Assembly (NCBI GenBank): GCA_963629425.1
Contig: CAVGIU010000002.1
Location: forward strand, 112-64,111
DNA length: 64,000 nucleotides
Direction: 5' to 3'
Source of the DNA: Oscillospiraceae bacterium
GTDB lineage: Bacteria; Bacillota; Clostridia; Oscillospirales; Oscillospiraceae
The position numbers were made by a program, and so were the translations under genes. Of this stretch, positions 1 to 64,000 are shown in pieces. Numbering within the stretch: the first letter of the stretch is position 1; the number at the start of each line of letters is the position of its first letter. Below the pieces are notes generated by a model. The model made no database searches. It had not been told where the DNA came from and was given only the letters and a program-made list of their open reading frames with translations.

Positions 1-21
1 GCGGACGAGGACAACAACTAA
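1..21 (+). CDS. Last 6 codons of an upstream gene (..ADEDNN*), possibly rpoA
   Basis: In-frame gcg gac gag gac aac aac taa. The acidic tail and the position directly upstream of rplQ fit the conserved rpoA-rplQ order, but only 6 codons are visible. Confidence 0.2.
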   Translation, partial: ADEDNN

Positions 22-45
22 CTCTAACAAGGAGGAAACACCGAA

Positions 46-387
46 ATGCCCGGAACAAGAAAGCTCGGCAAGACGACCGATCAGCGCATGGCAATGCTCC
101 GTCAGCAGGTAACCGATCTGCTCGATAAGGGCCGCATGGAGACCACTGTCACCCGCGCAAAGGAGATCGCTCCCATGGCCGAGAAAATGATAAGCCTCGG
201 CAAGAAAAAGGATCTCGCAGCATACCGTCAGGCACTGGCCTTCATCACCCGTGAAGACGTTGCAAAGAAGACCTTTGATGAGCTGAGCGTTAAGTACGCC
301 GACCGCAACGGCGGCTACACCCGCATCACCCGCATCGGACCCCGCCGCGGCGACGCAGCCGAGATGGCAGTCATCGAGCTGGTCTGA
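46..387 (+). CDS. rplQ: 50S ribosomal protein L17
   Basis: 113-aa [24 protein letters not shown]...[16 protein letters not shown] is a full-length L17-type sequence. RBS aaggagga lies about 9 nt upstream. Confidence 0.95.
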
Positions 388-406
388 TCAGCATATAAAC
401 TAAAGT

Positions 407-433
407 AAAGCACCCCGATAATCGGGGTGCTTT
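407..433 (+). terminator. Rho-independent terminator after rplQ (stem GCACCCCG/CGGGGTGC, then TTT)
   Basis: aaaGCACCCCGataaTCGGGGTGCttt lies 20 nt after the rplQ stop. Confidence 0.7.
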
Positions 434-641
434 ATGGGCTTTAATGAAGCTGTGCTGCCGAATAACGTAATCCGCGCAGCGGGGGAGTTTGAGGGGGCAA
501 GGCCCGCCTCAAGTTTGATTATAGCCGTCAAAAACGTCCGGTACGGACTTTTTGACGAGCGCAGCGAGATTTTTCGTGAAGCGCAAGCTTCACAAAAAAT
601 GTGGCGTTTATAGCACAAAAAACGGAGTTTTTTGTCGCTGT
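434..641. other. 208-nt non-coding, hairpin-rich insert bounded by two near-identical terminator hairpins
   Basis: Contains at least four strong hairpins: TTGAGGGGGC..GCCCGCCTCAA, GTCAAAAACGTCCGgtaCGGACTTTTTGAC, TTTTTCGTGAAGCgcaaGCTTCACAAAAAA and ACAAAAAACggaGTTTTTTGT. No credible ORF or RBS. Confidence 0.5.
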
Positions 642-668
642 AAAAGCACCCCGTATATCGGGGTGCTT
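642..668 (+). terminator. Second copy of the rplQ-type terminator hairpin, 20 nt upstream of greA
   Basis: aaaaGCACCCCGtataTCGGGGTGCttt is almost identical to 407-433. Confidence 0.55.
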
Positions 669-688
669 TCAGCGTTAGAGGATTAATT

Positions 689-1192
689 ATGCATGACGAT
701 CTGACGAAACAGGATATTGCAAAAATGCAGGCGGAGCTCGACCATCGCAGGCTGGAGCTCATGCCGGAGCTTTTGGAAGAGGTCAAGCGCACCCGCGCCT
801 TCGGCGACCTGAGCGAAAACTTCGAGTACAAGGAGGCAAAGCGCGCGAAAAACCGCAATGCCAGCCGCATCCGCTATCTCGAAAACATGATAAAGTCGGC
901 GCATATAATCGACTCCGACTCCGCCGCCGACGAGGTCGGGCTTTACGATAAAGTCGAGATATATATTCCCGAGGACGATGAGACAAACATCATCCAGGTC
1001 GTGACGACCATACGTACAGACCCATTAAAAGGACTCATAAGCCGTGAATCGCCCTTCGGCAAGGCCGTGCTCGGCAAAAAGGCCGGGGATCACATCATGG
1101 TGTATGTTAATGATAACTACAGCTATGAGGCTGTCATAAAAAGCATAACAAAGGCCGAGGACGACGGCTCCGCGCCCATATTGCAATACTGA
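689..1192 (+). CDS. greA: Transcription elongation factor GreA
   Basis: 167 aa. N-terminal coiled coil with the acidic-tip motif AFGDLSENFEYKEAK, followed by a C-terminal globular domain. RBS-like agaggat upstream. Confidence 0.93.
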   Translation: MHDDLTKQDIAKMQAELDHRRLELMPELLEEVKRTRAFGDLSENFEYKEAKRAKNRNASRIRYLENMIKSAHIIDSDSAADEVGLYDKVEIYIPEDDETNIIQVVTTIRTDPLKGLISRESPFGKAVLGKKAGDHIMVYVNDNYSYEAVIKSITKAEDDGSAPILQY

Positions 1193-1218
1193 AAAAGCAC
1201 CCCATTGGGGTGCTTTTT
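1192..1218. terminator. Bidirectional terminator between convergent greA and the binding-protein gene
   Basis: aaaaaGCACCCCattGGGGTGCttttt has an A-run and a T-run on either side. Same stem sequence as 407-433, 642-668 and 23641-23665. Confidence 0.75.
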
Positions 1219-1240
1219 CAGTGCTTAGGGGATTTTCACT

Positions 1241-2215
1241 TCAGAACTTATCCGGATACAGCACCTGCGCTATAGCCTCGATTGTCGGTACGACGCGGAT
1301 GCCGGGCATCGCATTTTCGAGTGAAAGGCGCACAAAACGCTCATTTTTCACGCAATCGAGCTGTGAAAGCGTTGGATCGGCCTTCAGAGCCGCGACCTTA
1401 TCGTCATAGCTCGAGCCCTCGTAGTCGTGGATTACGATGCACCACGGGTCGGCAGCGACAACGGCTGAGATCTCGACCGCGTCCCAGTCCTTTGTGAGCA
1501 GCTCGCCTGCGGCGTTCACGCCGCCCGCCGCGGCTATGTAAGCAGACTCGATATTTGTGCTGCCCGCCGTGTAGAGCTCATCGCCTATAAAGCTGTCGAG
1601 AACGAAAACACTTTTCGGCTCCGTTATCTCGCCGAGCTTATCCGTTATGGCCTCAAGCCGTGTGCACTGCTCGCTTACTATCTCCTCAATGTTGTCCACA
1701 AGGAACACCTTGCCGAGAGCGCGCAGCTCCTGCCACACGGCCTCGATCGTCCCGGCTTCGCTGACGTATACCGTGATGCCCGCCTTTTCAAGCTGCGCGA
1801 CCGTCAGCTCGTCGTCAAATATCCAGGAGCTTGCGTAGAGAAAGTCGCAGCCGCTGTCTATTATCTGCTGCGCCGTGGGATATCCGACGCTGAGCGTGGG
1901 GATAGAGTCGACCGCGGCACTATACTCTGTCAGGGCACCCAGTGAGTGGTTTTCCATGCACTTGCCGACGACCTTATCCTCAAGACCTAACGCACAGAAT
2001 ACCTCTGTGCAGTTGGGGCCTGCTGTCACGACCTTCTGCGGAAGCGCGGTGACGGTGCTGCGTTTGCCGTGATTTTCAAAGCTCACGGGCGCGTAGCTGC
2101 TCTCCGGAGTCGGTTCCGCCGTGGGCAGAGCGGCGGGCTTGGACTCCTCGCCCTTGCAGGCGCACAGCGAAAATGCCATAACAAGGCACAGTATGAATGC
2201 AATTATCCTCTTCAT
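1241..2215 (-). CDS. Lipoprotein, ABC-transporter substrate-binding protein (FecB/BtuF-like periplasmic binding fold), orphan
   Basis: 324 aa. Signal plus lipobox MKRIIAFILCLVMAFSLCAC. The overall pattern resembles iron-siderophore/cobalamin-type binding proteins. No permease or ATPase gene is adjacent. Confidence 0.7.
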   Translation of the reverse strand: MKRIIAFILCLVMAFSLCACKGEESKPAALPTAEPTPESSYAPVSFENHGKRSTVTALPQKVVTAGPNCTEVFCALGLEDKVVGKCMENHSLGALTEYSAAVDSIPTLSVGYPTAQQIIDSGCDFLYASSWIFDDELTVAQLEKAGITVYVSEAGTIEAVWQELRALGKVFLVDNIEEIVSEQCTRLEAITDKLGEITEPKSVFVLDSFIGDELYTAGSTNIESAYIAAAGGVNAAGELLTKDWDAVEISAVVAADPWCIVIHDYEGSSYDDKVAALKADPTLSQLDCVKNERFVRLSLENAMPGIRVVPTIEAIAQVLYPDKF

Positions 2216-2372
2216 GCTTTTCTCCTTCTGCGAGAAATGAATGTTCTCGGATTATACCACTATATAATTGGCAATTCAACGGCTTTTTGTTAATAAAAAA
2301 GGCATTGAGCATGTGAATAAAGTGTGGTAATATGTATATTTGTCGAAATGTACCTTACGGAGGCATTGATGT

Positions 2373-4508
2373 ATGGATGAAAACACTGTTTTAGACGAAA
2401 TACCGTCCGAGGAGATACCTCAGGCGGAGAAAAAAGGCCGAAAAGGCAGGCATTCCAAACCGCAGAAGAACAAAAAGAAAAGCGGTGGCAAAAAGGGGCT
2501 TGTTGTCGCGCTGTGCGTGATCCTCGCGCTCGCTGTAATAGCCGCGCTGTTCGTGTTCGTCGTTTACGGCGGACGGCACCTGTACCTCAAGGTCGAACTC
2601 GGCGGCGGAGCGCCGGATGCCTCGGCATTCATGAAAAACGGCGCGGAAGCAAGCTATGTCGGCGATGTGAATGTCAGCGAGACCAAAGAGGGCACATACA
2701 TATTAAAGGTCAAAAGCGGCGGCAAGGTGCGCCCGGAGCTTCTCATCGTGCGCGATACGAAGGCTCCCACGACCGACACTACCGAGATAAGTATAACGAT
2801 AGACGATAAGTCGCTCGACGCAAAGGAAGCGCTCGGTGACGTTGAGGATGCGTCGGAGTTTACGGCGGCGTGGGTCAACGAGCCGAGCTACGGTGAGGCG
2901 GGTGTTTATGATTGCAGCATAAAGCTCGAAGACGCCTGCGGCAACAGCCGCACGGCAAAGCTCACCGTCAAGGTACTCGGCCTTGTCGACGTTTTGGAGC
3001 ACGAGGCCGGTCAACCGAGGCCGCAGCTCAAGGACTTCATGGTCGTTGAGCGCGACGACGCGAAGTTTGTCACCGATCTTGATGAGATAGCCTGGGATGA
3101 ACTCGGCGACTATGAGGTCAAGGTCGAGTTTGACGGGAAGACCTACACATCGACCCTGCGCATTGTCGACACCACCGCGCCTGCGCCCGATATGATCCCC
3201 GTGGCGGTGCTCAAGGACGGAAAGATTGAGGCAAAGGATATTGCCCTGAGCAACGGTGACGCGAGCGAGGTAAGCTATGAGTTCACCTCCGAGCCGATTC
3301 TCTCGAAGGTCGGAACTGTCTCCTGCGGCATAAAGGCGACAGACGATGCCGGAAACAGCAGCGATACAAGATGCAAAATCATCGTCTGCGACGCGATAGC
3401 GGAGCTTGAAGCATCGATGGACATGGTAACGGAAAGCGACGTTCTCGCCGCTTTGGGCGAGGACTACGCCGGATATAAGCTCGAAAGCGCGGCATTTGAG
3501 CGCACCGCTCTCGGCGCGCACGCCATGGTTTTCTCCAAGGACGATGACAGGATAACCGTCGGCGTCGTCATAAAGGATACCGTCGCTCCCACGGCTGAGG
3601 GCATCGACTGCCGGTGCAGCACGGGCTACTACTGTGAGCCGATAAAATTTGTCACCAATCTTTCCGACATGTCAAGGGTGACGGCGAGATTCGTAAACGA
3701 GCCCGACTGGAGCGTCGAGGGCGAGCAGGCGGTGCAGATAATCCTCACCGACCGCTTCGGAAACGAGACGACGGTGGATGCCAAGGCGGTCATATCTCCG
3801 GACAAGACCGCGCCCACTATCTATGCCGCACGCGACAGATACTGCTATGTCGGCGAAGCCGTGTCCTACTTCAAGGAGGTCTTTGCCGAGGATAACGCGG
3901 ATCCCGAGCCGACGCTGGATGTCGACAAGTCCAAGGTCGATGCCAAAACTGCGGGAACCTATGACGTTACCTATACGGCCACCGACCACGAGGGCAACAC
4001 CTCGTCTGTTACGGTGAAATTTACATTCATCGAAAAGAAGATAAGCGACGAAAAGCTCGATGAGGTCGTCGACAAGGTGCTTAAGGAGATACTTACCGAC
4101 GATATGACCGTTTCCGAGCAGGCGGCTGCGATCTATGACTATTGCTACGGCAATATCATTTATACCGGTACCTCCGACAAGACCGACTGGAAGAGCGAGG
4201 CCTACCGCGGTCTGACCGAGGGCGTGGGCGACTGCTTCACCTTCTACTCGTCAAGCTATGCCCTCCTGCAGAAGATCGACTGCCAGGTGCTCAGCGTTGA
4301 GCGCATAGGCGGCAGAACGCAGCACTTCTGGTGCCTTGTCAACCTCGGCACGGGCTGGTACCACTTCGACAGCTGCAATGTCGGCCCGGAGAAGCTCAGA
4401 TGCTTCATGAAAACGAGCGAGGAGCTCGTGCAATACAGTCAGCAGTATTGGCGCTTTGACACGACGCTGTACCCGGCTGTCGAGACAATACCGTATTCGA
4501 TGAACTGA
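2373..4508 (+). CDS. Membrane-anchored surface protein with repeated Ig-like modules and a C-terminal transglutaminase-like Cys-His-Asp core
   Basis: 711 aa. Lys-rich cytoplasmic N-terminus followed by one TM helix (LVVALCVILALAVIAALFVFVVY). Four modules are each introduced by D-[TK]-x-A-P-[TA] (DTKAPT, DTTAPA, DTVAPT, DKTAPT). C-terminus has GVGDCFTFYS ... HFWCLVNLGTGWYHFDSC. Confidence 0.7.
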   Translation: MDENTVLDEIPSEEIPQAEKKGRKGRHSKPQKNKKKSGGKKGLVVALCVILALAVIAALFVFVVYGGRHLYLKVELGGGAPDASAFMKNGAEASYVGDVNVSETKEGTYILKVKSGGKVRPELLIVRDTKAPTTDTTEISITIDDKSLDAKEALGDVEDASEFTAAWVNEPSYGEAGVYDCSIKLEDACGNSRTAKLTVKVLGLVDVLEHEAGQPRPQLKDFMVVERDDAKFVTDLDEIAWDELGDYEVKVEFDGKTYTSTLRIVDTTAPAPDMIPVAVLKDGKIEAKDIALSNGDASEVSYEFTSEPILSKVGTVSCGIKATDDAGNSSDTRCKIIVCDAIAELEASMDMVTESDVLAALGEDYAGYKLESAAFERTALGAHAMVFSKDDDRITVGVVIKDTVAPTAEGIDCRCSTGYYCEPIKFVTNLSDMSRVTARFVNEPDWSVEGEQAVQIILTDRFGNETTVDAKAVISPDKTAPTIYAARDRYCYVGEAVSYFKEVFAEDNADPEPTLDVDKSKVDAKTAGTYDVTYTATDHEGNTSSVTVKFTFIEKKISDEKLDEVVDKVLKEILTDDMTVSEQAAAIYDYCYGNIIYTGTSDKTDWKSEAYRGLTEGVGDCFTFYSSSYALLQKIDCQVLSVERIGGRTQHFWCLVNLGTGWYHFDSCNVGPEKLRCFMKTSEELVQYSQQYWRFDTTLYPAVETIPYSMN

Positions 4509-4510
4509 TA

Positions 4511-6007
4511 ATGAAAAACGTACTTGAGTTTTTAGAAAACAGCGCGACGCGCTTAGACTGCAAGACCGCTTTTTCCGACGGGGAGGAGAGCCTGAGCTTT
4601 TCGGAGCTTTTGCGCCTCTCCCGCGCCGGAGGCAGTGCGCTTATAGAGCGCGGACTTAAAAACGAGCCGGTCGCGGTGTTCATGAAAAAAGCGCCGAGGA
4701 CGATAGCCGCGTTCTTTGCCGCTATCTATGCAGGGTGCTATTACGTCCCGCTGGATGCGTCCATGCCGCTGTTCAGGCTGCAAATGATCCTCGGCAAACT
4801 CAAGCCGAGAGCGGTCATCATTGACGACAGCACCCACGAGCTTGCCGCGTCTCTCGCACACGAGGGCAGCGTGATAGCTGCCGAGGAGCTGTTTTCCGCT
4901 GAGGAAAACGCCGCGGCGCTGAGTGCAGTGCGGGCGCAGAGCATCGACACAGACCCTGCGTATATTGTCTTCACCTCCGGCAGCACCGGCGTTCCCAAGG
5001 GCGTTACGGGCAGCCACAGGGCGCTCATAGACTACGCAAACGCGCTGTGCCCGGTCATCGGAGCGGATGAGGACAGCGTATTTGCCATGCAGGTGCCGCT
5101 GTATGTCGATGCGTGCATGAAGGAGCTCTTGTCTGTCATAAAATGCGGTTCGACGGCCTATCTCATGCAGCAGAGCATATTCATGTCCCCTATAAGAGCC
5201 GTGGAATTTTTAAACGAGCACAGGGTCAACACCCTGTGCTGGGTCGCCTCGGCGCTGACGATAATATCCGGTCTCGGCGCGTTTGAGGATATAAAGCCCC
5301 AATTTATGCGCACGGTCTGCTTCGGCAGCGAGGTATTCCCCGTAAGGCAGCTGAAGCTCTGGCAGGAGGCCTGCCCCGGCGCGAAGTTTATTAACCTCTA
5401 TGGTCCGACGGAGGCGACGGGGATGTCGTTTTACTTCGTCGTTGACCGAGCGCTTGAAGACGGCGAGCCCATCCCGGTGGGGCGTCCGTTTGACAACACC
5501 GGCTTTATGCTGCTGCGCGACGACGATACGCGGGCGCTCCCCGGCGAAACGGGCGAGATCTGCATCCGCGGCACGGCGCTCACGCACGGATATTTTGACG
5601 ATCCCGAGCGTACTGCGGCTGCGTTTACGCAAAACCCCTTAAATCCGCACTATCCCGAGCTTATATACCGCACGGGAGACCTCGGAAGACTCAACGCGCG
5701 CGGCGAGCTGGTGTTTGTCTCGCGCAAGGATCATCAGATAAAAAACATGGGTCACCGCCTCGAACTCGGCGAGATCGAGGCCTGTGCCGACGGCTGTGAG
5801 GGCGTTGTGCGCTCGTGCTGCCTGTTTAATAAGGAAAAGGGCAAGCTCAGCATGTTCTATATGGGCTCTGCCGACGAAAAGACGCTTGGCAGATACCTGC
5901 GGGGAATGCTTCCGCGGTACATGCTGCCGTCAAAAATAAAGCGACTCGATGCTCTGCCGCTTTTGGAAAACGGCAAGATAGACAGAAATTCACTAATGGA
6001 GATGTGA
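4511..6007 (+). CDS. Amino-acid adenylating enzyme, DltA-like (carrier-protein ligase)
   Basis: 498 aa, stand-alone AMP-binding domain. Motifs IVFTSGSTGVPKG, YGPTEAT, YRTGDLG and NGKIDR. Starts 3 nt after the upstream stop. Substrate specificity cannot be read from the sequence. Confidence 0.8.
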   Translation: MKNVLEFLENSATRLDCKTAFSDGEESLSFSELLRLSRAGGSALIERGLKNEPVAVFMKKAPRTIAAFFAAIYAGCYYVPLDASMPLFRLQMILGKLKPRAVIIDDSTHELAASLAHEGSVIAAEELFSAEENAAALSAVRAQSIDTDPAYIVFTSGSTGVPKGVTGSHRALIDYANALCPVIGADEDSVFAMQVPLYVDACMKELLSVIKCGSTAYLMQQSIFMSPIRAVEFLNEHRVNTLCWVASALTIISGLGAFEDIKPQFMRTVCFGSEVFPVRQLKLWQEACPGAKFINLYGPTEATGMSFYFVVDRALEDGEPIPVGRPFDNTGFMLLRDDDTRALPGETGEICIRGTALTHGYFDDPERTAAAFTQNPLNPHYPELIYRTGDLGRLNARGELVFVSRKDHQIKNMGHRLELGEIEACADGCEGVVRSCCLFNKEKGKLSMFYMGSADEKTLGRYLRGMLPRYMLPSKIKRLDALPLLENGKIDRNSLMEM

Positions 6008-6237
6008 CTATGGACGAAATACTTGAAATACTCGACGGCCTCGGCCTGGATGCAGACTTTAAAAACTGCACGACGCTCATTGACGACGGCATTCTCGAAA
6101 GCCTCGATATCGTTACCATTATTGCGGAGCTTTCCGACGCTTTCGATATAACCATTCCCGCGCGCGATATCGTGCCCGAGAATTTTAACTCCGCCGAAGC
6201 CATGCTGAGCATGGTAAACCGCCTGCTCGACGAATAA
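6004..6237 (+). CDS. Small carrier protein, DltC-like
   Basis: 77 aa from GTG 6004, or 75 aa from ATG 6010. DDGILESLDIVTIIAELSDAFDI matches the DltC/ACP phosphopantetheinyl-Ser context. Overlaps the ligase stop codon. Confidence 0.8.
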   Translation: MTMDEILEILDGLGLDADFKNCTTLIDDGILESLDIVTIIAELSDAFDITIPARDIVPENFNSAEAMLSMVNRLLDE

Positions 6238-6240
6238 GCC

Positions 6241-7824
6241 GTGCTTTTCACGTCCTATGGCTTCATAGCCTTTTTGGCAGTGCTTTTTGCGCTGTACTAT
6301 GTGATACCCAGGCGCTTTCAGTGGCTGCTGCTTCTCGCCGCGGACATAGTATTCTATGCCTGCGCGGGCTGGAAGGGTCTGTGCTTCATGGCGGCGACGG
6401 TCGTCATCTCGTGGGCGGCGACCAACCTCATGGGTGTGTCGCTTAAGAAGCAAAAGGCGTTTTTATCCTCTCCCGAGGGCAAGACGCTTGAGCGCCCCGA
6501 ACGCAAGGCATACAAAAAGCAGTGCGAAAAGCGCCGCAAGCTGATATTTGTGCTGGCGCTTGTTGCCGATCTCGGCATACTCGCCGCACTCAAATATACA
6601 AACTTCCTGATAAATAACGTAAACTCGCTCTTTTCTGCCGGTATCGCGGCGGTTGACTGGGTGCTGCCCCTCGGCATATCGTTTTATACCTTCCAGACCG
6701 TCAGCTATGTTATCGACGTGTATTGGGAAAAGGTCGAGCCGGAGAAGAATATCCTGCGCGTTGCGCTGTTTACATCGTTTTTCCCGCTGCTCATTCAGGG
6801 ACCCATTTCGCGCTTCGGCGACCTTAAGGATACCCTTTTTGCCGGGCATAAGGCCGATTTCAAGCAGATATCCTTCGGACTTCAGCGCATACTGTGGGGC
6901 TATTTTAAAAAGCTCGTCATTGCCGACAGGCTGCTTGTCGCCGTGACCGCGCTGTGCGGCGATCCCGAGGCGTACACGGGCGCGTATGTTTTCATAGGCG
7001 CGGTTCTGTACGCGGCCGAGCTCTACGCCGACTTCACCGGCGGCATAGATATCACTATCGGTATAGCGCAGGTGCTGGGTATAAGCGTGAAGGAAAACTT
7101 CATTCGCCCGTACTTTTCGCGCAATATCGCCGAGTATTGGCGGCGCTGGCACATTTCGATGGGCACATGGTTCAAGGATTATATCTTCTATCCGCTGTCC
7201 GTCGCGCCGTGGCTTTTGAAGCTCTCAAAAGGCGCGCGCAAAAAAATATCCGACGGCTTCGGAAGAAAGCTGTCGGTGTATGTCTCGACGATCGTTACAT
7301 GGTTCCTCACCGGCCTTTGGCACGGAGCTGCGTGGAACTTCGTCGTGTGGGGACTTCTCAACGCCTTTTTCATCCTGCTTGCCGAGGAGTTTAAGCCCGT
7401 TTCGCAGCGCTTTCGCGCAAAGCACGAAAAGCTTGTCTCCGGCTTTGGTTACAGGGTGTTTGAAACGCTCAGAACATTCCTGCTCATGTGCTCGCTGCGC
7501 GTTCTCGACTGCTATCGCGACGTAACAGTGTCCTTCCGCGCGATAGGCACGGTGTTTACCGACTTTAACTGGCGCGAGGCGTTTTCAGGAACGCTTTTGC
7601 AGCTGGGGCTGACGGGCGCAGACTACATCGTCGCGTTTTGCGGCGTTATCGTCATGTTCGCCGTCTCCTGCGTGCAGGAAAAGCGCGGCAGCGTGCGCGA
7701 GGTGCTGTGGGAAAAGCCTGTTTTGAGCTACGCGGCGTTCTTTGTTCTCGCCATCGCTGTCCTCACCCTGGGAGCTTACGGTGTGGGCTACGATGCGTCG
7801 CAGTTTATCTATAATCAGTTCTGA
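6241..7824 (+). CDS. MBOAT-family membrane O-acyltransferase (DltB/AlgI-like)
   Basis: 527 aa, polytopic. Conserved blocks RRWHISMGTWFKDYIFYPL and TGLWHGAAWNF (His-containing MBOAT core). GTG start 4 nt after the carrier-protein stop. Confidence 0.85.
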   Translation: MLFTSYGFIAFLAVLFALYYVIPRRFQWLLLLAADIVFYACAGWKGLCFMAATVVISWAATNLMGVSLKKQKAFLSSPEGKTLERPERKAYKKQCEKRRKLIFVLALVADLGILAALKYTNFLINNVNSLFSAGIAAVDWVLPLGISFYTFQTVSYVIDVYWEKVEPEKNILRVALFTSFFPLLIQGPISRFGDLKDTLFAGHKADFKQISFGLQRILWGYFKKLVIADRLLVAVTALCGDPEAYTGAYVFIGAVLYAAELYADFTGGIDITIGIAQVLGISVKENFIRPYFSRNIAEYWRRWHISMGTWFKDYIFYPLSVAPWLLKLSKGARKKISDGFGRKLSVYVSTIVTWFLTGLWHGAAWNFVVWGLLNAFFILLAEEFKPVSQRFRAKHEKLVSGFGYRVFETLRTFLLMCSLRVLDCYRDVTVSFRAIGTVFTDFNWREAFSGTLLQLGLTGADYIVAFCGVIVMFAVSCVQEKRGSVREVLWEKPVLSYAAFFVLAIAVLTLGAYGVGYDASQFIYNQF

Positions 7825-7832
7825 GGCGAAAA

Positions 7833-8921
7833 ATGAGCGGAAAAAGCAATAAAAAACTGCATATTGTCTGCCTTGTTGCCTTTGCTGTGCTGCTTTGCGC
7901 TGCCGTCTGGCTGCTCGGAAGGGTACTGGAACCGAAGTACATGTCCGGCGTTTTGGAGGGCGCGATGACGCGGGAGTATTACGACGAGCAAAACTCTCAC
8001 GACGTCATATTCGTCGGCGACTGCGAGGTCTATGAAAACTTCTCACCCGTCACATTGTGGGAGGAAAAGGGCATAACAAGCTATATTCGAGGCTCGGCGC
8101 AGCAGCTTATCTGGCAGTCGTATTATCTGCTGGAGGAGGTTTTCGAGCGCGAAAGCCCGAAGGTCGTTGTGTATAACGTCCAGTCGATGAAGTACGATAC
8201 GCCGCAGAGCGAGGCGTATAACCGCATGACACTTGACGGTATGCCGCTGTCAAAGCATAAGATCGACGCGATAAAGGCCTCCATGACCGAGGATGAGGAC
8301 GTGATTAGCTATCTTATCCCGTTCCTGCGCTATCACTCGCGCTGGTCGGAGCTAACGGCCGAGGACTTTGAATACGCCTTTCGCCGCGAGAGTGTGACGA
8401 TAGCCGGCTACCTCATGCGGGCGGACGTCGAGCCCATGACAAAGCTGCCGACAGCCCCGGTTTTGGACGACTATACGATCGGCGACACATGCTGGGAATA
8501 CCTTGACAAAATGCAGAAGCTGTGCGATGCTAACGGAGCGACGCTCGTGCTCATAAAATCGCCGAGCCTGTGGCCGCACTGGTATGCCGAGTGGGATGAG
8601 CAGATAAGCTCCTATGCCGACAAACACGGCCTTGATTACATAAATCTTTTGAATGCCTCCGAAGAGATCGGCATAGACATGCAGACCGACACATACGATG
8701 CCGGGCTGCACCTTAACATCTACGGCGCGGAAAAGCTCTCGCGCTATTTTGCCGACATTCTCGCCGATAAATACGGCGTGCCGGACAGACGCAGCGATGA
8801 AGCAATCGCCGCCGACTGGGAGGCAAAGAGCGAGGCATATTATGAGCTCCTCGCCGCGCAGAAGGCGGAGCTTAAAGAATACGGATATCTTAAAAGCTGG
8901 ACACTGGGGGAGAAAAAATGA
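7833..8921 (+). CDS. Membrane-anchored SGNH/DltD-like protein with GDCEV in place of the GDS(x) nucleophile block
   Basis: 362 aa. N-terminal TM anchor (LHIVCLVAFAVLLCAAVWLLG). Block-I-like VIFVGDCEVYENF. C-terminal D..H-containing TYDAGLHLNIYG. Sits in the position that dltD occupies in dlt operons. Confidence 0.55.
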   Translation: MSGKSNKKLHIVCLVAFAVLLCAAVWLLGRVLEPKYMSGVLEGAMTREYYDEQNSHDVIFVGDCEVYENFSPVTLWEEKGITSYIRGSAQQLIWQSYYLLEEVFERESPKVVVYNVQSMKYDTPQSEAYNRMTLDGMPLSKHKIDAIKASMTEDEDVISYLIPFLRYHSRWSELTAEDFEYAFRRESVTIAGYLMRADVEPMTKLPTAPVLDDYTIGDTCWEYLDKMQKLCDANGATLVLIKSPSLWPHWYAEWDEQISSYADKHGLDYINLLNASEEIGIDMQTDTYDAGLHLNIYGAEKLSRYFADILADKYGVPDRRSDEAIAADWEAKSEAYYELLAAQKAELKEYGYLKSWTLGEKK

Positions 8922-9442
8922 AAAGAATAATCGCGATCATCCTTGCCGTCATGTGCGTTTTCGCGCTCTGCGCATGCTCGGATAACGGCGGAGACCAGGA
9001 AACCGAAACAAAGACCGAGTATAAGGCCGATTACGGCGAGCTGTACTATACTTCGGGTGATGTTAAGTTCGGCATCTTTGATGCGGCCGACGAGGTGCTC
9101 TCCGCCCTCGGAGAGCCCGTCAGCACCTTCGAATCGAACAGCTGCGCATATCAGGGCAAGGATAAATTTTATTACTATGACGGCTTTGAGGTGCTGGTAA
9201 ACGACGTCGACGGAACAGAGCGCGTCACCGGCATAACCCTCGCCGACGACACCGTTTCAAATCCGCAGGGCGTAAAGATCGGAATGAAGGGTGACGAGGC
9301 GCTTGAGCTCATGGACGGCATCGAGTATACTCAGTCGGGCGATACTTATAAGTTCACCGTCGGCTCGACACTGTTCAGAATCCAGGTCGACGCAGACGGC
9401 ACTGTAAAGGCTGCCGAATACACGGTTGCCGCGAACGATTAG
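8918..9442 (+). CDS. Lipoprotein of unknown function
   Basis: 174 aa. Lipobox MKRIIAIILAVMCVFALCAC. The ATGA overlap with the upstream stop suggests translational coupling. Confidence 0.6.
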   Translation: MKRIIAIILAVMCVFALCACSDNGGDQETETKTEYKADYGELYYTSGDVKFGIFDAADEVLSALGEPVSTFESNSCAYQGKDKFYYYDGFEVLVNDVDGTERVTGITLADDTVSNPQGVKIGMKGDEALELMDGIEYTQSGDTYKFTVGSTLFRIQVDADGTVKAAEYTVAAND

Positions 9443-9453
9443 TGAGGTGCACC

Positions 9454-10428
9454 ATGACCGAATATAAAAAGCTGAAGATAGAAGATGTCTTTGCCGACAT
9501 AGAAAAAATAATGGGCTCGGCTCTTTCGGATGACGAAAAGAGCATGGCGCTGCGCAAAAAAGGCGCGTCGGCCTATGAAAATGAGGATGATCCCGCAGCT
9601 GCCGCGTATTACGACGAGGCGATAGCCCTCGGCCTTGTTGAAGCCGAGATGCTGCCGGAGGTACTTTTCCGCTGCGGTGTGAGCTTTGCAAAGCTTGATG
9701 AGAAAAAGTCATTCGACTTCTTGAAGCGCGCGGCAGAGCTCGGCCACGTCAAGGCAATGCTCAACCTCGCCGTGTGCTATCAGAAGGGCACGGGCGTGTC
9801 CAAGAACGAAAAAGAGTGCTATAAGTGGGCGCTGGCAGCGGCGGATGCAGGTGACATCGAGGCAATGTATATCTGCGCACTGTGCTCCGAGCAGGGCTTC
9901 GGCACGAAGAAAAACCCGGAGGAGGCCTTTGCCCGCTTCAAGCGTGCCGCCGAGGCCGGAGTAGTCGACGCCATGTACAAAACGGCGCTCAACCATGACC
10001 GCGGAGAGGGCACATTCCCGAATCCGCAGGCGGCGTTCGAGTGGTTCAAAAATGCGGCTGAGATGGGGCACCCCGACGCTCAGCACGATCTTGCCGTGTG
10101 CTACGCAAACGGCGAGGGCACGATGACCGATCCCGCGGAGGCCTTTCGTTGGATGAAGATCGCGGCGGAAAACGGCAATGTCGATGCCATGCGCCTTGCC
10201 GGCGGCTGCTATTATAACGGTTTCGGCGTCAAGGAAAATCCGAAAAAGGCCTTTGAAATGTTCAAAAAAGCCGCGGAGCACGGAGACGTTGACTGTATGC
10301 GCATGACCGGAGACTGCTATGCTCTCGGCTCGGGCGTGAAGCAGAACAGTGACGAGGCTATGCGCTGGTATCGCATAGCCGCCGAGCACGGCGATATGGA
10401 TTCGCGCGAAATGATGGAAGAGTATTAA
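9454..10428 (+). CDS. Sel1-repeat (TPR-like) protein, no signal peptide
   Basis: At least seven tandem ~36-aa Sel1 units (..A.EWFKNAAEMGHPDAQHDLAVCYANGEG..). ATG 9454 is preferred over the track start GTG 9442 because of the gaggtg RBS. Confidence 0.85.
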   Translation: MTEYKKLKIEDVFADIEKIMGSALSDDEKSMALRKKGASAYENEDDPAAAAYYDEAIALGLVEAEMLPEVLFRCGVSFAKLDEKKSFDFLKRAAELGHVKAMLNLAVCYQKGTGVSKNEKECYKWALAAADAGDIEAMYICALCSEQGFGTKKNPEEAFARFKRAAEAGVVDAMYKTALNHDRGEGTFPNPQAAFEWFKNAAEMGHPDAQHDLAVCYANGEGTMTDPAEAFRWMKIAAENGNVDAMRLAGGCYYNGFGVKENPKKAFEMFKKAAEHGDVDCMRMTGDCYALGSGVKQNSDEAMRWYRIAAEHGDMDSREMMEEY

Positions 10429-10434
10429 AAAACA

Positions 10435-10461
10435 CGGCAGGAAAATTCCTGCCGAGTTTTT
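10435..10461. terminator. Terminator after the Sel1 gene, shared with the convergent small membrane-protein gene
   Basis: CGGCAGGaaaattCCTGCCG followed by agttttt. Confidence 0.7.
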
Positions 10462-10669
10462 ATATTGGCTTATGTGTAGTATTGAGATCGGGTATCACGG
10501 CGGCTCCCATATCTGGCCACGAAGATGTAACGGCGCTCGTGAGCCCTATCATGACAAAGGCGATGACCGCGAGCAGCGCAATGACGATTACCGCGATTAT
10601 AAATCCCGTGCGGATATTCGCCTTCGCTCGGCGTATCTCCTCGTCCTCTTCACGTTTGTTGTTCTTCAC
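10460..10669 (-). CDS. Small single-pass membrane protein
   Basis: About 69 aa from GTG 10669, with ggaggt 7 nt upstream. Charged N-terminus (KREEDEEIRRAK) followed by one TM helix. No recognisable family. Confidence 0.45.
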   Translation of the reverse strand: MKNNKREEDEEIRRAKANIRTGFIIAVIVIALLAVIAFVMIGLTSAVTSSWPDMGAAVIPDLNTTHKPI

Positions 10670-10741
10670 GCTCAAACCTCCGATGTTGATGATACCATTC
10701 TACATCGGAGAATTTTTTTGTCAACAAACTGGCTGTTAACA

Positions 10742-10803
10742 TTGACAAGCGGCGGGAGAGTGCTTATAATAAGAACAAACGTTGCGCAACGCGTGTTGCG
10801 CAA
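10742..10803 (+). promoter_or_regulatory. Sigma-A-type promoter (TTGACA-17-TATAAT) plus a tandem palindromic operator for the TetR/ABC operon
   Basis: TTGACA at 10742-10747 and TATAAT at 10765-10770. Two copies of the self-complementary octamer TTGCGCAA at 10782-10789 and 10796-10803, just upstream of the RBS. Confidence 0.55.
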
Positions 10804-10821
10804 GCAAAAGGAGTGATATCG

Positions 10822-11388
10822 ATGCCGCCAAGAGTAAAATTTTCACGCGAGGAGATCATTGCTGCTGCGCTGGATATAGTGCGTGAGGGCGGAATGACGG
10901 CGCTCACGGCACGCAGCCTGGCAGCTGAATTAGGCTCATCGGCAAAGCCTGTGTTCGGGCTTTTCGAGAATATGCAGGAGGTGCAGAATGAGGTGATGCT
11001 CGCCGCCAACGCCGAGTATCAGAGCTTTTTGCGCACCGAGATGATGCGCGGCATATATAAGCCCTATAAGGCCAGCGGCATGGCGTATATTGCCTTTGCC
11101 CGCAAGGAAAAAGAGCTGTTCAAGCTTCTTTTCATGCGCGACAGGACGGATGAGCGCATAGACGCAAAGGATGACAGCATAGATGATATCATAGCGATAA
11201 TTTCCCGCAATACGGGGCTGAGCGAGGAGGACGCGCGACTTTTCCACCTCGAGATGTGGATATTTGTCCACGGTATTGCAACCATGATAGTGACAAATTA
11301 TCTCGACTGGGAAGAGGGGCACATAAGCCGCGCGCTGACCGATGCGTATGAGGGACTGAAGGCGCGCTGGTGCGGGGAAGAAAAATGA
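10822..11388 (+). CDS. TetR-family transcriptional regulator
   Basis: About 188 aa. N-terminal HTH region REEIIAAALDIVREGGMTALTARSLAAELGSSAKPVF. ATG 10822 lies 8 nt after aaaggag. Confidence 0.85.
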   Translation: MPPRVKFSREEIIAAALDIVREGGMTALTARSLAAELGSSAKPVFGLFENMQEVQNEVMLAANAEYQSFLRTEMMRGIYKPYKASGMAYIAFARKEKELFKLLFMRDRTDERIDAKDDSIDDIIAIISRNTGLSEEDARLFHLEMWIFVHGIATMIVTNYLDWEEGHISRALTDAYEGLKARWCGEEK

Positions 11389-12116
11389 TGGGTGCAATAA
11401 GAATAACGGGACTTACGAAAAAATATAAGGAGCTCACCGCCGTCGACGGGCTTGAGCTCAGCGTCCGGCAGGGCGAGCTGTTTGCGCTTCTGGGCGTAAA
11501 CGGCGCGGGCAAGACCACGACGATAAAAATGCTCTCGTGCCTGACAGCGCCCACGTCGGGCGAGGCGTACCTCGGCGGAAAGAGTATCGTTTCGCAGCCG
11601 AATGAGGTAAAGTGCATCATCGGCGTATCTCCGCAGGAGACGGCGGTCGCGCCGAATCTGACGGTTAGAGAAAATCTGGAGCTCATGTGCGGCGTGCACG
11701 GGATGTCAAAGGAAAAAACGCGCGAAAGGGTAAATGCGCTGTGCGAAGAATTCGAGCTTCATGAGGTCATGCCCCGCAAGGCCGGCAAGCTATCCGGCGG
11801 CTGGCAGCGCAGGCTCAGCATAGCCATGGCGCTCACGGGCGATCCGGAGATACTGTTTCTCGATGAGCCGACGCTGGGACTCGACGTTATCGCGCGCAGC
11901 GAGCTGTGGGACACCGTGCGCGCTCTCAAGGGCAAGAAGACCATAATACTCACGACGCACTATATGGAGGAGGCCGAGGAGCTGTCCGACCGCATAGGCA
12001 TCATGCGCGGCGGCAGGCTTCTGGCGCTCGGCACGGCGCAGGAGCTCAAGGCACTGGCGGGAAAGGAAAAATTTGAGGACGCGTTCGTTGCAATAGTAAA
12101 GGGGGAGAGCAAATGA
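11385..12116 (+). CDS. ABC transporter ATP-binding protein (ABC-2 exporter type)
   Basis: Walker A GVNGAGKTT, signature LSGGWQRR, Walker B ILFLDEPT. ATGA overlap with the tetR stop. Confidence 0.9.
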   Translation: MMGAIRITGLTKKYKELTAVDGLELSVRQGELFALLGVNGAGKTTTIKMLSCLTAPTSGEAYLGGKSIVSQPNEVKCIIGVSPQETAVAPNLTVRENLELMCGVHGMSKEKTRERVNALCEEFELHEVMPRKAGKLSGGWQRRLSIAMALTGDPEILFLDEPTLGLDVIARSELWDTVRALKGKKTIILTTHYMEEAEELSDRIGIMRGGRLLALGTAQELKALAGKEKFEDAFVAIVKGESK

Positions 12117-12844
12117 AGATGCTGACCTTTTCCTCACGCACGGCAAAGGAGATACTGCGCGACCCCGTAAACCTCGGCTTCGGACTGGGCTTTCCCGTCG
12201 TTCTCATCCTGTTGCTGTCGGCAATTCAGGCAAATGTGCCCGTCTCGCTGTTTGAGATAGAAAAGCTCGCGCCGGGCATGACGATATTCGGCCTGTCGTT
12301 TATGACGCTTTTCTCCGCAACGCTCATCGCGAAGGACCGCGAAAGCGCACTTTTGCAGCGGCTTTATACGACACCGCTGACCGCCGCGGACTTCATCTTC
12401 GGCTACACGCTGCCGATTCTGCCCATCGCGCTGGCTCAGGCCGTTGTGTGCTTCATAACGGCGTTTTTCCTCGGCATGGAGATCACGGTAAACGTCCTGT
12501 GGGCGGTGCTCATGACAATTCCGGCTGCGGTGTTTTTCATCGCGCTCGGCCTTTTGTGCGGAAGCGTATTTAACGTAAAACAGGTCGGCGGCATGTGCGG
12601 CGCGCTGCTGACTAACCTCACCGCCTGGCTCTCGGGCATATGGTTCGACCTCGACCTCGTGAGCGGCGCGTTTAAGAAGATCGCAGAGCTTCTGCCATTC
12701 TGCCACGCGGTACGGGTCGAGCAAGCCGTCTGCGCGGGGAAATTCGGCGATATCCGGCCCGATCTTGCGTGGGTCATTGCCTACGCCGCCGTCGCTGTGA
12801 TATTTTCGGTCGTGCTGTTCCTGCGGCAGATGAGAAGACAATAG
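12113..12844 (+). CDS. ABC-2 family transporter permease
   Basis: 243 aa with about six TM helices. Overlaps the ATPase stop. Confidence 0.8.
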   Translation: MKMLTFSSRTAKEILRDPVNLGFGLGFPVVLILLLSAIQANVPVSLFEIEKLAPGMTIFGLSFMTLFSATLIAKDRESALLQRLYTTPLTAADFIFGYTLPILPIALAQAVVCFITAFFLGMEITVNVLWAVLMTIPAAVFFIALGLLCGSVFNVKQVGGMCGALLTNLTAWLSGIWFDLDLVSGAFKKIAELLPFCHAVRVEQAVCAGKFGDIRPDLAWVIAYAAVAVIFSVVLFLRQMRRQ

Positions 12845-12876
12845 AAAAAGTCCGTTCCAGTGGAACGGACTTTTTT
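12845..12876. terminator. Bidirectional terminator
   Basis: aaaaaGTCCGTTCCagtGGAACGGACtttttt between the convergent permease gene and the small ORF. Confidence 0.8.
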
Positions 12877-13018
12877 ACTTCCCCCAGTCACCGGATATGC
12901 CGTCGGGGGCTTTTACGCGGCGCGGGTCTTTGACATGCCCGTCGCGGCCGCGAAAGTCCTGCGGCGCAACATTCTCGCCCGAGGGCAGATCGCCGTGTTT
13001 TTTAGATTTTTTGCTCAT
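12875..13018 (-). CDS. Untracked 47-codon ORF (MSKKSKKHGDLPSGENVAPQDFRGRDGHVKDPRRVKAPDGISGDWGK), candidate small spore-associated protein
   Basis: The ATG lies 8 nt after the spoVAC stop, and a GGAGGA is embedded in the last spoVAC codons. G/C-rich third positions as in the flanking genes. Followed directly by the terminator. Too short to appear in the ORF track. Confidence 0.4.
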   Translation of the reverse strand: MSKKSKKHGDLPSGENVAPQDFRGRDGHVKDPRRVKAPDGISGDWGK

Positions 13019-13025
13019 GTTATCC

Positions 13026-13466
13026 TTATCCTCCAAAAACGCAAAGTATCAGGCCGTATATGACGCTGGCCGTGATGCCGTAGACGATCACCGGCCCCGA
13101 GATGATGAACATTTTTGCCGCCGTGCCGCTTATGAAGCCCTCGGTCTTGAACTCCAGTGCCGGAGCGACCATGGAGTTTGCAAAGCCCGTTATCGGAACG
13201 AGGGTGCCGCCGCCGGCAAAGCGCGCGATGCGGTCGTAAAGCCCGAGCCCGGTCAAAAGCGCGCCGAGGAAAACAAGCGTTGCGCTCGTTGCGCTCGCAG
13301 CCGCGGCCTTTTCAAGACCGCAGTGCGTGTAAAGGCTCATTATCGCCTCGCCCAGACAGCAGATGAGCCCGCCGACAAAAAAGGCCTTTAGCATATTGCC
13401 CGCACACTTTGAGCGCGGCTGGTGCGAGTCTGAATACCGCAGGTATTCGTCGTTTGTCATGTTCAT
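13026..13466 (-). CDS. spoVAC: Stage V sporulation protein AC
   Basis: About 146 aa from MNMTNDEY. FFVGGLICCLGE ... GGGTLVPITGFANSM ... GPVIVYG matches SpoVAC throughout. The track ORF carries a 16-aa N-terminal extension that I do not accept. Confidence 0.9.
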   Translation of the reverse strand: MNMTNDEYLRYSDSHQPRSKCAGNMLKAFFVGGLICCLGEAIMSLYTHCGLEKAAAASATSATLVFLGALLTGLGLYDRIARFAGGGTLVPITGFANSMVAPALEFKTEGFISGTAAKMFIISGPVIVYGITASVIYGLILCVFGG

Positions 13467-13538
13467 GCCGAAACCTCGATAGAAATGAAAATGCACCGGG
13501 TCACCCCGATGCATTTATATTTTCCGAAAATTTCGCAG

Positions 13539-13955
13539 CTATACGTCCAGCGTCAGGTTTTCAACGCCGTTTGCCTCAAATTCGTCCATGTATTCATCCA
13601 TGCGCGCGGTGAGCGCAGCAAGATCGTCGCAGTCTTCGCCGAGGTCGCGCCGAGCGAGCTCTTCGGCCAGAATGTCGAAAAACACGGCATCCTCATAGTC
13701 GGCGATGGCCTCGTGTATGCCGCCGTCCTCGTATGCGCGCGAGGGGAAAACGTGTCCGTGCCAAAGCTGAACGAGGCTCTTCATGCCGTTTTTCGAGCAT
13801 AGTGAGAATAACTTTTCCTGTACGATGTCATAGTCCTCAAAGCGGTCGGTCGTCCTTGTGGAGTTGAGTATCCAGTTGCCTATATAAACAAGGTCCAGAA
13901 GCCTGCGGAATTCTTTTTCGGTAAGATCTATGTTCAAAGCTTCGCCTCCCGTCAT
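13539..13955 (-). CDS. Acidic cytoplasmic protein of unknown function
   Basis: 138 aa with normal codon bias. No family recognised. Confidence 0.5.
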   Translation of the reverse strand: MTGGEALNIDLTEKEFRRLLDLVYIGNWILNSTRTTDRFEDYDIVQEKLFSLCSKNGMKSLVQLWHGHVFPSRAYEDGGIHEAIADYEDAVFFDILAEELARRDLGEDCDDLAALTARMDEYMDEFEANGVENLTLDV

Positions 13956-14078
13956 CGTTATAGATTCATTATATCAGATAGACTGCCTCTTTGCCACAAT
14001 AAAATCCTTGTAATTTTGAACAAGTTGTCATATTATATTATAGTTATAGTTTAAGCTATATAATGGAGATAGTGTGCA

Positions 14079-14882
14079 ATGGACAACAGACCCATCGGCG
14101 TGTTCGACTCCGGGCTCGGCGGCCTGACGGCCGTACGCGAACTGAGGCGAATTTTGCCGGATGAAAATATAATATACTTCGGCGATACAGGGCGCATGCC
14201 CTACGGCGGAAGGCCGCGTGAACAGATGCGGAAAATCGCGCGTCAGAATATCGCCTTTGCCGAGAGCTTCAATGTTAAGGTCATCCTTGCCGCCTGTGGA
14301 ACGATATCCAGCAACGCCCCGGATATCCTCGCCGCGAACGCGACAAAGACCGTCGGCGTACTCACTCCGGGCGCTGAAATGCTTGCCGAAACGGGCAGGG
14401 AAAAGCTCGGCGTTATCGCGACGAAAACGAGCATCGAAAGCGGTGCGTTCCAAACGGAGATAAGCCGCCTTGCGCCCGACGCGAATGTCACGGCGCTTGC
14501 CTGTCCCGAATTCGTTCCGATGATCGAGAGCGGACATTACCTGCCCTCCGACCCTGTCGTGCGGGACGTTGTCGCTCGCTCGCTCGAGCCCTTAAAGGGC
14601 ATCGGAGCGCTGCTGCTCGGCTGCACGCATTACGGACTCATCGCAGACGCGATAAGCGAGTATCTCGGTTCGGCCGTTATTCTTGTCGGCGCGGCCGACG
14701 CGTCCGCGCAGCGCCTTGCCCGGTATCTGCGTGAAAACGATCTGCTCGCCGCGTCCGGCGGAAGCGAGAGCTATTATACGAGCGGCAGCACCGCCGATTT
14801 CGAGGCTCTTGCGCCGGTCATGCTCGGCTATAAGCTCAAAAGTGAGGTCAATTTCGTCGAGCCGTTTGCCTTGGACGAGTGA
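14079..14882 (+). CDS. murI: Glutamate racemase
   Basis: 267 aa. IGVFDSGLGGLT, ILAACGTIS and LLLGCTHY carry the two catalytic Cys motifs. Confidence 0.93.
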   Translation: MDNRPIGVFDSGLGGLTAVRELRRILPDENIIYFGDTGRMPYGGRPREQMRKIARQNIAFAESFNVKVILAACGTISSNAPDILAANATKTVGVLTPGAEMLAETGREKLGVIATKTSIESGAFQTEISRLAPDANVTALACPEFVPMIESGHYLPSDPVVRDVVARSLEPLKGIGALLLGCTHYGLIADAISEYLGSAVILVGAADASAQRLARYLRENDLLAASGGSESYYTSGSTADFEALAPVMLGYKLKSEVNFVEPFALDE

Positions 14883-14892
14883 GGGCGAGAGT

Positions 14893-15312
14893 ATGAATGC
14901 AGTTATTAAGATAACCGGCGTTCAGGGCTTTATGCAGCCGGACGCCGAGACGATCGAGTTTATTACCGACGGCATTTACTGCCGCACCGAGAACGGATAT
15001 CAGATATACTACCGCGAAAGCGAACTCACGGGTCTTGAGGGAACTTGCACGACCGTAGACATCACGCCCGACGCGATAACCGTCGAGCGTAAGGGCATGC
15101 TCAACACGAAAATGGTCTTCCGCGAGGGCGAAAAGGACAGATTCCTTTACGATACGCGCTTCGGCGCGGCGACGCTCGGCGTGGAAACGCGCAAGGTCAG
15201 GGCAAGCTTTGACGATCTTGGCGGAGATCTGAGCATCGACTACGTTGTCAACATGGAGCACACCGTCGCAAGCAGAAATATACTGAATATGAGCGTCAAG
15301 CTCAGAAGCTGA
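14893..15312 (+). CDS. DUF1934 (YwiB-like) beta-barrel protein
   Basis: 139 aa from MNAVIKITG. The location immediately upstream of argS is conserved in Firmicutes. The track ORF start at 14683 overlaps murI and is rejected. Confidence 0.7.
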   Translation: MNAVIKITGVQGFMQPDAETIEFITDGIYCRTENGYQIYYRESELTGLEGTCTTVDITPDAITVERKGMLNTKMVFREGEKDRFLYDTRFGAATLGVETRKVRASFDDLGGDLSIDYVVNMEHTVASRNILNMSVKLRS

Positions 15313-15325
15313 GAGGATAAATGAT

Positions 15326-17071
15326 ATGGCAAATATGATACAGAAGGCAAAACAGCAGGTCGCGGAGCTCGTGAACGCGGCATATCTCGCAGCCGCCGAA
15401 AAGGGCGAGCTGCCCGCGGAAATTACGCTCGGCGGCAGCGTCGAGATACCCAAGGATACCGCAAACGGCGACTATGCGGCAAACTACGCCATGGCAAGCG
15501 CAAAGCTCATGCGCATGCCGCCGCGCAAGGTGGCCGAGACCCTCGTCGCCAACATGGCGCTCGACGGCAGCTGGTTTGAAAGCGTTGACGTTGCAGGCCC
15601 CGGCTTTATGAACTTCCGCATGGGCGGCAAGTGGTACTCCGACGTTCTCAAAAACGTCGCCGAGGAGGGTGACAGCTTCTGCAACTGCAATATCGGCGAG
15701 GGCAAAAAGCTCATGGTCGAGTTCGTCTCCGCAAACCCCACCGGCCCCATGCACATGGGCAACGCCCGCGGCGGCGTGCTGGGCGACGCGCTGGCCTCCG
15801 TGCTCTCCCGCGCGGGCTACGACGTCTGGCGCGAGTTCTACGTTAACGATGCCGGCAATCAGATTGAAAAATTCGCGGGCAGCATTGAGGCTCGCAGCAT
15901 CCAGCTTTTAAAAGGCGAGGACGCCGTCGAGTTCCCCGAGGACGGCTACCACGGCGATGATATAAAGGAGCTGGCCAAGCTCTTCTGCGAAAAGTACGGC
16001 GACAGCTGGCTCGAGCTTCCCACCGCCGAGCGCCACAAGATGATGGCCGAGTTCGGCCTGTCGGTGAATCTGCCGAAGATGAAGCGCGATCTTGCGCGCT
16101 ACGGCATCGAATACGATCAGTGGTTCCTCGAGTCGAGCCTGCATGAAAGCGGCTATGTCGCCGACTCCGTGCAGAAGCTCACCGAGGCCGGCTACACCTA
16201 TGAAAAGGACGGCGCACTGTGGCTGCACACCTCGAAGATACTTTCGGACAAGCTCCTTGCAGCGGGCAAAAAGCCCGAAGATATCGAAAAGCTCGAGCTC
16301 AAGGACGATGTCCTGCGCCGCGCAAACGGCTTCTACACCTATTTTGCTGCCGATATCGCCTACCACCGCAACAAATTCGAGCAGCGCGGCTTTGACAAGG
16401 TCATAAACGTCTGGGGCGCGGATCACCACGGCCACGTCGCCCGTCTCAAGGGCGCGATGGACGCGCTCGGTCTCGACGGCGAGCACAGGCTCGATATAGT
16501 GCTCATGCAGCTTGTCAAGCTCACGCGCGGCGGCGAGGTAGTTCGCATGTCAAAGCGCACCGGCAAGGCGATATCGCTCTCCGACCTTCTTGATGAGATC
16601 CCCGTTGACGCTGCGCGCTATTTCTTCAACTCCCGTCCCGAGTCGCCCGTCGAGTTTGACCTCGACCTTGCCGTTCGTCAGGACAGCGAAAACCCCGTTT
16701 ACTACGTTCAGTACGCCCACGCGAGGATCTGCACCATGATCTCGGCGCTCAAGGCCGAGGGTCACGATGTGCCCGATATAAACAGCGTCGATCTGTCGCT
16801 TCTCACGACCGAGCAGGAGCTTGAGCTCATAAAGCAGATCGCCCTGCTGCCCGAGGAGATCCGCCTCGCAGCGCGCGACTATGACCCCAGCCGCATAAAC
16901 AAGTACGTCACGGAGCTCGCCGCCCGCTTCCACAGGTTCTACACAGCCTGCCGCATCAAGGGCGCGGAGGAGGGCGTGCTCAACGCGCGTCTGTGCCTTG
17001 CCGACACCGTCCGCAAGGTCATCGCCCTGTCCCTGTCCGTGATCGGCGTCTCCGCCCCCTCCAAAATGTGA
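15326..17071 (+). CDS. argS: Arginine--tRNA ligase
   Basis: 581 aa. Class I HIGH-type motif PTGPMHMGNARG, and the DALR anticodon-binding C-terminus ending in SAPSKM. Confidence 0.95.
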   Translation: MANMIQKAKQQVAELVNAAYLAAAEKGELPAEITLGGSVEIPKDTANGDYAANYAMASAKLMRMPPRKVAETLVANMALDGSWFESVDVAGPGFMNFRMGGKWYSDVLKNVAEEGDSFCNCNIGEGKKLMVEFVSANPTGPMHMGNARGGVLGDALASVLSRAGYDVWREFYVNDAGNQIEKFAGSIEARSIQLLKGEDAVEFPEDGYHGDDIKELAKLFCEKYGDSWLELPTAERHKMMAEFGLSVNLPKMKRDLARYGIEYDQWFLESSLHESGYVADSVQKLTEAGYTYEKDGALWLHTSKILSDKLLAAGKKPEDIEKLELKDDVLRRANGFYTYFAADIAYHRNKFEQRGFDKVINVWGADHHGHVARLKGAMDALGLDGEHRLDIVLMQLVKLTRGGEVVRMSKRTGKAISLSDLLDEIPVDAARYFFNSRPESPVEFDLDLAVRQDSENPVYYVQYAHARICTMISALKAEGHDVPDINSVDLSLLTTEQELELIKQIALLPEEIRLAARDYDPSRINKYVTELAARFHRFYTACRIKGAEEGVLNARLCLADTVRKVIALSLSVIGVSAPSKM

Positions 17072-17084
17072 TTTTTCAGAGGCG

Positions 17085-17190
17085 CACGGACGCATCTACG
17101 GATACGGTGATTGCGGTTGCCCGGTGTCGAAGCTGCCGACGAAACTGTGCTTGCATCGCCCTACGGCGTTGCGGTCTTGGTCGGAACTTA
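17085..17190 (+). repeat. Copy 1 of a second repeat family (R2); shares an exact 24-nt block with 55372-55395 on the opposite strand
   Basis: ATACGGTGATTGCGGTTGCCCGGT at 17102-17125 equals the reverse complement of 55372-55395. Weaker similarity continues for about 80 nt (CTGCCGACGAAAC vs CTGCTGACAAAAC; GTCTTGGTCGGAAC vs GTCTTCGGTGCAC). Confidence 0.6.
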
Positions 17191-17203
17191 AATCTATATG
17201 TAG

Positions 17204-17230
17204 GGGCGGGCATTGCCCGCCCGTTTTTTT
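17204..17230 (+). terminator. Rho-independent terminator of argS
   Basis: GGGCGGGCattGCCCGCCC followed by gttttttt. Confidence 0.8.
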
Positions 17231-17307
17231 ACGGTTTCCACCGTACTCTGCGGTCGGGCAAGCGCAAAAAACGTATCAATACAGCCCCAATTCGCCTCCA
17301 AAAAGTC

Positions 17308-17336
17308 TTGTAATTTGGGGGTTGTGGTGCTAAAAT
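17308..17336 (+). promoter_or_regulatory. Candidate sigma-A promoter of typA (TTGTAA-17-TGcTAAAAT, extended -10)
   Basis: TTGTAA at 17308-17313 and TAAAAT at 17331-17336, preceded by TGc. About 40 nt upstream of the typA ATG. Confidence 0.45.
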
Positions 17337-17375
17337 ATATTTTTGTGTTGAATTTTGATTAGGAGTTGAGTTTAA

Positions 17376-19196
17376 ATGCAGAAACTCAGAAATGTTGCGA
17401 TCATCGCGCACGTTGACCACGGCAAGACCACGCTTGTCGACGAGATGCTCAAGCAGAGCGGCGTTTACCGCGAAAATCAGGAGATAGTTGAGCGAGTCAT
17501 GGACTCCAACGACCTTGAGCGCGAGCGCGGAATCACCATCATGGCGAAGAATACCGCCGTGCAGTACGGCGATACGAAAATAAACATCGTCGACACCCCG
17601 GGACACGCCGATTTCGGCGGCGAGGTCGAGCGTATACTCAAGATGGTCAACGGCGTTATCCTGCTTGTTGACGCGGCCGAGGGGCCTATGCCGCAGACGA
17701 GATTCGTCCTGTCGCGCGCGCTTGAGCTCGGCCACAGGGTCATAGTTGTCGTCAATAAGATCGACCGCCCCGACCAGCGCATCCATGAGGTCATCGACGA
17801 GGTGCTCGAGCTTCTTATGGATCTCGACGCGACCGACGAGCAGCTCGATTCCCCGATGCTGTTCTGCTCCGGCCGCCAGGGTACGGCGAGCTACTCGCCC
17901 GAGGTTCCGGGCACGGATCTCAAGCCTCTGTTCGATACCATATTGGAGTACATCCCCGAGCCCGAGCAGGATGTCGACAGCCCGTTCCAGATGCTCGTTT
18001 CCAGCGTAGACTATAACGAGTACGTCGGCCGCATTGCCATCGGCCGTATCGAGCGCGGCGTCATAAAGCAGAATCAGGAGATCGAGGTTTGCAACTATCA
18101 CGCGCCGGACGCTGCCCCCATGAAGGCAAAGGCCGTGTCGCTGTACGAGTTTGACGGCCTGAACAAGGTTCCCGTGACCGAGGCAACAGCGGGTAATATC
18201 ATAGCAATGAGCGGCATCGGCGACATTACCATCGGCGATACTATCTGCGCGAAGGGCTTTGCCGAGCCTCTGCCCTTTGTCAAGATCTCCGCTCCCACGC
18301 TGGAGATGACCTTCTCGGTAAACGACAGCCCCTTTGCCGGCCGCGAGGGCAAATTCGTCACCTCGCGCCAGATCCGCGACAGACTTATCCGCGAGACGCT
18401 TAAGGACGTGTCGCTGCGTGTCACCGACGTTGACGGCGCGACAGATTCCTTTAACGTTGCAGGCCGCGGCGAAATGAGCCTGAGTATACTTATCGAGACC
18501 ATGCGCCGCGAGGGCTATGAGTTCCAGGTCTCGCCTCCGCGCGTGCTGTATAAGGAGATAGACGGCGCGACTTGCGAGCCTATCGAGCGTGTCGTTATCG
18601 ATGTTCCGTCCGACTACATGGGCGCTGTTATGGAAAAGCTCGGCGCGCGTAAGGGCGAGTTCGTCGAGATGACCCCCGTCGGCAACCGCGTAAAGCTGAG
18701 CTATCTTGTTCCGTCGCGCGGCCTGTTCGGCTATCGCAACGAATTTTTGACCGACACCAAGGGCGAGGGCATTATGGCCTCCGTTTTTGAAAAGTACGAG
18801 CCGTATAAGGGCGATATCGCACGCCGCAACACGGGCTCGCTCATCGCATTCGAGACCGGCGAGGCCGTCGCATACGGCATTTGGAACGCGCAGGAGCGCG
18901 GTGCGATGTTCATCACCCCCGGCACGAAGGTATATGCCGGCATGATCGTCGGCGTCTGCCCGAAGTCGGATGATGTCGCCGTAAACGTCTGCCGCACGAA
19001 ACATCTGACCAATACCCGCGCCTCCGGCTCGGACGAGGCTCTGCGCCTCATCCCGCCCAGACAGATGAGCCTTGAGCAGTGCCTTGAGTTTTTGGCCGAT
19101 GACGAGCTTCTTGAGGTCACCCCCAAAAGTCTGCGCCTGCGCAAGAGCATCCTCGACCACGGCTTGAGAATGAAGACCGTAATGCGCAACAGATAA
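17376..19196 (+). CDS. typA: Translational GTPase TypA/BipA
   Basis: 606 aa. G-domain motifs AHVDHGKTT, DTPGHADF and NKID. EF-G-like domain order with the BipA-specific C-terminus. Confidence 0.95.
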   Translation: MQKLRNVAIIAHVDHGKTTLVDEMLKQSGVYRENQEIVERVMDSNDLERERGITIMAKNTAVQYGDTKINIVDTPGHADFGGEVERILKMVNGVILLVDAAEGPMPQTRFVLSRALELGHRVIVVVNKIDRPDQRIHEVIDEVLELLMDLDATDEQLDSPMLFCSGRQGTASYSPEVPGTDLKPLFDTILEYIPEPEQDVDSPFQMLVSSVDYNEYVGRIAIGRIERGVIKQNQEIEVCNYHAPDAAPMKAKAVSLYEFDGLNKVPVTEATAGNIIAMSGIGDITIGDTICAKGFAEPLPFVKISAPTLEMTFSVNDSPFAGREGKFVTSRQIRDRLIRETLKDVSLRVTDVDGATDSFNVAGRGEMSLSILIETMRREGYEFQVSPPRVLYKEIDGATCEPIERVVIDVPSDYMGAVMEKLGARKGEFVEMTPVGNRVKLSYLVPSRGLFGYRNEFLTDTKGEGIMASVFEKYEPYKGDIARRNTGSLIAFETGEAVAYGIWNAQERGAMFITPGTKVYAGMIVGVCPKSDDVAVNVCRTKHLTNTRASGSDEALRLIPPRQMSLEQCLEFLADDELLEVTPKSLRLRKSILDHGLRMKTVMRNR

Positions 19197-19197
19197 G

Positions 19198-19502
19198 AAA
19201 AAGCTCCCAAAGGCCGGCTGAGACAAGAAAACATACGGTTTTGAAGCGATCTTTTCCGCATCTGCTGCGTCTGAGACCTTGAGAATACGTCAGTATGCTC
19301 TGCGGCCTCATCCTTGCAGAAACAAAAAATCTCAGCTTCAAAACTGCGAGCACCCGAAAAGACGGAGCATGTGCGAGGTCAAGGCGCGGCGGTGAAGGCA
19401 TACTTTGCGTATATCAAGCCGCCGCAACGATGACATTCGTGCATACTCCGCCTTTTTCGGACGTGTGTTTTCTTATCTCAACCGGCCTAATGGAGAGCTT
19501 TT
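19198..19502 (+). repeat. Repeat family R1, copy A: 25-bp inverted arms (19212-19236 and 19463-19487) around a 226-bp structured core
   Basis: Left arm GGCCGGCTGAGACAAGAAAACATAC and right arm GTGTGTTTTCTTATCTCAACCGGCC are 22/25 complementary. Outer stem AAAAAGCTCCC..GGAGAGCTTTT. The core matches the reverse complement of the core at 39474-39698 at about 90 percent. Confidence 0.85.
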
Positions 19503-19503
19503 G

Positions 19504-19512
19504 TGCTATAAT
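19504..19512 (+). promoter_or_regulatory. Extended -10 element (TGcTATAAT) just outside the right end of repeat copy A, upstream of gtrA
   Basis: The sequence tgctataat lies 40 nt upstream of the gtrA ATG. There is no good -35; that position falls inside the repeat arm. Confidence 0.35.
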
Positions 19513-19551
19513 CATTAACACTTAATCAAAGCGGCGCAAGGACATGGACCT

Positions 19552-19971
19552 ATGAAAGATCTGATAAAAAAATTTGCCGACAAAACGTTTTTGCGCTTTG
19601 TCCTGGTCGGCCTTATAAATACGGCAGTCGGAACGGCGATAATGTTCGTTTTTTATAACGTTTTCGGCATGAGCTATTGGCTCAGCAGCGCGTCGAACTA
19701 TTTTTTCGGCAGCATACTGAGCTATTTTCTCAATAAATATTATACCTTCCGATATAAAAAGCGCGATTGGAAGGTCGTTGCGCGCTTTGTCGTGAACATC
19801 AGCGCCTGCTACCTGATAGCCTACGGTGCCGCAAAGCCGCTTATAAGGGCGCTCATGTCTGGCTTTGGGGTGACAGTGCAGGAAAACGTCGCAATGGTCT
19901 GCGGCATGGTGCTGTTCGTTGCGCTCAACTACATCGGCCAGCGCTTTTTCGCGTTCAAAAATGAAGAATAA
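19552..19971 (+). CDS. GtrA-family membrane protein (polysaccharide or glycan-lipid translocation accessory)
   Basis: 139 aa with four TM helices. FLRFVLVGLINTAVG ... NYFFGSILSYFLNKYYTF is typical of the GtrA family. Confidence 0.85.
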   Translation: MKDLIKKFADKTFLRFVLVGLINTAVGTAIMFVFYNVFGMSYWLSSASNYFFGSILSYFLNKYYTFRYKKRDWKVVARFVVNISACYLIAYGAAKPLIRALMSGFGVTVQENVAMVCGMVLFVALNYIGQRFFAFKNEE

Positions 19972-20001
19972 AAAACCTGCGTTCCGCGGAACGCAGGTTT
20001 T
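19971..20001. terminator. Bidirectional terminator between gtrA and the convergent rluA-like gene
   Basis: aaaaaCCTGCGTTCCGCGGAACGCAGGttttt. Confidence 0.8.
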
Positions 20002-20654
20002 TATTTCGGCATTATTGCCGTATCAAACGCTGTCCAAGGGAAATCCCTCGGCGGCTTTACTTTGAAGGTCATAAATCGGCCGGTCGAGGGGTTTGTGAAC
20101 CCAATGCTGTATGACCACAGGGCGATATTGCAGCCCTCGTCGCGTCCGCCGTACTTCCTGTCGCCGACCAGTGGCATGCGTCGATGCGTAAACTGCGCGC
20201 GTATCTGATGCGTGCGGCCGGTGATGAGGCTTATCTCGACCATGCTCATCTCGCCGTTCGAGCCGAGCAGACGGTACTCGAGTACGGCCTCCTGCGAGCC
20301 ACGGCAGGGCTTGTTCACGACGAAGGTCTTGCGCTGCTCCTTTGATCTGAGCAGAATATCCTCCATGTGCCCCTTGCGCTCCTGCGGAACGCCGTGGACG
20401 ACGGCAAGATATGTCTTTTTAAACTCGCCCATGCGTATCTGACGGCTGAGCTCCGAAGCGGTCTCCGGGTTCTGAGCAAAGACCATAAGACCGGACACGA
20501 CCTGATCGAGCCTGTGCACCGTGCGGATATCCGCGGTATCGTTTCCCAGTGCCTCACGCAGAAGTGAAGGCATACCGCCCGGCTCGTCGGTCGATATGAC
20601 TCCGGCGGGCTTTATAGCGACTATTATGTTGTTATCATAATAAATAATGTCCAT
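20001..20654 (-). CDS. RluA-family pseudouridine synthase (no S4 domain)
   Basis: 217 aa. HRLDQVVSGLMVF carries the catalytic Asp motif, and TGRTHQIRAQF is also present. Confidence 0.88.
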   Translation of the reverse strand: MDIIYYDNNIIVAIKPAGVISTDEPGGMPSLLREALGNDTADIRTVHRLDQVVSGLMVFAQNPETASELSRQIRMGEFKKTYLAVVHGVPQERKGHMEDILLRSKEQRKTFVVNKPCRGSQEAVLEYRLLGSNGEMSMVEISLITGRTHQIRAQFTHRRMPLVGDRKYGGRDEGCNIALWSYSIGFTNPSTGRFMTFKVKPPRDFPWTAFDTAIMPK

Positions 20655-20678
20655 GGCTATACTTTACCGCGTCTTGAG

Positions 20679-21425
20679 TCACTCGTCAAGATAGTATCTG
20701 CGCAGACCCTTTGTGTGCCGGCCGTATTCTATCGCCTGCTTCGGGCAGCGGCAGATGCAGGCCATGCAGTGGGTACAGCCTTCGCTCCAGACGGGCTTGC
20801 CGTTTTCAATGCGTATGCTTTTCGTCGGGCACAAAGCGGAGCACTTTCCGCAGCCGATGCACTCGTCCGTTGCGCGGAATTTCTTGCTATTGACGAACAC
20901 GGGATAAAAAGCGTCGTTTACGACCCCGCTGTATATTCTGTCTATGAGCTTTATCTGCGGCTTTACGAAGCTTTCGCCCTTTGCGATGCTATGCGCGAGG
21001 GTGTCTATCCTGCCGTTTGCGCGCACGATGATCTCGGCCTCTTCTTTGGGAGAGGGCGCCTTGAACATGACGATGTAGTTTTCCGGCATCACGACCCCGG
21101 CGCAGCCCTTGAAGTTAAGACCCTTGCCGCGGCACCATTTTTCCGCGTAGCTCCCGGCGTTGCCGTTCTCGCTGCCGCAGGTCATGACAAAATAAATGTC
21201 GCGGGAACCGCGCAGCTCGGTCTTATTAAGCCGGTCTCGCACGATGCGCGGAACGCGCCATGCGTAGGTCGGGGTGACAATGACCCAGGGCTTTTGCGAC
21301 TCGATGGGCGAGGTGTCCTCCTCGCGCAGACGCGAGAAGAGGTTCACCGCCTCGTCGCCGATATCAGCCGCTATTCTCCGCGCGGCGTATGCGCTGTTTC
21401 CCGTTCCGGTGTAGTATAAGATCAT
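20679..21425 (-). CDS. Flavodoxin-like domain fused to a 2x[4Fe-4S] ferredoxin domain (EFR1-type)
   Basis: N-terminus MILYYTGTGNSAYAARRIA. C-terminal CIGCGKCSALCP and CTHCMACICRCP. Start set at ATG 21425, behind aaaggagga. Confidence 0.75.
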   Translation of the reverse strand: MILYYTGTGNSAYAARRIAADIGDEAVNLFSRLREEDTSPIESQKPWVIVTPTYAWRVPRIVRDRLNKTELRGSRDIYFVMTCGSENGNAGSYAEKWCRGKGLNFKGCAGVVMPENYIVMFKAPSPKEEAEIIVRANGRIDTLAHSIAKGESFVKPQIKLIDRIYSGVVNDAFYPVFVNSKKFRATDECIGCGKCSALCPTKSIRIENGKPVWSEGCTHCMACICRCPKQAIEYGRHTKGLRRYYLDE

Positions 21426-21550
21426 ACTGCATCCTCCTTTTATCTTCAAATTAATTATACATATAAACCGCCGTGAGTTCAACGTAAAATTGCCGCTTGA
21501 TTTTCCGCGCCCGCGCGGCTAAAATAGCCGTATCATAGCGAGGTGATAGC

Positions 21551-23047
21551 ATGAACATAAAACGAAGCTGCGGCGTGCTTCTGCCGCTGTTCTCGCTGCC
21601 GTCGGAGCATGGGATAGGTACGCTCGGCAGGGCGGCATATGAGTTTATAGATTTTCTCACCGAGGCCGGACAGTCGTGGTGGCAGATACTGCCCGTCGGC
21701 CCTGCAGGGAGCGGCGATTCGCCGTATCAGAGCTTTTCGAGCTTTGCCGGCAATGCGTATTTCATAGACCTCGACATGCTCGTCGAGGACGGGCTGCTGA
21801 CAAAGGCTGAGGTTTGCGTGATCGACCGGGGAAGCAGTGCCGAAAGCGTCGATTACGATGCGCTGAGGGAAGACCGCATGCCGCTGCTGCGCAGAGCAGC
21901 CCGGCGCGGACTTGCGCGAAAGGATGCGGAGTTTGAAGCGTTTTGCCGCGATAATGCGCGCTGGCTTTCGGATTTCGCGCTGTACATGTCGCTCAAGGAA
22001 CATTTTAACGGTAGCGCGTGGTACGAATGGCCGGAGGATATCCGCCTGCACCGCATTGAAGCCGTGGAGAAATACTCCCGCGAGCTGCACGAAGATGTAA
22101 AATTTTTCTCCTATGTGCAGTATCTTTTCTATCGCCAGTGGAGCGCTCTGCGCGCCTACGCGCGGGAAAAGGGCATAGGCATCATCGGCGACATGCCGAT
22201 ATATGTCGCGCTCGACTCGGCCGACGTGTGGGCAGAGCCGGAGTTTTTCCTGCTGGACGAGCAAAATGCCCCCGTCGAGGTCGCGGGCGTGCCGCCTGAT
22301 TATTTCAGCGAAGACGGGCAGCTTTGGGGTAACCCCTTGTACGATTGGGACGCGATGCGGCGCGACGGATACGGTTGGTGGATACGCCGCGTTGACGGTG
22401 CTTCGAGGCTGTATGACGCGCTGCGCATCGATCATTTCCGCGCCTTTGAGAGCTATTGGGCTGTGCCGCGCGGCGCTGAGAGCGCAAAGCCGGGACAGTG
22501 GCGGCCCGGACCGGGCATGGATCTTGTCGGCAGGCTCACCGCGTGGTTTAATAACGTTCTGTTCATCGCTGAGGATCTCGGCGTGCTCACGCCCGAGGTG
22601 CACAGGCTGCTGGCCGAGAGCGGGCTGCCCGGCATGAAGGTTCTCGAATTCGCATTCGATCCGGCAAGCCTGAGCGATTATCTGCCGCACGGGTACAGCG
22701 AAAATTGCATCTGCTACGCAGGAACGCACGACAATAACACCCTGCGAGGCTGGATTGACGAGGAAAAACCCGAGACGATCGCCTTCGCGCGAGAGTATCT
22801 CGGTATAGATGGTGACGCAGACCTCGCCGACGCAGTGCTGCGCGCCGGTATGCGCTCAAAAGCGGAGCTTTTCATCGCGCAGATGCAGGATCTTCTCGGC
22901 CTCGGCGCAAGCGCACGAATGAACACACCCGGCACTGTCGGCGGAAACTGGGCATGGCGCATGACGCCCGGCAGTGCGACGAAGGCTCTTGCCGGTAAAA
23001 TGCGCCGCATGGCATATATCTACGGAAGAAGCGACAAAAATGAATGA
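21551..23047 (+). CDS. malQ: 4-alpha-glucanotransferase (amylomaltase, GH77)
   Basis: 498 aa. GVLLPLFSLPSEHGIGTLG, SPYQSFSSFAGN and the DHFR.F and GTHDN blocks. Confidence 0.92.
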   Translation: MNIKRSCGVLLPLFSLPSEHGIGTLGRAAYEFIDFLTEAGQSWWQILPVGPAGSGDSPYQSFSSFAGNAYFIDLDMLVEDGLLTKAEVCVIDRGSSAESVDYDALREDRMPLLRRAARRGLARKDAEFEAFCRDNARWLSDFALYMSLKEHFNGSAWYEWPEDIRLHRIEAVEKYSRELHEDVKFFSYVQYLFYRQWSALRAYAREKGIGIIGDMPIYVALDSADVWAEPEFFLLDEQNAPVEVAGVPPDYFSEDGQLWGNPLYDWDAMRRDGYGWWIRRVDGASRLYDALRIDHFRAFESYWAVPRGAESAKPGQWRPGPGMDLVGRLTAWFNNVLFIAEDLGVLTPEVHRLLAESGLPGMKVLEFAFDPASLSDYLPHGYSENCICYAGTHDNNTLRGWIDEEKPETIAFAREYLGIDGDADLADAVLRAGMRSKAELFIAQMQDLLGLGASARMNTPGTVGGNWAWRMTPGSATKALAGKMRRMAYIYGRSDKNE

Positions 23048-23639
23048 TATAAAGCTGCGCGTTGCGCGCCCCTCGGACGCGGCCGAGCTTTTGGAGCTCT
23101 ACGCGCCCTATGTCGAGGACACAGCCATAAGCTTCGAGACCGTCGTTCCGAGCCTTGATGAGTTTACCGGGCGCATGGTTCACAAGCTCCCGTATTATCC
23201 GTACATTGTCGCGGAAAAGGACGGCGAGCTTCTGGGCTATGCCTATTTAAGCCCCTTTGTCGGCCGCGCAGCCTACGACCGGGCGGCGGAGACGACAATA
23301 TATCTGCGCCTTGACTGCCGTCATATCGGCATCGGAAAAATGCTGTACACAGCACTGGAGAACATCGCCCGAGCCCAGGGCATAATAAATCTCGAGGCCT
23401 GCATCGGCTGGACGGACACGCCCGACGAGCATCTTACCAATAACAGCGCCGAGTATCACGAGCACCTCGGCTACCGCATGGTCGGCAGGTTTTATAAGTG
23501 CGGCTATAAATTCGGAACATGGTACGACATGGTGTGGATGGAAAAGCTCCTCGGCGAGCATCCCGACACGCCGGGCGATGTAATCCCGTTTTCCGAGCTC
23601 AGCGCCGAAACACTCAAAAATGCCGGTATAGAGGTATGA
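23040..23639 (+). CDS. GNAT-family N-acetyltransferase (phosphinothricin/MSO acetyltransferase-like)
   Basis: 199 aa from MNDIKLRVARPSDAAE. HIGIGKMLYTALE is an acetyl-CoA-binding motif. The start overlaps the malQ stop. Confidence 0.85.
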   Translation: MNDIKLRVARPSDAAELLELYAPYVEDTAISFETVVPSLDEFTGRMVHKLPYYPYIVAEKDGELLGYAYLSPFVGRAAYDRAAETTIYLRLDCRHIGIGKMLYTALENIARAQGIINLEACIGWTDTPDEHLTNNSAEYHEHLGYRMVGRFYKCGYKFGTWYDMVWMEKLLGEHPDTPGDVIPFSELSAETLKNAGIEV

Positions 23640-23640
23640 A

Positions 23641-23665
23641 AAAAGCACCCATGGGGTGCTTTTTT
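23641..23665 (+). terminator. Rho-independent terminator (GCACCC/GGGTGC stem family)
   Basis: aaaaGCACCCatGGGGTGCtttttt directly after the GNAT stop. Confidence 0.8.
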
Positions 23666-23670
23666 CGTTT

Positions 23671-23824
23671 AAGCTGACGGGAGTTGAACACCTACCGGTT
23701 TTGGCAGGCTGATTTTCACTCATGCTGCGTTAAAACCCTTGAAAATACGTCAGTATTCTCTGTGGGCTTTGCCTTGCCTGAGCAAAAATCAGCTCTGTCA
23801 AAACTGCAAGGCACCTGTCAGCTT
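23671..23824 (+). repeat. Repeat family R1, copy C: diverged half-element (module 1 only) with its own short inverted ends AAGCTGAC/GTCAGCTT
   Basis: CCTTGAAAATACGTCAGTATTCTCTG and GTCAAAACTGCAAGGCACC align with 19275-19300 and 19335-19352 of copy A. About 75 percent identity over about 120 nt. Confidence 0.65.
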
Positions 23825-23831
23825 AATTTAT

Positions 23832-25436
23832 TTACCTTTCGGGGATCGTGCCGCCGGTGAGGTTCATGTATTCATCGAAGGAGCACATGCGGTCGATAAT
23901 GCCGTCATCGGTGATCTCGATTATGCGGTTTGCGACCGTCTGCGTGAGCTGGTGGTCGTGGCTGGAGAAGATTATGTTGTACTTAAATGCTTCAAGGCCG
24001 TTGTTCAGAGCCGCGATGCTTTCAAGGTCAAGATGGTTTGTCGGCTGATCGAGCACGAGAAAGTTTGCACCCGAGAGCATCATTTTGCTTATCATGCATC
24101 TGACCTTCTCGCCGCCGGAGAGAACCTTTACGGGCTTATACACATCGTCTCCGGAGAAGAGCATGCGGCCGAGGAAGGTGCGCAGGTAGCTTTCGCGCTT
24201 ATCCTCGGAAAACTGGCGCATCCAGTCCATGAGGTCATAGTCGCAATTCTCAAAATAGGAGTTGTGATCCTTGGGGAAGTAGGCCTGAGTCGTCGACGCG
24301 CCCCACTTTACGGTGCCGGAGTCGGGCTCCTCCTCGCCCATGAGTATCTTGAACAGCATGGTAACTGCAAGCTCGTTCTTGCCGAGGATGGCTATCTTGT
24401 CCTCTTTTCCGACGATAAAGCTTATGTTGTTTAAAAGCTTCACGCCGTCGACGGTCTTGCTGACCTCGGTGACGAACAGCCTGTCCTTACCCGGCTCGCG
24501 GTCTGCCTTGAAGCCGACCCAGGGATATCGCCTGCCGGAGGCGGGCATCTCCTCGACGGTGAGCTTGTCAAGAAGCTTCCTGCGGCTGGTAGCCTGACGG
24601 GACTTCGATTTGTTTGCCGAGAACCTTGCGATAAAGCCCTGCAATTCGGCGATCTTCTGCTCGGCCTTCTTGTTCTGATCCTTTATGAGCTTCTGCATCA
24701 GCTGGCTGGACTCGTACCAAAAGTCATAGTTGCCGACGTACATTTTTATCTTGCCGTAGTCGATATCGACGATATGCGTGCAGACGTTGTTGAGGAAGTA
24801 GCGGTCATGCGAAACGACGAGCACCGTGCCCTCATAGTCCATGAGGAAGTCCTCGAGCCACACGACGCTTGCGAGGTCGAGGTTGTTCGTAGGCTCGTCG
24901 AGCAGAATGATATCCGGTGAGCCGAACAGCGCCTGCGCAAGCAGTACCTTTACCTTGAGGCGCGGATCCATATCGCGCATCATCGTCTCGTGGAAGTCCG
25001 GCGAAACGCCAAGACCCTGAAGAATGCGGCTCGCGTCGGATTCGGCCTCCCAGCCGCCGAGCTCGGCAAACTCCTCCTCGAGCTCCGCTGCGCGTATGCC
25101 GTCGGCATCGTCAAAATCGGGTTTATCGTAAATTGCGTCTTTCTCCTTGCCGCAGTCGTAAAGGCGCTGATTGCCCATGATGACGGTGTCCATGACCGTG
25201 TAGTCGTCATACATGTTCTGGTTTTGCTTGAGAACCGACATGCGCTTTTTCGCCGCAATCGTTACGCTGCCCGTCGAGGGCTCAAGCTCGCCCGAGAGAA
25301 TTTTTATAAACGTCGATTTGCCCGCGCCGTTTGCGCCTATTATGCCGTAGCAGTTGCCGGGCGTAAATTGCAGATCAACGCGCGAAAACAAAACGTTTCC
25401 GCCGAAATTTATCGAAAGATCATTGACTGAAAGCAT
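23832..25436 (-). CDS. ABC-F family ATPase (translation-associated, no TM domain) with one degenerate ATP site
   Basis: 534 aa with two NBDs joined by a Lys/Gln-rich linker. NBD1 has GANGAGKST and ILLDEPTNNLD. NBD2 has LSGGEKVR, but GKNELAVT replaces Walker A and LVLDQPTNHLD replaces LDEP. Confidence 0.9.
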   Translation of the reverse strand: MLSVNDLSINFGGNVLFSRVDLQFTPGNCYGIIGANGAGKSTFIKILSGELEPSTGSVTIAAKKRMSVLKQNQNMYDDYTVMDTVIMGNQRLYDCGKEKDAIYDKPDFDDADGIRAAELEEEFAELGGWEAESDASRILQGLGVSPDFHETMMRDMDPRLKVKVLLAQALFGSPDIILLDEPTNNLDLASVVWLEDFLMDYEGTVLVVSHDRYFLNNVCTHIVDIDYGKIKMYVGNYDFWYESSQLMQKLIKDQNKKAEQKIAELQGFIARFSANKSKSRQATSRRKLLDKLTVEEMPASGRRYPWVGFKADREPGKDRLFVTEVSKTVDGVKLLNNISFIVGKEDKIAILGKNELAVTMLFKILMGEEEPDSGTVKWGASTTQAYFPKDHNSYFENCDYDLMDWMRQFSEDKRESYLRTFLGRMLFSGDDVYKPVKVLSGGEKVRCMISKMMLSGANFLVLDQPTNHLDLESIAALNNGLEAFKYNIIFSSHDHQLTQTVANRIIEITDDGIIDRMCSFDEYMNLTGGTIPER

Positions 25437-25555
25437 TTAGAATACCTCTGTTTTTAAAAATCTTATTTATTTTATCATCATTGCCCCGCAATGGCAATAA
25501 TTAATAGGATTTTTTGAGCTTCGCCTGCAAAAACTGACTTTAAGGCGGTGATAGA

Positions 25556-25687
25556 ATGAAAATGATAATTTTGGCGGCTGTGCTGCCGATAGGCCTCGTG
25601 CTGGCGGCCTCGTTTCTCATAACGCTCGTGCGCGGGCTCATCGCACGCCTGCGCAGGACGCCGGGCAGCGAGAAGAACGACTTGTAA
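25556..25687 (+). CDS. Possible 43-codon hydrophobic peptide (MKMIILAAVLPIGLVLAASFLITLVRGLIARLRRTPGSEKNDL)
   Basis: Not in the ORF track. One TM helix followed by a basic tail. Weak RBS (aaggcgg). 50 nt upstream of the alpha-galactosidase gene. Confidence 0.25.
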   Translation: MKMIILAAVLPIGLVLAASFLITLVRGLIARLRRTPGSEKNDL

Positions 25688-25737
25688 GGCCGCAGTGCCT
25701 ATGATATAATTTTACCATTAAAATAAGGGGTGATACG

Positions 25738-28074
25738 GTGAGCATTACATACGATAAGGGAGTTTTTGCGCTCAGTACCGATCGTACGAGTTACATATTC
25801 CGCGTTACGAAATTCAAGCATCTTGAGCATATCCATTACGGAGCGCCCGTTAAGGCCTCCGATGCCGAGGCTTTAAGCGTCAAGCACGATATCCAGCTCG
25901 GCAGCAGTGTGATGTACGATACCTCCGATGACCGCTATTGCCTCGATAACATCTGTCTTGAGTGGTCAGGCGTCGGCAGGGGAGACTATCGGCAGACGCC
26001 GATAGAGTTAAAAATGCCAGACGGCAGCTTTTCCTCGGACTTTTTATACGAAAGCCACGAGATAGTGCCCGGCTGTGTTCCCATGCAGAGCCTGCCGACG
26101 GCGTATGATGACGAAAACACCGCACAGACGCTTATTATCCGCATGCGCGAGCGCGACAGGTCGGTCTCTCTTACTCTTTACTATACGGTGTTCCCTGCTT
26201 CAAACGTCATATCCCGCCGCTGCGTTATAAAGAATAACTGCGAGGGCGATATCTCCCTGCGGCGCATTATGAGCATGAGCCTCGATATGCCCGATCGCGG
26301 CTTTTTGATGCACAGCTTTGACGGCGGCTGGATAAAGGAAACGCACAGGCACGTCCGTCCGGTCGAGTACGGCATATACATAAACTCATCGACCACCGGA
26401 GCCTCGTCAAACAGGCACAATCCGGGCTTTCTGCTCTCGGAAAAGCACGCAAACGAGGATCACGGTTGTGCATGGGGCTTTAATCTTGTCTACAGCGGCA
26501 ATCACTGCGGAGTTGTTGAAAAATCGAATCACGACCTTGTCCGCATCCAGCTCGGCATAAATCCGCACTGCTTTGACTGGACGCTGCACCCCGGCGAGAG
26601 CTTTGAATCTCCCGAGGCGGTTATGACCTTTTCCGCGCACGGCTTCAACGGCCTGAGCGCGAATTTCCACGATTTTGTCAACAATAACATCGTGCGCGGC
26701 AATTGGAAAAACGTCGAACGCCCGGTGCTTATAAACGACTGGGAGGCCTGTTTTTTCAAGTTTACCCGCGAAAAGCTCCTGAAGCTTGCGAAAAGAGCAA
26801 AAAGCCTCGGTGTCGAGCTTTTCGTTCTCGACGACGGCTGGTTCGGCGCACGAGACAGCGATACGGCAGGGTTGGGCGACTACGACGTGAATCTCAAAAA
26901 GCTGCCCGGCGGCCTTGGAGAATTTGCCGGCAGTATTGAAAAGCTGGGCATGAAGTTCGGCCTGTGGTTCGAGCCCGAGAGCGTGAACACAGACTCTGAG
27001 CTCTACCGCGCGCATCCCGACTGGGCGATAAAGCCGCCGTCCGGCAAGCCCTGCTTCGGCAGGAATCAGCTGCTGCTCGACCTCACGCGCGAAGAAGTGC
27101 GCGATTACATCGTAGAAAACGTCGGCAGGACGCTTGACAGCGCGAAGATAAGCTACGTCAAGTGGGATATGAACCGGCATATGTCCGATGCGTATTCACC
27201 CCTGCTTTCCAATCAGGGCGAATTTGCCCACCGATATATTATGGGGCTTTACGAGGTGCTCGGACGAATTTTCACGCCGCGGCCGCATATTCTGTTTGAA
27301 AGCTGCTCCTCCGGCGGTAACCGTTTCGATCTCGGCATGCTGTGCTATTCGCCGCAGGTCTGGGCCTCCGACGACACTGACCCCGTAGAGCGGCTTGATA
27401 TCCAGGGCGGACTATCGTATCTGTATCCGCAGTCGACCATCGGCGCGCACGTTTCGGCCGCTCCGCATCAGCAGACGCTGCGCGATACGCCCCTGTCCAC
27501 GCGATTTAACGTCGCGGCCTTCGGCGTGCTCGGCTACGAGCTCGAGCTTAAATATATGACAAATGCCGAGCTTAAGGAGCTGCGCGGACAGATAGCGTTT
27601 TATAAGGCGCATCGCCAAACGCTGCAATACGGCAAATTTTATCGCTTTGACGAGCTCAGAGACAATAAGGTACACTGGCAGGTCTCGTCAAAGGACGGAA
27701 GAGAGCACATCGTCGGCCATTTTCAGAAGCTTTGCACCGCCTCCGAGGGATATGATCTGCTTTCCGTGCACGGTCTTGAGCCGAACGCAAAGTATCATCT
27801 TGTCTGTAAACGCCAAAGCCTTTTTGTTAAGCGCCTCGGCGGCTTAGTCAAGCACGTCATGCCCGTGGAGCTTGACCCCGACGGCCTTGTGCTGCGCACG
27901 GCAAATAAGCTGTTCACCATGCCCGACGGCGCGGAGGATATCGTTGCCTCGGGCGCGGCACTCATGTCCGGTGTGGGGCTCAATAACCAGTTCCTCGGAA
28001 CGGGATATAACGAAAAGCTGCACATGTTCGGCGATTTCGGCAGCGCCCTGTACACGATAAAAAAGGAGAAATGA
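25738..28074 (+). CDS. Alpha-galactosidase, GH36
   Basis: 778 aa, GTG start. FVLDDGWF, ISYVKWDMNR and ESCSSGGNRFD are GH36 catalytic-domain blocks. Confidence 0.9.
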   Translation: MSITYDKGVFALSTDRTSYIFRVTKFKHLEHIHYGAPVKASDAEALSVKHDIQLGSSVMYDTSDDRYCLDNICLEWSGVGRGDYRQTPIELKMPDGSFSSDFLYESHEIVPGCVPMQSLPTAYDDENTAQTLIIRMRERDRSVSLTLYYTVFPASNVISRRCVIKNNCEGDISLRRIMSMSLDMPDRGFLMHSFDGGWIKETHRHVRPVEYGIYINSSTTGASSNRHNPGFLLSEKHANEDHGCAWGFNLVYSGNHCGVVEKSNHDLVRIQLGINPHCFDWTLHPGESFESPEAVMTFSAHGFNGLSANFHDFVNNNIVRGNWKNVERPVLINDWEACFFKFTREKLLKLAKRAKSLGVELFVLDDGWFGARDSDTAGLGDYDVNLKKLPGGLGEFAGSIEKLGMKFGLWFEPESVNTDSELYRAHPDWAIKPPSGKPCFGRNQLLLDLTREEVRDYIVENVGRTLDSAKISYVKWDMNRHMSDAYSPLLSNQGEFAHRYIMGLYEVLGRIFTPRPHILFESCSSGGNRFDLGMLCYSPQVWASDDTDPVERLDIQGGLSYLYPQSTIGAHVSAAPHQQTLRDTPLSTRFNVAAFGVLGYELELKYMTNAELKELRGQIAFYKAHRQTLQYGKFYRFDELRDNKVHWQVSSKDGREHIVGHFQKLCTASEGYDLLSVHGLEPNAKYHLVCKRQSLFVKRLGGLVKHVMPVELDPDGLVLRTANKLFTMPDGAEDIVASGAALMSGVGLNNQFLGTGYNEKLHMFGDFGSALYTIKKEK

Positions 28075-28075
28075 C

Positions 28076-28558
28076 ATGAAAGAGCCAAAGCTCAGCTCGT
28101 ATCAGGCGGCGGTCGAGATACTCAGCCTTGTGCTCGTTATTGCAACTGCTGTGTACATATTCGTCAGCTACGCCGCTCTGCCCGACCGGATAGCGGGTCA
28201 CTTTAACTCGGCCGGAGAGGTCACAGACTACACCGGAAAAGGCGTACTTTGGTTGCTGTTCGGCATTGAGGCGCTTATGTATGCTATGATGACGGCGTTT
28301 GCGCTTATACCAAAGCAGATCGAAAACCCCAACATGCCCTGGGATATGGACGAGCGATATAAGAAGAATATTGCCGTTGAGACCGTAAGTCTCCTCGGCG
28401 AGTGTAAGCTCATGTGCCTTGCGCTGTTTTCGTATATGTGCCGGAGCATAATATCGCAGAAGCCCATGTCGCTCGCGCCGATATTCGCCCTGTGCGTACT
28501 CATAACCGCCGACATCGTCTGGCGAACGATAAGAATCTCAAAATATAAAAAACCGTGA
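28076..28558 (+). CDS. DUF1648-type membrane protein
   Basis: 160 aa with four TM helices. LPDRIAGHFNSAGEVTDYTGKG resembles the DUF1648 N-terminal signature. Starts 2 nt after the alpha-galactosidase stop. Confidence 0.6.
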   Translation: MKEPKLSSYQAAVEILSLVLVIATAVYIFVSYAALPDRIAGHFNSAGEVTDYTGKGVLWLLFGIEALMYAMMTAFALIPKQIENPNMPWDMDERYKKNIAVETVSLLGECKLMCLALFSYMCRSIISQKPMSLAPIFALCVLITADIVWRTIRISKYKKP

Positions 28559-28580
28559 GGAATTTTCCTCACGGTTTTTG
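28553..28580. terminator. Bidirectional terminator
   Basis: CCGTGAGGAattttCCTCACGG followed by tttttgtttt. Overlaps the stop of the DUF1648 gene. Confidence 0.75.
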
Positions 28581-28582
28581 TT

Positions 28583-29479
28583 TTACAGATCGTTTTTAAG
28601 TATATCAAGCAATGTTTTCAGAGTTTCGATGGACTCGACATACGCCTTGCGGATACCGTCGATATTTCTGAGATCGGTATTCGGCGGAACATTTGAAAAC
28701 TGGTATTTGGTATTCAGAGCCGCCACAGCCTCGCCGTCCTTGAGCTTAAGGCCGCACAGCGTGCCGTCGACAGTCTTTTCAAGCTCGCTGCACAGCGTGC
28801 GCATTTCCGGGGTTACCAAAGCCGCCGCCTCGCGCCCGTCGGAGGTGCGTACCTTGAAGCGCTCTGCAAACACCGCGGGGGCGGAAACGTCACCCTTCGG
28901 GGGAGACTCCTGATAACGGTCGGTAATGCTGATATCGAGTTTTTTATCGTATATATCCGCGCAACGGATGATAACGCCGCCAAAGACGGTGACTGTCTTG
29001 GTCATCCAGTTGTCGCTATTCGGACCCGAACGCTCCTCGACGAGGTGGTCGAGCGTGACGTTTGCGACCGAAAAGCGGGTGGAATTATGCTCGCCCTCGA
29101 AGAAATTGCTGATGTCGCTGCCCTCCCAGCACTGGTCTACAAGCTCCGCGCCCTTGAGATAGCTTACATTTATGGGCATGGTCGGCTCTGCCGTTCCGGG
29201 ACCGAAGGCACTTCGCAGCTGCTCGTGGAAGAAGTCGCCGAGCTGGAGATTCAAAAGCACGTTTTTCTTCGTGTTTACGACGAAACTTATGAAGACCAGC
29301 ACGATAACGCCCGCGAAAAACAGTCCGGCAAAGATCCAAAGATTATGCTCAACGATGGCGATAACGCCGCCCGCCGCAATGAGGATAAGGCCGAGAACTG
29401 TGCCTATGCGCTCTATAGTCTGGTATGTGCCGAGCCTTCTTGACAGCTCGGCATCGCTCATCTTTTCAGCTCCGGCCAT
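28583..29479 (-). CDS. Two-TM membrane protein of unknown function
   Basis: 298 aa. Two N-terminal TM helices followed by a soluble domain. Its start lies 1 nt after the stop of the upstream lipoprotein gene. Confidence 0.55.
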   Translation of the reverse strand: MAGAEKMSDAELSRRLGTYQTIERIGTVLGLILIAAGGVIAIVEHNLWIFAGLFFAGVIVLVFISFVVNTKKNVLLNLQLGDFFHEQLRSAFGPGTAEPTMPINVSYLKGAELVDQCWEGSDISNFFEGEHNSTRFSVANVTLDHLVEERSGPNSDNWMTKTVTVFGGVIIRCADIYDKKLDISITDRYQESPPKGDVSAPAVFAERFKVRTSDGREAAALVTPEMRTLCSELEKTVDGTLCGLKLKDGEAVAALNTKYQFSNVPPNTDLRNIDGIRKAYVESIETLKTLLDILKNDL

Positions 29480-29480
29480 A

Positions 29481-30200
29481 TCAGTCGAGCCTCATATAGC
29501 AGTCATACTCGCCGCCCCAGTACAGCGTGTCGTCGTCGGCAACGGCGATGTCGTAGGCGACATCGTCAAGCTGCTCGGAAACGGCGGAGTATGCGTCGTC
29601 GCCGATGAGCTTTATGCTGCCGCTGTCGATAAGCGAGGTGCTGCCGTTATTATCCTCATAAAGCACCCACTTGCCGTCCATGCCGATTTGAAGGCAGCTC
29701 GAGGCGTTTGCGTCGCCGTCCGGATACCACATTCCGGCAAGCTCCTTCACATCGTCGTCGATATCGTCATCGTCATCGGCTTCCTTTGTAAACTCGCCCA
29801 GACTGTACACATTCAGAGTGCCGTCGTCGGCAAACCAGCAGTGATACGCCATGCCGTCATGCTCGTTGCAGAAGTAGTCGGCGCTGTATTCGGGAGAGGT
29901 CTGGATAAAGCCGCTGGCCTCGATGCTGTCGCTGCTGTCATAGAGAACAAAGCGCAGCTCCTGTCCGTCGTCGCTCAGCTCTATCTCGAGTTCGCGCTGC
30001 GAGCTGTCCTCCCAGTCGCCGCTGTACATGCCTCTGCTTGCCATGTATGCGGAGTCCTTGACCATGCCCTCAAAGGTATCCGGTGTACCGCCGGAGATGT
30101 CATTGTCATTGACGCCGTTATCGCTGCCGCCGCACGCGGCAAGGCTCAGGCACATAAGCAGCGCCAGAACGAGTGCGGCAATGTTTCTGTATTTATTCAT
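29481..30200 (-). CDS. Acidic lipoprotein of unknown function
   Basis: 239 aa. Lipobox ALLMCLSLAAC. Asp-rich segment ADDDDDIDDDV. Confidence 0.6.
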   Translation of the reverse strand: MNKYRNIAALVLALLMCLSLAACGGSDNGVNDNDISGGTPDTFEGMVKDSAYMASRGMYSGDWEDSSQRELEIELSDDGQELRFVLYDSSDSIEASGFIQTSPEYSADYFCNEHDGMAYHCWFADDGTLNVYSLGEFTKEADDDDDIDDDVKELAGMWYPDGDANASSCLQIGMDGKWVLYEDNNGSTSLIDSGSIKLIGDDAYSAVSEQLDDVAYDIAVADDDTLYWGGEYDCYMRLD

Positions 30201-30273
30201 TGTGTCGCCTCCTTATAAAATATATGCATGATAATTATATATTGTCTTCGGTGCATTTGCAAGCAAATATAAC

Positions 30274-30304
30274 AAAAAAGTCCTCCTGCAGGAGGGCTTT
30301 TTTG
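30274..30304 (-). terminator. Terminator after the FMN-enzyme gene
   Basis: On the minus strand: aaaaaaGCCCTCCtgcaGGAGGACtttttt. Confidence 0.7.
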
Positions 30305-30442
30305 TTGACTATTCATGAATTTTGCCGCTGCCGATTGCCGACAGAGCCTTTTCGATCATGCCCGCATGGGCAAGCTCACCGAGCCGTGCTGCCGTCAGGC
30401 AGCATTTTAATATGCATTTTAAGGATCAATACCGTATGCCTC

Positions 30443-31462
30443 TCAGGGAATGAAAATGTTGTCCTCGCCGATATCGGCCAGCGTGGGAGTGCCGCACATG
30501 TTCATCGTGTCGCGCAGCTGGGAGGTTATCCTGTCCATGTAGACCTTGAAGCCCTCCGCACCCTCGGCGTAGATGAAGGGAACGACGGGGCGGCCGATGA
30601 GCACGCCGTCCGCGCCCAAAGCTATGGCCTTGAATACGTCAACGCCGCTGCGGATGCCGCCGTCGACAAAGATCTTGACCTTGCCCTTGACGGCCTTTGC
30701 GATGGAAGGCAGAACCTCGGCTGTTGCCGGAGTGCAGCCCTGAACTCTGCCGCCGTGGTTGGATACGACGATCGCGCTCGCACCGGCCTCGACGGCCTTC
30801 TCCGCGCCCTTGACGGTCATGATGCCCTTGATGATAAACGGCATGTTCGCGTAGGAAATGATCTCGCGCATCTCGTCAACGGACTTCGAGCCCGCGCTGG
30901 GGCCGAGCTTCTTGAGGAAGGGCAGACCCGCGCCGTCAACGTCCATTGCGACGGCAAATATATTGTGAGACTTCACATAGTCGAGCTTTTCAAAAACAAT
31001 ATCCTTGCTCCAGGGCTTTATCGTCGGGATACCGACGCCGCCGATCTTGGCCATCTCGTCGACCGCGTCGGGGATGAGCTCTTTAAATTCACCATCGCCG
31101 GTCATAGCGCAGATGCCGTAATCGGCCGCGGCGTTGACGAGCGTGCGGTTATAGGTCACGTCATCATATTTATCGCCGTAGTGCAGGGGAAGAGCGCCGA
31201 GGGGGGCGATGAAAACAGGGGCGGAGAAGGTTCTGCCGAAGAGCTCAAAGGACGTATCGGCCTCCGCATTTGGGCACAGCGTGTCCATATTGACGAATAT
31301 CTCCTGCCACTTGTCATAGTTGCGCGCGGCGGTGTTGCCGGGGATCTTGCTGCCGGGGCCGGGAACGCAGTTGCCGCAGGCTCTGCCGTTGCAGACGGGG
31401 CATGCCTTGCAGTACGGACCCATCAGACCCGCTGCCTTCTTGAGAATTTCGTTGTAATCCAT
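30443..31462 (-). CDS. FMN-dependent alpha-hydroxy-acid oxidase/dehydrogenase-family TIM-barrel protein with a Cys-rich N-terminal extension
   Basis: 339 aa. IIKGIMT, VVSNHGGRV, VDGGIRSG and GADGVLIGRP. N-terminus CKACPVCNGRACGNC. Confidence 0.8.
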   Translation of the reverse strand: MDYNEILKKAAGLMGPYCKACPVCNGRACGNCVPGPGSKIPGNTAARNYDKWQEIFVNMDTLCPNAEADTSFELFGRTFSAPVFIAPLGALPLHYGDKYDDVTYNRTLVNAAADYGICAMTGDGEFKELIPDAVDEMAKIGGVGIPTIKPWSKDIVFEKLDYVKSHNIFAVAMDVDGAGLPFLKKLGPSAGSKSVDEMREIISYANMPFIIKGIMTVKGAEKAVEAGASAIVVSNHGGRVQGCTPATAEVLPSIAKAVKGKVKIFVDGGIRSGVDVFKAIALGADGVLIGRPVVPFIYAEGAEGFKVYMDRITSQLRDTMNMCGTPTLADIGEDNIFIP

Positions 31463-31503
31463 GATTGTACCTCCTGTGTATGTTTTGCTTTATATTTATC
31501 TTA

Positions 31504-32385
31504 TCAGACGCCGGTCAGATCAAAGTCCGGTATCATGTCGTCTGTTGCTGAGCAGGGCTCCTGCCAGAAGCCGTTATATATGCCTCGCTGCGTCATATAG
31601 TCCACAAGTGCGTCGTTTACCTCCGCAGTGACGGTTTTCTGAAGCTCGGGGAAGCGCTCTGTGTTCGGCATTGGCGTATACTGCGCCATGAGAGAAAACA
31701 GTATATCGTCACCGGGGAAATTATCGGCAACGAAATCTATCACCGCACGGCTGTTATCCTCGGCCCCGGGCAAAATGAGGTGGCGGATAAGAACGCCGGA
31801 GCGCAGCATATCCTCCCCGTCGAGCTCAAACGGCCCGACCTGCCGGAACATTTCGAATATCGCCGCCCGCGCGACGTCGGGGTAATCGGGCGCTGCCGAG
31901 TAGCGAGAAGCCAAATCCGAGTCTGCATATTTAAAGTCCGGCATGTATATCTGAACGAGACCTTCGAGCTTTTTAAGGCTCTCAACGCTTTCATAGCCCG
32001 AGCTGTTCCACGCGACGGGGATATCGAGCTTTGCCCTTTCAAGCGCCTTTACTATCGCATCGGTGTAGTGCGTCGGCGTTACGAGGTTTATGTTGTGAAC
32101 GCCCTTATCCCGAAGCTCAAGGAATATATCCGAAAGCCGCTCGACAGTGATCGTCTTGCCGAGCTTTGCGCGGCTTATCTCATGGTTCTGGCAGAACACG
32201 CATTTGAGATTGCAGCCGGAGAAAAACACCGTTCCGCTGCCGCGAGAACCGCTTATGCACGGCTCCTCGCCGTAGTGCGGCGCGGCGCGGGCGACGAGCG
32301 GCAGGGAGGGGCAGGCGCAGATTCCGCCGGGGGCATATTCGGTTCTTTCTGCGCCGCAGCGGCGCGGACATGCGTTGCAGATCAT
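31504..32385 (-). CDS. Radical SAM protein, PflX/YjjW-like putative activase
   Basis: About 293 aa from MICNACPRRC. CNLKCVFCQN is the CxxxCxxC cluster motif, and there is an extra N-terminal Cys cluster. 41 nt upstream of the FMN-enzyme gene on the same strand. Confidence 0.85.
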   Translation of the reverse strand: MICNACPRRCGAERTEYAPGGICACPSLPLVARAAPHYGEEPCISGSRGSGTVFFSGCNLKCVFCQNHEISRAKLGKTITVERLSDIFLELRDKGVHNINLVTPTHYTDAIVKALERAKLDIPVAWNSSGYESVESLKKLEGLVQIYMPDFKYADSDLASRYSAAPDYPDVARAAIFEMFRQVGPFELDGEDMLRSGVLIRHLILPGAEDNSRAVIDFVADNFPGDDILFSLMAQYTPMPNTERFPELQKTVTAEVNDALVDYMTQRGIYNGFWQEPCSATDDMIPDFDLTGV

Positions 32386-32577
32386 TTTTTGCCTCTGAAC
32401 AGTAAATTGAGATGTGCACATTGTCGGTTTGACATGCATTTGCGGCGCTTGCCGGAGATGGAAGTTGTCAAAATTGCAACAAATCCAAAAAACTTAAAAA
32501 AAGTTCATCTTTTTCGGGGAAAATGTGCTAATATATACGTGTAAAACAGATATTTGATAACGAAACGGGATAAGATA

Positions 32578-33066
32578 ATGCTGAATATAGTTCTCCTTGA
32601 GCCGGAAATACCGCATAACACGGGAGCGATAGCGCGTACCTGCGCGGCGACCGGCGCAAGGCTTCACCTTATAAAGCCGCTCGGCTTTGATATTTCCGAT
32701 AAGGCAGTCAAGCGCTGCGGCCTTGATTACTGGCACCTTGTCGATATAAGCGTATACGAAAACCTTGATGAGTACCTCGAAAGAAATGGCGACGAAAACC
32801 TGTGGCTTGCAACGACCAAAGCGCCGCATGCGTACTTTGAGGCCGATTTTTCGACCGAAACGGTCAGCATCATGCTCGGCAAGGAAACGGCCGGGCTTCC
32901 CGAGGAGCTTCGCATGCGCTACCGAGACCACTGCATACGCATCCCGATGATAAGCGAGGCTCGAAGCCTCAATCTTTCAAACTCGGCCGCCATTTTGGCC
33001 TATGAAGCGCTCCGTCAGCAGGGCTTTCCGGGGCTTAAAGACATAGGATCCATGGTCGAATCATAA
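32578..33066 (+). CDS. trmL: tRNA (cytidine/uridine-2'-O)-methyltransferase TrmL (SpoU class)
   Basis: 162 aa from MLNIVLLEPEIPHNTGAIARTC. SLNLSNSAAILAYE is SPOUT knot motif 3. Confidence 0.88.
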   Translation: MLNIVLLEPEIPHNTGAIARTCAATGARLHLIKPLGFDISDKAVKRCGLDYWHLVDISVYENLDEYLERNGDENLWLATTKAPHAYFEADFSTETVSIMLGKETAGLPEELRMRYRDHCIRIPMISEARSLNLSNSAAILAYEALRQQGFPGLKDIGSMVES

Positions 33067-33126
33067 CAGTTATCTATTAATTTTTCAATACCGTGTCGGA
33101 ATTTTCCGACGGAAAGGAGCTTTATC

Positions 33127-34320
33127 ATGAATTATAACAAGAAAAGCGTGCTCGATGCGGATGTTAAAGGAAAGAAGGTACTTCTTCGCTGCGATTTTAA
33201 CGTCCCCCAGAACAAGGAGACAGGCGAGATAACGAGCGATAAGCGCATCGTCGCCGCGCTGCCGACCATAAAATATCTGCTGGATAACGGCGCTGCCGTC
33301 ATAGCCTGCTCCCACCTTGGCAAGCCCAAGGGCGAGTGGAAGGAAAAGCTCACGCTCGCGCCCGTTGCAAAGCGGCTTTCCGAGCTTCTCGGTATTGAGG
33401 TCATCTTCGCAAAGGACATCATCGGAGAGGACGCACAGGCAAAGGCCGCAGCGCTTAAGCCCGGTCAGTTGATGCTGCTTGAAAATCTCCGCTTTGATAT
33501 CCGTGAGGAGAAAAACGGCGATGATTTTGCAAAGGCACTCAGCGATATGGCGCAGCTTTACGTCTCCGACGCGTTCGGCACGGTGCACCGCGCCCACGCC
33601 TCCACTGCTGGCGTTGCAAAGTATCTGCCCGCATATGCCGGCCTTCTCGTCGAGAAGGAGCTGTCTGTCATGGGTAAGGCACTGGATGATCCCGCGCGCC
33701 CCTTTGTCGCTGTCCTCGGCGGCGCTAAGGTCTCCGACAAGATCGGCGTCATAAACAACCTGCTCGACAAGGCCGATACCGTTATCATCGGCGGCGGCAT
33801 GGCCTATACTTTCATAAAGGCAATGGGTCACGGCATCGGCAACTCCCTGCTCGAGGCCGATAAGCTCGACTACGCGCAGGAGATGATAGAAAAGGCAAAG
33901 GAAAAGCAGGTTCAGCTTCTTTTGCCTGTCGATACCGCCATCGGCAATGAATTCAAGGCCGACTGCGAGAAAAAAATCGTTCCCGTCGACGCTATCCCCG
34001 ACGGATGGATGGGTCTCGATATAGGTCCCGAGACGGTGAAGCTCTTCTCGGATGCCATCAAAAACGCAAAGACCGTCGTCTGGAACGGCCCCATGGGCGT
34101 TTTCGAATTTGAAGCCTTCGCAGAGGGCACCAAGGCTGTCGCAAAGGCGCTGGCGGAGTCCGGCGCAGTTACCATCGTCGGCGGCGGTGACAGTGCGGCT
34201 GCCGTTGAGCAGCTCGGCTTTGCCGATAAAATGACCCACATCTCCACCGGCGGCGGTGCCTCTCTCGAATTCCTCGAAGGCCGCGAGCTCCCCGGCGTTG
34301 CATGTCTGCTGGATAAATAA
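33127..34320 (+). CDS. pgk: Phosphoglycerate kinase
   Basis: 397 aa. [23 protein letters not shown] and STGGGASLE. Confidence 0.96.
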
Positions 34321-34346
34321 AAAAACAATTACAGGAGGCAAGGATC

Positions 34347-35118
34347 ATGAATACAAAATACAGAAGAACGATAATAGCGGGCAACTGGAAAATGAACATG
34401 TGCGTTTCTGACGTTAAGCCCTTCATCGAGGAACTCAAGCCTCTCATGCCCAAAACAAAAAGCTGCGAGACGGTGCTGTGCGTTCCGGCGGTGAACATTC
34501 CCGCGATGATAAAGGCCGGAAAAGAGGCCAAGGTCATCACCGGTGCTCAGGACGTTTCAAAGTTCGATAAGGGCGCGTACACGGGCGAGATCTCCGCGTC
34601 ACAGCTCGCCGATGCCGGAGTCAAGTACTGCATCGTCGGCCACTCCGAGCGCCGCCAGTATCACGGCGAGGACGATCTTCTCGTAAACGCCAAGGTTCAC
34701 GCTCTCCTTGAGAAGGGGATAATCCCGATCATCTGCGTGGGTGAGAGCCTTGAGCAGCGCGAGATGGGGCTGACTATGCCGCATATAAATTATCAGGTGC
34801 GTGCGGCGCTGTGCGGTGTCGATGCCGCGACCCTGCGCCGCTGCGTTATCGCATATGAGCCCATTTGGGCTATCGGCACGGGCAAGACCGCGACCAGCGA
34901 GCAGGCCGAGGAGGTCTGCCGCGAGATCCGCGCGATAATCCGCGACATATACGGCGCACGTGCGGCGCGCAGCGTCAGCATTCTCTACGGCGGCAGCATG
35001 AATGCAAAGAACGCGGCAGAGCTTCTGGCTCAGCCGGACGTTGACGGCGGCCTCATCGGCGGTGCGTCGCTCAAGCCCGCGGACTTTGCGGCCATCATTG
35101 CCGCGACGGGGGCAGCCG

Positions 35119-35126
<8 letters not shown>
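34347..35126 (+). CDS. tpiA: Triosephosphate isomerase
   Basis: 259 aa. AGNWKMN, VGHSERR and AYEPIWAIGTG. Confidence 0.96.
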
Positions 35127-37943
<2,817 letters not shown>

Positions 37944-37956
37944 TCAAAATATCACG

Positions 37957-37992
37957 GTGCCCGGAAGCTATCAGGCTTCCGGGCACTTTTTT
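37957..37992 (+). terminator. Rho-independent terminator of the glycolytic operon
   Basis: GTGCCCGGAAGCtatcagGCTTCCGGGCAC followed by tttttt. Confidence 0.85.
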
Positions 37993-38054
37993 GTTGCGCC
38001 GCGCTTTTTCACATGCTACAATATTTATACAAACCACAAAGGAGAGCACGGATC

Positions 38055-38975
38055 ATGAAGGATATCGCAAAAAGCTGCAAGGTCGCGCTCGTGCAGGCAG
38101 AGCCATGCATGTTCGATAAGAAGGCCTCGCTTGAAAAAACGCTTAAATATATTGAAGAGGCTGCGCTTAAAAAACCCGATCTCATCGTCTTTCCGGAGCT
38201 TTTCATCCCAGGCTACCCCATCGGGATGAACTTCGGCTTCAGCATGGGAAAGCGCACCGAACCCGGAAGGGAGGACTGGAAGCGCTACTATGACGCGTCG
38301 ATCGTCGTAGGCGATGCGGATTTTAACGCACTTGCCGAGGCCGCCGTGCGCGTCGGAGCATATGTAAGCATCGGATTTTCCGAGCGCGATGCAGTTAGCG
38401 GAACGCTTTATAACAGCAACGTCATCTTCGAGCCCGACGGCTCCTATAAAGTCCACCGCAAGCTCAAGCCAACGGGAGCCGAGCGCGTCGTCTGGGGCGA
38501 TGCGAATAAGGACTATTTCCCCGTGACGGAAACGCCGTGGGGTCCGATCGGAAGCCTCATCTGCTGGGAAAGCTACATGCCGCTTGCGCGCGTTGCCCTG
38601 TATCAGAAGGGCATAACGATATATATTTCGCCCAATACCAACGACAATCCCGAGTGGCAGGCGACGATTCAGCACATCGCCATCGAGGGAAAATGCTATT
38701 TCATAAACTCCGATATGATAGTGCGGAAAAGCTCGTATCCCGCAGATCTCAACGAAAAGGAGGCCGTCGAGCGACAGCCGGATATGGTCTGCCGCGGCGG
38801 AAGCTGCATCATTGACCCCTACGGACACTATCTCACTCAGCCTGTCTGGGATGAGGAGACGATAATCTATGCCGAGCTCGACATGGAGCTTCCGGCAGCC
38901 TGCAAAATGGAGCACGACGCAGTCGGGCACTACGCGCGCCCCGATGTGCTGGAGCTGACAGTTCACGAGAAATAA
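38055..38975 (+). CDS. Carbon-nitrogen hydrolase (nitrilase-branch)
   Basis: 306 aa from MKDIAKSCKVALVQ. The Glu-Lys-Cys triad contexts are FPELF, HRKLKPT and LICWESYMP. Confidence 0.85.
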   Translation: MKDIAKSCKVALVQAEPCMFDKKASLEKTLKYIEEAALKKPDLIVFPELFIPGYPIGMNFGFSMGKRTEPGREDWKRYYDASIVVGDADFNALAEAAVRVGAYVSIGFSERDAVSGTLYNSNVIFEPDGSYKVHRKLKPTGAERVVWGDANKDYFPVTETPWGPIGSLICWESYMPLARVALYQKGITIYISPNTNDNPEWQATIQHIAIEGKCYFINSDMIVRKSSYPADLNEKEAVERQPDMVCRGGSCIIDPYGHYLTQPVWDEETIIYAELDMELPAACKMEHDAVGHYARPDVLELTVHEK

Positions 38976-39004
38976 GCGCCCCCATCGAAAAGGAGGCAAA
39001 ACGG

Positions 39005-39433
39005 ATGAAAAAATTCGCAGCGCTTATACTTGTCGCAGTATGTATTCTCTCTCTAGCCTCATGCTCGGCAAAGCGCGAAAAAGAGATATGCATTTGGACG
39101 CATGATCTCAAAGCAGAGGACATCACAAGCGCCTTAGCGTGGAGCTGGGATGGCGAAGACGATGTCCAAAACTATCTCAGCCAAGATGAAACGGCCGAGC
39201 TTGTTTCCTTGCTCAATAAGCTGACGGACGACAGCTTTACCGAAAACAGCGAATGCGTAGGCGGTACTCCGGAATACGGCATCGTGCTCGAAATTGACGG
39301 AGAGTACTTTTGCATAAACCAGTCTATTGCGCCGCAGGGAGCCTTGGAGACGGAATACGGAGACAAGTTGTGGTGGATAGATAACGATGAGCTCACGGAC
39401 TTCGTCAAAAGCGTGTGTAAGGTTGCAGATTAA
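39005..39433 (+). CDS. Lipoprotein of unknown function
   Basis: 142 aa. Lipobox ILSLASC. Confidence 0.55.
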   Translation: MKKFAALILVAVCILSLASCSAKREKEICIWTHDLKAEDITSALAWSWDGEDDVQNYLSQDETAELVSLLNKLTDDSFTENSECVGGTPEYGIVLEIDGEYFCINQSIAPQGALETEYGDKLWWIDNDELTDFVKSVCKVAD

Positions 39434-39435
39434 TA

Positions 39436-39736
39436 AAAAACTCCCCAAGGCCGGCTGAGACAAGAAAACATACGCCCGAGAAAACGGAGCATGCACGAAT
39501 GTCGTCGTTGCGACGGCTTGGTATACACAAAGTATGCCTTCGCCGCCGCGCCTTGACCTCGCACATGCTCCGTCTTTTCGGGTGCTCGCAGTTTTGAAGC
39601 TGAGATTTTTTGCCCCTGTAAGGATGAGACCGCAGAGCATACTGACGTATTCTCAAGGTTTCAGACGCAGCAGGGGCGTAAAAGATCGCTTCAAAACCGT
39701 GTGTTTTCTTATCTCAGTCGGCCAAGGGCGTTTTTT
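39436..39736 (-). repeat. Repeat family R1, copy B: same arm polarity as copy A (arms 39449-39473 and 39699-39723) but the 225-bp core is inverted
   Basis: Left arm identical to copy A (25/25) and right arm 23/25, both read on the plus strand. The core at 39474-39698 is the reverse complement of 19237-19462 at about 90 percent. The outer stem runs into a T6 tract on both strands. Confidence 0.85.
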
Positions 39737-40106
39737 ATTTCTTCTCCCTCGGCTTAAAGAGCAGGGCGATGATTATTCCGAAGAACACGGCGGCGCATAT
39801 GCCCGCTGCCGCGGCGGTGAAGCCGCCCGTGAACGCGCCGAGAACGCCGCTTTCGGAAACGGCCTTTTCCACGCCCTTTGCAAGCGCCGAGCCGAAGCCC
39901 GTCAGCGGGACGGTCGCTCCCGCGCCCGCCCATTTTGCAAGTGGGGAGTACAGCCCAACGGCCTCAAGAATGAGCCCTGCCACGACGTACACTGTCAATA
40001 TCCGCGCGGGGGTGAGCTTTGTTTTGTCGATGAGCAGCTGACCAATGGCGCACAGAGCGCCGCCCACGGCGAAAACCTTGAGATATTCAATAAGCATGCT
40101 TTTCAC
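39735..40106 (-). CDS. spoVAE: Stage V sporulation protein AE (SpoVAEB-type)
   Basis: 123 aa. FAVGGALCAIGQLLID ... GAGATVPLTGFG. Confidence 0.88.
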   Translation of the reverse strand: MKSMLIEYLKVFAVGGALCAIGQLLIDKTKLTPARILTVYVVAGLILEAVGLYSPLAKWAGAGATVPLTGFGSALAKGVEKAVSESGVLGAFTGGFTAAAAGICAAVFFGIIIALLFKPREKK

Positions 40107-40107
40107 C

Positions 40108-41163
40108 TCAGTCCGGCAGAGACTTTTCTATAGCGAGCGCGTGGCATATGCCGGGGATGCTGCTGCCCTGCTGCGTGCTTGTCGGCGACATGAGCGCACC
40201 TGTCGGCACAAACAGAACCTTCTCCCACTTGCCCTCGGAAAAGCCGCGCATTATAAGCGAGCAGAACACCGCTGCCGAGCAGCCGCAGCCAGAGCCGCCC
40301 GCGTGAACGTCCTGCCGCTCGCGGTCGAATATTAAAACGCCGCAGTCGGTGTAAAATTTCCCGAGCTTCACGCCGTCGCGGCGGAAAAGCTCCTCGAGCG
40401 TGTCGTGGCCGATAGCGCCGAGGTCGCCCGTGACTATCATGTCGTAATAGTCCGGCTCTCTGCCTGTGTCGGCAAAATGCGCCTTGAGCGTCTCGTACGC
40501 TGCCGGAGCCATGGCGCTTCCCATGTTGTTTGCGTCCGTTATCCCGGCATCGACTATCCTGCCGGGCGTGAGATATGTTACATACGGCCCCTTGCCATCA
40601 CACTGCAATATGGCTGCCCCCGAGCCCGTAACCGTCCACTGCGCGGTCGGCGTGCGCTGACCGCCGTATTCAAGCGGAAAGCGGTACTGCCGCTCTGAGG
40701 AGCAGAAGTGTGAGCTTGTGACGGCGCACACGCGCTCGGCAAAGCCGCCGTCGATGGCCATCGTGCCGAGGGTCATTGCCTCGCCCATCGTCGAGCACGC
40801 GCCGTACAGCCCGAAGTGCCGCACACCGGTGTTTTTAAGCGCAAACGCAGAGCCCACGCACTGGTTTAAAAGATCGCCGGAGAATATCATATCCAGCTCC
40901 CTCGGCGGGATGCCGAGCTTATCACAGCACAGCTCAAAGCACTCCTTGAGCAAAGAACTCTCTGCCTTTTCCCATGATTTTTCGCCGAAATACGCGTCAA
41001 GGCATATCTTATCGAAGCAGTGTCCTATCGGCCCCTCGCCTTCCTTCTGCCCGACAACGGAGGCAAAGGAAACGATGGACGGCGGCCTTTCGGGGCGAAT
41101 GGTCTGCTGACCGATCATTTTGTTCATGTTGATCACCGCAGGTATTTTGCCCGAAATGAGCAT
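40108..41163 (-). CDS. spoVAD: Stage V sporulation protein AD (thiolase-fold DPA-binding subunit)
   Basis: 351 aa. SFASVVGQKEGEGP and LYGACSTMGEAM. The start is uncertain; ATG 41127 or 41118 are alternatives. Confidence 0.9.
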   Translation of the reverse strand: MLISGKIPAVINMNKMIGQQTIRPERPPSIVSFASVVGQKEGEGPIGHCFDKICLDAYFGEKSWEKAESSLLKECFELCCDKLGIPPRELDMIFSGDLLNQCVGSAFALKNTGVRHFGLYGACSTMGEAMTLGTMAIDGGFAERVCAVTSSHFCSSERQYRFPLEYGGQRTPTAQWTVTGSGAAILQCDGKGPYVTYLTPGRIVDAGITDANNMGSAMAPAAYETLKAHFADTGREPDYYDMIVTGDLGAIGHDTLEELFRRDGVKLGKFYTDCGVLIFDRERQDVHAGGSGCGCSAAVFCSLIMRGFSEGKWEKVLFVPTGALMSPTSTQQGSSIPGICHALAIEKSLPD

Positions 41164-41211
41164 GAAAATACGGCCGGATCGTTTCCGATTCAGCCGTTTT
41201 AAAATTAATGT

Positions 41212-42093
41212 TCAGAAAATGTCCTCGTTGACCTTCGTGGGGGGAACCTCGAGCACCGAGGGATCCTGGATGATGCGGTTTATGATCTTGAACACGCTTG
41301 CGTAGTAGTGACCGTCGACCGTGCGCTCATCGAGAACGAACTTGCCGTCAACGTACTTGCGGTCTACAACGTTGCCATGGCGGTCGAGCTCATAAACATG
41401 GCGCTTTGCGCCGAAGGATACGAACACCGGCAGTGTGCCGAAGTTGTAGATGTGATGGTAAATCGGGCCGATGCCGAGCGAGCCGAGGTCTGTGATGATC
41501 ATCGAGCCGTGGAAGGGACTTACGTCAAGAAGCTTTTTCGGCAGCAGACCGAAATAATCGGCAACGCGCAGAAGCCAGATGGCAAAGCTTATCACAAAGC
41601 GCGGCAGGGAAGCAAACTTGTTTGCAAATTCCTCCGTGCCGTTTTCCTCATCGGAGTTCTTTATCTCATCGATGGCCGCATTCATGCGGTTATAAACATC
41701 ATAGATCGTATCGGTGGGCTTAAATACGACCTTGATCGTCGTCTCGGACGAATCAATGCTGAGATTGCGCTTTACGGCCATGACGACCTCAATATCCTCG
41801 CGGGCATAAAGGCGCTTGCCGACGCAGAAGCGGTTGAGTCCGGGCAGATAGGCGCAGGCGCGAACATAGGCCGCGATGAGCAGGTGCAGCATGCCCATGC
41901 CCTTATATCCCGCGACGCGCTGCTTTCTGAACCAGCGGTCGGCGTTTGTTATTTCAAACGATTCCTCATAGTAGTTGAGCGCATCGTTTCTCTTCGGCAT
42001 TATGAACGGAATGAAGTTATAAAATCCGTTTAATGAGCGCAGTCGTCTGCCGTCGACACGGTCTCCGGCGCGTCTTTTATAATTATTAGCCAT
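41212..42093 (-). CDS. Stand-alone acyltransferase domain of the 2-oxoacid dehydrogenase E2 / CAT superfamily
   Basis: About 293 aa from MANNYKRRAG, behind the aaggagg RBS. LPGLNRF and the C-terminal LDERTVDGHYYA resemble the P.lN and DHRxxDG blocks of E2 catalytic domains. No lipoyl or E3-binding domains. Confidence 0.6.
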   Translation of the reverse strand: MANNYKRRAGDRVDGRRLRSLNGFYNFIPFIMPKRNDALNYYEESFEITNADRWFRKQRVAGYKGMGMLHLLIAAYVRACAYLPGLNRFCVGKRLYAREDIEVVMAVKRNLSIDSSETTIKVVFKPTDTIYDVYNRMNAAIDEIKNSDEENGTEEFANKFASLPRFVISFAIWLLRVADYFGLLPKKLLDVSPFHGSMIITDLGSLGIGPIYHHIYNFGTLPVFVSFGAKRHVYELDRHGNVVDRKYVDGKFVLDERTVDGHYYASVFKIINRIIQDPSVLEVPPTKVNEDIF

Positions 42094-42463
42094 AGGAAGC
42101 CTCCTTGATGCTATACAAATTTGCGATAAACGTACCAAATAATTATACATTGGAATATCACATTTGGCAAGGGAAAAACGGATTCTTTACGCTTTTTTGA
42201 CCTAAGCTGACACAAAGGTGTGCTCTGTTCTCCCATTATGAAAAAAAGTAATGAGGATAGCCGTAAAAAAGAATTGCAATTTGAAGGACTATCGCTTAGT
42301 ATGTTAATTAACAAACAAATTCGCCGGAGCATGCGTCTGTTTTTTTGCCCTGCCGTATCGGGAGGGCTGTGGTGCAGAGAATGTTGGGGGATGTATAGAA
42401 CAATAATTTAACGATTTAAATTGCCTGAATGTTGACAATGAAAATGCACAAAATTCGTTGAAA

Positions 42464-42492
42464 TTGCGAAGATTTTTTGTTATTCTTAACAT
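42464..42492 (+). promoter_or_regulatory. Candidate promoter of the V-ATPase operon (TTGCGA-17-TAACAT), bracketed by an 11-bp inverted repeat
   Basis: TTGCGA at 42464-42469 and TAACAT at 42487-42492. The inverted repeat TGACAATGAAA (42433-42443) / TTTCATTGTCA (42502-42512) flanks it. Confidence 0.3.
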
Positions 42493-42565
42493 ATGAAAAA
42501 GTTTCATTGTCACAAAGCTGAATGTTGCAATTGTACATAAAGAATTAATGAAGGGAGGAGAGCTG

Positions 42566-42879
42566 ATGGCATTTGATGAAATTGCCGGAATAAGCGCGGC
42601 AGAAGAGAGCGTGCGGCTTGATATTGCCGAGGCGCAGGCGGAAGCCAAGAGAATAGTCGCACAGGCGGAGCTTGCCGGTAAGGCGGACATCGACGAGGCG
42701 CGCCGGAAGGCGGCCGGTGAGCTTGCCCGGCGCAAGGCAGAGGCAAGCAGTGCGGCGAAGAAGGAAGCACACGAGATATATCTGAAGGCTGAGAACAGGA
42801 AAGCGGTGCTCCGAGCTAAAGCCGAAAGCCGCCGTGAAAAAGCGGCAAAACTTATCGCGGAAAGGATCGTGAACGGGTA

Positions 42880-42880
<1 letters not shown>
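42566..42880 (+). CDS. V-type ATPase peripheral-stalk subunit (G/H-like; NtpF position)
   Basis: 104 aa from MAFDEIAG, behind gggaggag. Ala/Glu/Lys-rich coiled coil. First gene of the operon. Confidence 0.6.
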
Positions 42881-45331
<2,451 letters not shown>

Positions 45332-45369
45332 TACGACGGTGAAATTTAACGTAAAGGCAGGGCTTTACC

Positions 45370-45969
45370 ATGAAAGGCACTGAAAAAATAATCGCACATA
45401 TCCGGGCCGACGGCGACGCGGAGGCAAAAAGAATAATCGATGCCGCGTCAAAGCGGGCCGAAGAGATCCGCGCTGAGAGCTTCAAGGAAGCGCTCAGCGA
45501 GTATGAAAAGCTCATGCAGACGGGAAATACCGAATGCGAGGATATCCTCAGCGGCAGCCGCCGCATTGCGGAGATGGAGGCAAAAAAGAGCGTCCTTTCC
45601 GTAAAGCAGGAGATGGTAGCCTCGGCTTTCGACGCCGCGCGTGAGGAGATAGTCAATATGCCGCGCGATGAATATGCGCAGTTTCTCGCGCGCATGGCGG
45701 CCGACGCGGCCACAATCGGCGAGGAGGAAATGCTCCTGAACGAAGCCGATAAAAAAGCGCTCGGCAAGGCCGTCTGCAAGGCGGCAAACGAGCTGCTTTC
45801 GGCAAAGGGCGTGCCAGGCAGGCTCACATTGAGCGAGGACACGGCCGATATCTCCGGCGGCGTTATCGTCCGCTTCGGCGGCATTGAGACAAATTGCAGC
45901 ATCGACGCACTCATTCGTCAGCGCCGCAGCGGCCTTTCGACCGAAGTTGCGGCAGTGCTGTTTGAATGA
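45370..45969 (+). CDS. ntpE: V-type ATPase subunit E
   Basis: 199 aa. N-terminal long helix and C-terminal globular domain ending GGVIVRFGGIETNCSIDAL. Confidence 0.85.
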   Translation: MKGTEKIIAHIRADGDAEAKRIIDAASKRAEEIRAESFKEALSEYEKLMQTGNTECEDILSGSRRIAEMEAKKSVLSVKQEMVASAFDAAREEIVNMPRDEYAQFLARMAADAATIGEEEMLLNEADKKALGKAVCKAANELLSAKGVPGRLTLSEDTADISGGVIVRFGGIETNCSIDALIRQRRSGLSTEVAAVLFE

Positions 45970-46008
45970 CGCTCCGGTACTGCATATCCCGAAAAGGGAG
46001 GGAATGAA

Positions 46009-47013
46009 TTGTCAAATAAAAAGTGCGTCAGAGAAAAATATCTGTATCTTTCCGCGATGCTCAGAGCCAGAGAAGCAAAAATGCTCACCCGCGACAGGGC
46101 AGAGCGCATGATAGACGCGCCAACCTTCGACGAGGCGGCGAAGATGCTCACTGACTGCGGCTATAAGGACATGTCGGGCTTTTCGGCAAAGCAGGTCGAG
46201 CAGACTCTCGCCGAGCACAGAGCCGGTATATTCGCAGAGCTTGCGCGAATGTCACCGGATGCGGAGCCGGTCGAGATCTTCCGTATGCGCTATGATTACC
46301 ACAACGCAAAGATCGTCATAAAGACAGAGGCCGTCGGGCATGACCGCTCAGACCTCATGAGCGATTCCGGCAGAGTGAGCCCCGAAGTCTTAAAGCGCAG
46401 CTTTGCGGAGGAAAAATACCTGAGCCTGCCGCCTGTTTTGGCCGACGCGATGGTCGAGGCAAAAAGCGCTTTGGCAAGATCGCAGAATCCGCAGCTTGCC
46501 GATTTCATACTTGACAGGGCGTATTTTGAAGAGCTCCTCGCGGCATCGCAAAAGCTCGGCAGCGCGTTCCTGCGCGGCTATGCGCAGACGATGATAGACG
46601 CGGCCAACCTCAGAAGTGCTGTGCGCACCATGCGCATGAATAAGGACGCGGAGTTTCTCAAAACGGCGCTCGTTTCGGGCGGCGGCATCGACACCGGACG
46701 CATACTCGCGGCCTTCGGCTCGGGCGACACGCTTGCGGCGATATACGCAAACACGCTGCTTTCAAATGCGGCAAGCCTCGGAGCGGCGGCCGTAAAGGGC
46801 GGTGCGCTTACCGAATTTGAGCTTGCCTGCGACAACGCCATCACGTCCTATCTCACGGGAGCAAGGCTCGTTGCCTACGGCGAAGCGCCAGTCATAGCGT
46901 ATCTTGCCGCTGTCGAGGGTGAAGTGACCGCGCTGAGAATGATACTCACCGGGCTTTTGGCCGGACTTCCGGCCGATACCATACGGGAAAGGCTGCGTGA
47001 TCTTTATGCTTAA
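46009..47013 (+). CDS. ntpC: V-type ATPase subunit C (d)
   Basis: 334 aa, apparent TTG start. YLYLSAMLRAREAKML and repeated helical domains. Confidence 0.85.
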   Translation: MSNKKCVREKYLYLSAMLRAREAKMLTRDRAERMIDAPTFDEAAKMLTDCGYKDMSGFSAKQVEQTLAEHRAGIFAELARMSPDAEPVEIFRMRYDYHNAKIVIKTEAVGHDRSDLMSDSGRVSPEVLKRSFAEEKYLSLPPVLADAMVEAKSALARSQNPQLADFILDRAYFEELLAASQKLGSAFLRGYAQTMIDAANLRSAVRTMRMNKDAEFLKTALVSGGGIDTGRILAAFGSGDTLAAIYANTLLSNAASLGAAAVKGGALTEFELACDNAITSYLTGARLVAYGEAPVIAYLAAVEGEVTALRMILTGLLAGLPADTIRERLRDLYA

Positions 47014-47329
47014 AATTGCAGTTATAGGACGGCGCGAGACGGTTATGGGCTTTACTGCGCTGGGACTTGAGGCATATCCGGTAGCAGACGGCTCTGAAGC
47101 AAAGGCGATACTCCGCACGCTCACCCACGACAGGGAGGACGTTGCGATAATCTACGTCGAGGAGGATATCGCCCTTGCGCTTCAAAGTCAGATAGATAAA
47201 TTCAAGGACAGTCCGAAGCCGGCGATAATCCTTATCCCCGGCAGAGAGGGCAGTCTCGGCATGGGGCTTTCGGCTCTCAATGCCGCGGTAGAGCGTGCCA
47301 TCGGCACGAACATCCTCGAGAATAATTAA
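46997..47329 (+). CDS. ntpG: V-type ATPase subunit F (NtpG position)
   Basis: 110 aa. [20 protein letters not shown]. Overlaps the end of ntpC. Confidence 0.85.
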
Positions 47330-47346
47330 GAAAGAAAGGTATCTGT

Positions 47347-49116
47347 ATGAGCGGAACTATAATAAAGGTCTCAGGACCGCTTGTAGTCGCAGAGGGCCTC
47401 GGCGACGCGAACGTTTCCGATGTTGTGCGCGTAGGTCCCGACAGACTTATAGGCGAGATACTTAACATGACGGGGGACAGCGCCTCGATACAGGTCTATG
47501 AGGAGACCTCGGGTCTCGGACCCGGCGCTGAGGTCGAAAGCTCCGGCATGCCGATGTCCGTAGAGCTCGGACCGGGCATGCTGGAGAATATATACGACGG
47601 CATACAGCGCCCCCTGCCGGAGATACGCGAGCTTACCGGCGCTACAATAAGCCGCGGCACCGACGTTCCGGCGCTAAACCGTACAAAAAAGTGGACGTTC
47701 GTCCCCGTCGCGCGCGAGGGCGATGAGCTCACCGGCGGCGACGTTATCGGCACCGTTCAGGAGACAAGCGCGATACTGCACAAGATCATGGTGCCGCCAA
47801 CTCTGAGCGGCAGACTTATCAGCATAAAAGGCGGCGACTTCACCGTAACGGAGACCGTTGCTGTACTGGAGGATAAAAAGGGCGAAAAGCACGAGCTTAC
47901 GATGATGCAGAAGTGGCCTGTCCGCATAAGCCGCCCCTATGCCGCGAAAAGCATGCCCACGCGCCCGATGAACTCCGGACAGAGAATAATCGACACGCTG
48001 TTTCCCCTCGCAAAGGGCGGCACGGCGGCAGTCCCCGGCCCATTCGGTTCGGGTAAGACCGTGGTTCAGCACCAGCTTGCGAAATGGTCTGATGTCGACA
48101 TAGTCATCTACATCGGCTGCGGCGAGCGCGGCAATGAGATGACCGACGTTCTCATGGAGTTCCCCGAGCTCACCGACCCCCGAAACGGCGAGCCTCTGAT
48201 GAAAAGAACGGTGCTTATAGCCAATACCTCCGATATGCCCGTCGCGGCGCGCGAGGCGTCTATCTACACCGGAATCACCATCGCAGAGTACTTCCGCGAT
48301 ATGGGCTACGACGTCGCCGTTCTGGCAGACTCCACCTCCCGCTGGGCCGAGGCTCTGCGTGAGATGTCCGGCCGACTTGAGGAGATGCCCGGCGAAGAAG
48401 GCTACCCGGCATACCTCGCCTCGCGTATTGCGCAGTTTTACGAGCGCGCGGGCGTTGTCGAATGTCTCGGATCGGATGAAAGACGAGGCTCGGTCACCGC
48501 AATCGGCGCAGTTTCACCTCCGGGCGGCGATATCTCCGAGCCCGTATCGCAGGCTACGATGCGCATCGTCAAGGTCTTCTGGGCGCTCGACTCCTCGCTT
48601 GCTTACGCGCGCCACTTCCCGGCGATAAACTGGCTGACCTCGTATTCGCTGTATGTCGACACGCTGGCAAAATGGTATAACGAGCAGTTCGGCCCCGAGT
48701 ATATGGCAAACCGCGATAAGGCGATGCACATACTTCAGGAGGAAAACGAGCTTCAGGAGATCGTCCGCCTCGTCGGCCAGGATGCTCTGAGCCCCGCCGA
48801 CCGCCTGACCATGGAAACGGCAAAAATGCTGCGTGAGGACTTTTTGCAGCAGAATGCCTTCGTCGATGAGGATGCGTATTCATCCTACGATAAGCAGTTT
48901 GAGCTAATGCGCATTATCCTCACATTTGACGCTCTCGGGCGTGACGCGCTCGGCAAGGGCGCGGATATGAAGGCGTTGTTCTCAATCGGCGCGAAGGAGC
49001 GCATAGGCCGCGCGAAGATGGCATCTCCCGACAGTTATAAGCAGGAGTACGCTTCCATTCTTGAGCAGATGAAAACGGAAATCGATGCGGTCATCGCAGG
49101 AGGTGAGGACGCATGA
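47347..49116 (+). CDS. ntpA: V-type ATPase catalytic subunit A
   Basis: 589 aa. Walker [10 protein letters not shown] and the non-homologous insert typical of A subunits. Confidence 0.96.
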
Positions 49117-50480
49117 TTAAAGATTATAAGACCATACGGCAGATAGCAAATCCCCTTATGATCGTCGAGCAGGTCGAGGGCGTTACCTACGACGAGCTGT
49201 GCGAGATCGAGCTCCAAAGCGGCGAGACGCGCCGCGGCAAGGTTCTCGAGGTCGAGGGCGACAGAGCCGTCGTTCAGCTGTTTGACTCCGCACAGGGCAT
49301 AAACCTTGCGCAGACGAAGGTCAGATTTCTCGGTCATCCGCTGGAGCTGGCCGTTTCCGAAGATATGCTCGGCCGCGTATTTAACGGCATGGGTCAGCCC
49401 ATCGACGGCGGCCCCGAGCTTTTGGCTGACGCTTACCGCGACATTAACGGCATGCCCATGAATCCGGCTGCCCGCGCGTACCCTGCGGAGTTTATCCAGA
49501 CCGGCGTTTCCACCATCGACGGACTGAACACCCTCGTCCGCGGACAGAAGCTGCCCATATTCTCGGCCTCCGGCCTTCCGCATGCGGCGCTTGCGGCGCA
49601 GATAGCGCGTCAGGCGCGAGTTCTCGGCGACGGAGAGAATTTCGCGGTCGTGTTTGCCGCGGTCGGCATCACGTTCGAGGAGTCCGAATATTTCATCGAG
49701 GACTTCAAGCGCACCGGCGCTATTGACAGAACGGTCATATTTTCAAACCTCGCAAACGACCCCGCGGTCGAGCGTATCGCAACTCCGCGCATGGCGCTGA
49801 CGGCGGCGGAGTACCTTGCGTTTGAAAAAGATATGCATGTTCTCGTTATCATAACCGATATCACGAACTATGCGGAAGCGCTGCGCGAGGTCTCGGCGGC
49901 GAAGAAGGAAGTCCCCGGCCGCCGCGGCTATCCCGGCTATCTGTACACCGACCTTGCAACGATGTACGAGCGCGCCGGCCGCCGTATAGGCAGCAAGGGC
50001 TCAATCACCATGATCCCCATCCTGACTATGCCCGAGGACGACAAGACCCACCCGATCCCCGACCTCACGGGCTACATCACCGAGGGTCAGATTATCCTCA
50101 GCCGCGATCTGCACCGTAAGGGCATCGTGCCGCCCGTCGACGTTCTCCCGTCGCTGAGCCGACTGAAGGATAAGGGCATCGGCGAGGGCAAGACCCGCGA
50201 GGATCACGCCGGTACCATGAATCAGCTGTTTGCGGCCTATTCCCGCGGCAAGGACGCAAAGGAACTCATGACCATCCTCGGCGAGGCCGCGCTTTCCGAC
50301 GACGATAAGCTGTTTGCCGAGTTTGCCGATGAGTTTGAGAAAACCTACGTCAATCAGGGCAACAACACAAACCGCAGCATTGAAGAGACCCTCGACCTCG
50401 GCTGGAAGCTGCTGAGCATCCTGCCCAGAGCAGAGCTCAAGCGCGTAAAGCCCGAGATGATCGAAAAATACATGAAGTAA
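49113..50480 (+). CDS. ntpB: V-type ATPase subunit B
   Basis: 455 aa. [20 protein letters not shown]. Confidence 0.96.
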
Positions 50481-50492
50481 GGGGGAGTCTTT

Positions 50493-51143
50493 ATGGCAGG
50501 CACCACGATAACCCCTACAAGAATGATGCTTAAGCAGCTCAAGGGCAGACTCAAGACCGCCCGCCGCGGCCATAAGCTTATGAAGGATAAGCGCGATGAG
50601 CTGATGCGTCAGTTCATGGACATCGTGCGCCTTAACAAGCAGCTGCGCGAGCGCGTCGAGCAGGGGCTGACGGAGGCTTTTGCCGCTCTTCAGGTCGCAA
50701 GCGCGATCATGAGCCCCGAGATGCTCGAGCAGGCCTTGCTGTATCCGCGCCAAAGCGTTGAGCTCGACATGGAGTTTAAAAACATCATGAGCGTCAACGT
50801 TCCGCAGTATTCGTTCCATACGCGCAACAACGACCCGTCGGAGATCTACCCCTACGGATTTGCGCAGACCTCGGGCGAATTGGATGACGCACTCGAGCGC
50901 ATGGCGACGGTGTTCGAGGATATGCTTCAATTAGCGCAGGTCGAAAAGACCATGCAGCTGCTGGCAGAGGAGATCGAAAAGACGCGCCGCAGAGTAAACG
51001 CCTTGGAATACGTCATGATCCCGGAGCTTGAGAGCAACATAAAATATATCTCCATGAAGCTTGAGGAAAACGAAAACTCAACAAAGGTACGACTTCTCAA
51101 GGTCAAGGAAATGGTTCTTCAAAACGCGCACGACTTTAAGTAA
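50493..51143 (+). CDS. ntpD: V-type ATPase subunit D
   Basis: 216 aa. PTRMMLKQLKGRLKTARRGHKLMKDKRDEL. Confidence 0.92.
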   Translation: MAGTTITPTRMMLKQLKGRLKTARRGHKLMKDKRDELMRQFMDIVRLNKQLRERVEQGLTEAFAALQVASAIMSPEMLEQALLYPRQSVELDMEFKNIMSVNVPQYSFHTRNNDPSEIYPYGFAQTSGELDDALERMATVFEDMLQLAQVEKTMQLLAEEIEKTRRRVNALEYVMIPELESNIKYISMKLEENENSTKVRLLKVKEMVLQNAHDFK

Positions 51144-51146
51144 AGC

Positions 51147-51181
51147 AAAAATCTCCCGTTTGAAAAAACGGGAGATTTTTT
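51147..51181 (+). terminator. Terminator of the V-ATPase operon
   Basis: AAAATCTCCCGTTtgaaaaAACGGGAGATTTTTT. Confidence 0.85.
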
Positions 51182-51262
51182 ATGTCGGTAATGGACATTT
51201 TTGCGGCGTTGTGGTAATCTCGGCTTTGCGGAGGCAAAAACCCATAGGGAGATGAGATCGGC

Positions 51263-51766
51263 ATGAGAAAAAATAAGATCACAAAGGATACGATACCGGA
51301 AGGCTTCGGCATAGCGCTCGCGCTTGTCGACTTTGTGCCGGTCGTGTTGTTCGGCCTGTGCGCCATACGGGTCGGCAGTCTTTTTCAGAGCGCACTGCTT
51401 ACGGCGGGCGCGGTCATCTGCCTCGTGTCGGGCATTATCAAGGTGCTGTGGAAGCTCATAGCGGCGGCGAGGAAAAAGAACGTTTGGCCGATGTTTTTGC
51501 AGATGCGCATTTTCATGCCGATCGGATTTCTCGCGATGCTGCTTGCTCTGATCGTCGACCGCGCGAATTTAAATGCCGCGGCGATCCTGACCGGACTCAC
51601 CGGTGCGCCGGCCTGTGTGTTTTTCGCTCTCGGTGCGCTCGGTATGATACTTATGTGCGTTTTTGCAATCAGACTCGATTCGGGTGACGCACGCTCAAAC
51701 TGGACAGAGCAGATAACAAATTCGCTTGCACAGCTGTGCTTTTTTATCGCGCTGCTGCTCGTGTGA
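51263..51766 (+). CDS. Polytopic membrane protein of unknown function
   Basis: 167 aa with about five TM helices. Confidence 0.55.
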   Translation: MRKNKITKDTIPEGFGIALALVDFVPVVLFGLCAIRVGSLFQSALLTAGAVICLVSGIIKVLWKLIAAARKKNVWPMFLQMRIFMPIGFLAMLLALIVDRANLNAAAILTGLTGAPACVFFALGALGMILMCVFAIRLDSGDARSNWTEQITNSLAQLCFFIALLLV

Positions 51767-51770
51767 AAAT

Positions 51771-51806
51771 AATTAAAGCCACCCGATGGATGGCTTTAAT
51801 TATTTT
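51771..51806. terminator. Bidirectional terminator
   Basis: AATTAAAGCCAcccgatggaTGGCTTTAATT followed by atttt. Confidence 0.7.
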
Positions 51807-51862
51807 GCAAGTTTTGTAAGTGTCAGCGGGGCCCTCGCGCCGGGCGTATATGAATGTAAGCA

Positions 51863-52888
51863 TCATTCGCCCTCTTCTTTGTAGCCGTTGGGGTTCTTTG
51901 TCTGCCAGTGCCACGAATCGCGGCACATGTCCTCAACGTCATACTGTGCCTCCCAGCCGAGTTCTCGGCGGCTTTTTTCCGGCGAGCAGTAGCACTCGTC
52001 GATATCGCCTGCGCGGCGGCCGACGATCTTATACGGAACGGTCAGGCCGTTTGCCTTTTCAAAGGCGTGAACGAGCTCGAGCACGCTGCATCCCTTGCCG
52101 GTACCGAGGTTGAAGATAAGCTCACCCGTGTGGCCTTCCATGTACGATATCGCCGCGACGTGCCCGCGCGCAAGATCCACAACGTGAATGTAATCGCGCA
52201 CGCCCGTGCCGTCGGGGGTGTTGTAGTCGTCGCCGAAAACGCGCAGGTATTCAAATCTGCCGATGGCCGTCTGCGATATATACGGCATGAGGTTGTTCGG
52301 GATGCCCTTGGGATCCTCGCCGATGAGGCCGCTCGGATGCGCGCCGACGGGGTTAAAATAGCGCAGGAGCGCAACGCTCCACGTTGGGTCTGCCTTGACG
52401 TAGTCGCGCAGTATCTGCTCGCACATGAACTTTGTCCAGCCGTAGGGATTGGTGCACTTGCCGGTTGAGGACGTTTCATACAGCGGCATATCGTTATCCG
52501 AGGAATACACTGTTGCGGATGAGGAGAAGATTATCTTCTTGACACCGTGCGCGCGCATGGCTTCGCACAGGGTTATCGTCGAACCGAGGTTGTTATCGTA
52601 ATACTCCAACGGCTTTTCGACGGATTCGCCGACGGCCTTGAGTCCGGCAAAGTGGATGACGCAGTCGATGCTGTGTGCGGAGAAGATCTCGTCGAGCTTT
52701 TTGCGATCGCGCACGTCGGCCTTATAAAAGGTGAGAGCTCTGCCCGTTATCTCCTCTATGCGCTCCTTGGCCTTTTCACTGCTGTTTACGAGATTGTCTA
52801 TGATGATGACGTCGAAGCCCCTATCGAGCAGCTCCACGCAGGTGTGGCTGCCGATATAGCCCATGCCGCCGGTGACTAAAACTGTCAT
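51863..52888 (-). CDS. galE: UDP-glucose 4-epimerase
   Basis: 341 aa from MTVLVTGGMGYIGSH, with aaaggag 8 nt upstream. SSSATVYS and the YGWTK block (YxxxK). Confidence 0.93.
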   Translation of the reverse strand: MTVLVTGGMGYIGSHTCVELLDRGFDVIIIDNLVNSSEKAKERIEEITGRALTFYKADVRDRKKLDEIFSAHSIDCVIHFAGLKAVGESVEKPLEYYDNNLGSTITLCEAMRAHGVKKIIFSSSATVYSSDNDMPLYETSSTGKCTNPYGWTKFMCEQILRDYVKADPTWSVALLRYFNPVGAHPSGLIGEDPKGIPNNLMPYISQTAIGRFEYLRVFGDDYNTPDGTGVRDYIHVVDLARGHVAAISYMEGHTGELIFNLGTGKGCSVLELVHAFEKANGLTVPYKIVGRRAGDIDECYCSPEKSRRELGWEAQYDVEDMCRDSWHWQTKNPNGYKEEGE

Positions 52889-52966
52889 GATTATCACTCC
52901 TTTGAGTAGATTTTAAAATATGAAGCCGAAAAAGGCAAGCGTATACGCTTGCCTTTTAAAAATATT

Positions 52967-54460
52967 TTATTTTTTGTGATAGAGCTTCTTCGCCTGATAT
53001 TTCGGCTCGTAGGTGATGTTGACGCCGATCTTGGAGAAAAGGTTTTCGTCAACGCGCGAGAGAATGACCGAGGAGTGCGCCTCGCAGCCCCGCAGCTTGC
53101 CGAGCTGATCGATGGCGAGCTCCGCAAGAGGATTGGTAACAGCACATATGGAAAGCGCGATGAGCAGTTCGTCGGTGTGCAGACGCGGATTGTGATTGCC
53201 GAGATGCTCAATCTTGAGATGCTGGATAGGCTCGATGACGCTGGGCGCGATGAGCAGCAGTTCCTTGTTTATGCCTGCAAGCTTCTTGAGCGCGTTCATC
53301 AGGCACGCCGACGATGCGCCGAGCAGGGAGCTCGTTTTACCGGTGACTATCGTCCCGTCGGGCAGCTCTATGCTGACTGCGGGAGCGCCTGTTTCCTCCG
53401 CACGTGCGTTTGCCGCCGCGACGACGGGACGATCGGCAGAGGAAAGACCAATGGAGTTCATGATGAGTTCAATCTTGCGGACCTCCTCGACAGAGCCGAG
53501 ACCCTGGCGCAGCGAGCATGCTGCGGCGTAGTAGCGGCGGATGATCTCCTGCTTGGAGGCATTGCGGCAGGCTTCGTCATTTATGATGCAGTTGCCGGCC
53601 ATGTTGACACCCATGTCCGTGGGGCTTTTGTATGCGCTCTCGCCGTAGATGCGTGTGAGAATGGCATTGAGCACGGGGAAAATTTCAACGTCGCGGTTAT
53701 AGTTGACCGTCGTTTCGCCGTAAGCCTCGAGGTGGAAGGGGTCTATCATGTTCACGTCGTCGAGGTCGGCGGTGGCCGCCTCATAGGCGAGGTTTATCGG
53801 GTGCTTGAGGGGCACATTCCAAATCGGGAAGGTTTCAAATTTCGCATAGCCGGCGTTTATGCCTCGCTCATGCTCATGGTAGAGCTGGCTCAGGCAGGTT
53901 GCCATTTTGCCGCTGCCGGGGCCGGGGGCAGTGACTACGACGAGGCTGCGCTCTGTTTCGATGTAGTCGTTCTTGCCGAAGCCGTCCTCGGAGACAATGA
54001 GCTCAACGTTCGAGGGGTAGTCGGGAATTATGTAATGGCGGTAGACCTTGATGCCGAGGCGCTCGAGGCGTTTTTGGAACAGCTCGGCCGCCGGCTGGCT
54101 GCGATAGTGGGTTATGACTACGCTGCCGACAAAGAGCCCTATACCGCGGAACGCATCAATGAGCCTGAGTGTGTCCTCATCGTAGGTTATGCCGAGGTCG
54201 CCGCGGCGCTTGTTGCGCTCAATATCGTCTGCGGAAATGGCGATGACGATCTCCGCCTCGTCCTTCATTTTAAGCAGCATCTTCACCTTGCTGTCCGGCT
54301 CAAAGCCCGGCAGAACACGCGAGGCGTGGTAGTCGTCGAACAGCTTACCGCCGAACTCGAGGTACAGCTTGCCGCCGAATTTTGCAATTCTCTCTTTTAT
54401 GTTGCGCGACTGCTCGCGCATGTATTTTTCGTTGTCGAAGCCTATCACATTCATAATCAT
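52967..54460 (-). CDS. DUF1846 (UPF0371) family protein
   Basis: 497 aa. GFDNEKYMREQSRNIKERI..GGKLYLEFGGKLFDDYHASRVLPGF is typical of the family. Confidence 0.85.
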   Translation of the reverse strand: MIMNVIGFDNEKYMREQSRNIKERIAKFGGKLYLEFGGKLFDDYHASRVLPGFEPDSKVKMLLKMKDEAEIVIAISADDIERNKRRGDLGITYDEDTLRLIDAFRGIGLFVGSVVITHYRSQPAAELFQKRLERLGIKVYRHYIIPDYPSNVELIVSEDGFGKNDYIETERSLVVVTAPGPGSGKMATCLSQLYHEHERGINAGYAKFETFPIWNVPLKHPINLAYEAATADLDDVNMIDPFHLEAYGETTVNYNRDVEIFPVLNAILTRIYGESAYKSPTDMGVNMAGNCIINDEACRNASKQEIIRRYYAAACSLRQGLGSVEEVRKIELIMNSIGLSSADRPVVAAANARAEETGAPAVSIELPDGTIVTGKTSSLLGASSACLMNALKKLAGINKELLLIAPSVIEPIQHLKIEHLGNHNPRLHTDELLIALSICAVTNPLAELAIDQLGKLRGCEAHSSVILSRVDENLFSKIGVNITYEPKYQAKKLYHKK

Positions 54461-54494
54461 CAGCCCATCCGTTCTGTATTTTTCACAAATAAAA

Positions 54495-54524
54495 ATTATA
54501 TACCGACGGGCAAGCCCTTGTCAA
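54495..54524 (-). promoter_or_regulatory. Candidate sigma-A promoter for the DUF1846 gene (TTGACA-18-TATAAT)
   Basis: On the minus strand: TTGACA (54519-54524) and TATAAT (54495-54500). The -35 overlaps the stop codon of the upstream gene. Confidence 0.45.
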
Positions 54525-54964
54525 ACGCTTTCGCAGAGTTTTTTGCTTAATCGGAATGACAAAGGGGCGACGATGATCATCTGTATCGGCAGAGCGATGG
54601 TGAAGTTGTAGGGCAGGTAGGTGAAAAAGTCCGCTACTGCTTCAGAGCCGTGCAGGCCGGAGGCGAAAACGGAAAACACCGTCATGGCGACGGTCATGAA
54701 TATGACCATGCAGAACCTGAGCGTGAACACCTTGCGCTCCGCGCAGACCGAGCTGACGATGCGGCGTGACAGCGGCGTGCAGATGCAAAGGTCGCATATT
54801 ATGCCTACGAGGAAACCCAACGGCAGACGCTTGAGCGCGATGAGCCAGGACTCCCCGGCGAAGCGCCCGAGGCGCACATCCATGTTCAGAACGGCCATGA
54901 CATAGATCATTATAAAACTCATGATAATACTCAGCAGGATACCCTGCTTTTTGCTTTGCGGCAT
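54521..54964 (-). CDS. Small four-TM membrane protein (DUF2798-like)
   Basis: 147 aa from MPQSKKQGILLS, behind a ggagga RBS. The track N-terminal extension is rejected. Confidence 0.55.
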   Translation of the reverse strand: MPQSKKQGILLSIIMSFIMIYVMAVLNMDVRLGRFAGESWLIALKRLPLGFLVGIICDLCICTPLSRRIVSSVCAERKVFTLRFCMVIFMTVAMTVFSVFASGLHGSEAVADFFTYLPYNFTIALPIQMIIVAPLSFRLSKKLCESV

Positions 54965-54992
54965 ATTTTGTCCTCCATATAGATATAAAAAT

Positions 54993-55050
54993 AAAAAAGA
55001 CAATAAACGCACCCGCCCGTCAGACATTGGGCAGGGAACATTTATTGTCT
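54993..55050 (-). terminator. Long nested hairpin plus T-run upstream of the DUF2798-like gene (second of two tandem terminator-like structures)
   Basis: On the minus strand: AGACAATAAAtgttCCCTGCCCaatgtctgacGGGCGGGtgcgTTTATTGTCTtttttatttttat. Confidence 0.5.
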
Positions 55051-55111
55051 GATATGGATTATATCAAATTCCGCGTCAAAATGTCATGGACATTTTACCT
55101 GATTTTTGATG

Positions 55112-55146
55112 AAAAAATCGAACTGCGCCTATACATTTTTGCGCAG
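55112..55146 (-). terminator. Terminator-like hairpin closing the dpaAB downstream region
   Basis: On the minus strand: CTGCGCaaaaatgtatagGCGCAGttcgatttttt. Confidence 0.5.
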
Positions 55147-55149
55147 ACA

Positions 55150-55375
55150 CGGTATCAAAGCCGCAGAGGAAACCGCGACGAGCAGATAGCCGACAGCGGA
55201 TAGCTGTATGTGTGCGGCCGTGCCGCACGGATTTGAACGGGCAGCCCCACCGGCTCGGACGCTTGCGGCCGAGCCACCTTCCCTTACACAGAGGGCAGGA
55301 GAAGTGCACCGAAGACTGTACCCCAATCATATGGAAGGCGGCAGCCTCATGGTTTTGTCAGCAGAGGCGATACCG
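55150..55375 (-). ncRNA. Candidate structured RNA or repeat element (R2 copy 2) in the dpaB 3' region; class unknown
   Basis: Closing helix CGGTATC (55150-55156) / GATACCG (55369-55375). Internal helices GGCTCGG..CCGAGCC (55252-55275), GTGCGGC..GCCGCAC (55212-55228), and CCGCCTTCC/GGAAGGTGG, which contains a G-U pair only on the minus strand. Shares a 24-nt block with 17102-17125. Confidence 0.3.
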
Positions 55376-55406
55376 GGCAACCGCAATCACCGTATTCGCA
55401 GGTGCC

Positions 55407-55982
55407 TCAATGCGCCGCTAAAAGAGGCTGGATCTGTTCACCGGCGAGGGCGGACCCGAGAGTTTTGTCTATCAGCGAGAAGTCGGAGGCCATGGAGAAT
55501 GGCTTTTTGACGGGATCATCCTGCCTGAATGGGACGAAATAGACGTTTTTGCGGTTTAAAAGCCCCGCAATGTTCGGAGCCGAGCCCGAGAGCGCGTCGT
55601 TTGTCGAAAACGCAATGACGAGGGGCTTTGAATTTCTGAGATGTGCCTTTGCGGCCATGGTAACGGCCGTGTCCGTTATGCCGTGATTTAGCTTCGCCAT
55701 GGTGTTTCCCGTGCATGGGGCTATTATGAGTGCCTCCATGGGTTTTGCCGGGCCTAAAGGCTCTGCCTCGGCGATCGAATGCACGGGCTCTGCGCCGCAC
55801 AGCGATTTAAGACGCGAGATAAAGTCTGCGGATGCGCCGAAGCGGGTGTCGGTCGCCGCAGCAGTCTCGCTCATGATGGGCACAAGCTCATATTTATCGG
55901 CAAGGACGGCAAGCTGCGAAAACAGCTTATCATATGTGCAGTAAGAGCCGCAAAGGGCAATGCCAACGCGCGGTTTAGTCAT
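55407..55982 (-). CDS. dpaB: Dipicolinate synthase subunit B
   Basis: 191 aa, flavoprotein fold. RVGIALCGSYCTYDK and APCTGNTMAKL. Confidence 0.9.
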   Translation of the reverse strand: MTKPRVGIALCGSYCTYDKLFSQLAVLADKYELVPIMSETAAATDTRFGASADFISRLKSLCGAEPVHSIAEAEPLGPAKPMEALIIAPCTGNTMAKLNHGITDTAVTMAAKAHLRNSKPLVIAFSTNDALSGSAPNIAGLLNRKNVYFVPFRQDDPVKKPFSMASDFSLIDKTLGSALAGEQIQPLLAAH

Positions 55983-55995
55983 GATATTACTCCCC

Positions 55996-56832
55996 TTATA
56001 CTTTTAGTATGCCGGAAATGGCGGCGAACATGGCTCGCGCGGCACTCTCGGGTGCGTATCGCCCCGGCAGACCGCGAAGAATGCTAAAGTCGAGCCCCAG
56101 TGCATTTGCGGCATTTTCGTCGATGCCGCCGGGAGCGGACGCAAGCTCGAGCAGAATGCAGCTGTCCTTAAACGCCCGCAGGTCGGGTATTACCTGCGCG
56201 GGAGCTGTGTTTATCACCGCGTCAAAGCCGCCGAGCAACTCGGGCGGACAGTCGGGCGCAAGTGACGTGCAGCCGAGCTCGGCCGCAAGCGACCTCGCCT
56301 CGGAGTTTACCGACATAAGGCACACCGCGGGACACAGCGCAGAAAGCTTATTTATAAGAAGCTTCCCGATACGCCCCCAGCCGACAACGAGCACACGCAT
56401 GTCGCACAGTGCGGTCTTTGTTTTCTTCATCAGCTCGCTCACTGCACCCTCGGCGGTCACAGCGGCGTTTTTGACGGTGAACTCAGGGCAGCGCATGTAG
56501 TCGTGCGTCTTGATGCCGCGCTGCTCGGCCGCGGCTTTTATCTGTGCGCTTATCCTGCCTCCGATGAGCAGGGCTCCGCTTCCGACGCAGTCGAGTATGT
56601 GCTCAACGCGGCAGGGCCGGGTACCTTTTGGCGCGTTCAAAAATCCGCGCACGTCCTCTGCCGGCACGGGCAGAATAACGACCTCGGCCTCAACAGGGGA
56701 GCTTACGCTTACACAGCCATCGGGCAATTCGGCTTTGTCAAGGCAAAAGCACAGCACCTCGTGCCCGTCTTTTCGCAGGAGCCGCGCCAGTATAACGCTG
56801 CGCTCATCGCCGCCGCAAACTAAAATTTTCAT
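55996..56832 (-). CDS. dpaA: Dipicolinate synthase subunit A
   Basis: 278 aa. MKILVCGGDER and the Rossmann motif VLVVGWGRIG. Immediately upstream of dpaB. Confidence 0.88.
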   Translation of the reverse strand: MKILVCGGDERSVILARLLRKDGHEVLCFCLDKAELPDGCVSVSSPVEAEVVILPVPAEDVRGFLNAPKGTRPCRVEHILDCVGSGALLIGGRISAQIKAAAEQRGIKTHDYMRCPEFTVKNAAVTAEGAVSELMKKTKTALCDMRVLVVGWGRIGKLLINKLSALCPAVCLMSVNSEARSLAAELGCTSLAPDCPPELLGGFDAVINTAPAQVIPDLRAFKDSCILLELASAPGGIDENAANALGLDFSILRGLPGRYAPESAARAMFAAISGILKV

Positions 56833-56852
56833 CTTATCACCTCCGGTAATGT

Positions 56853-56879
56853 CATATTATGCGTTGCATTAAATTCGGT
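56853..56879 (-). promoter_or_regulatory. Possible SigK-type promoter for dpaAB (AC-16 nt-CATAATATG)
   Basis: On the minus strand: cAC cgaatttaatgcaacg CATAATATG, about 20 nt upstream of the dpaA RBS. Compared with the consensus AC-16/17-CATAnnnTA. Confidence 0.3.
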
Positions 56880-56920
56880 GAGATGATAAAATAAAAAAAG
56901 TTTTAAATATGAGGTGTGAT

Positions 56921-57751
56921 ATGAGCAGAGCTGACGAGATATTTATAGCAAATTGCAAGGATATATTGACTAACGGCGTATGGGATACCGACCTTGAGGT
57001 GCGCCCCCGCTGGCCCGATGGCGCTCCGGCGCACACGGTGAAAAAATTCGGCATCGTGAACCGCTACGATCTTTCGGAAGAGTTCCCGATACTGACTATA
57101 CGCAGAACATTTTTGAAGTCGGCCATCGACGAGCTTTTGTGGATATGGCAGGCAAAGAGCAACAACGTAAACGAACTGCGCACGCGCGTGTGGGATGCGT
57201 GGGCGGACGAAAACGGCTCCATCGGCAAAGCCTACGGCTATCAGCTCGGCGTTAAAAACCATTATCCCGAGGGCGACATGGATCAGGTAGACAGAGTCAT
57301 TTGGGATCTCAGGCACAATCCCGCCTCGCGCCGTATTATGACCAATATCTATAACCACGCAGATCTCAGTGAGATGGCGCTGTACCCCTGCGCATATTCC
57401 ATGACCTTCAACGTCAGCGGCAACACGCTCAACGCCATACTCAATCAGCGCTCGCAGGATATGCTCACGGCAAATAACTGGAACGTTGTGCAGTACGCGG
57501 TGCTCACGCACATGTTCGCGCAGGTCGCCGGTCTCAAAGCGGGCGAGCTTGTGCACGTCATCGCCGATGCGCACATCTATGACCGCCACGTTCCGGCGAT
57601 AGAGGAGATAATTGCAAATCCGCCCAAGGCCGCGCCGAAGTTTATCATAGACCCGGCGGTGGACGATTTTTATAAGTTTACGCGCGACAGCTTCAAGGTC
57701 GAAAACTACGAATATTCCGAGCTTAAGACCAAGATCCCCGTCGCCGTCTGA
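56921..57751 (+). CDS. thyA: Thymidylate synthase (ThyA)
   Basis: 276 aa from MSRADEIF, with gaggtg 5 nt upstream. RRIMTNIYN, ALYPCAYSMTF (catalytic Cys) and NQRSQDM. Confidence 0.95.
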   Translation: MSRADEIFIANCKDILTNGVWDTDLEVRPRWPDGAPAHTVKKFGIVNRYDLSEEFPILTIRRTFLKSAIDELLWIWQAKSNNVNELRTRVWDAWADENGSIGKAYGYQLGVKNHYPEGDMDQVDRVIWDLRHNPASRRIMTNIYNHADLSEMALYPCAYSMTFNVSGNTLNAILNQRSQDMLTANNWNVVQYAVLTHMFAQVAGLKAGELVHVIADAHIYDRHVPAIEEIIANPPKAAPKFIIDPAVDDFYKFTRDSFKVENYEYSELKTKIPVAV

Positions 57752-57762
57752 AAGGAAAAGCC

Positions 57763-58242
57763 ATGGACGCAATAGTTGCCGTTTATTCCGACTGGGGCAT
57801 AGGGGCCGATGGTACGCAGCCGGTCGTTTTGAAGGCCGACAGGCAGCATTTTGTCGAACTCACGCGCGGCAGGACGGTCATTGTCGGCAGGCGAACCCTT
57901 GCCGATTTCCCCGGCGGCAGACCGCTCAAGGGGCGCAGGAACATCGTCCTGACCCGTCGGGAAATAAGCATCGACGGAGCGGAGATCGCGCACAGCGCAG
58001 CGGAAGCTGCCGAAATATCCGGCGCGGACGCGATCGTCCTCGGCGGACAGAGCGTTTTTCGTGACATGATGCCGTATATCGACCGTGTTTTCGCTACAAA
58101 AATAAATTGCTGCCCTCATTCGGACAGCTTTTTTGAAAACCTCGACAGCTCTGCCGATTGGCGCATCACGGACAAGAGCGAGACGCTGCGCGAGGGAGAT
58201 ATTGAATACAGCTTCATTTGCTATGAAAGGATAAAAAGATGA
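57763..58242 (+). CDS. folA: Dihydrofolate reductase
   Basis: 159 aa. IVAVYSDWGIGADG, VIVGRRT and GGQSVF. Confidence 0.9.
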   Translation: MDAIVAVYSDWGIGADGTQPVVLKADRQHFVELTRGRTVIVGRRTLADFPGGRPLKGRRNIVLTRREISIDGAEIAHSAAEAAEISGADAIVLGGQSVFRDMMPYIDRVFATKINCCPHSDSFFENLDSSADWRITDKSETLREGDIEYSFICYERIKR

Positions 58243-58838
58243 AAAAAAGAATACTCACGGTGATGCTCCTTATGCTGATGCTGCTCTCCGCCTGCGGAGA
58301 GGATACACCGGCGGAGACACCGGAGCCCACGGGAACGATCATCGCCAAGGGGGATAACTTTGTCGTCACGGAAAATCACTCGAGCGGCGTAACAAAATAC
58401 AGCTACACGATAAAGGACCAAGCCGGGAATGAGCTCGAGAGCGCCATCTGCGCAAAGCAGCCGCGCGTCGCCGCCATAAACGACGATCTTCTCGGTGTCC
58501 GGTTCTACGTCAACGATAAGACATTCTGCCGCTATTACGACCTTAAAAACGGCCGCGTTTCCGAATCGTTCTTCAACGCCTTTTGGGATAACGGCAAGCT
58601 CGTTGCCTACCACGATTACGATAACGGCCATCGTATGATGGTGCGCGACATTTTCGACGAAAACGGTTATTATTACAAGCAGGAGCTCGATGTCCAGGCG
58701 CTGTCGATAACCGTCACGGCCTGCGAGCAGAACGAGGAGACGGGCGAGCTCAACGTCACATATACCTACGGCGATACGGAAACGGAGTATGAAACAACCC
58801 TTCCGACAAAGCCTGTTGAGACCGAGGAAACGGAATAA
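58239..58838 (+). CDS. Lipoprotein of unknown function
   Basis: 199 aa. Lipobox MLLLSAC. ATGA overlap with the folA stop. Confidence 0.6.
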   Translation: MKKRILTVMLLMLMLLSACGEDTPAETPEPTGTIIAKGDNFVVTENHSSGVTKYSYTIKDQAGNELESAICAKQPRVAAINDDLLGVRFYVNDKTFCRYYDLKNGRVSESFFNAFWDNGKLVAYHDYDNGHRMMVRDIFDENGYYYKQELDVQALSITVTACEQNEETGELNVTYTYGDTETEYETTLPTKPVETEETE

Positions 58839-58846
58839 GCATAATT

Positions 58847-58880
58847 AAAAATGCAGCAGTCAAATGACTGCTGCATTTTT
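58847..58880. terminator. Bidirectional terminator
   Basis: AAAAATGCAGCAGTCaaatGACTGCTGCATTTTT. Confidence 0.85.
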
Positions 58881-58891
58881 GCGTATCGGTA

Positions 58892-60064
58892 TCAATCCTC
58901 TTTGCTCTTGCCCTGTGCGGCGGTGTAGTCCGCATATGACTGGAAAACGAAGCCCTCGTCGGTGATGAACCGGCTGAAATCGATGCTGTCGTAAAGCTTT
59001 GTATACTTTATCTCGGCGCCGCTTGCCCAGTCGGCGACATCCGCGTCGAACTCAACGGGGGCGGCAAGGTAGGTCAGGGGAACGACCGACTGCTGATAAC
59101 CGTTGGAGTAGGAAACAAGGTCGGTGCCCTTTGTCGGCAGACGCATGATAACGTGATAGCCGAACTGCGACTCGACAACGTCGGAGACCTCATATTCTTC
59201 AAGTGCGCGGCTTGCGTCATCATATTCGGTGACCATGCTGCCCTCTGTGAAGCAGTAGCCCTCGGGGAACTGCGCAAGGCCGGTGTCCTCGCTGTATTCG
59301 TTCATGAGCTCCTTAAAGCGCGTCCAGCGCTCGTTATCATCGGTGATCGCCTTGAGCTCGGCGCACAGCTCCTCTGCCTTGGCCTTCTTTTCGGCCTTCT
59401 GTTCGTCGGAAAGCTCCTGCGAGGTGGAATTGCCGTCTGCATCGGTCACTGTCTCGCTGGTCAGAAACAGAATGTGCGCGGAGGTGATATAGTCGTTTTC
59501 CTCGGCGTAGGCCTGCACCTTTTCGTCGCTGAGCTTGCTGCCCTGATCACCGTAGAGCTCGGTGAAGAGGTTAGTGTACAGATAATTGAGGCGGCAGCGC
59601 TCTCTGTAGCTGTCCTCGGTGTAGCCGTAGGTGGCGAAGAAGGCCTGGAGCTGAGTGTCGGCCTTATCGTCGGAGGTGACGTATTGCTCCTTTATGCTGT
59701 CGATCTGCTCGTCGATGTCGGATTCCTGCTCATCGGTGAGCGTAATGTCGAGCTCATTGGCCTTTTGCTCGACCACGCGGTATCTTGCAACCTGCTGGCC
59801 GGCGCGCTTGAGGCACCAGTCGAGGTTCGTTGTAGTGTCGTCGAACATGAATTTGCCGTCCCAGTCGACGCTCGTTCCGGAATAGCTCTGATACAGATCC
59901 TGCAGCTCACTGACTGCCTGGCTGAGTCCGGCCATGTATTCGTCAAAGCCGACAGCTGTGCCGTTGACGGTCATCACGGTGTCCTCCTTGGCGCTGCCTG
60001 AGCAGCCCGCTGCGCAGCAGCAGAGCATAACGAGCGCAAGTGTCAGTGCGATAAATTTTTTCAT
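58892..60064 (-). CDS. Lipoprotein peptidyl-prolyl isomerase (PrsA/parvulin-type foldase)
   Basis: 390 aa. Lipobox CCAAGC. Parvulin block ITSAHILF ... FGYHVIMRL. Confidence 0.8.
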   Translation of the reverse strand: MKKFIALTLALVMLCCCAAGCSGSAKEDTVMTVNGTAVGFDEYMAGLSQAVSELQDLYQSYSGTSVDWDGKFMFDDTTTNLDWCLKRAGQQVARYRVVEQKANELDITLTDEQESDIDEQIDSIKEQYVTSDDKADTQLQAFFATYGYTEDSYRERCRLNYLYTNLFTELYGDQGSKLSDEKVQAYAEENDYITSAHILFLTSETVTDADGNSTSQELSDEQKAEKKAKAEELCAELKAITDDNERWTRFKELMNEYSEDTGLAQFPEGYCFTEGSMVTEYDDASRALEEYEVSDVVESQFGYHVIMRLPTKGTDLVSYSNGYQQSVVPLTYLAAPVEFDADVADWASGAEIKYTKLYDSIDFSRFITDEGFVFQSYADYTAAQGKSKED

Positions 60065-60139
60065 AACGTAACTCCTGTTGTGTGAAATACGATGTGATTA
60101 TATACGAAAAGCATTAAATAATCTACACTTTTTTGTAAA

Positions 60140-60619
60140 CTAAAGAATAATATCGCATATCTCGCAGCTGATGTCGCCATCGGGGCTGATCTCGAGCTTT
60201 GCCCAGGTTCTGTTCGGAGCCTTGCCTGCGGTGCCGGGATTTAGGACGAAAATGCCGCCTATCTGTTCGAAAAGAGCCCTGTGCGTATGCCCGAACATGG
60301 CTATCTGCGCGCCGCAGCACTCGGCCGCGTACAGCAGAACGTCGAGCTTGCCGCCGCGTACGGCGTAGCGGTGACCGTGCGTGAGAAACGCCTTGTAAGG
60401 CCCGAGAGTTATGAGCTTATAGGCCTCCTCATCGTCATAGTATCCGTCGCAGTTGCCGGGAACGCGGCACACGGGGATAGCGGGGAATTTCCTGCGCAGA
60501 GCCTCCGCGTCGCGCATGCCGTCGCCAAGGTGTATGATCTGGTCGGGCTTATATTCCGAGACGGCGTTTTCCATGCCGCGACTCGAGCCGTGAGTGTCCG
60601 AAAAAACGGCGATCTTCAT
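60140..60619 (-). CDS. YfcE/MJ0936-family metallophosphoesterase
   Basis: 159 aa from MKIAVFSDTHG, behind ggaggc. HLGDG, PGNCD and GHTH motifs. Confidence 0.88.
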   Translation of the reverse strand: MKIAVFSDTHGSSRGMENAVSEYKPDQIIHLGDGMRDAEALRRKFPAIPVCRVPGNCDGYYDDEEAYKLITLGPYKAFLTHGHRYAVRGGKLDVLLYAAECCGAQIAMFGHTHRALFEQIGGIFVLNPGTAGKAPNRTWAKLEISPDGDISCEICDIIL

Positions 60620-60692
60620 ATTCTGCCTCCTGTGATAATAAAATTGTAAAGCTTTGACCGGCTCATGAATATAATGTGAGCGGGTGATAGTG

Positions 60693-60929
60693 ATGAAAGA
60701 TCTTGAGAAGCTCGGCAATGAGCTTGAAAAAAGCGGCAGGAGCGAGGCTCTCATGAAGCTGGCCGAGTCGCCCGACGGCAAAGCGGTCGGCCGCCTTGTC
60801 GATGCCGAGAGCGTGCAAAAAGCCGCAAAAAGCGGAGATATGGCGGCGCTTCAGGACATACTGCGCGGCGTTCTCTCTACCGATGAGGGAAAGCGCCTTG
60901 CAGAAAGTCTCCGCAAAGCCATGCAGTGA
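60693..60929 (+). CDS. Small helical protein of unknown function (78 aa)
   Basis: MKDLEKLGNELEKSGRSEALMKLAES.... First of three tightly spaced small ORFs. The start and RBS are weak. Confidence 0.45.
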   Translation: MKDLEKLGNELEKSGRSEALMKLAESPDGKAVGRLVDAESVQKAAKSGDMAALQDILRGVLSTDEGKRLAESLRKAMQ

Positions 60930-60939
60930 GGTGAATGCG

Positions 60940-61275
60940 GTGAGCGATTTTGAGGATAAGCTGAATAAGCTGCTGAATGACCCGAAGGAGATGGAGCGGT
61001 TTGCGGGCTTTGCAAAATCGCTCATGTCCGGCGCGGAGAGTCACGAGCCGGAGCAAAGCAACGCTTTGGATATCGATCCGTCGATACTGAAAAATTTAAG
61101 CGGCATGCTGTCCGGCAATGGCGGCGGCCGTGATGCGAAGCTTCTTGAGGCCATGCGGCCTTTTCTGTCCGAAAAGAGGCGCGGAAAAATGGACAAAGCT
61201 ATGAAGATAGCGCGTCTTGCAGGCATAGCGGAGCTTGCCGCCGGACAGCTCGGAGGCGACGATGGCAGCTTATAA
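60940..61275 (+). CDS. Small protein of unknown function (111 aa, GTG start)
   Basis: A gaggtg RBS lies 6 nt before GTG 60940, 10 nt after the previous stop. VSDFEDKLNKLLNDPKEMERF.... Confidence 0.45.
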   Translation: MSDFEDKLNKLLNDPKEMERFAGFAKSLMSGAESHEPEQSNALDIDPSILKNLSGMLSGNGGGRDAKLLEAMRPFLSEKRRGKMDKAMKIARLAGIAELAAGQLGGDDGSL

Positions 61276-61537
61276 TCTTTATCGCGGCAACGGCAGCCGC
61301 GCCGAGCGCATTGACGACCGCCGCGACAGGCCGCCGCAGCAGCCGCACCCGCAAAAGCCGCAGCACCGTCCGCCGACTCCGCCTCTCGGCAAGCTGCCGA
61401 TACTGGGTGACCTGCCGAAAAAGCTCAGCGAGCTGGAGACCGAGGACCTGCTGCTTATTTTGATACTGTACCTCATGTACCGCGAAAGCGGCGACAGGGA
61501 GCTCCTTATAGTAATGGGAGCAATGTATTTGCTGTAA
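61262..61537 (+). CDS. Small Pro/Gln-rich protein with a C-terminal hydrophobic helix (91 aa)
   Basis: MAAYNLYRGNG...PPQQPHPQKPQHRPPTPP...LLLILILYLMYRESGDRELLIVMGAMYLL. The start overlaps the end of the previous ORF. Confidence 0.45.
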   Translation: MAAYNLYRGNGSRAERIDDRRDRPPQQPHPQKPQHRPPTPPLGKLPILGDLPKKLSELETEDLLLILILYLMYRESGDRELLIVMGAMYLL

Positions 61538-61581
61538 GCTACACTGTCTGAGCGGAAACAGACCCGTCATATGATTAAAGC

Positions 61582-61616
61582 AAAACCGCCGGCTTATAAA
61601 GTAAGTCGGCGGTTTT
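61582..61616. terminator. Bidirectional terminator
   Basis: AAAACCGCCGGCTTAtaaagTAAGTCGGCGGTTTT between the convergent small-ORF cassette and abrB. Confidence 0.8.
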
Positions 61617-61635
61617 CGGTAGTCGCGCTTGCGGC

Positions 61636-61881
61636 TCAGAGCTTCTCCTTGAGAGTCTTGATGCATGCGGGGCAGACATTTTTGCCCTTGTAAGTGATGA
61701 TGTCTTTGACGCTCTCGCAGAAGATGCAGGAAGGATGATACTTGTGAAGAATGATGTTATCACCCTCAACAAAGATCTCAAGTGCATCCTTTTCGGCGAT
61801 GTCAAGAGTACGGCGCAGCTCGATGGGAAGAACTATGCGGCCGAGTTCATCGACTTTTCTTACTATACCGGTAGATTTCAT
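61636..61881 (-). CDS. abrB: AbrB-family transition-state regulator with a C-terminal CxxC-x14-CxxC segment
   Basis: 81 aa. The N-terminus MKSTGIVRKVDELGRIVLPIELRRTLDIAEKDALEIF is a near-canonical AbrB swapped-hairpin domain. The C-terminus is SCIFCESVKDIITYKGKNVCPAC. Confidence 0.9.
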   Translation of the reverse strand: MKSTGIVRKVDELGRIVLPIELRRTLDIAEKDALEIFVEGDNIILHKYHPSCIFCESVKDIITYKGKNVCPACIKTLKEKL

Positions 61882-61930
61882 GTAGTTCCCTCCGTTTCGG
61901 AAATACTATATCCCATAAAATACACAATTT

Positions 61931-61958
61931 ATTATACCAAAAACGGGCAATCTGTCAA
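61931..61958 (-). promoter_or_regulatory. Consensus sigma-A promoter of abrB (TTGACA-16-TATAAT)
   Basis: On the minus strand: TTGACA (61953-61958) and TATAAT (61931-61936), about 50 nt upstream of the abrB ATG. Confidence 0.55.
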
Positions 61959-62081
61959 CAAAAATTTTAGCAATCCACGAAGATTATACAATTTTACAAA
62001 ACACTCTGCTGATTTTGGTATATGTTTGCACCCACTCAAATACAATGTAGCAACAAGTGTTCAAAAACGTGAGGTTTAAAT

Positions 62082-62657
62082 ATGCTTATGGGGCTTATGT
62101 GGACGGCGATGATCGCTGTCTCGATCCTTTTCGGCTGCATTAACGGAACGGCTTTGCAGGTACAGCAGGCCGCGCTGGACGGCGCGGCGGCCGCAGTCGA
62201 GCTGTGTATCGGTATCGGCGGCGCCGTCTGTCTGTGGTGCGCGGTGATGGAGCTCATGCGCGCATCCGGCCTTGCCGATGCGCTGTCGCGGGCATTGAGG
62301 CCGGCGCTTGGGCGATTGTTTCCCGAAAGCTCGAAGCACGAGAGCATCATGCAGCCGCTGTCGGCGAACGTCAGCGCGAATCTTCTCGGCCTCGGCAATG
62401 CGGCAACGCCCATGGGCATATGCGCAGCCCGGAAGATGGCACATCTGGGTGAGCCGGGGGTCGCGTCAAATGAGCTGTGCAGGCTCGTCGTATTGAATAC
62501 CGCATCTGTTCAGCTGCTGCCTACGACCGTCGCCGCAATACGTGCCGCCGAGGGCGCCGCCGCTCCGTTTGACATTCTGCCTGCCGTGTGGATAAGCTCT
62601 GCAGGCTCCGTGTTCATAGGGCTCATGGCTGCGTTGGTGATGGAGAAGCGTCAGTGA
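62082..62657 (+). CDS. spmA: Spore maturation protein A (nucleoside-recognition/Gate domain)
   Basis: 191 aa, polytopic. ANLLGLGNAATPMG motif. Confidence 0.88.
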   Translation: MLMGLMWTAMIAVSILFGCINGTALQVQQAALDGAAAAVELCIGIGGAVCLWCAVMELMRASGLADALSRALRPALGRLFPESSKHESIMQPLSANVSANLLGLGNAATPMGICAARKMAHLGEPGVASNELCRLVVLNTASVQLLPTTVAAIRAAEGAAAPFDILPAVWISSAGSVFIGLMAALVMEKRQ

Positions 62658-63175
62658 GTATCCTTCTCGAGCTTGCCGTGCCGCTTATTCTTGCCGCCGT
62701 CGGTCTGCACGCCGTCATATCGGGTGCGGATGTTTTTCCTGCGCTCTGCAGGGGTGCGGCACAGGGGCTTGCGACGCTCAAAGACATGCTGCCGACGCTT
62801 ATCGTCCTGTTCCCGGCTGTGTACATGCTGCGCGCGTCGGGTGCATTGGACGCGCTGTCGGCGGTTTTAGAGCCCGTTATGGCGTATATCGGCGTTCCGT
62901 CGGAGACCGTACCGCTTGCGCTTTTACGGCCGGTGAGCGGCGGCGCGGCGACTGCCGTTGCGGCCGACATAATAAAAAGCAGCGGCGCGGATTCGCTCGC
63001 GGGGCGCACTGCGGCCGTAATGATCGGCTCGAGCGAAACGACGTTTTACGTTGTAGCGGTCTATTTCGGTGCGGCGAAGATAAAAAACACGCGCCACGCG
63101 ATACCGGCAGCGCTGCTGGCCGATCTTGCAGTGTTTCTGCTCTCGGCATGGGTCTGCCGTCTGTTTTGGGGATAA
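62654..63175 (+). CDS. spmB: Spore maturation protein B
   Basis: 173 aa from GTG 62654, overlapping the spmA stop. LLRPVSGGAATAV and GSSETTFYVVAVYFG. Confidence 0.85.
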   Translation: MSILLELAVPLILAAVGLHAVISGADVFPALCRGAAQGLATLKDMLPTLIVLFPAVYMLRASGALDALSAVLEPVMAYIGVPSETVPLALLRPVSGGAATAVAADIIKSSGADSLAGRTAAVMIGSSETTFYVVAVYFGAAKIKNTRHAIPAALLADLAVFLLSAWVCRLFWG

Positions 63176-63198
63176 TACGGGAAAGGCCGGGAAATAAT

Positions 63199-63222
63199 AG
63201 CATCACTTAGGAGAGTGATGCT
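63199..63222 (+). promoter_or_regulatory. Perfect 8-bp hairpin enclosing the sigG Shine-Dalgarno sequence, ending at the start codon
   Basis: AGCATCAC ttAGGAGa GTGATGCT, immediately followed by ATG at 63223. Confidence 0.6.
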
Positions 63223-63999
63223 ATGCAGGGTAAAGTCGAGCTGTGCGGCGTGAACACCTCAAAGCTGCCGCTTTTAAAAAACGCGGAGATGCGCGATCTC
63301 ATTGCGGCCGCGCAATCGGGCGACAGTGCCGCACGCGACAAACTCATAAACGGCAATCTGCGTCTCGTTCTGTCGGTCATACAGAAATTTTCCGGGCGCG
63401 GCGAAAGCATGGACGATCTGTTTCAGGTCGGCTGCATCGGACTCATAAAAGCCATAGACTGCTTTGATCTCAACCAAAATGTGCAATTTTCGACCTACGG
63501 TGTGCCGATGATATCCGGTGAGCTGCGTCGATTCCTGCGCGACCACGGCGCTGTGCGCGTATCGCGCTCGATACGCGATACCGCCTATCGGGTTCTGCAG
63601 ATAAAGGAGCGGCTCACTGCCGAATTGGGGCGCGAGCCGGACGTTGACACTATTGCAAGGAAACTCGGGATAAAGCGCTCGGAGGTCGTGTTCGCGCTCG
63701 ACTCGATATGCGAGCCGATGTCCCTGTATGAGCCTGTATACAGCGACAGCGGCGAGAGCGTCTGCGTCGTGGATCAGATCGGCGATACGAAAAACACCGA
63801 TGAGCACTGGCTCGAGCAGATCGCCCTCGACGAGGCTGTCTCACGCCTGTCCGAACGCGAAAAGCGCATCCTTTCACTGCGCTTTTACATGGGCAAGACC
63901 CAAACCGAGGTCGCACGCGAGATTGGAATAAGTCAGGCGCAGGTCTCGCGCCTGGAGAAAAACGCGATAGGGAGGATCAAAAAGGAGCTCAGCTCGTGA
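63223..63999 (+). CDS. sigG: Sporulation sigma factor SigG (forespore, late)
   Basis: 258 aa. VELCGVNTSKLPLLKNAEMRDLI, NGNLRLVLSVIQKF and DDLFQVGCIGLIKAIDCFD match SigG rather than SigF. Region 4.2 is TQTEVAREIGISQAQVSRLEK. Confidence 0.92.
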   Translation: MQGKVELCGVNTSKLPLLKNAEMRDLIAAAQSGDSAARDKLINGNLRLVLSVIQKFSGRGESMDDLFQVGCIGLIKAIDCFDLNQNVQFSTYGVPMISGELRRFLRDHGAVRVSRSIRDTAYRVLQIKERLTAELGREPDVDTIARKLGIKRSEVVFALDSICEPMSLYEPVYSDSGESVCVVDQIGDTKNTDEHWLEQIALDEAVSRLSEREKRILSLRFYMGKTQTEVAREIGISQAQVSRLEKNAIGRIKKELSS

Positions 64000-64000
64000 A

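Follow-up and report, generated by a model that had tools for sequence, protein, structure and literature searches.

Within the 64-kb stretch of Oscillospiraceae DNA analysed here (the window), the core of one copy of a palindromic repeat lies inverted between arms that have kept their polarity. The best explanation for this copy (copy B) and its counterpart (copy A) is that both are members of a ~275-bp non-coding, palindromic, MITE-like mobile repeat family of Oscillospiraceae/Clostridia. The family is apparently undescribed, and no named description of the repeat was returned by literature searches. We give a probability of about 0.62 to the reading that the inverted repeats of this mobile family occasionally mediate inversion of the spacer between them, and that one such inversion is now fixed at copy B. 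The element looks like a rare, fixed accident of inverted repeats rather than a switch for gtrA.

Two copies with arms of one polarity and opposite cores

The copies and their principal parts are listed below; P1, H1 and H2 denote the stem formed by the arms and the two hairpins of the core.

19198-19502: copy A, a 305-bp element between typA and gtrA
19212-19236, plus strand: left arm of copy A (terminal inverted repeat), which forms stem P1
19463-19487, plus strand: right arm of copy A (terminal inverted repeat), 22/25 complementary to the left arm
39436-39736: copy B, the second copy in the window
39449-39473, plus strand: 'left type' arm of copy B, 25/25 identical to the left arm of A and abutting the H2 end of the core, a non-canonical arrangement
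39474-39698, minus strand: core of copy B (H1 and H2), inverted relative to its arms
39699-39723, plus strand: 'right type' arm of copy B, carrying a position-6 variant specific to locus B
23670-23823, plus strand: copy C, an internally deleted member of a sister subfamily (nhmmer E = 1.9e-44, model positions 1-154), with ends TAAGCTGACGGGAG.. and ..GTCAGCTTA

The arm sequence GGCCGGCTGAGACAAGAAAACATAC is present at 25/25 positions on the plus strand at both 19212-19236 and 39449-39473, and its imperfect complement, with three mismatches in each case, is found at 19463-19487 and 39699-39723. When up to three mismatches are allowed, the 25-nt pattern has exactly these four sites in the 64-kb window, against 0 expected from shuffled sequences, confirming the initial annotation, which had described two copies with 25-nt arms of the same polarity. 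The arms are 22/25 complementary in A and in B, the right arms of the two copies differ at 2/25 positions, and the longest exact inverted stretch within the arms is 9 nt. Copy A can be aligned over its whole length to the reverse complement of copy B, and the two cores (~226 nt) are 91.6-92% identical in that orientation, slightly above the earlier estimate of about 90 percent. Arm positions 13 and 23, together with the position-6 variant of B, keep the left type in the left arm of B and the right type in its right arm; the diagnostic positions are unswapped, as had been claimed. The core of B is therefore flipped between unchanged arms, and the original observation was correct.

By profile search the window contains three members of the family and no more, namely A, B and the truncated copy C. 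The list in the initial annotation was right for A and B and lacked this third member, which has kept the left arm, H1 and the junction, is without H2 and sits between convergent genes.

Architecture, distribution and fold of the family

The interior of copy A, to which the description of the family refers, is divided as follows.

19237-19346, plus strand: hairpin H1
19281-19300, plus strand: tip palindrome of H1, GAGAATAC-GTCA-GTATGCTC
19347-19353, plus strand: linker CGAGCAC at the H1/H2 junction
19354-19460, plus strand: hairpin H2

Elements are 275-280 bp long with arms of 25-28 nt and termini AGGCCGGCTGAGA.. or TAAGCACACGGGAG.., and their sole ORFs are spurious, crossing the element boundaries. 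The arms pair as stem P1, which encloses H1 and H2 and is itself closed by a weak outer stem, and by prediction each strand can fold into a three-way junction. One such structure is common to 20 aligned members, with compensatory changes in 49 of its 63 pairs, P1 included. Two arm types occur on the same core, the window type (GGCCGGCTGAGA...) and a sister type (TAAGCACACGGGAGTCGAAC...GTTCGAnTCCCGTGTGCTTA); the P1 sequence is wholly different between these subtypes, yet the pairing is kept. A further window-type lineage, subgroup 2, has a core that is ~85% identical. The most conserved part of the family is the H1 tip, which is nearly invariant between AT-rich and GC-rich lineages.

A scan with the H1 tip, using one genome per species, returned 17 loci, all in uncultured Clostridia or Oscillospiraceae MAGs and many of them at contig ends, and a scan of metagenomes with the arm added 26 loci from gut metagenomes. 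Among MAGs and metagenomes the dispersed copies have at least 10 different sets of flanking sequence, and in MAG JAZPXS01 a copy forms the end of several contigs. The number per genome appeared small, about 1-3, which is low for a MITE. No autonomous partner, that is, a transposase gene between the same arms, was present in the fetched loci. Two candidates for a longer autonomous variant were rejected, one being a truncated or chimeric contig (L027) and the other the same locus as an element already in the set (L033, identical in locus to L010). A phage or plasmid vector was also rejected: a search of PLSDB plasmids and scans of IMG/VR viral contigs with the arm and with the H1 tip gave no match, and the sole weak match, in an unverified faecal 'Bacteriophage sp.' contig, is a third lineage of the repeat in another terminator loop. 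The sister arms (GGTTCGAnTCCC..GTGCTTA) resemble a tRNA T-arm with its acceptor strand. ARAGORN found no tRNA or tmRNA there, the supposed T-arm would have an 8-nt loop and the long P1 pairing is better, so the resemblance is best taken as coincidental or historical.

These structural features could also be expected if the functional unit were a structured non-coding RNA, or a 3'-UTR/terminator module, with the arms as its closing helix and the changes of orientation incidental. The conserved three-way junction, the many compensatory changes (even in P1), the near-invariant H1 tip and the extreme fold z-scores of copy A (-10 on the plus and -13 on the minus strand) are all in keeping with this, as is the 99-100% conservation of locus B cores across species described below. 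However, any palindromic DNA yields 'covariation' of this kind, and G-U and A-C cells, tallied from the 20-member alignment, are about equal (roughly 45 vs 35). The lack of a G-U bias on either strand means that neither RNA strand is favoured and points to a DNA palindrome or a strand-neutral structure. Although the minus strand of copy A alone folds better by 23 kcal/mol, a strand-specific RNA was rejected on this family-wide balance. In addition, both orientations occur relative to the flanking transcription units, the element is missing in conspecific strains, and it carries no promoter-like site. Against Rfam, the window had no match at the gathering score, searching the element at E <= 10 brought up hits of chance level only, and three sister-subtype loci gave nothing relevant at a permissive E-value. 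A functional RNA is accordingly unlikely but conceivable as an explanation of the family.

Insertion into terminator loops

The junctions of both copies with the surrounding DNA fall within inverted repeats followed by T-runs.

19198-19208, plus strand: left half of the typA intrinsic-terminator stem (AAAAAGCTCCC), separated from its partner by the insertion
19209-19211, plus strand: AAA junction of copy A; the AA found on each side may be a 2-bp duplication of target sequence in the A-rich loop of the terminator
19492-19502, plus strand: right half of the typA terminator stem with its T-run (GGAGAGCTTTT)
19504-19512, plus strand: extended -10 of gtrA, TGcTATAAT, outside the element and present at empty sites
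39435-39448, plus strand: left half of the bidirectional terminator between the lipoprotein gene and spoVAC (AAAAAACTCCCC), with an AA junction
39724-39736, plus strand: AA junction and right half of that terminator stem with its T-run (AAGGGCGTTTTTT)

The weak outer stem AAAAAGCTCCC..GGAGAGCTTTT that had been noticed around copy A is real, and corresponds to the terminator stem of typA split by insertion. Relatives with GtrA proteins 83-87% identical, whose loci were fetched via the flanking proteins, have empty typA-gtrA sites with an intact terminator, either AAAAAGCTCCC-CAAAT-GGGAGCTTTTT (L067-71) or AAAAAGCGCTCC-AACA-GGAGCGCTTTTT (L057-66). Copy A occupies the loop of the typA intrinsic terminator. 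The initial annotation had correctly placed the end of copy A (19502) just before the extended -10 TGcTATAAT and near gtrA, whose ATG is at 19552. At the empty sites, TGTGYTATAAT follows directly after the terminator (TGTGTTATAAT or TGTGCTATAAT). Because empty sites in relatives carry it, TGnTATAAT is the native promoter of gtrA, lying outside the element and predating it. In the species represented by L007, a sister-type copy is found at the typA stop codon instead, with the arrangement AGATA[AGCTGACG...CGTCAGCT]TAAGAAAAAAGC vs AGATAAGAAAAAGC at the empty site, a clean TA duplication; by our own count from the sequences of these loci, this copy shows ~2% strain-level variation.

Copy B is flanked by a lipoprotein gene and spoVAC-spoVAD, whose 3' ends converge on it, and empty alleles of this site read AAAAAACGCCCC-GC/AT-GGGGCGTTTTTTT (L076, L084, L092). 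Both occupied and empty alleles are found within two sister species, with 7 loci occupied and 3 empty in P0127 and 3 occupied and 4 empty in P0129. In two more distant species the site is empty in all listed loci that reach spoVAC, as read from sequence for five of them and inferred from gene spacing for the rest. The flanks of occupied and empty loci diverge by 1-2%, as do those of occupied loci among themselves. Comparing the occupied with the empty alleles gives no clean target duplication, since they also differ in the bases of the loop and in the number of AAAAAACGC units.

All window-type copies with readable flanks are situated between an A-run with a GC stem and the complement of that stem with a T-run. 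At 11 window-type loci (10 in the table of canonical elements, and L102) AA is present on both sides of the element (..AA/GGCC...GGCC(T)/AA..), which may represent a 2-bp AA target duplication for the window subtype. The empty sites, the presence or absence of the element within sister species and the TA duplication in the sister subfamily indicate that the element is, or recently was, mobile. The window subtype lands in the A-rich loop of intrinsic-terminator hairpins, and its arms lengthen the terminator stem after insertion, which is probably why the insertion is tolerated.

Orientation states and the proposed mechanism of inversion

Each distinct element was oriented by its core and the polarity of its arms was tabulated, for 16 elements covering both subgroups. 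In 15 of the 16, arm position 23 has T in the left arm and C in the right arm (read as the reverse complement), and the sole reversed element is copy B of the window species. Since one arm-core polarity is kept in 15/16 elements, copy A is canonical and copy B is the flipped copy. The initial annotation had proposed this tabulation in relatives as a check on its view that the core had been flipped between arms of fixed polarity, as opposed to insertion of the whole element the other way round, and the result, together with the unflipped allele L088, upholds that view.

Three orientation states occur at locus B. In the unflipped state (L088, from a sister species, and L007) the order is lipoprotein gene, CCCCAA, left arm, forward core, right arm, AAGGGCG, spoVAC. 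The window species has flanks and arms of the L088 type with only the core reversed, and the breakpoints of this flip lie at arm positions 24-26. In a third group of loci (L014, L037, L074-83) the whole element is flipped, and the asymmetric CCCCAA/AAGGG junctions are reversed with it; here the breakpoints lie outside the arms, in the terminator stem, and a crossover in that 11-bp stem would explain the state most simply. Independent insertions in opposite orientations were considered for the forward and whole-flipped alleles and judged less likely, since the junction, with CGCCCCAA on its left side and AAGGGCG on its right, is asymmetric and moves with the element, and since two pre-insertion loops exactly reverse-complementary to one another would be needed.

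Smaller differences between the subgroups are of the kind expected as traces of repeated strand-switch events in a nested palindrome. In subgroup 2, arm position 13 alone is swapped relative to subgroup 1, the outcome expected of two inversions that crossed over at different points. Apart from two 1-nt indels, the subgroup 2 H1 tip matches the subgroup 1 H2 tip in reverse complement, and this relation suggests another strand-switch event. Recombination between copies A and B was ruled out on paper as the source of the B state, as it inverts the 20-kb interval and leaves the arms canonical.

Inversion of the core could thus be pictured as follows. Close, nested inverted repeats may occasionally invert the segment between them, whether by template switching during replication or by recombination of the arms within one molecule. 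At least one such event would have flipped the B core in the lineage leading to this genome, with breakpoints in the last 3 nt of the arms, and the resulting state would then have become fixed. If replication stalled at the foot of the core hairpins, which are very stable, a breakpoint there would be favoured. Among the stretches over which the arms are identical, the crossover falls in the shortest, which makes up 3 of about 23 nt (roughly 13% by length); this is compatible with chance and also with a defined breakpoint. The flip probably serves no regulatory purpose.

Locus B also presents an odd pattern of conservation. Four species carry nearly identical elements in this terminator: their cores share 99.1-100% identity, against only 82-87% for the adjacent 300 nt, the window-species core being 99.1% identical to the same-locus cores of other species, and occupied strains with 1-2% divergence in the flanks have no differences in the element. 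This could reflect either a young, very site-specific, recently spread element or a copy under strong constraint, and neither an old insertion under strong conservation nor a site-specific recent spreader is typical of a decaying MITE. A more active element can be imagined, still mobile and highly site-specific, that targets the loops of terminator hairpins and moves or replicates via a folded single-strand intermediate with a three-way junction, so that core and whole-element flips would be by-products of hairpin processing, comparable to those of parvoviral terminal hairpins, and not accidents. Such an intermediate would account for the 99-100% identity at B vs 82-87% in the flanks, for the presence/absence polymorphism within species, and for the near-invariant H1 tip as the putative site of a trans-acting, perhaps HUH-type, enzyme; we regard it as decidedly unlikely.

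Evidence against a programmed switch and other readings

Spacer inversion mediated by the inverted repeats of a mobile family has also to be set against a programmed inverton, in which a tyrosine or serine invertase encoded elsewhere would flip the core via the 25-nt arms, acting in trans on several copies. The initial annotation had left a choice between a site-specific inverton and inversion mediated by inverted repeats; the latter fits the data, and a site-specific, phase-variable inverton of gtrA is unsupported. The arrangement of imperfect inverted arms around a 226-bp segment does resemble a switch, as do the occurrence of two orientations with identical arms and flanks (L088 vs the window) and the persistence of the mismatches at positions 13 and 23 across subgroups without homogenisation, and an element far more conserved across species than its flanks could be a functional switch. 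Nevertheless, orientation is uniform within each species sampled. Copy A is identical and canonical in 4/4 conspecific assemblies (the window and L044-46), copy B is in the same state in 3/3 (the window, L048 and L047), and the occupied loci of the sister species agree in 7/7 (P0127) and 3/3 (P0129) cases. Both orientations were not seen within one species in these counts, which come from consensus assemblies and cannot show minority orientations.

The position of the flipped copy and the promoter evidence point the same way. A gtrA switch is disfavoured because the flipped copy is B, between convergent gene ends, and not A beside gtrA. The claim that copy A might vary the phase of gtrA does not hold, as the promoter is external to the element and older than it, and copy A is canonical and alike in all four assemblies. 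Scans found no sigma-70-like promoter on either strand and no terminator inside A or B. The second flip at locus B, which includes the arms and uses the terminator stem as its repeat, argues against an arm-specific invertase, and some conspecific strains lack the element at this site. When 50 ORFs of the window were scanned against Pfam, no recombinase or transposase domain came up, in agreement with the earlier statement that the window holds no recombinase gene. Taken with the uniform orientation, these data make a programmed inverton quite improbable.

A history without any inversion, in which B was inserted in the opposite orientation and its arms were later altered by parallel point mutation or gene conversion, might be entertained since each arm has no more than 3-4 diagnostic positions, which differ by transitions alone. 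However, at least 6 coordinated arm changes and a swap of the CCCCAA/AAGGG junctions would be needed, matching the L014 and L088 states exactly, while the 224-nt core gained only 2 differences; mismatch repair in the hairpin would perfect the arms, not swap them, and this history is very improbable. Mis-resolution of the B core between two similar repeats during assembly is barely credible, even though some metagenome contigs with subgroup-2 copies (L022, L040, L027) are plainly chimeric or break off within the repeat, as the B arrangement is reproduced base for base in the independent MAG contig L048 and its left junction in L047 (a Logan assembly of run SRR13434649, made with a different assembler), the 9-nt longest exact inverted arm stretch is far below any assembler k-mer, and an 8% difference between the A and B cores lets reads tell them apart.

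Comparison with known systems

Bacterial MITEs and palindromic repeats include the Correia/CREE elements of Neisseria, ERIC, RUP and REPINs. The present family is like them in being short, non-coding and dispersed, in its terminal inverted repeats of ~25 nt and its fold into a long hairpin, in its intergenic position, often at gene 3' ends or terminators, in the TA duplication (here of the sister subtype) and in polymorphic presence between strains. It is unlike them in the three-way junction of its core, one hairpin tip of which is better conserved than the terminal repeats, in the two unrelated arm sequences on the same core, in its very low copy number, in its strict location inside terminator loops, in the inversion of the core relative to the arms, and in being without a cognate transposase among the fetched loci.

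For the inversion itself, the closest likeness is to small inversions associated with hairpins. In plastid non-coding DNA these recur between close relatives (PMC12371153), and inversion of the spacer of inverted repeats by template switching has been described for quasipalindromes of yeast and E. coli (PMC8604942, PMC7202029). As here, the stems, which are short imperfect inverted repeats, are retained and the spacer between them flips, and the events are recurrent, differ between close relatives, need no dedicated enzyme and often affect terminator-like hairpins. The present case differs in that the 226-bp spacer consists of two hairpins, the arms are not homogenised, and the inversion concerns a mobile element in a bacterial chromosome.

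Invertons are invertible promoters, for example the RecV-dependent switches of C. difficile, fimS and the capsule promoters of Bacteroides. Their general plan, imperfect inverted repeats of 20-30 nt around a segment of 150-300 bp that occurs in two orientations, is shared with the element described here (PMC11602134). Unlike invertons, this element has no promoter cargo or nearby invertase, is uniform among the assemblies of a species, lies (at B) between convergent genes, is mobile and missing in conspecifics, and shows a second level of flipping that includes the arms.

The T-shaped flip/flop terminal hairpins of the parvovirus AAV are likewise palindromes with a three-way junction in which the inner palindromes are inverted relative to the outer stem, a resemblance only. 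Flip/flop in AAV arises from hairpin-primed replication and nicking by Rep of a linear single-stranded DNA genome, and nothing in the present element shows such replication or an HUH enzyme.

Implications

For the annotation of this genome, a false lead is removed, in that the intergenic element between typA and gtrA is not a phase switch for a glycan-modification gene. More generally, the repeat family sits within intrinsic terminators and is a cause of broken metagenome assemblies and chimeric contigs, and programs that call invertons from inverted repeats could report it falsely as a switch. For the inversion of nested palindromes in bacterial chromosomes, locus B offers a clean natural series, from empty through forward and whole-flipped to core-only flipped. 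The near-identity of the element across species with flanks diverged by 13-18% is the one feature that could lead somewhere new.

Additional copies of the repeat family

The window holds a third member of the family of palindromic, MITE-like repeats to which copies A and B belong, and further copies were present in sequences from other genomes and metagenomes. Their positions, together with those of other repeats, are as follows.

Positions of additional family members and of other repeats
Window 23670-23823: third family member in the window, sister subtype, with ends TAAGCTGACGGGAG.. and ..GTCAGCTTA
L050-L055, positions ~290-568: full-length sister-type copy at the 3' end of typA, sister species
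L002, 3013-3240 and 3265-3539: two sister-type copies, inverted, back to back, 24 nt apart
L002, 3265-3293 and 3510-3539: example of tRNA-like sister-type arms
L102, 2355-2650: copy of a third window-type lineage (MT835783.1, 'Bacteriophage sp.', unverified, putatively viral)
L074-L088, window equivalent ~39430-39446: tandem repeat of AAAAAACGC
Window 10422-10466 and 28542-28586: inverted match pair (repeat finder)
Window 17074-17145 and 55352-55423: inverted match pair (repeat finder)
Window 11493-11561 and 25269-25337: inverted match pair (repeat finder)

The third copy in the window lies directly past a terminator, with a GNAT acetyltransferase gene on one side and a convergent ABC-F gene on the other. 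It carries an internal deletion that has removed the H2 hairpin and that, on comparison with L016, a further locus, falls between short GTC repeats. The other long-range inverted matches in the window are 75-81% identical, and none of the three pairs shows any likeness to the element; the first listed looks like two similar terminator hairpins.

In the sister species (L050-L055), the point of insertion is exactly the typA stop codon, so that the TAA stop overlaps the end of the element. Comparison with the empty sequence shows a TA duplication, and the typA terminator is intact downstream of the copy. In these genomes typA and gtrA are also separated by a CN_hydrolase gene that the window lacks. 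L002 carries, ~1.5-2.6 kb upstream of its paired copies, a gene for RNase P RNA and an FMN riboswitch. The third window-type lineage has arms GGCCGGCTCCGCATAAGAAAATATGC and the H1 tip CCCCATACGCCAGTATGGGG, and its copy sits within the loop of another terminator (GCACCG..CGGTGC).

Arms, hairpin tips and folding

Sister-type copies have terminal repeats (GGTTCGATTCCCGTGTGCTTA) that resemble a tRNA T-arm plus 3' acceptor strand, and ARAGORN called no tRNA for these arms. Within the window type, subgroup 2 (L020, L022, L023, L026, L034 and others) has an H1 tip, GGTAATACACAAAGTATTGCC, that matches the H2 tip of subgroup 1 (GGCATACTTTGTGTATACC; window 19388-19412) in reverse complement, with two 1-nt indels, as if the tip of one hairpin may have been copied, inverted, into the other.

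When copy A (window 19198-19502) is folded as RNA, its minus strand is more stable than its plus strand by 23 kcal/mol (-161.5 versus -138.3 kcal/mol), and several C-A mismatches of the plus strand correspond to G-U pairs in the minus-strand fold. No such asymmetry is seen across the family.

Assembly effects and the tandem unit at locus B

In metagenome contigs (L022, L040, L023, L027 and L081), flanks of different repeat loci are joined, the left flank coming from one locus and the right flank from another; L081 has an N-gap and a duplicated flank. This indicates that the repeat causes chimeric or broken assemblies. Many contig ends fall 3-50 nt inside an arm.

The 9-nt unit AAAAAACGC occurs in tandem immediately upstream of the locus-B terminator (L074-L088). 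Within each of two sister species, empty alleles have one unit more than occupied alleles (in the P0127 species 3 units against 2, in the P0129 species 2 against 1), and the extra unit could be a footprint of loss or gain of the element.

Follow-up and report, generated by a model that had tools for sequence, protein, structure and literature searches.

Organization of the lipoprotein/spoVAE intergenic region

The DNA analyzed here (the window) is a 64,000-nt stretch of a contig from an Oscillospiraceae bacterium. A lipoprotein ORF in the window ends with a stop codon at 39431–39433, and spoVAE, on the opposite strand, ends with a stop codon at 39735–39737. The latter gene was identified by Pfam PF03862, and the gene beside it matches SpoVAD. 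The 301 bases between the lipoprotein gene and spoVAE form a single nested palindrome, which confirms the statement of a first-pass annotation that one repeat, copy B of the family named R1 (39435–39736), fills the whole gap. One base past the lipoprotein stop lies the left half of a host bidirectional terminator (39435–39448; no strand assigned), composed of A6 and the GC-rich stem AAAAAACTCCCCAA; this stretch varies among insertion sites, whereas the arms do not. The left 26-nt terminal inverted repeat, or arm (39449–39474, plus strand; GGCCGGCTGAGACAAGAAAACATACG), has the same sequence as its counterpart in copy A, and its type keeps to the lipoprotein-side flank in the related locus L005 although the core of that locus is flipped. 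The core of copy B (39475–39697) consists of two hairpins and the junction between them, all assigned to the minus strand. Hairpin H2 (about 108 nt; 39475–39582) is the most conserved part of the family, and its central block GTGCGAGGTCAAGGCGCGGCGG...CAAGCCGTCGCAACGA is almost invariant, including in the distant members L132 and L134. The 8-nt junction (39583–39590) reads TGCGAGCA on the minus strand and contains a predicted mini-hairpin of 3 bp. Hairpin H1 (about 107 nt; 39591–39697) has an invariant base, GTTTT...AAAAC, and an invariant apex, TTGAGAATACGTCAGTATGCTC. The right 26-nt arm (39698–39723, minus strand) reads GGCCGACTGAGATAAGAAAACACACG on that strand and belongs to a variant type that is always found on the T-rich (TTA-type) junction side. 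The right half of the host terminator (39724–39736; no strand assigned) follows as AAGGGCG and T6, and its T-tract overlaps the spoVAE stop.

The outer stem and T-tracts had been described as having the geometry of a bidirectional terminator, and the present analysis agrees. Positions 39435–39448 pair with 39724–39736, T6 comes next on each strand, and the RNA of either strand is predicted to fold into the outer stem and two long hairpins, with folding energies of −161 and −165 kcal/mol on the two strands (z = −14 for both). Instead of a short terminator loop of 3–8 nt, copy B has a "loop" that is the 275-nt element itself, and the terminator scanner finds nothing in the gap. Terminator and promoter scans revealed no conventional terminator or promoter consensus in the gaps of copies A and B, and the promoter scan found no sigma-70-like site inside R1 on either strand. 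As had been suspected, the ORFs that span the element are spurious: they match no Pfam family, the copies differ by 1-nt indels, and the substitutions are of the helix type and not of the codon type. A small conserved ORF in the core was also considered and was ruled out by the frame-breaking indels and the helix-type substitutions.

Other copies in the window and distribution of the R1 family

Copy A of R1 (19194–19502, plus strand) is located between typA/bipA (upstream) and a GtrA-family gene (downstream). It comprises terminator halves at 19197–19211 and 19488–19502, arms at 19212–19237 and 19462–19487, H1 at 19238–19344, and H2 at 19353–19461. Copies A and B are 88–91% identical. Their arms have the same left-right order, and the core is reverse-complemented between them; the flipped core noted in the first-pass annotation is thus borne out. 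The half-copy reported as copy C is also present (23670–23825, plus strand) and is an internally deleted remnant of a sister family ("T-type") without H2. It retains the TAAGCTGACGGGAG... end, H1 (23698–23804), and the ...GTCAGCTTA end, and is located past the canonical terminator of a GNAT gene (23639–23665).

R1 is a family of elements of 274–277 bp (arm to arm) that have 26-bp terminal inverted repeats and contain no gene. Every complete copy has arms that read GGCCGGCTGAnAnAAGAAAACAnACG and its complement. Among species-representative genomes, 11 loci matched the H1 apex GARAATACGTCAGTATNCTCTG, all of them from gut Clostridia/Oscillospiraceae MAGs, and a slightly looser apex pattern matched at least 120 metagenome loci. 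From the matches listed, 86 complete arm-to-arm copies were extracted, of which 72 are unique; among the same matches, about 20 distinct sites that are not chimeric carry R1 copies, in gut MAGs of Oscillospiraceae/Clostridia and in metagenomes.

For the window and eight related loci, Rfam 15 gave no family for R1 at the gathering score. These searches and one with copy A at E up to 10 returned only chance-level hits and unrelated matches to RNase P, FMN, and guanidine-I, and HEARO was not matched in the Rfam searches of R1. ARAGORN called no tRNA or tmRNA. A viral contig scan with the H1 apex and a plasmid scan for R1 each gave no match. Phage records gave two weak matches, both in unverified gut contigs; one of these, L132, lies in a terminator and represents a distant member of R1, which served as the outgroup. 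Neither a recurrent neighbor gene at R1 sites nor a recombinase gene adjoining R1 copies was found.

Insertion into the loops of pre-existing terminators

The sequences outside the arms differ by site and are themselves inverted repeats, bordered on opposite sides by an A-tract and a T-tract. Under a strict ungapped criterion, the flanks of 14 of the 20 sites contain this palindrome of A-tract, GC-stem, and T-tract, and allowing gaps adds another three or four. For three of the occupied sites, empty counterparts were found elsewhere among the contigs; all are plain bidirectional terminators with 3-nt loops. The empty form at 11322–11345 of L090 reads AAAAAAACAGACGGC-TTA-GCCGTCTGTTTTT, and the same site is occupied in L059, L068, L103, L116, and L126. 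Positions 5831–5853 of L019 are the empty form of a site that is occupied in L090, and L041 and L129 have the empty forms of the site occupied in L081. Because the empty counterparts are plain terminators, the outer stem of copy B and its T6 tracts represent the host terminator, which was split at its loop. The earlier proposal that the element replaces a conventional bidirectional terminator does not hold, since the empty sites identify R1 as a mobile repeat inserted in the loop of a terminator that already existed.

With the T-rich side placed on the left, the junctions of most copies read TTA/GGCC...GGCC/T-TT(A), where slashes mark the element borders. Perfect TTA is present on both sides at L011, L022, L031/L042, L081, and L134. 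The target duplication is short and imperfect, as many sites share only TT and the empty alleles do not reconstruct exactly. A protein search with a spurious 83-aa ORF returned four proteins only, one of which is a 141-aa chimeric "protein" that led to a case of insertion into a gene. In this case, an R1 relative (L134, 5902–6176) splits a tyrosine recombinase gene downstream of spo0A (locus L134 to L141). Intact orthologues of this gene have 328 aa, which is exactly the reconstructed length, are 90–94% identical, and include one that gives the empty site. The empty site reads GTTAATCTCAGC / GTTAATCTCAGCAGC and the occupied site reads GTTAAA[element]TAATCAGC / GTTAAA[element]TAATCAGCAGC, with a discrepancy of 2 nt between the alleles. 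These alleles fit a putative TTAA-like target with a duplication of 2–3 bp (TT/AA or TTA/TAA) and a loss of 2 nt. Some DDE transposase families typically leave short duplications of the TNA or TA type.

About 1 Mb of related loci contained no element that combines a transposase gene with ends like those of R1, and a search for an autonomous partner with arms spaced 0.3–3.5 kb apart returned only composites of R1 and T-type elements. An insertion sequence near L134 has ends that differ from the R1 arms. In outline (CTGAC...GAAAACnCACG), the R1 arms resemble what we take to be the inverted repeat of Tn3. Several features of a miniature inverted-repeat transposable element (MITE) are found in R1, namely small size (below about 600 bp), lack of coding capacity, terminal inverted repeats, and occurrence at many unrelated loci with presence/absence polymorphism.

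Covariation of the nested-hairpin fold

An alignment of 19 representatives, including the distant member L132, was used for the covariation analysis. Standard pairs occupy 97.4% of the alignment cells versus 93.4% in shuffles, and 34 pairs have changed on both sides versus 11.1 ± 1.9 in shuffles, a count that none of 500 shuffles reached. In slid controls, for which the 3' partner was shifted by 1–3 columns, just 2–10 doubly changed pairs were observed. Among 50 H1 variants from both families, 15 of the 28 pairs have changes on both sides, and the base and apex are invariant. The covariation in the alignment and in H1 indicates that the nested-hairpin fold is maintained. At the family level, the selection on structure that the first-pass annotation had suspected is therefore supported. 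The more specific statement that the differences between copies A and B preserve helices is only partly correct: of 14 differences at paired positions, six keep the pair and eight break it in copy A.

Inversion of the core

The lipoprotein/spoVAE site is occupied in L005, L009, and L107 as well as in the window, with flanks that are 87–92% identical. The order in L009 and L107 is spoVAE, arm, H1, H2, arm, and lipoprotein gene. In L005, the whole element is reversed relative to these two loci, and copy B of the window combines the core orientation of L009 and L107 with the arm arrangement of L005. At a second site, the core of L126 is flipped relative to those of L059, L068, L103, and L116; at a third, the core is flipped within a composite element (L043 versus L065). 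At both of these sites, the arm variants are fixed to the flanks. Both core orientations thus occur at three orthologous sites, always between genomes. On the sequence evidence, the flipped core is a real DNA inversion. The H1 apex of L044, a perfect palindrome, has its 4-nt loop inverted, which appears to be a small-scale signature of the same inversion process.

The crossover points vary among these cases, lying at the arm/core border (window), within the arm (L126/L059), or outside the whole element and its flanking dinucleotide (L009 versus L005). Sites that were sampled in 8–13 independent assemblies have one orientation each. The differing crossover points and the uniformity of the well-sampled sites suggest occasional recombination or template switching between the inverted arms rather than a programmed switch.

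Proposed origin of copy B

We favor, with moderate confidence, the explanation that R1 is a non-autonomous mobile element of the MITE kind, similar to Correia elements, and that copy B is lodged in the loop of the bidirectional terminator of the lipoprotein gene and spoVAE. Copy B would have entered a TT(A) in the loop of a terminator that was already common to these two genes, presumably by the action of a transposase supplied in trans. The arms are predicted to pair together while H1 and H2 each fold on themselves. Given the nested palindrome, transcripts of both directions are expected to fold up as a three-way junction, which may bring the split halves of the terminator stem together right before the U-tract. 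Termination would then survive in both directions and the host would tolerate such insertions, which would account for the predominance of copies in terminator loops. The flipped core may arise by DNA inversion through recombination or template switching between the inverted arms.

Conservation of a core shared with a sister family

Complete T-type copies are present at L002, L003, L004, L006, L007, L010, L055, L091, and L112. Their ends read TAAGCnnnCGGGAGTYGAAC... and the complement, whereas the R1 arms read GGCCGG.... The T-type core has the same H1 as R1 and an H2 that is related to that of R1. These copies are found in AT-rich and GC-rich Clostridia, and their stems covary fully. Composite elements, in which a T-type element is nested at one fixed R1 position between H2 and the right arm, are present at no fewer than four sites. 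No recurrent neighbor genes were found around T-type copies. The T-type ends resemble a tRNA T-arm and acceptor strand, an identity that was rejected: ARAGORN returned nothing, and the change from CGGGAG/CTCCCG to CAAGAG/CTCTTG fits long-range pairing of the ends and not a local T-arm.

The degree of sequence conservation in R1 is unusual. At the lipoprotein/spoVAE site, only two of 224 core positions differ between the window and L005, L009, and L107 (99% identity), with the remaining differences being arm swaps. The flanking genes of the same genomes are 77–91% identical overall and about 64–78% (close to 75%) identical at third codon positions. The element is more conserved than its flanks in all 55 same-site pairs that have a flank identity below 95%, although these pairs are not independent; the mean identity in these pairs is 99.1% in the element versus 91.5% in the flanks. 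Paralogues keep site-specific differences, with 91% identity between copies A and B and 94% identity in the core between L005 and L011, which belong to one MAG. In addition, no recent recombination tract is seen in the genes directly beside the copy B site. Taken together, the differences among paralogues and the lack of a recombination tract make homogenization and recent replacement both poor explanations. Collapse of repeats by the assembler is a caveat on this conservation, yet site-specific variants recur in independent assemblies. The conservation is far above that of a decaying parasite; either the host needs these sequences or some process protects them. H1 keeps asymmetric internal loops as well as its invariant apex. 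Such a constrained H1, in a core that is common to two families with unrelated ends, points to a sequence-specific role for the core.

The arms and the core also differ in their polarity. The variant arm (GGCCGGTTGA or GGCCGACTGA) is on the TTA side in all 12 informative sites, and the core lies either way relative to arm polarity (7 versus 5). A replication-linked polarity, as expected for a single-strand mechanism like that of IS200/IS605, was rejected because arm polarity has no association with the local coding strand or GC skew, which is a weak proxy.

These observations bear on an alternative to the MITE explanation, according to which H1, the junction, and H2 form a sequence-specific RNA or ssDNA structure and the arms are a mere carrier. 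The structure could serve a recombinase or a HUH-type enzyme, which would home into hairpin loops, as its recognition or guide module, or it could have been recruited by the host. This alternative is kept alive mainly because one conserved core has two unrelated pairs of ends, the R1 arms and the T-type ends. Also in its favor are an apex, junction, and H2 center that are invariant while the stems covary, AT-rich genomes included, the 99% identity across species at one site, an arm polarity that is fixed while the core lies either way, and insertions exactly on the hairpin dyad. However, R1 copies have no recurrent neighboring gene and no match to HEARO or any other Rfam family, arm polarity is not linked to coding-strand bias or GC skew, and an ordinary DDE transposase is a better match for the TT(A) duplication. 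We regard this alternative as unlikely. It is possible, and we put it forward tentatively, that the H1-junction-H2 core is an undescribed functional structured nucleic acid that is common to at least two mobile families of gut Clostridia, is held near-invariant by purifying selection (99% identity versus about 75% at neighboring synonymous positions), homes onto the dyad of terminator hairpins, and can be flipped. Such a core may be a cis-acting recognition or guide module of a recombinase, or a module recruited by the host at gene ends.

Strand orientation of the element

The first-pass annotation had considered R1 as a possible structured 3'-UTR RNA element. Such an element would be selected on the sense strand and would affect the upstream transcript, for example its stability, processing, or termination. 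Several observations are in line with this suggestion: the fold covaries strongly, the element is necessarily transcribed before the distal T-tract, its sequence conservation is far above that of the flanks, and, on the H1-to-H2 strand, four G.U pairs and one C.A in H2 are conserved. The strand itself had been argued from a single G-U wobble in copy B, an example that is correct yet unrepresentative. All eight differences that break a pair between copies A and B are A.C on the H1-to-H2 (typA-sense) strand and would be G.U on the other strand, and the argument fails. Copy A folds with −122.5 kcal/mol on the typA-sense strand versus −145.2 kcal/mol on the other strand (a difference of about 23 kcal/mol), and the strand opposite to the proposed sense gives the more stable RNA in 56 of the 72 unique copies. 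G.U and A.C pairs are balanced, with 33 versus 26 when counted by event over the 72 copies and 21 versus 19 as minority pair types.

The core of copies A, B, and C does have the same sense as the upstream gene, as had been noted, but this holds only trivially since copies B and C are located between convergent genes. Family-wide, the sites between tandem genes are mixed, with about 3–4 sense and 2–4 antisense cases. The robust sense cases are L020, L081, and copy A of the window, the robust antisense cases are L019 and L026 (the L026 site was seen in 12 contigs), and weaker cases exist both ways. Furthermore, the core is flipped at the orthologous spoVAE site, and the presence/absence polymorphism and the insertion inside a gene attest to mobility. 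No RNA strand is preferred. Selection for a sense-strand 3'-UTR RNA is thus not supported, given the mixed orientation, a core that occurs both ways at one locus, the balance of G.U and A.C pairs, and the greater stability of the other strand, and we consider a 3'-UTR function of this kind improbable.

Two further explanations concern the inversions. Inverted repeats of 26–45 bp around a 224-bp segment that occurs in both orientations at three orthologous sites could constitute a programmed invertible switch (inverton, phase variation), in which a site-specific recombinase flips the core to alter the expression of a neighbor. However, R1 has no promoter-like site in either orientation and no adjacent recombinase gene, it is found at the 3' ends of genes, its well-sampled sites (8–13 independent assemblies) all have one orientation, and its variable crossover points are in keeping with general recombination or with template switching, not with a fixed site, which makes such a switch very unlikely. 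The apparent inversions and high conservation are also highly unlikely to be artefacts of repeat-induced misjoins in metagenome assemblies: although singleton contigs do join the left and right flanks of different sites (L030, L035, L037, L053, L057, L102, and L111) and L056, at first a candidate for core replacement at the copy B site, was rejected as a truncated or chimeric contig that runs into unrelated sequence, both junctions are consistent for each orientation state, L009 and L107 reproduce each other, arm variants remain with their flanks, site-specific variants recur across independent assemblies, and the window itself has the arrangements of both copy A and copy B.

Significance and comparison with known systems

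The identification of R1 explains the approximately 300 bases after typA and after spoVAE, as well as the spurious ORFs of 83 to 199 aa. R1 will probably recur often in the genomes of uncultured Oscillospiraceae and will break or mis-join assemblies. If the favored explanation of a Correia-like mobile element is true, lodging in a terminator loop with a fold that lets the terminator close would be a way for a genome parasite to find a harmless niche. R1 also adds a second example, independent of the first, of a miniature transposon whose core has been inverted. Should the extreme conservation of the core and its presence in a second family reflect a function at the RNA or DNA level, these elements would represent a new class of structured element.

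Among known systems, the Correia elements of Neisseria (CREE/nemis) are similar to R1 in that both are small elements that lack genes, end in inverted repeats of about 26 bp, and have a short A/T-rich target (PMC3049150). Both have many intergenic copies by gene ends, transcripts that fold into long hairpins, and no known parent transposase. Inversion is a further likeness, as inversion of the Correia element in Neisseria was reported by Elbeyioglu et al. (2017), as cited in PMC10969869. Compared with Correia elements, R1 has about double the length and contains two structured hairpins in place of a simple core; it also lacks a promoter consensus, is positioned on the dyad of terminator hairpins, and is found in Clostridia. 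The two have no sequence similarity, and the comparison is one of kind only.

SPRITE, BOX, and RUP are small interspersed repeats of pneumococci that are enriched just downstream of genes, are modular (boxA/B/C), insert into one another, and create spurious ORFs (PMC3049150). R1 is likewise a Firmicute repeat with a preference for positions just past gene ends, modularity (the H1-H2 core with different ends), mutual insertion, and spurious ORFs. However, SPRITE is itself terminator-like, whereas R1 is embedded in a host terminator with a site-specific stem, and R1 has a three-way fold that is backed by covariation.

REP, BIME, and REPIN sequences are palindromic extragenic repeats at the 3' ends of genes that are long-lived and vertically inherited at orthologous sites. 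A REPIN is a hairpin of about 100 nt formed from two short REPs and is accompanied by a flanked RAYT gene. R1 resembles REPINs in its palindromic nature, its position at gene 3' ends, its occurrence at orthologous sites, and its conservation beyond the neutral expectation, but differs in that no Y1/RAYT gene was seen and in having long terminal inverted repeats and a short TT(A) duplication. Invertons are invertible promoters of gut bacteria, in which inverted repeats surround a segment of a few hundred bases that occurs in both orientations. R1 is unlike these in that it has no promoter and no neighboring invertase, is multicopy, is located at gene 3' ends, and has variable crossovers. The combination of a niche in terminator loops, a core that flips, a core common to a second family, and unusual conservation sets R1 apart from described MITEs.

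Arm polarity, insertion sites and variants of R1

The terminal inverted repeats (arms) of R1, a mobile repeat family without genes, are polar in all copies. The variant arm is marked by T at position 7 or by A at position 6 and in every case adjoins the TTA-type junction just outside the element, and the other arm (GGCCGGCTGA) always adjoins TTT. The core, consisting of hairpins H1 and H2, is found in both orientations relative to this arm polarity. In some singleton contigs (L030, L035, L037, L053, L057, L102, and L111, each at the element junctions), the element connects flanks of different R1 sites, the left flank being from one site and the right from another. These flank-mixing contigs are either chimeras that the repeat caused during assembly or the outcome of genuine recombination between copies.

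An R1-family copy splits the gene for a 328-aa tyrosine recombinase in L134 (5161-6426), and likewise in L135-L141. The interrupted gene is located immediately 3' of spo0A in L134 and lies at the edge of an apparent integrated element, in which YonV_C and SprT-like genes as well as a DDE_Tnp_1/DUF772 transposase gene (10801-12219) are present. Other samples contain intact recombinase orthologues, and L142 (1501-2487) provides the empty allele of this site.

The H1 apex of the R1 copy in L044 (7360-7395) is a perfect palindrome, GGCCTTGAGAATAC-GTCA-GTATTCTCAAGGCC, whose 4-nt loop has the opposite orientation to the remainder of the hairpin. This apex looks like the product of a template-switch event inside the hairpin. 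A distant R1 member is present in an unverified gut 'Bacteriophage sp.' contig (MT835783.1; L132 1355-1660); it shares with R1 the arm ends, the H1 apex core (ATACGCCAGTAT), and the H2 centre but has wholly different H1 stems. This element likewise lies within an A-tract/GC-stem/T-tract terminator.

Separately, the window has two copies of a conserved block of ~75 nt (17074-17145 on the plus strand and 55352-55423 on the minus strand; 81% identical), both of which lie right behind a TGA stop in long intergenic gaps and include ATACGGTGATTGCGGTTGCCCGGT. This block is not related to R1 and matched nothing in Rfam; it may be another repeat or else an RNA motif.

T-type repeats and composite elements

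Composite elements of 552-554 bp consist of an element of the second repeat family, T-type, nested in R1 (L047 542-1094; also L001, L018, L023, L043, L052, L065, L087, L093, L108, and L120). The T-type element occupies one fixed point, between H2 and the right arm of R1, and this nesting position is the same at no fewer than four different genomic sites. The fixed point reflects either strongly site-specific T-type insertion or mobility of the composite as a unit.

Complete T-type copies are present in L010 (about 6020-6330, minus strand) and in L002, L003, L004, L006, L007, L055, L091, and L112, and copy C in the window (23670-23825) is an internally deleted remnant. The hosts are Clostridia, AT-rich as well as GC-rich. 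T-type matched no Rfam family. Its H1 hairpin is that of R1 and its H2 is related to R1 H2. Its ends (TAAGCnnnCGGGAGTYGAAC...) resemble the T-arm and acceptor strand of tRNA.
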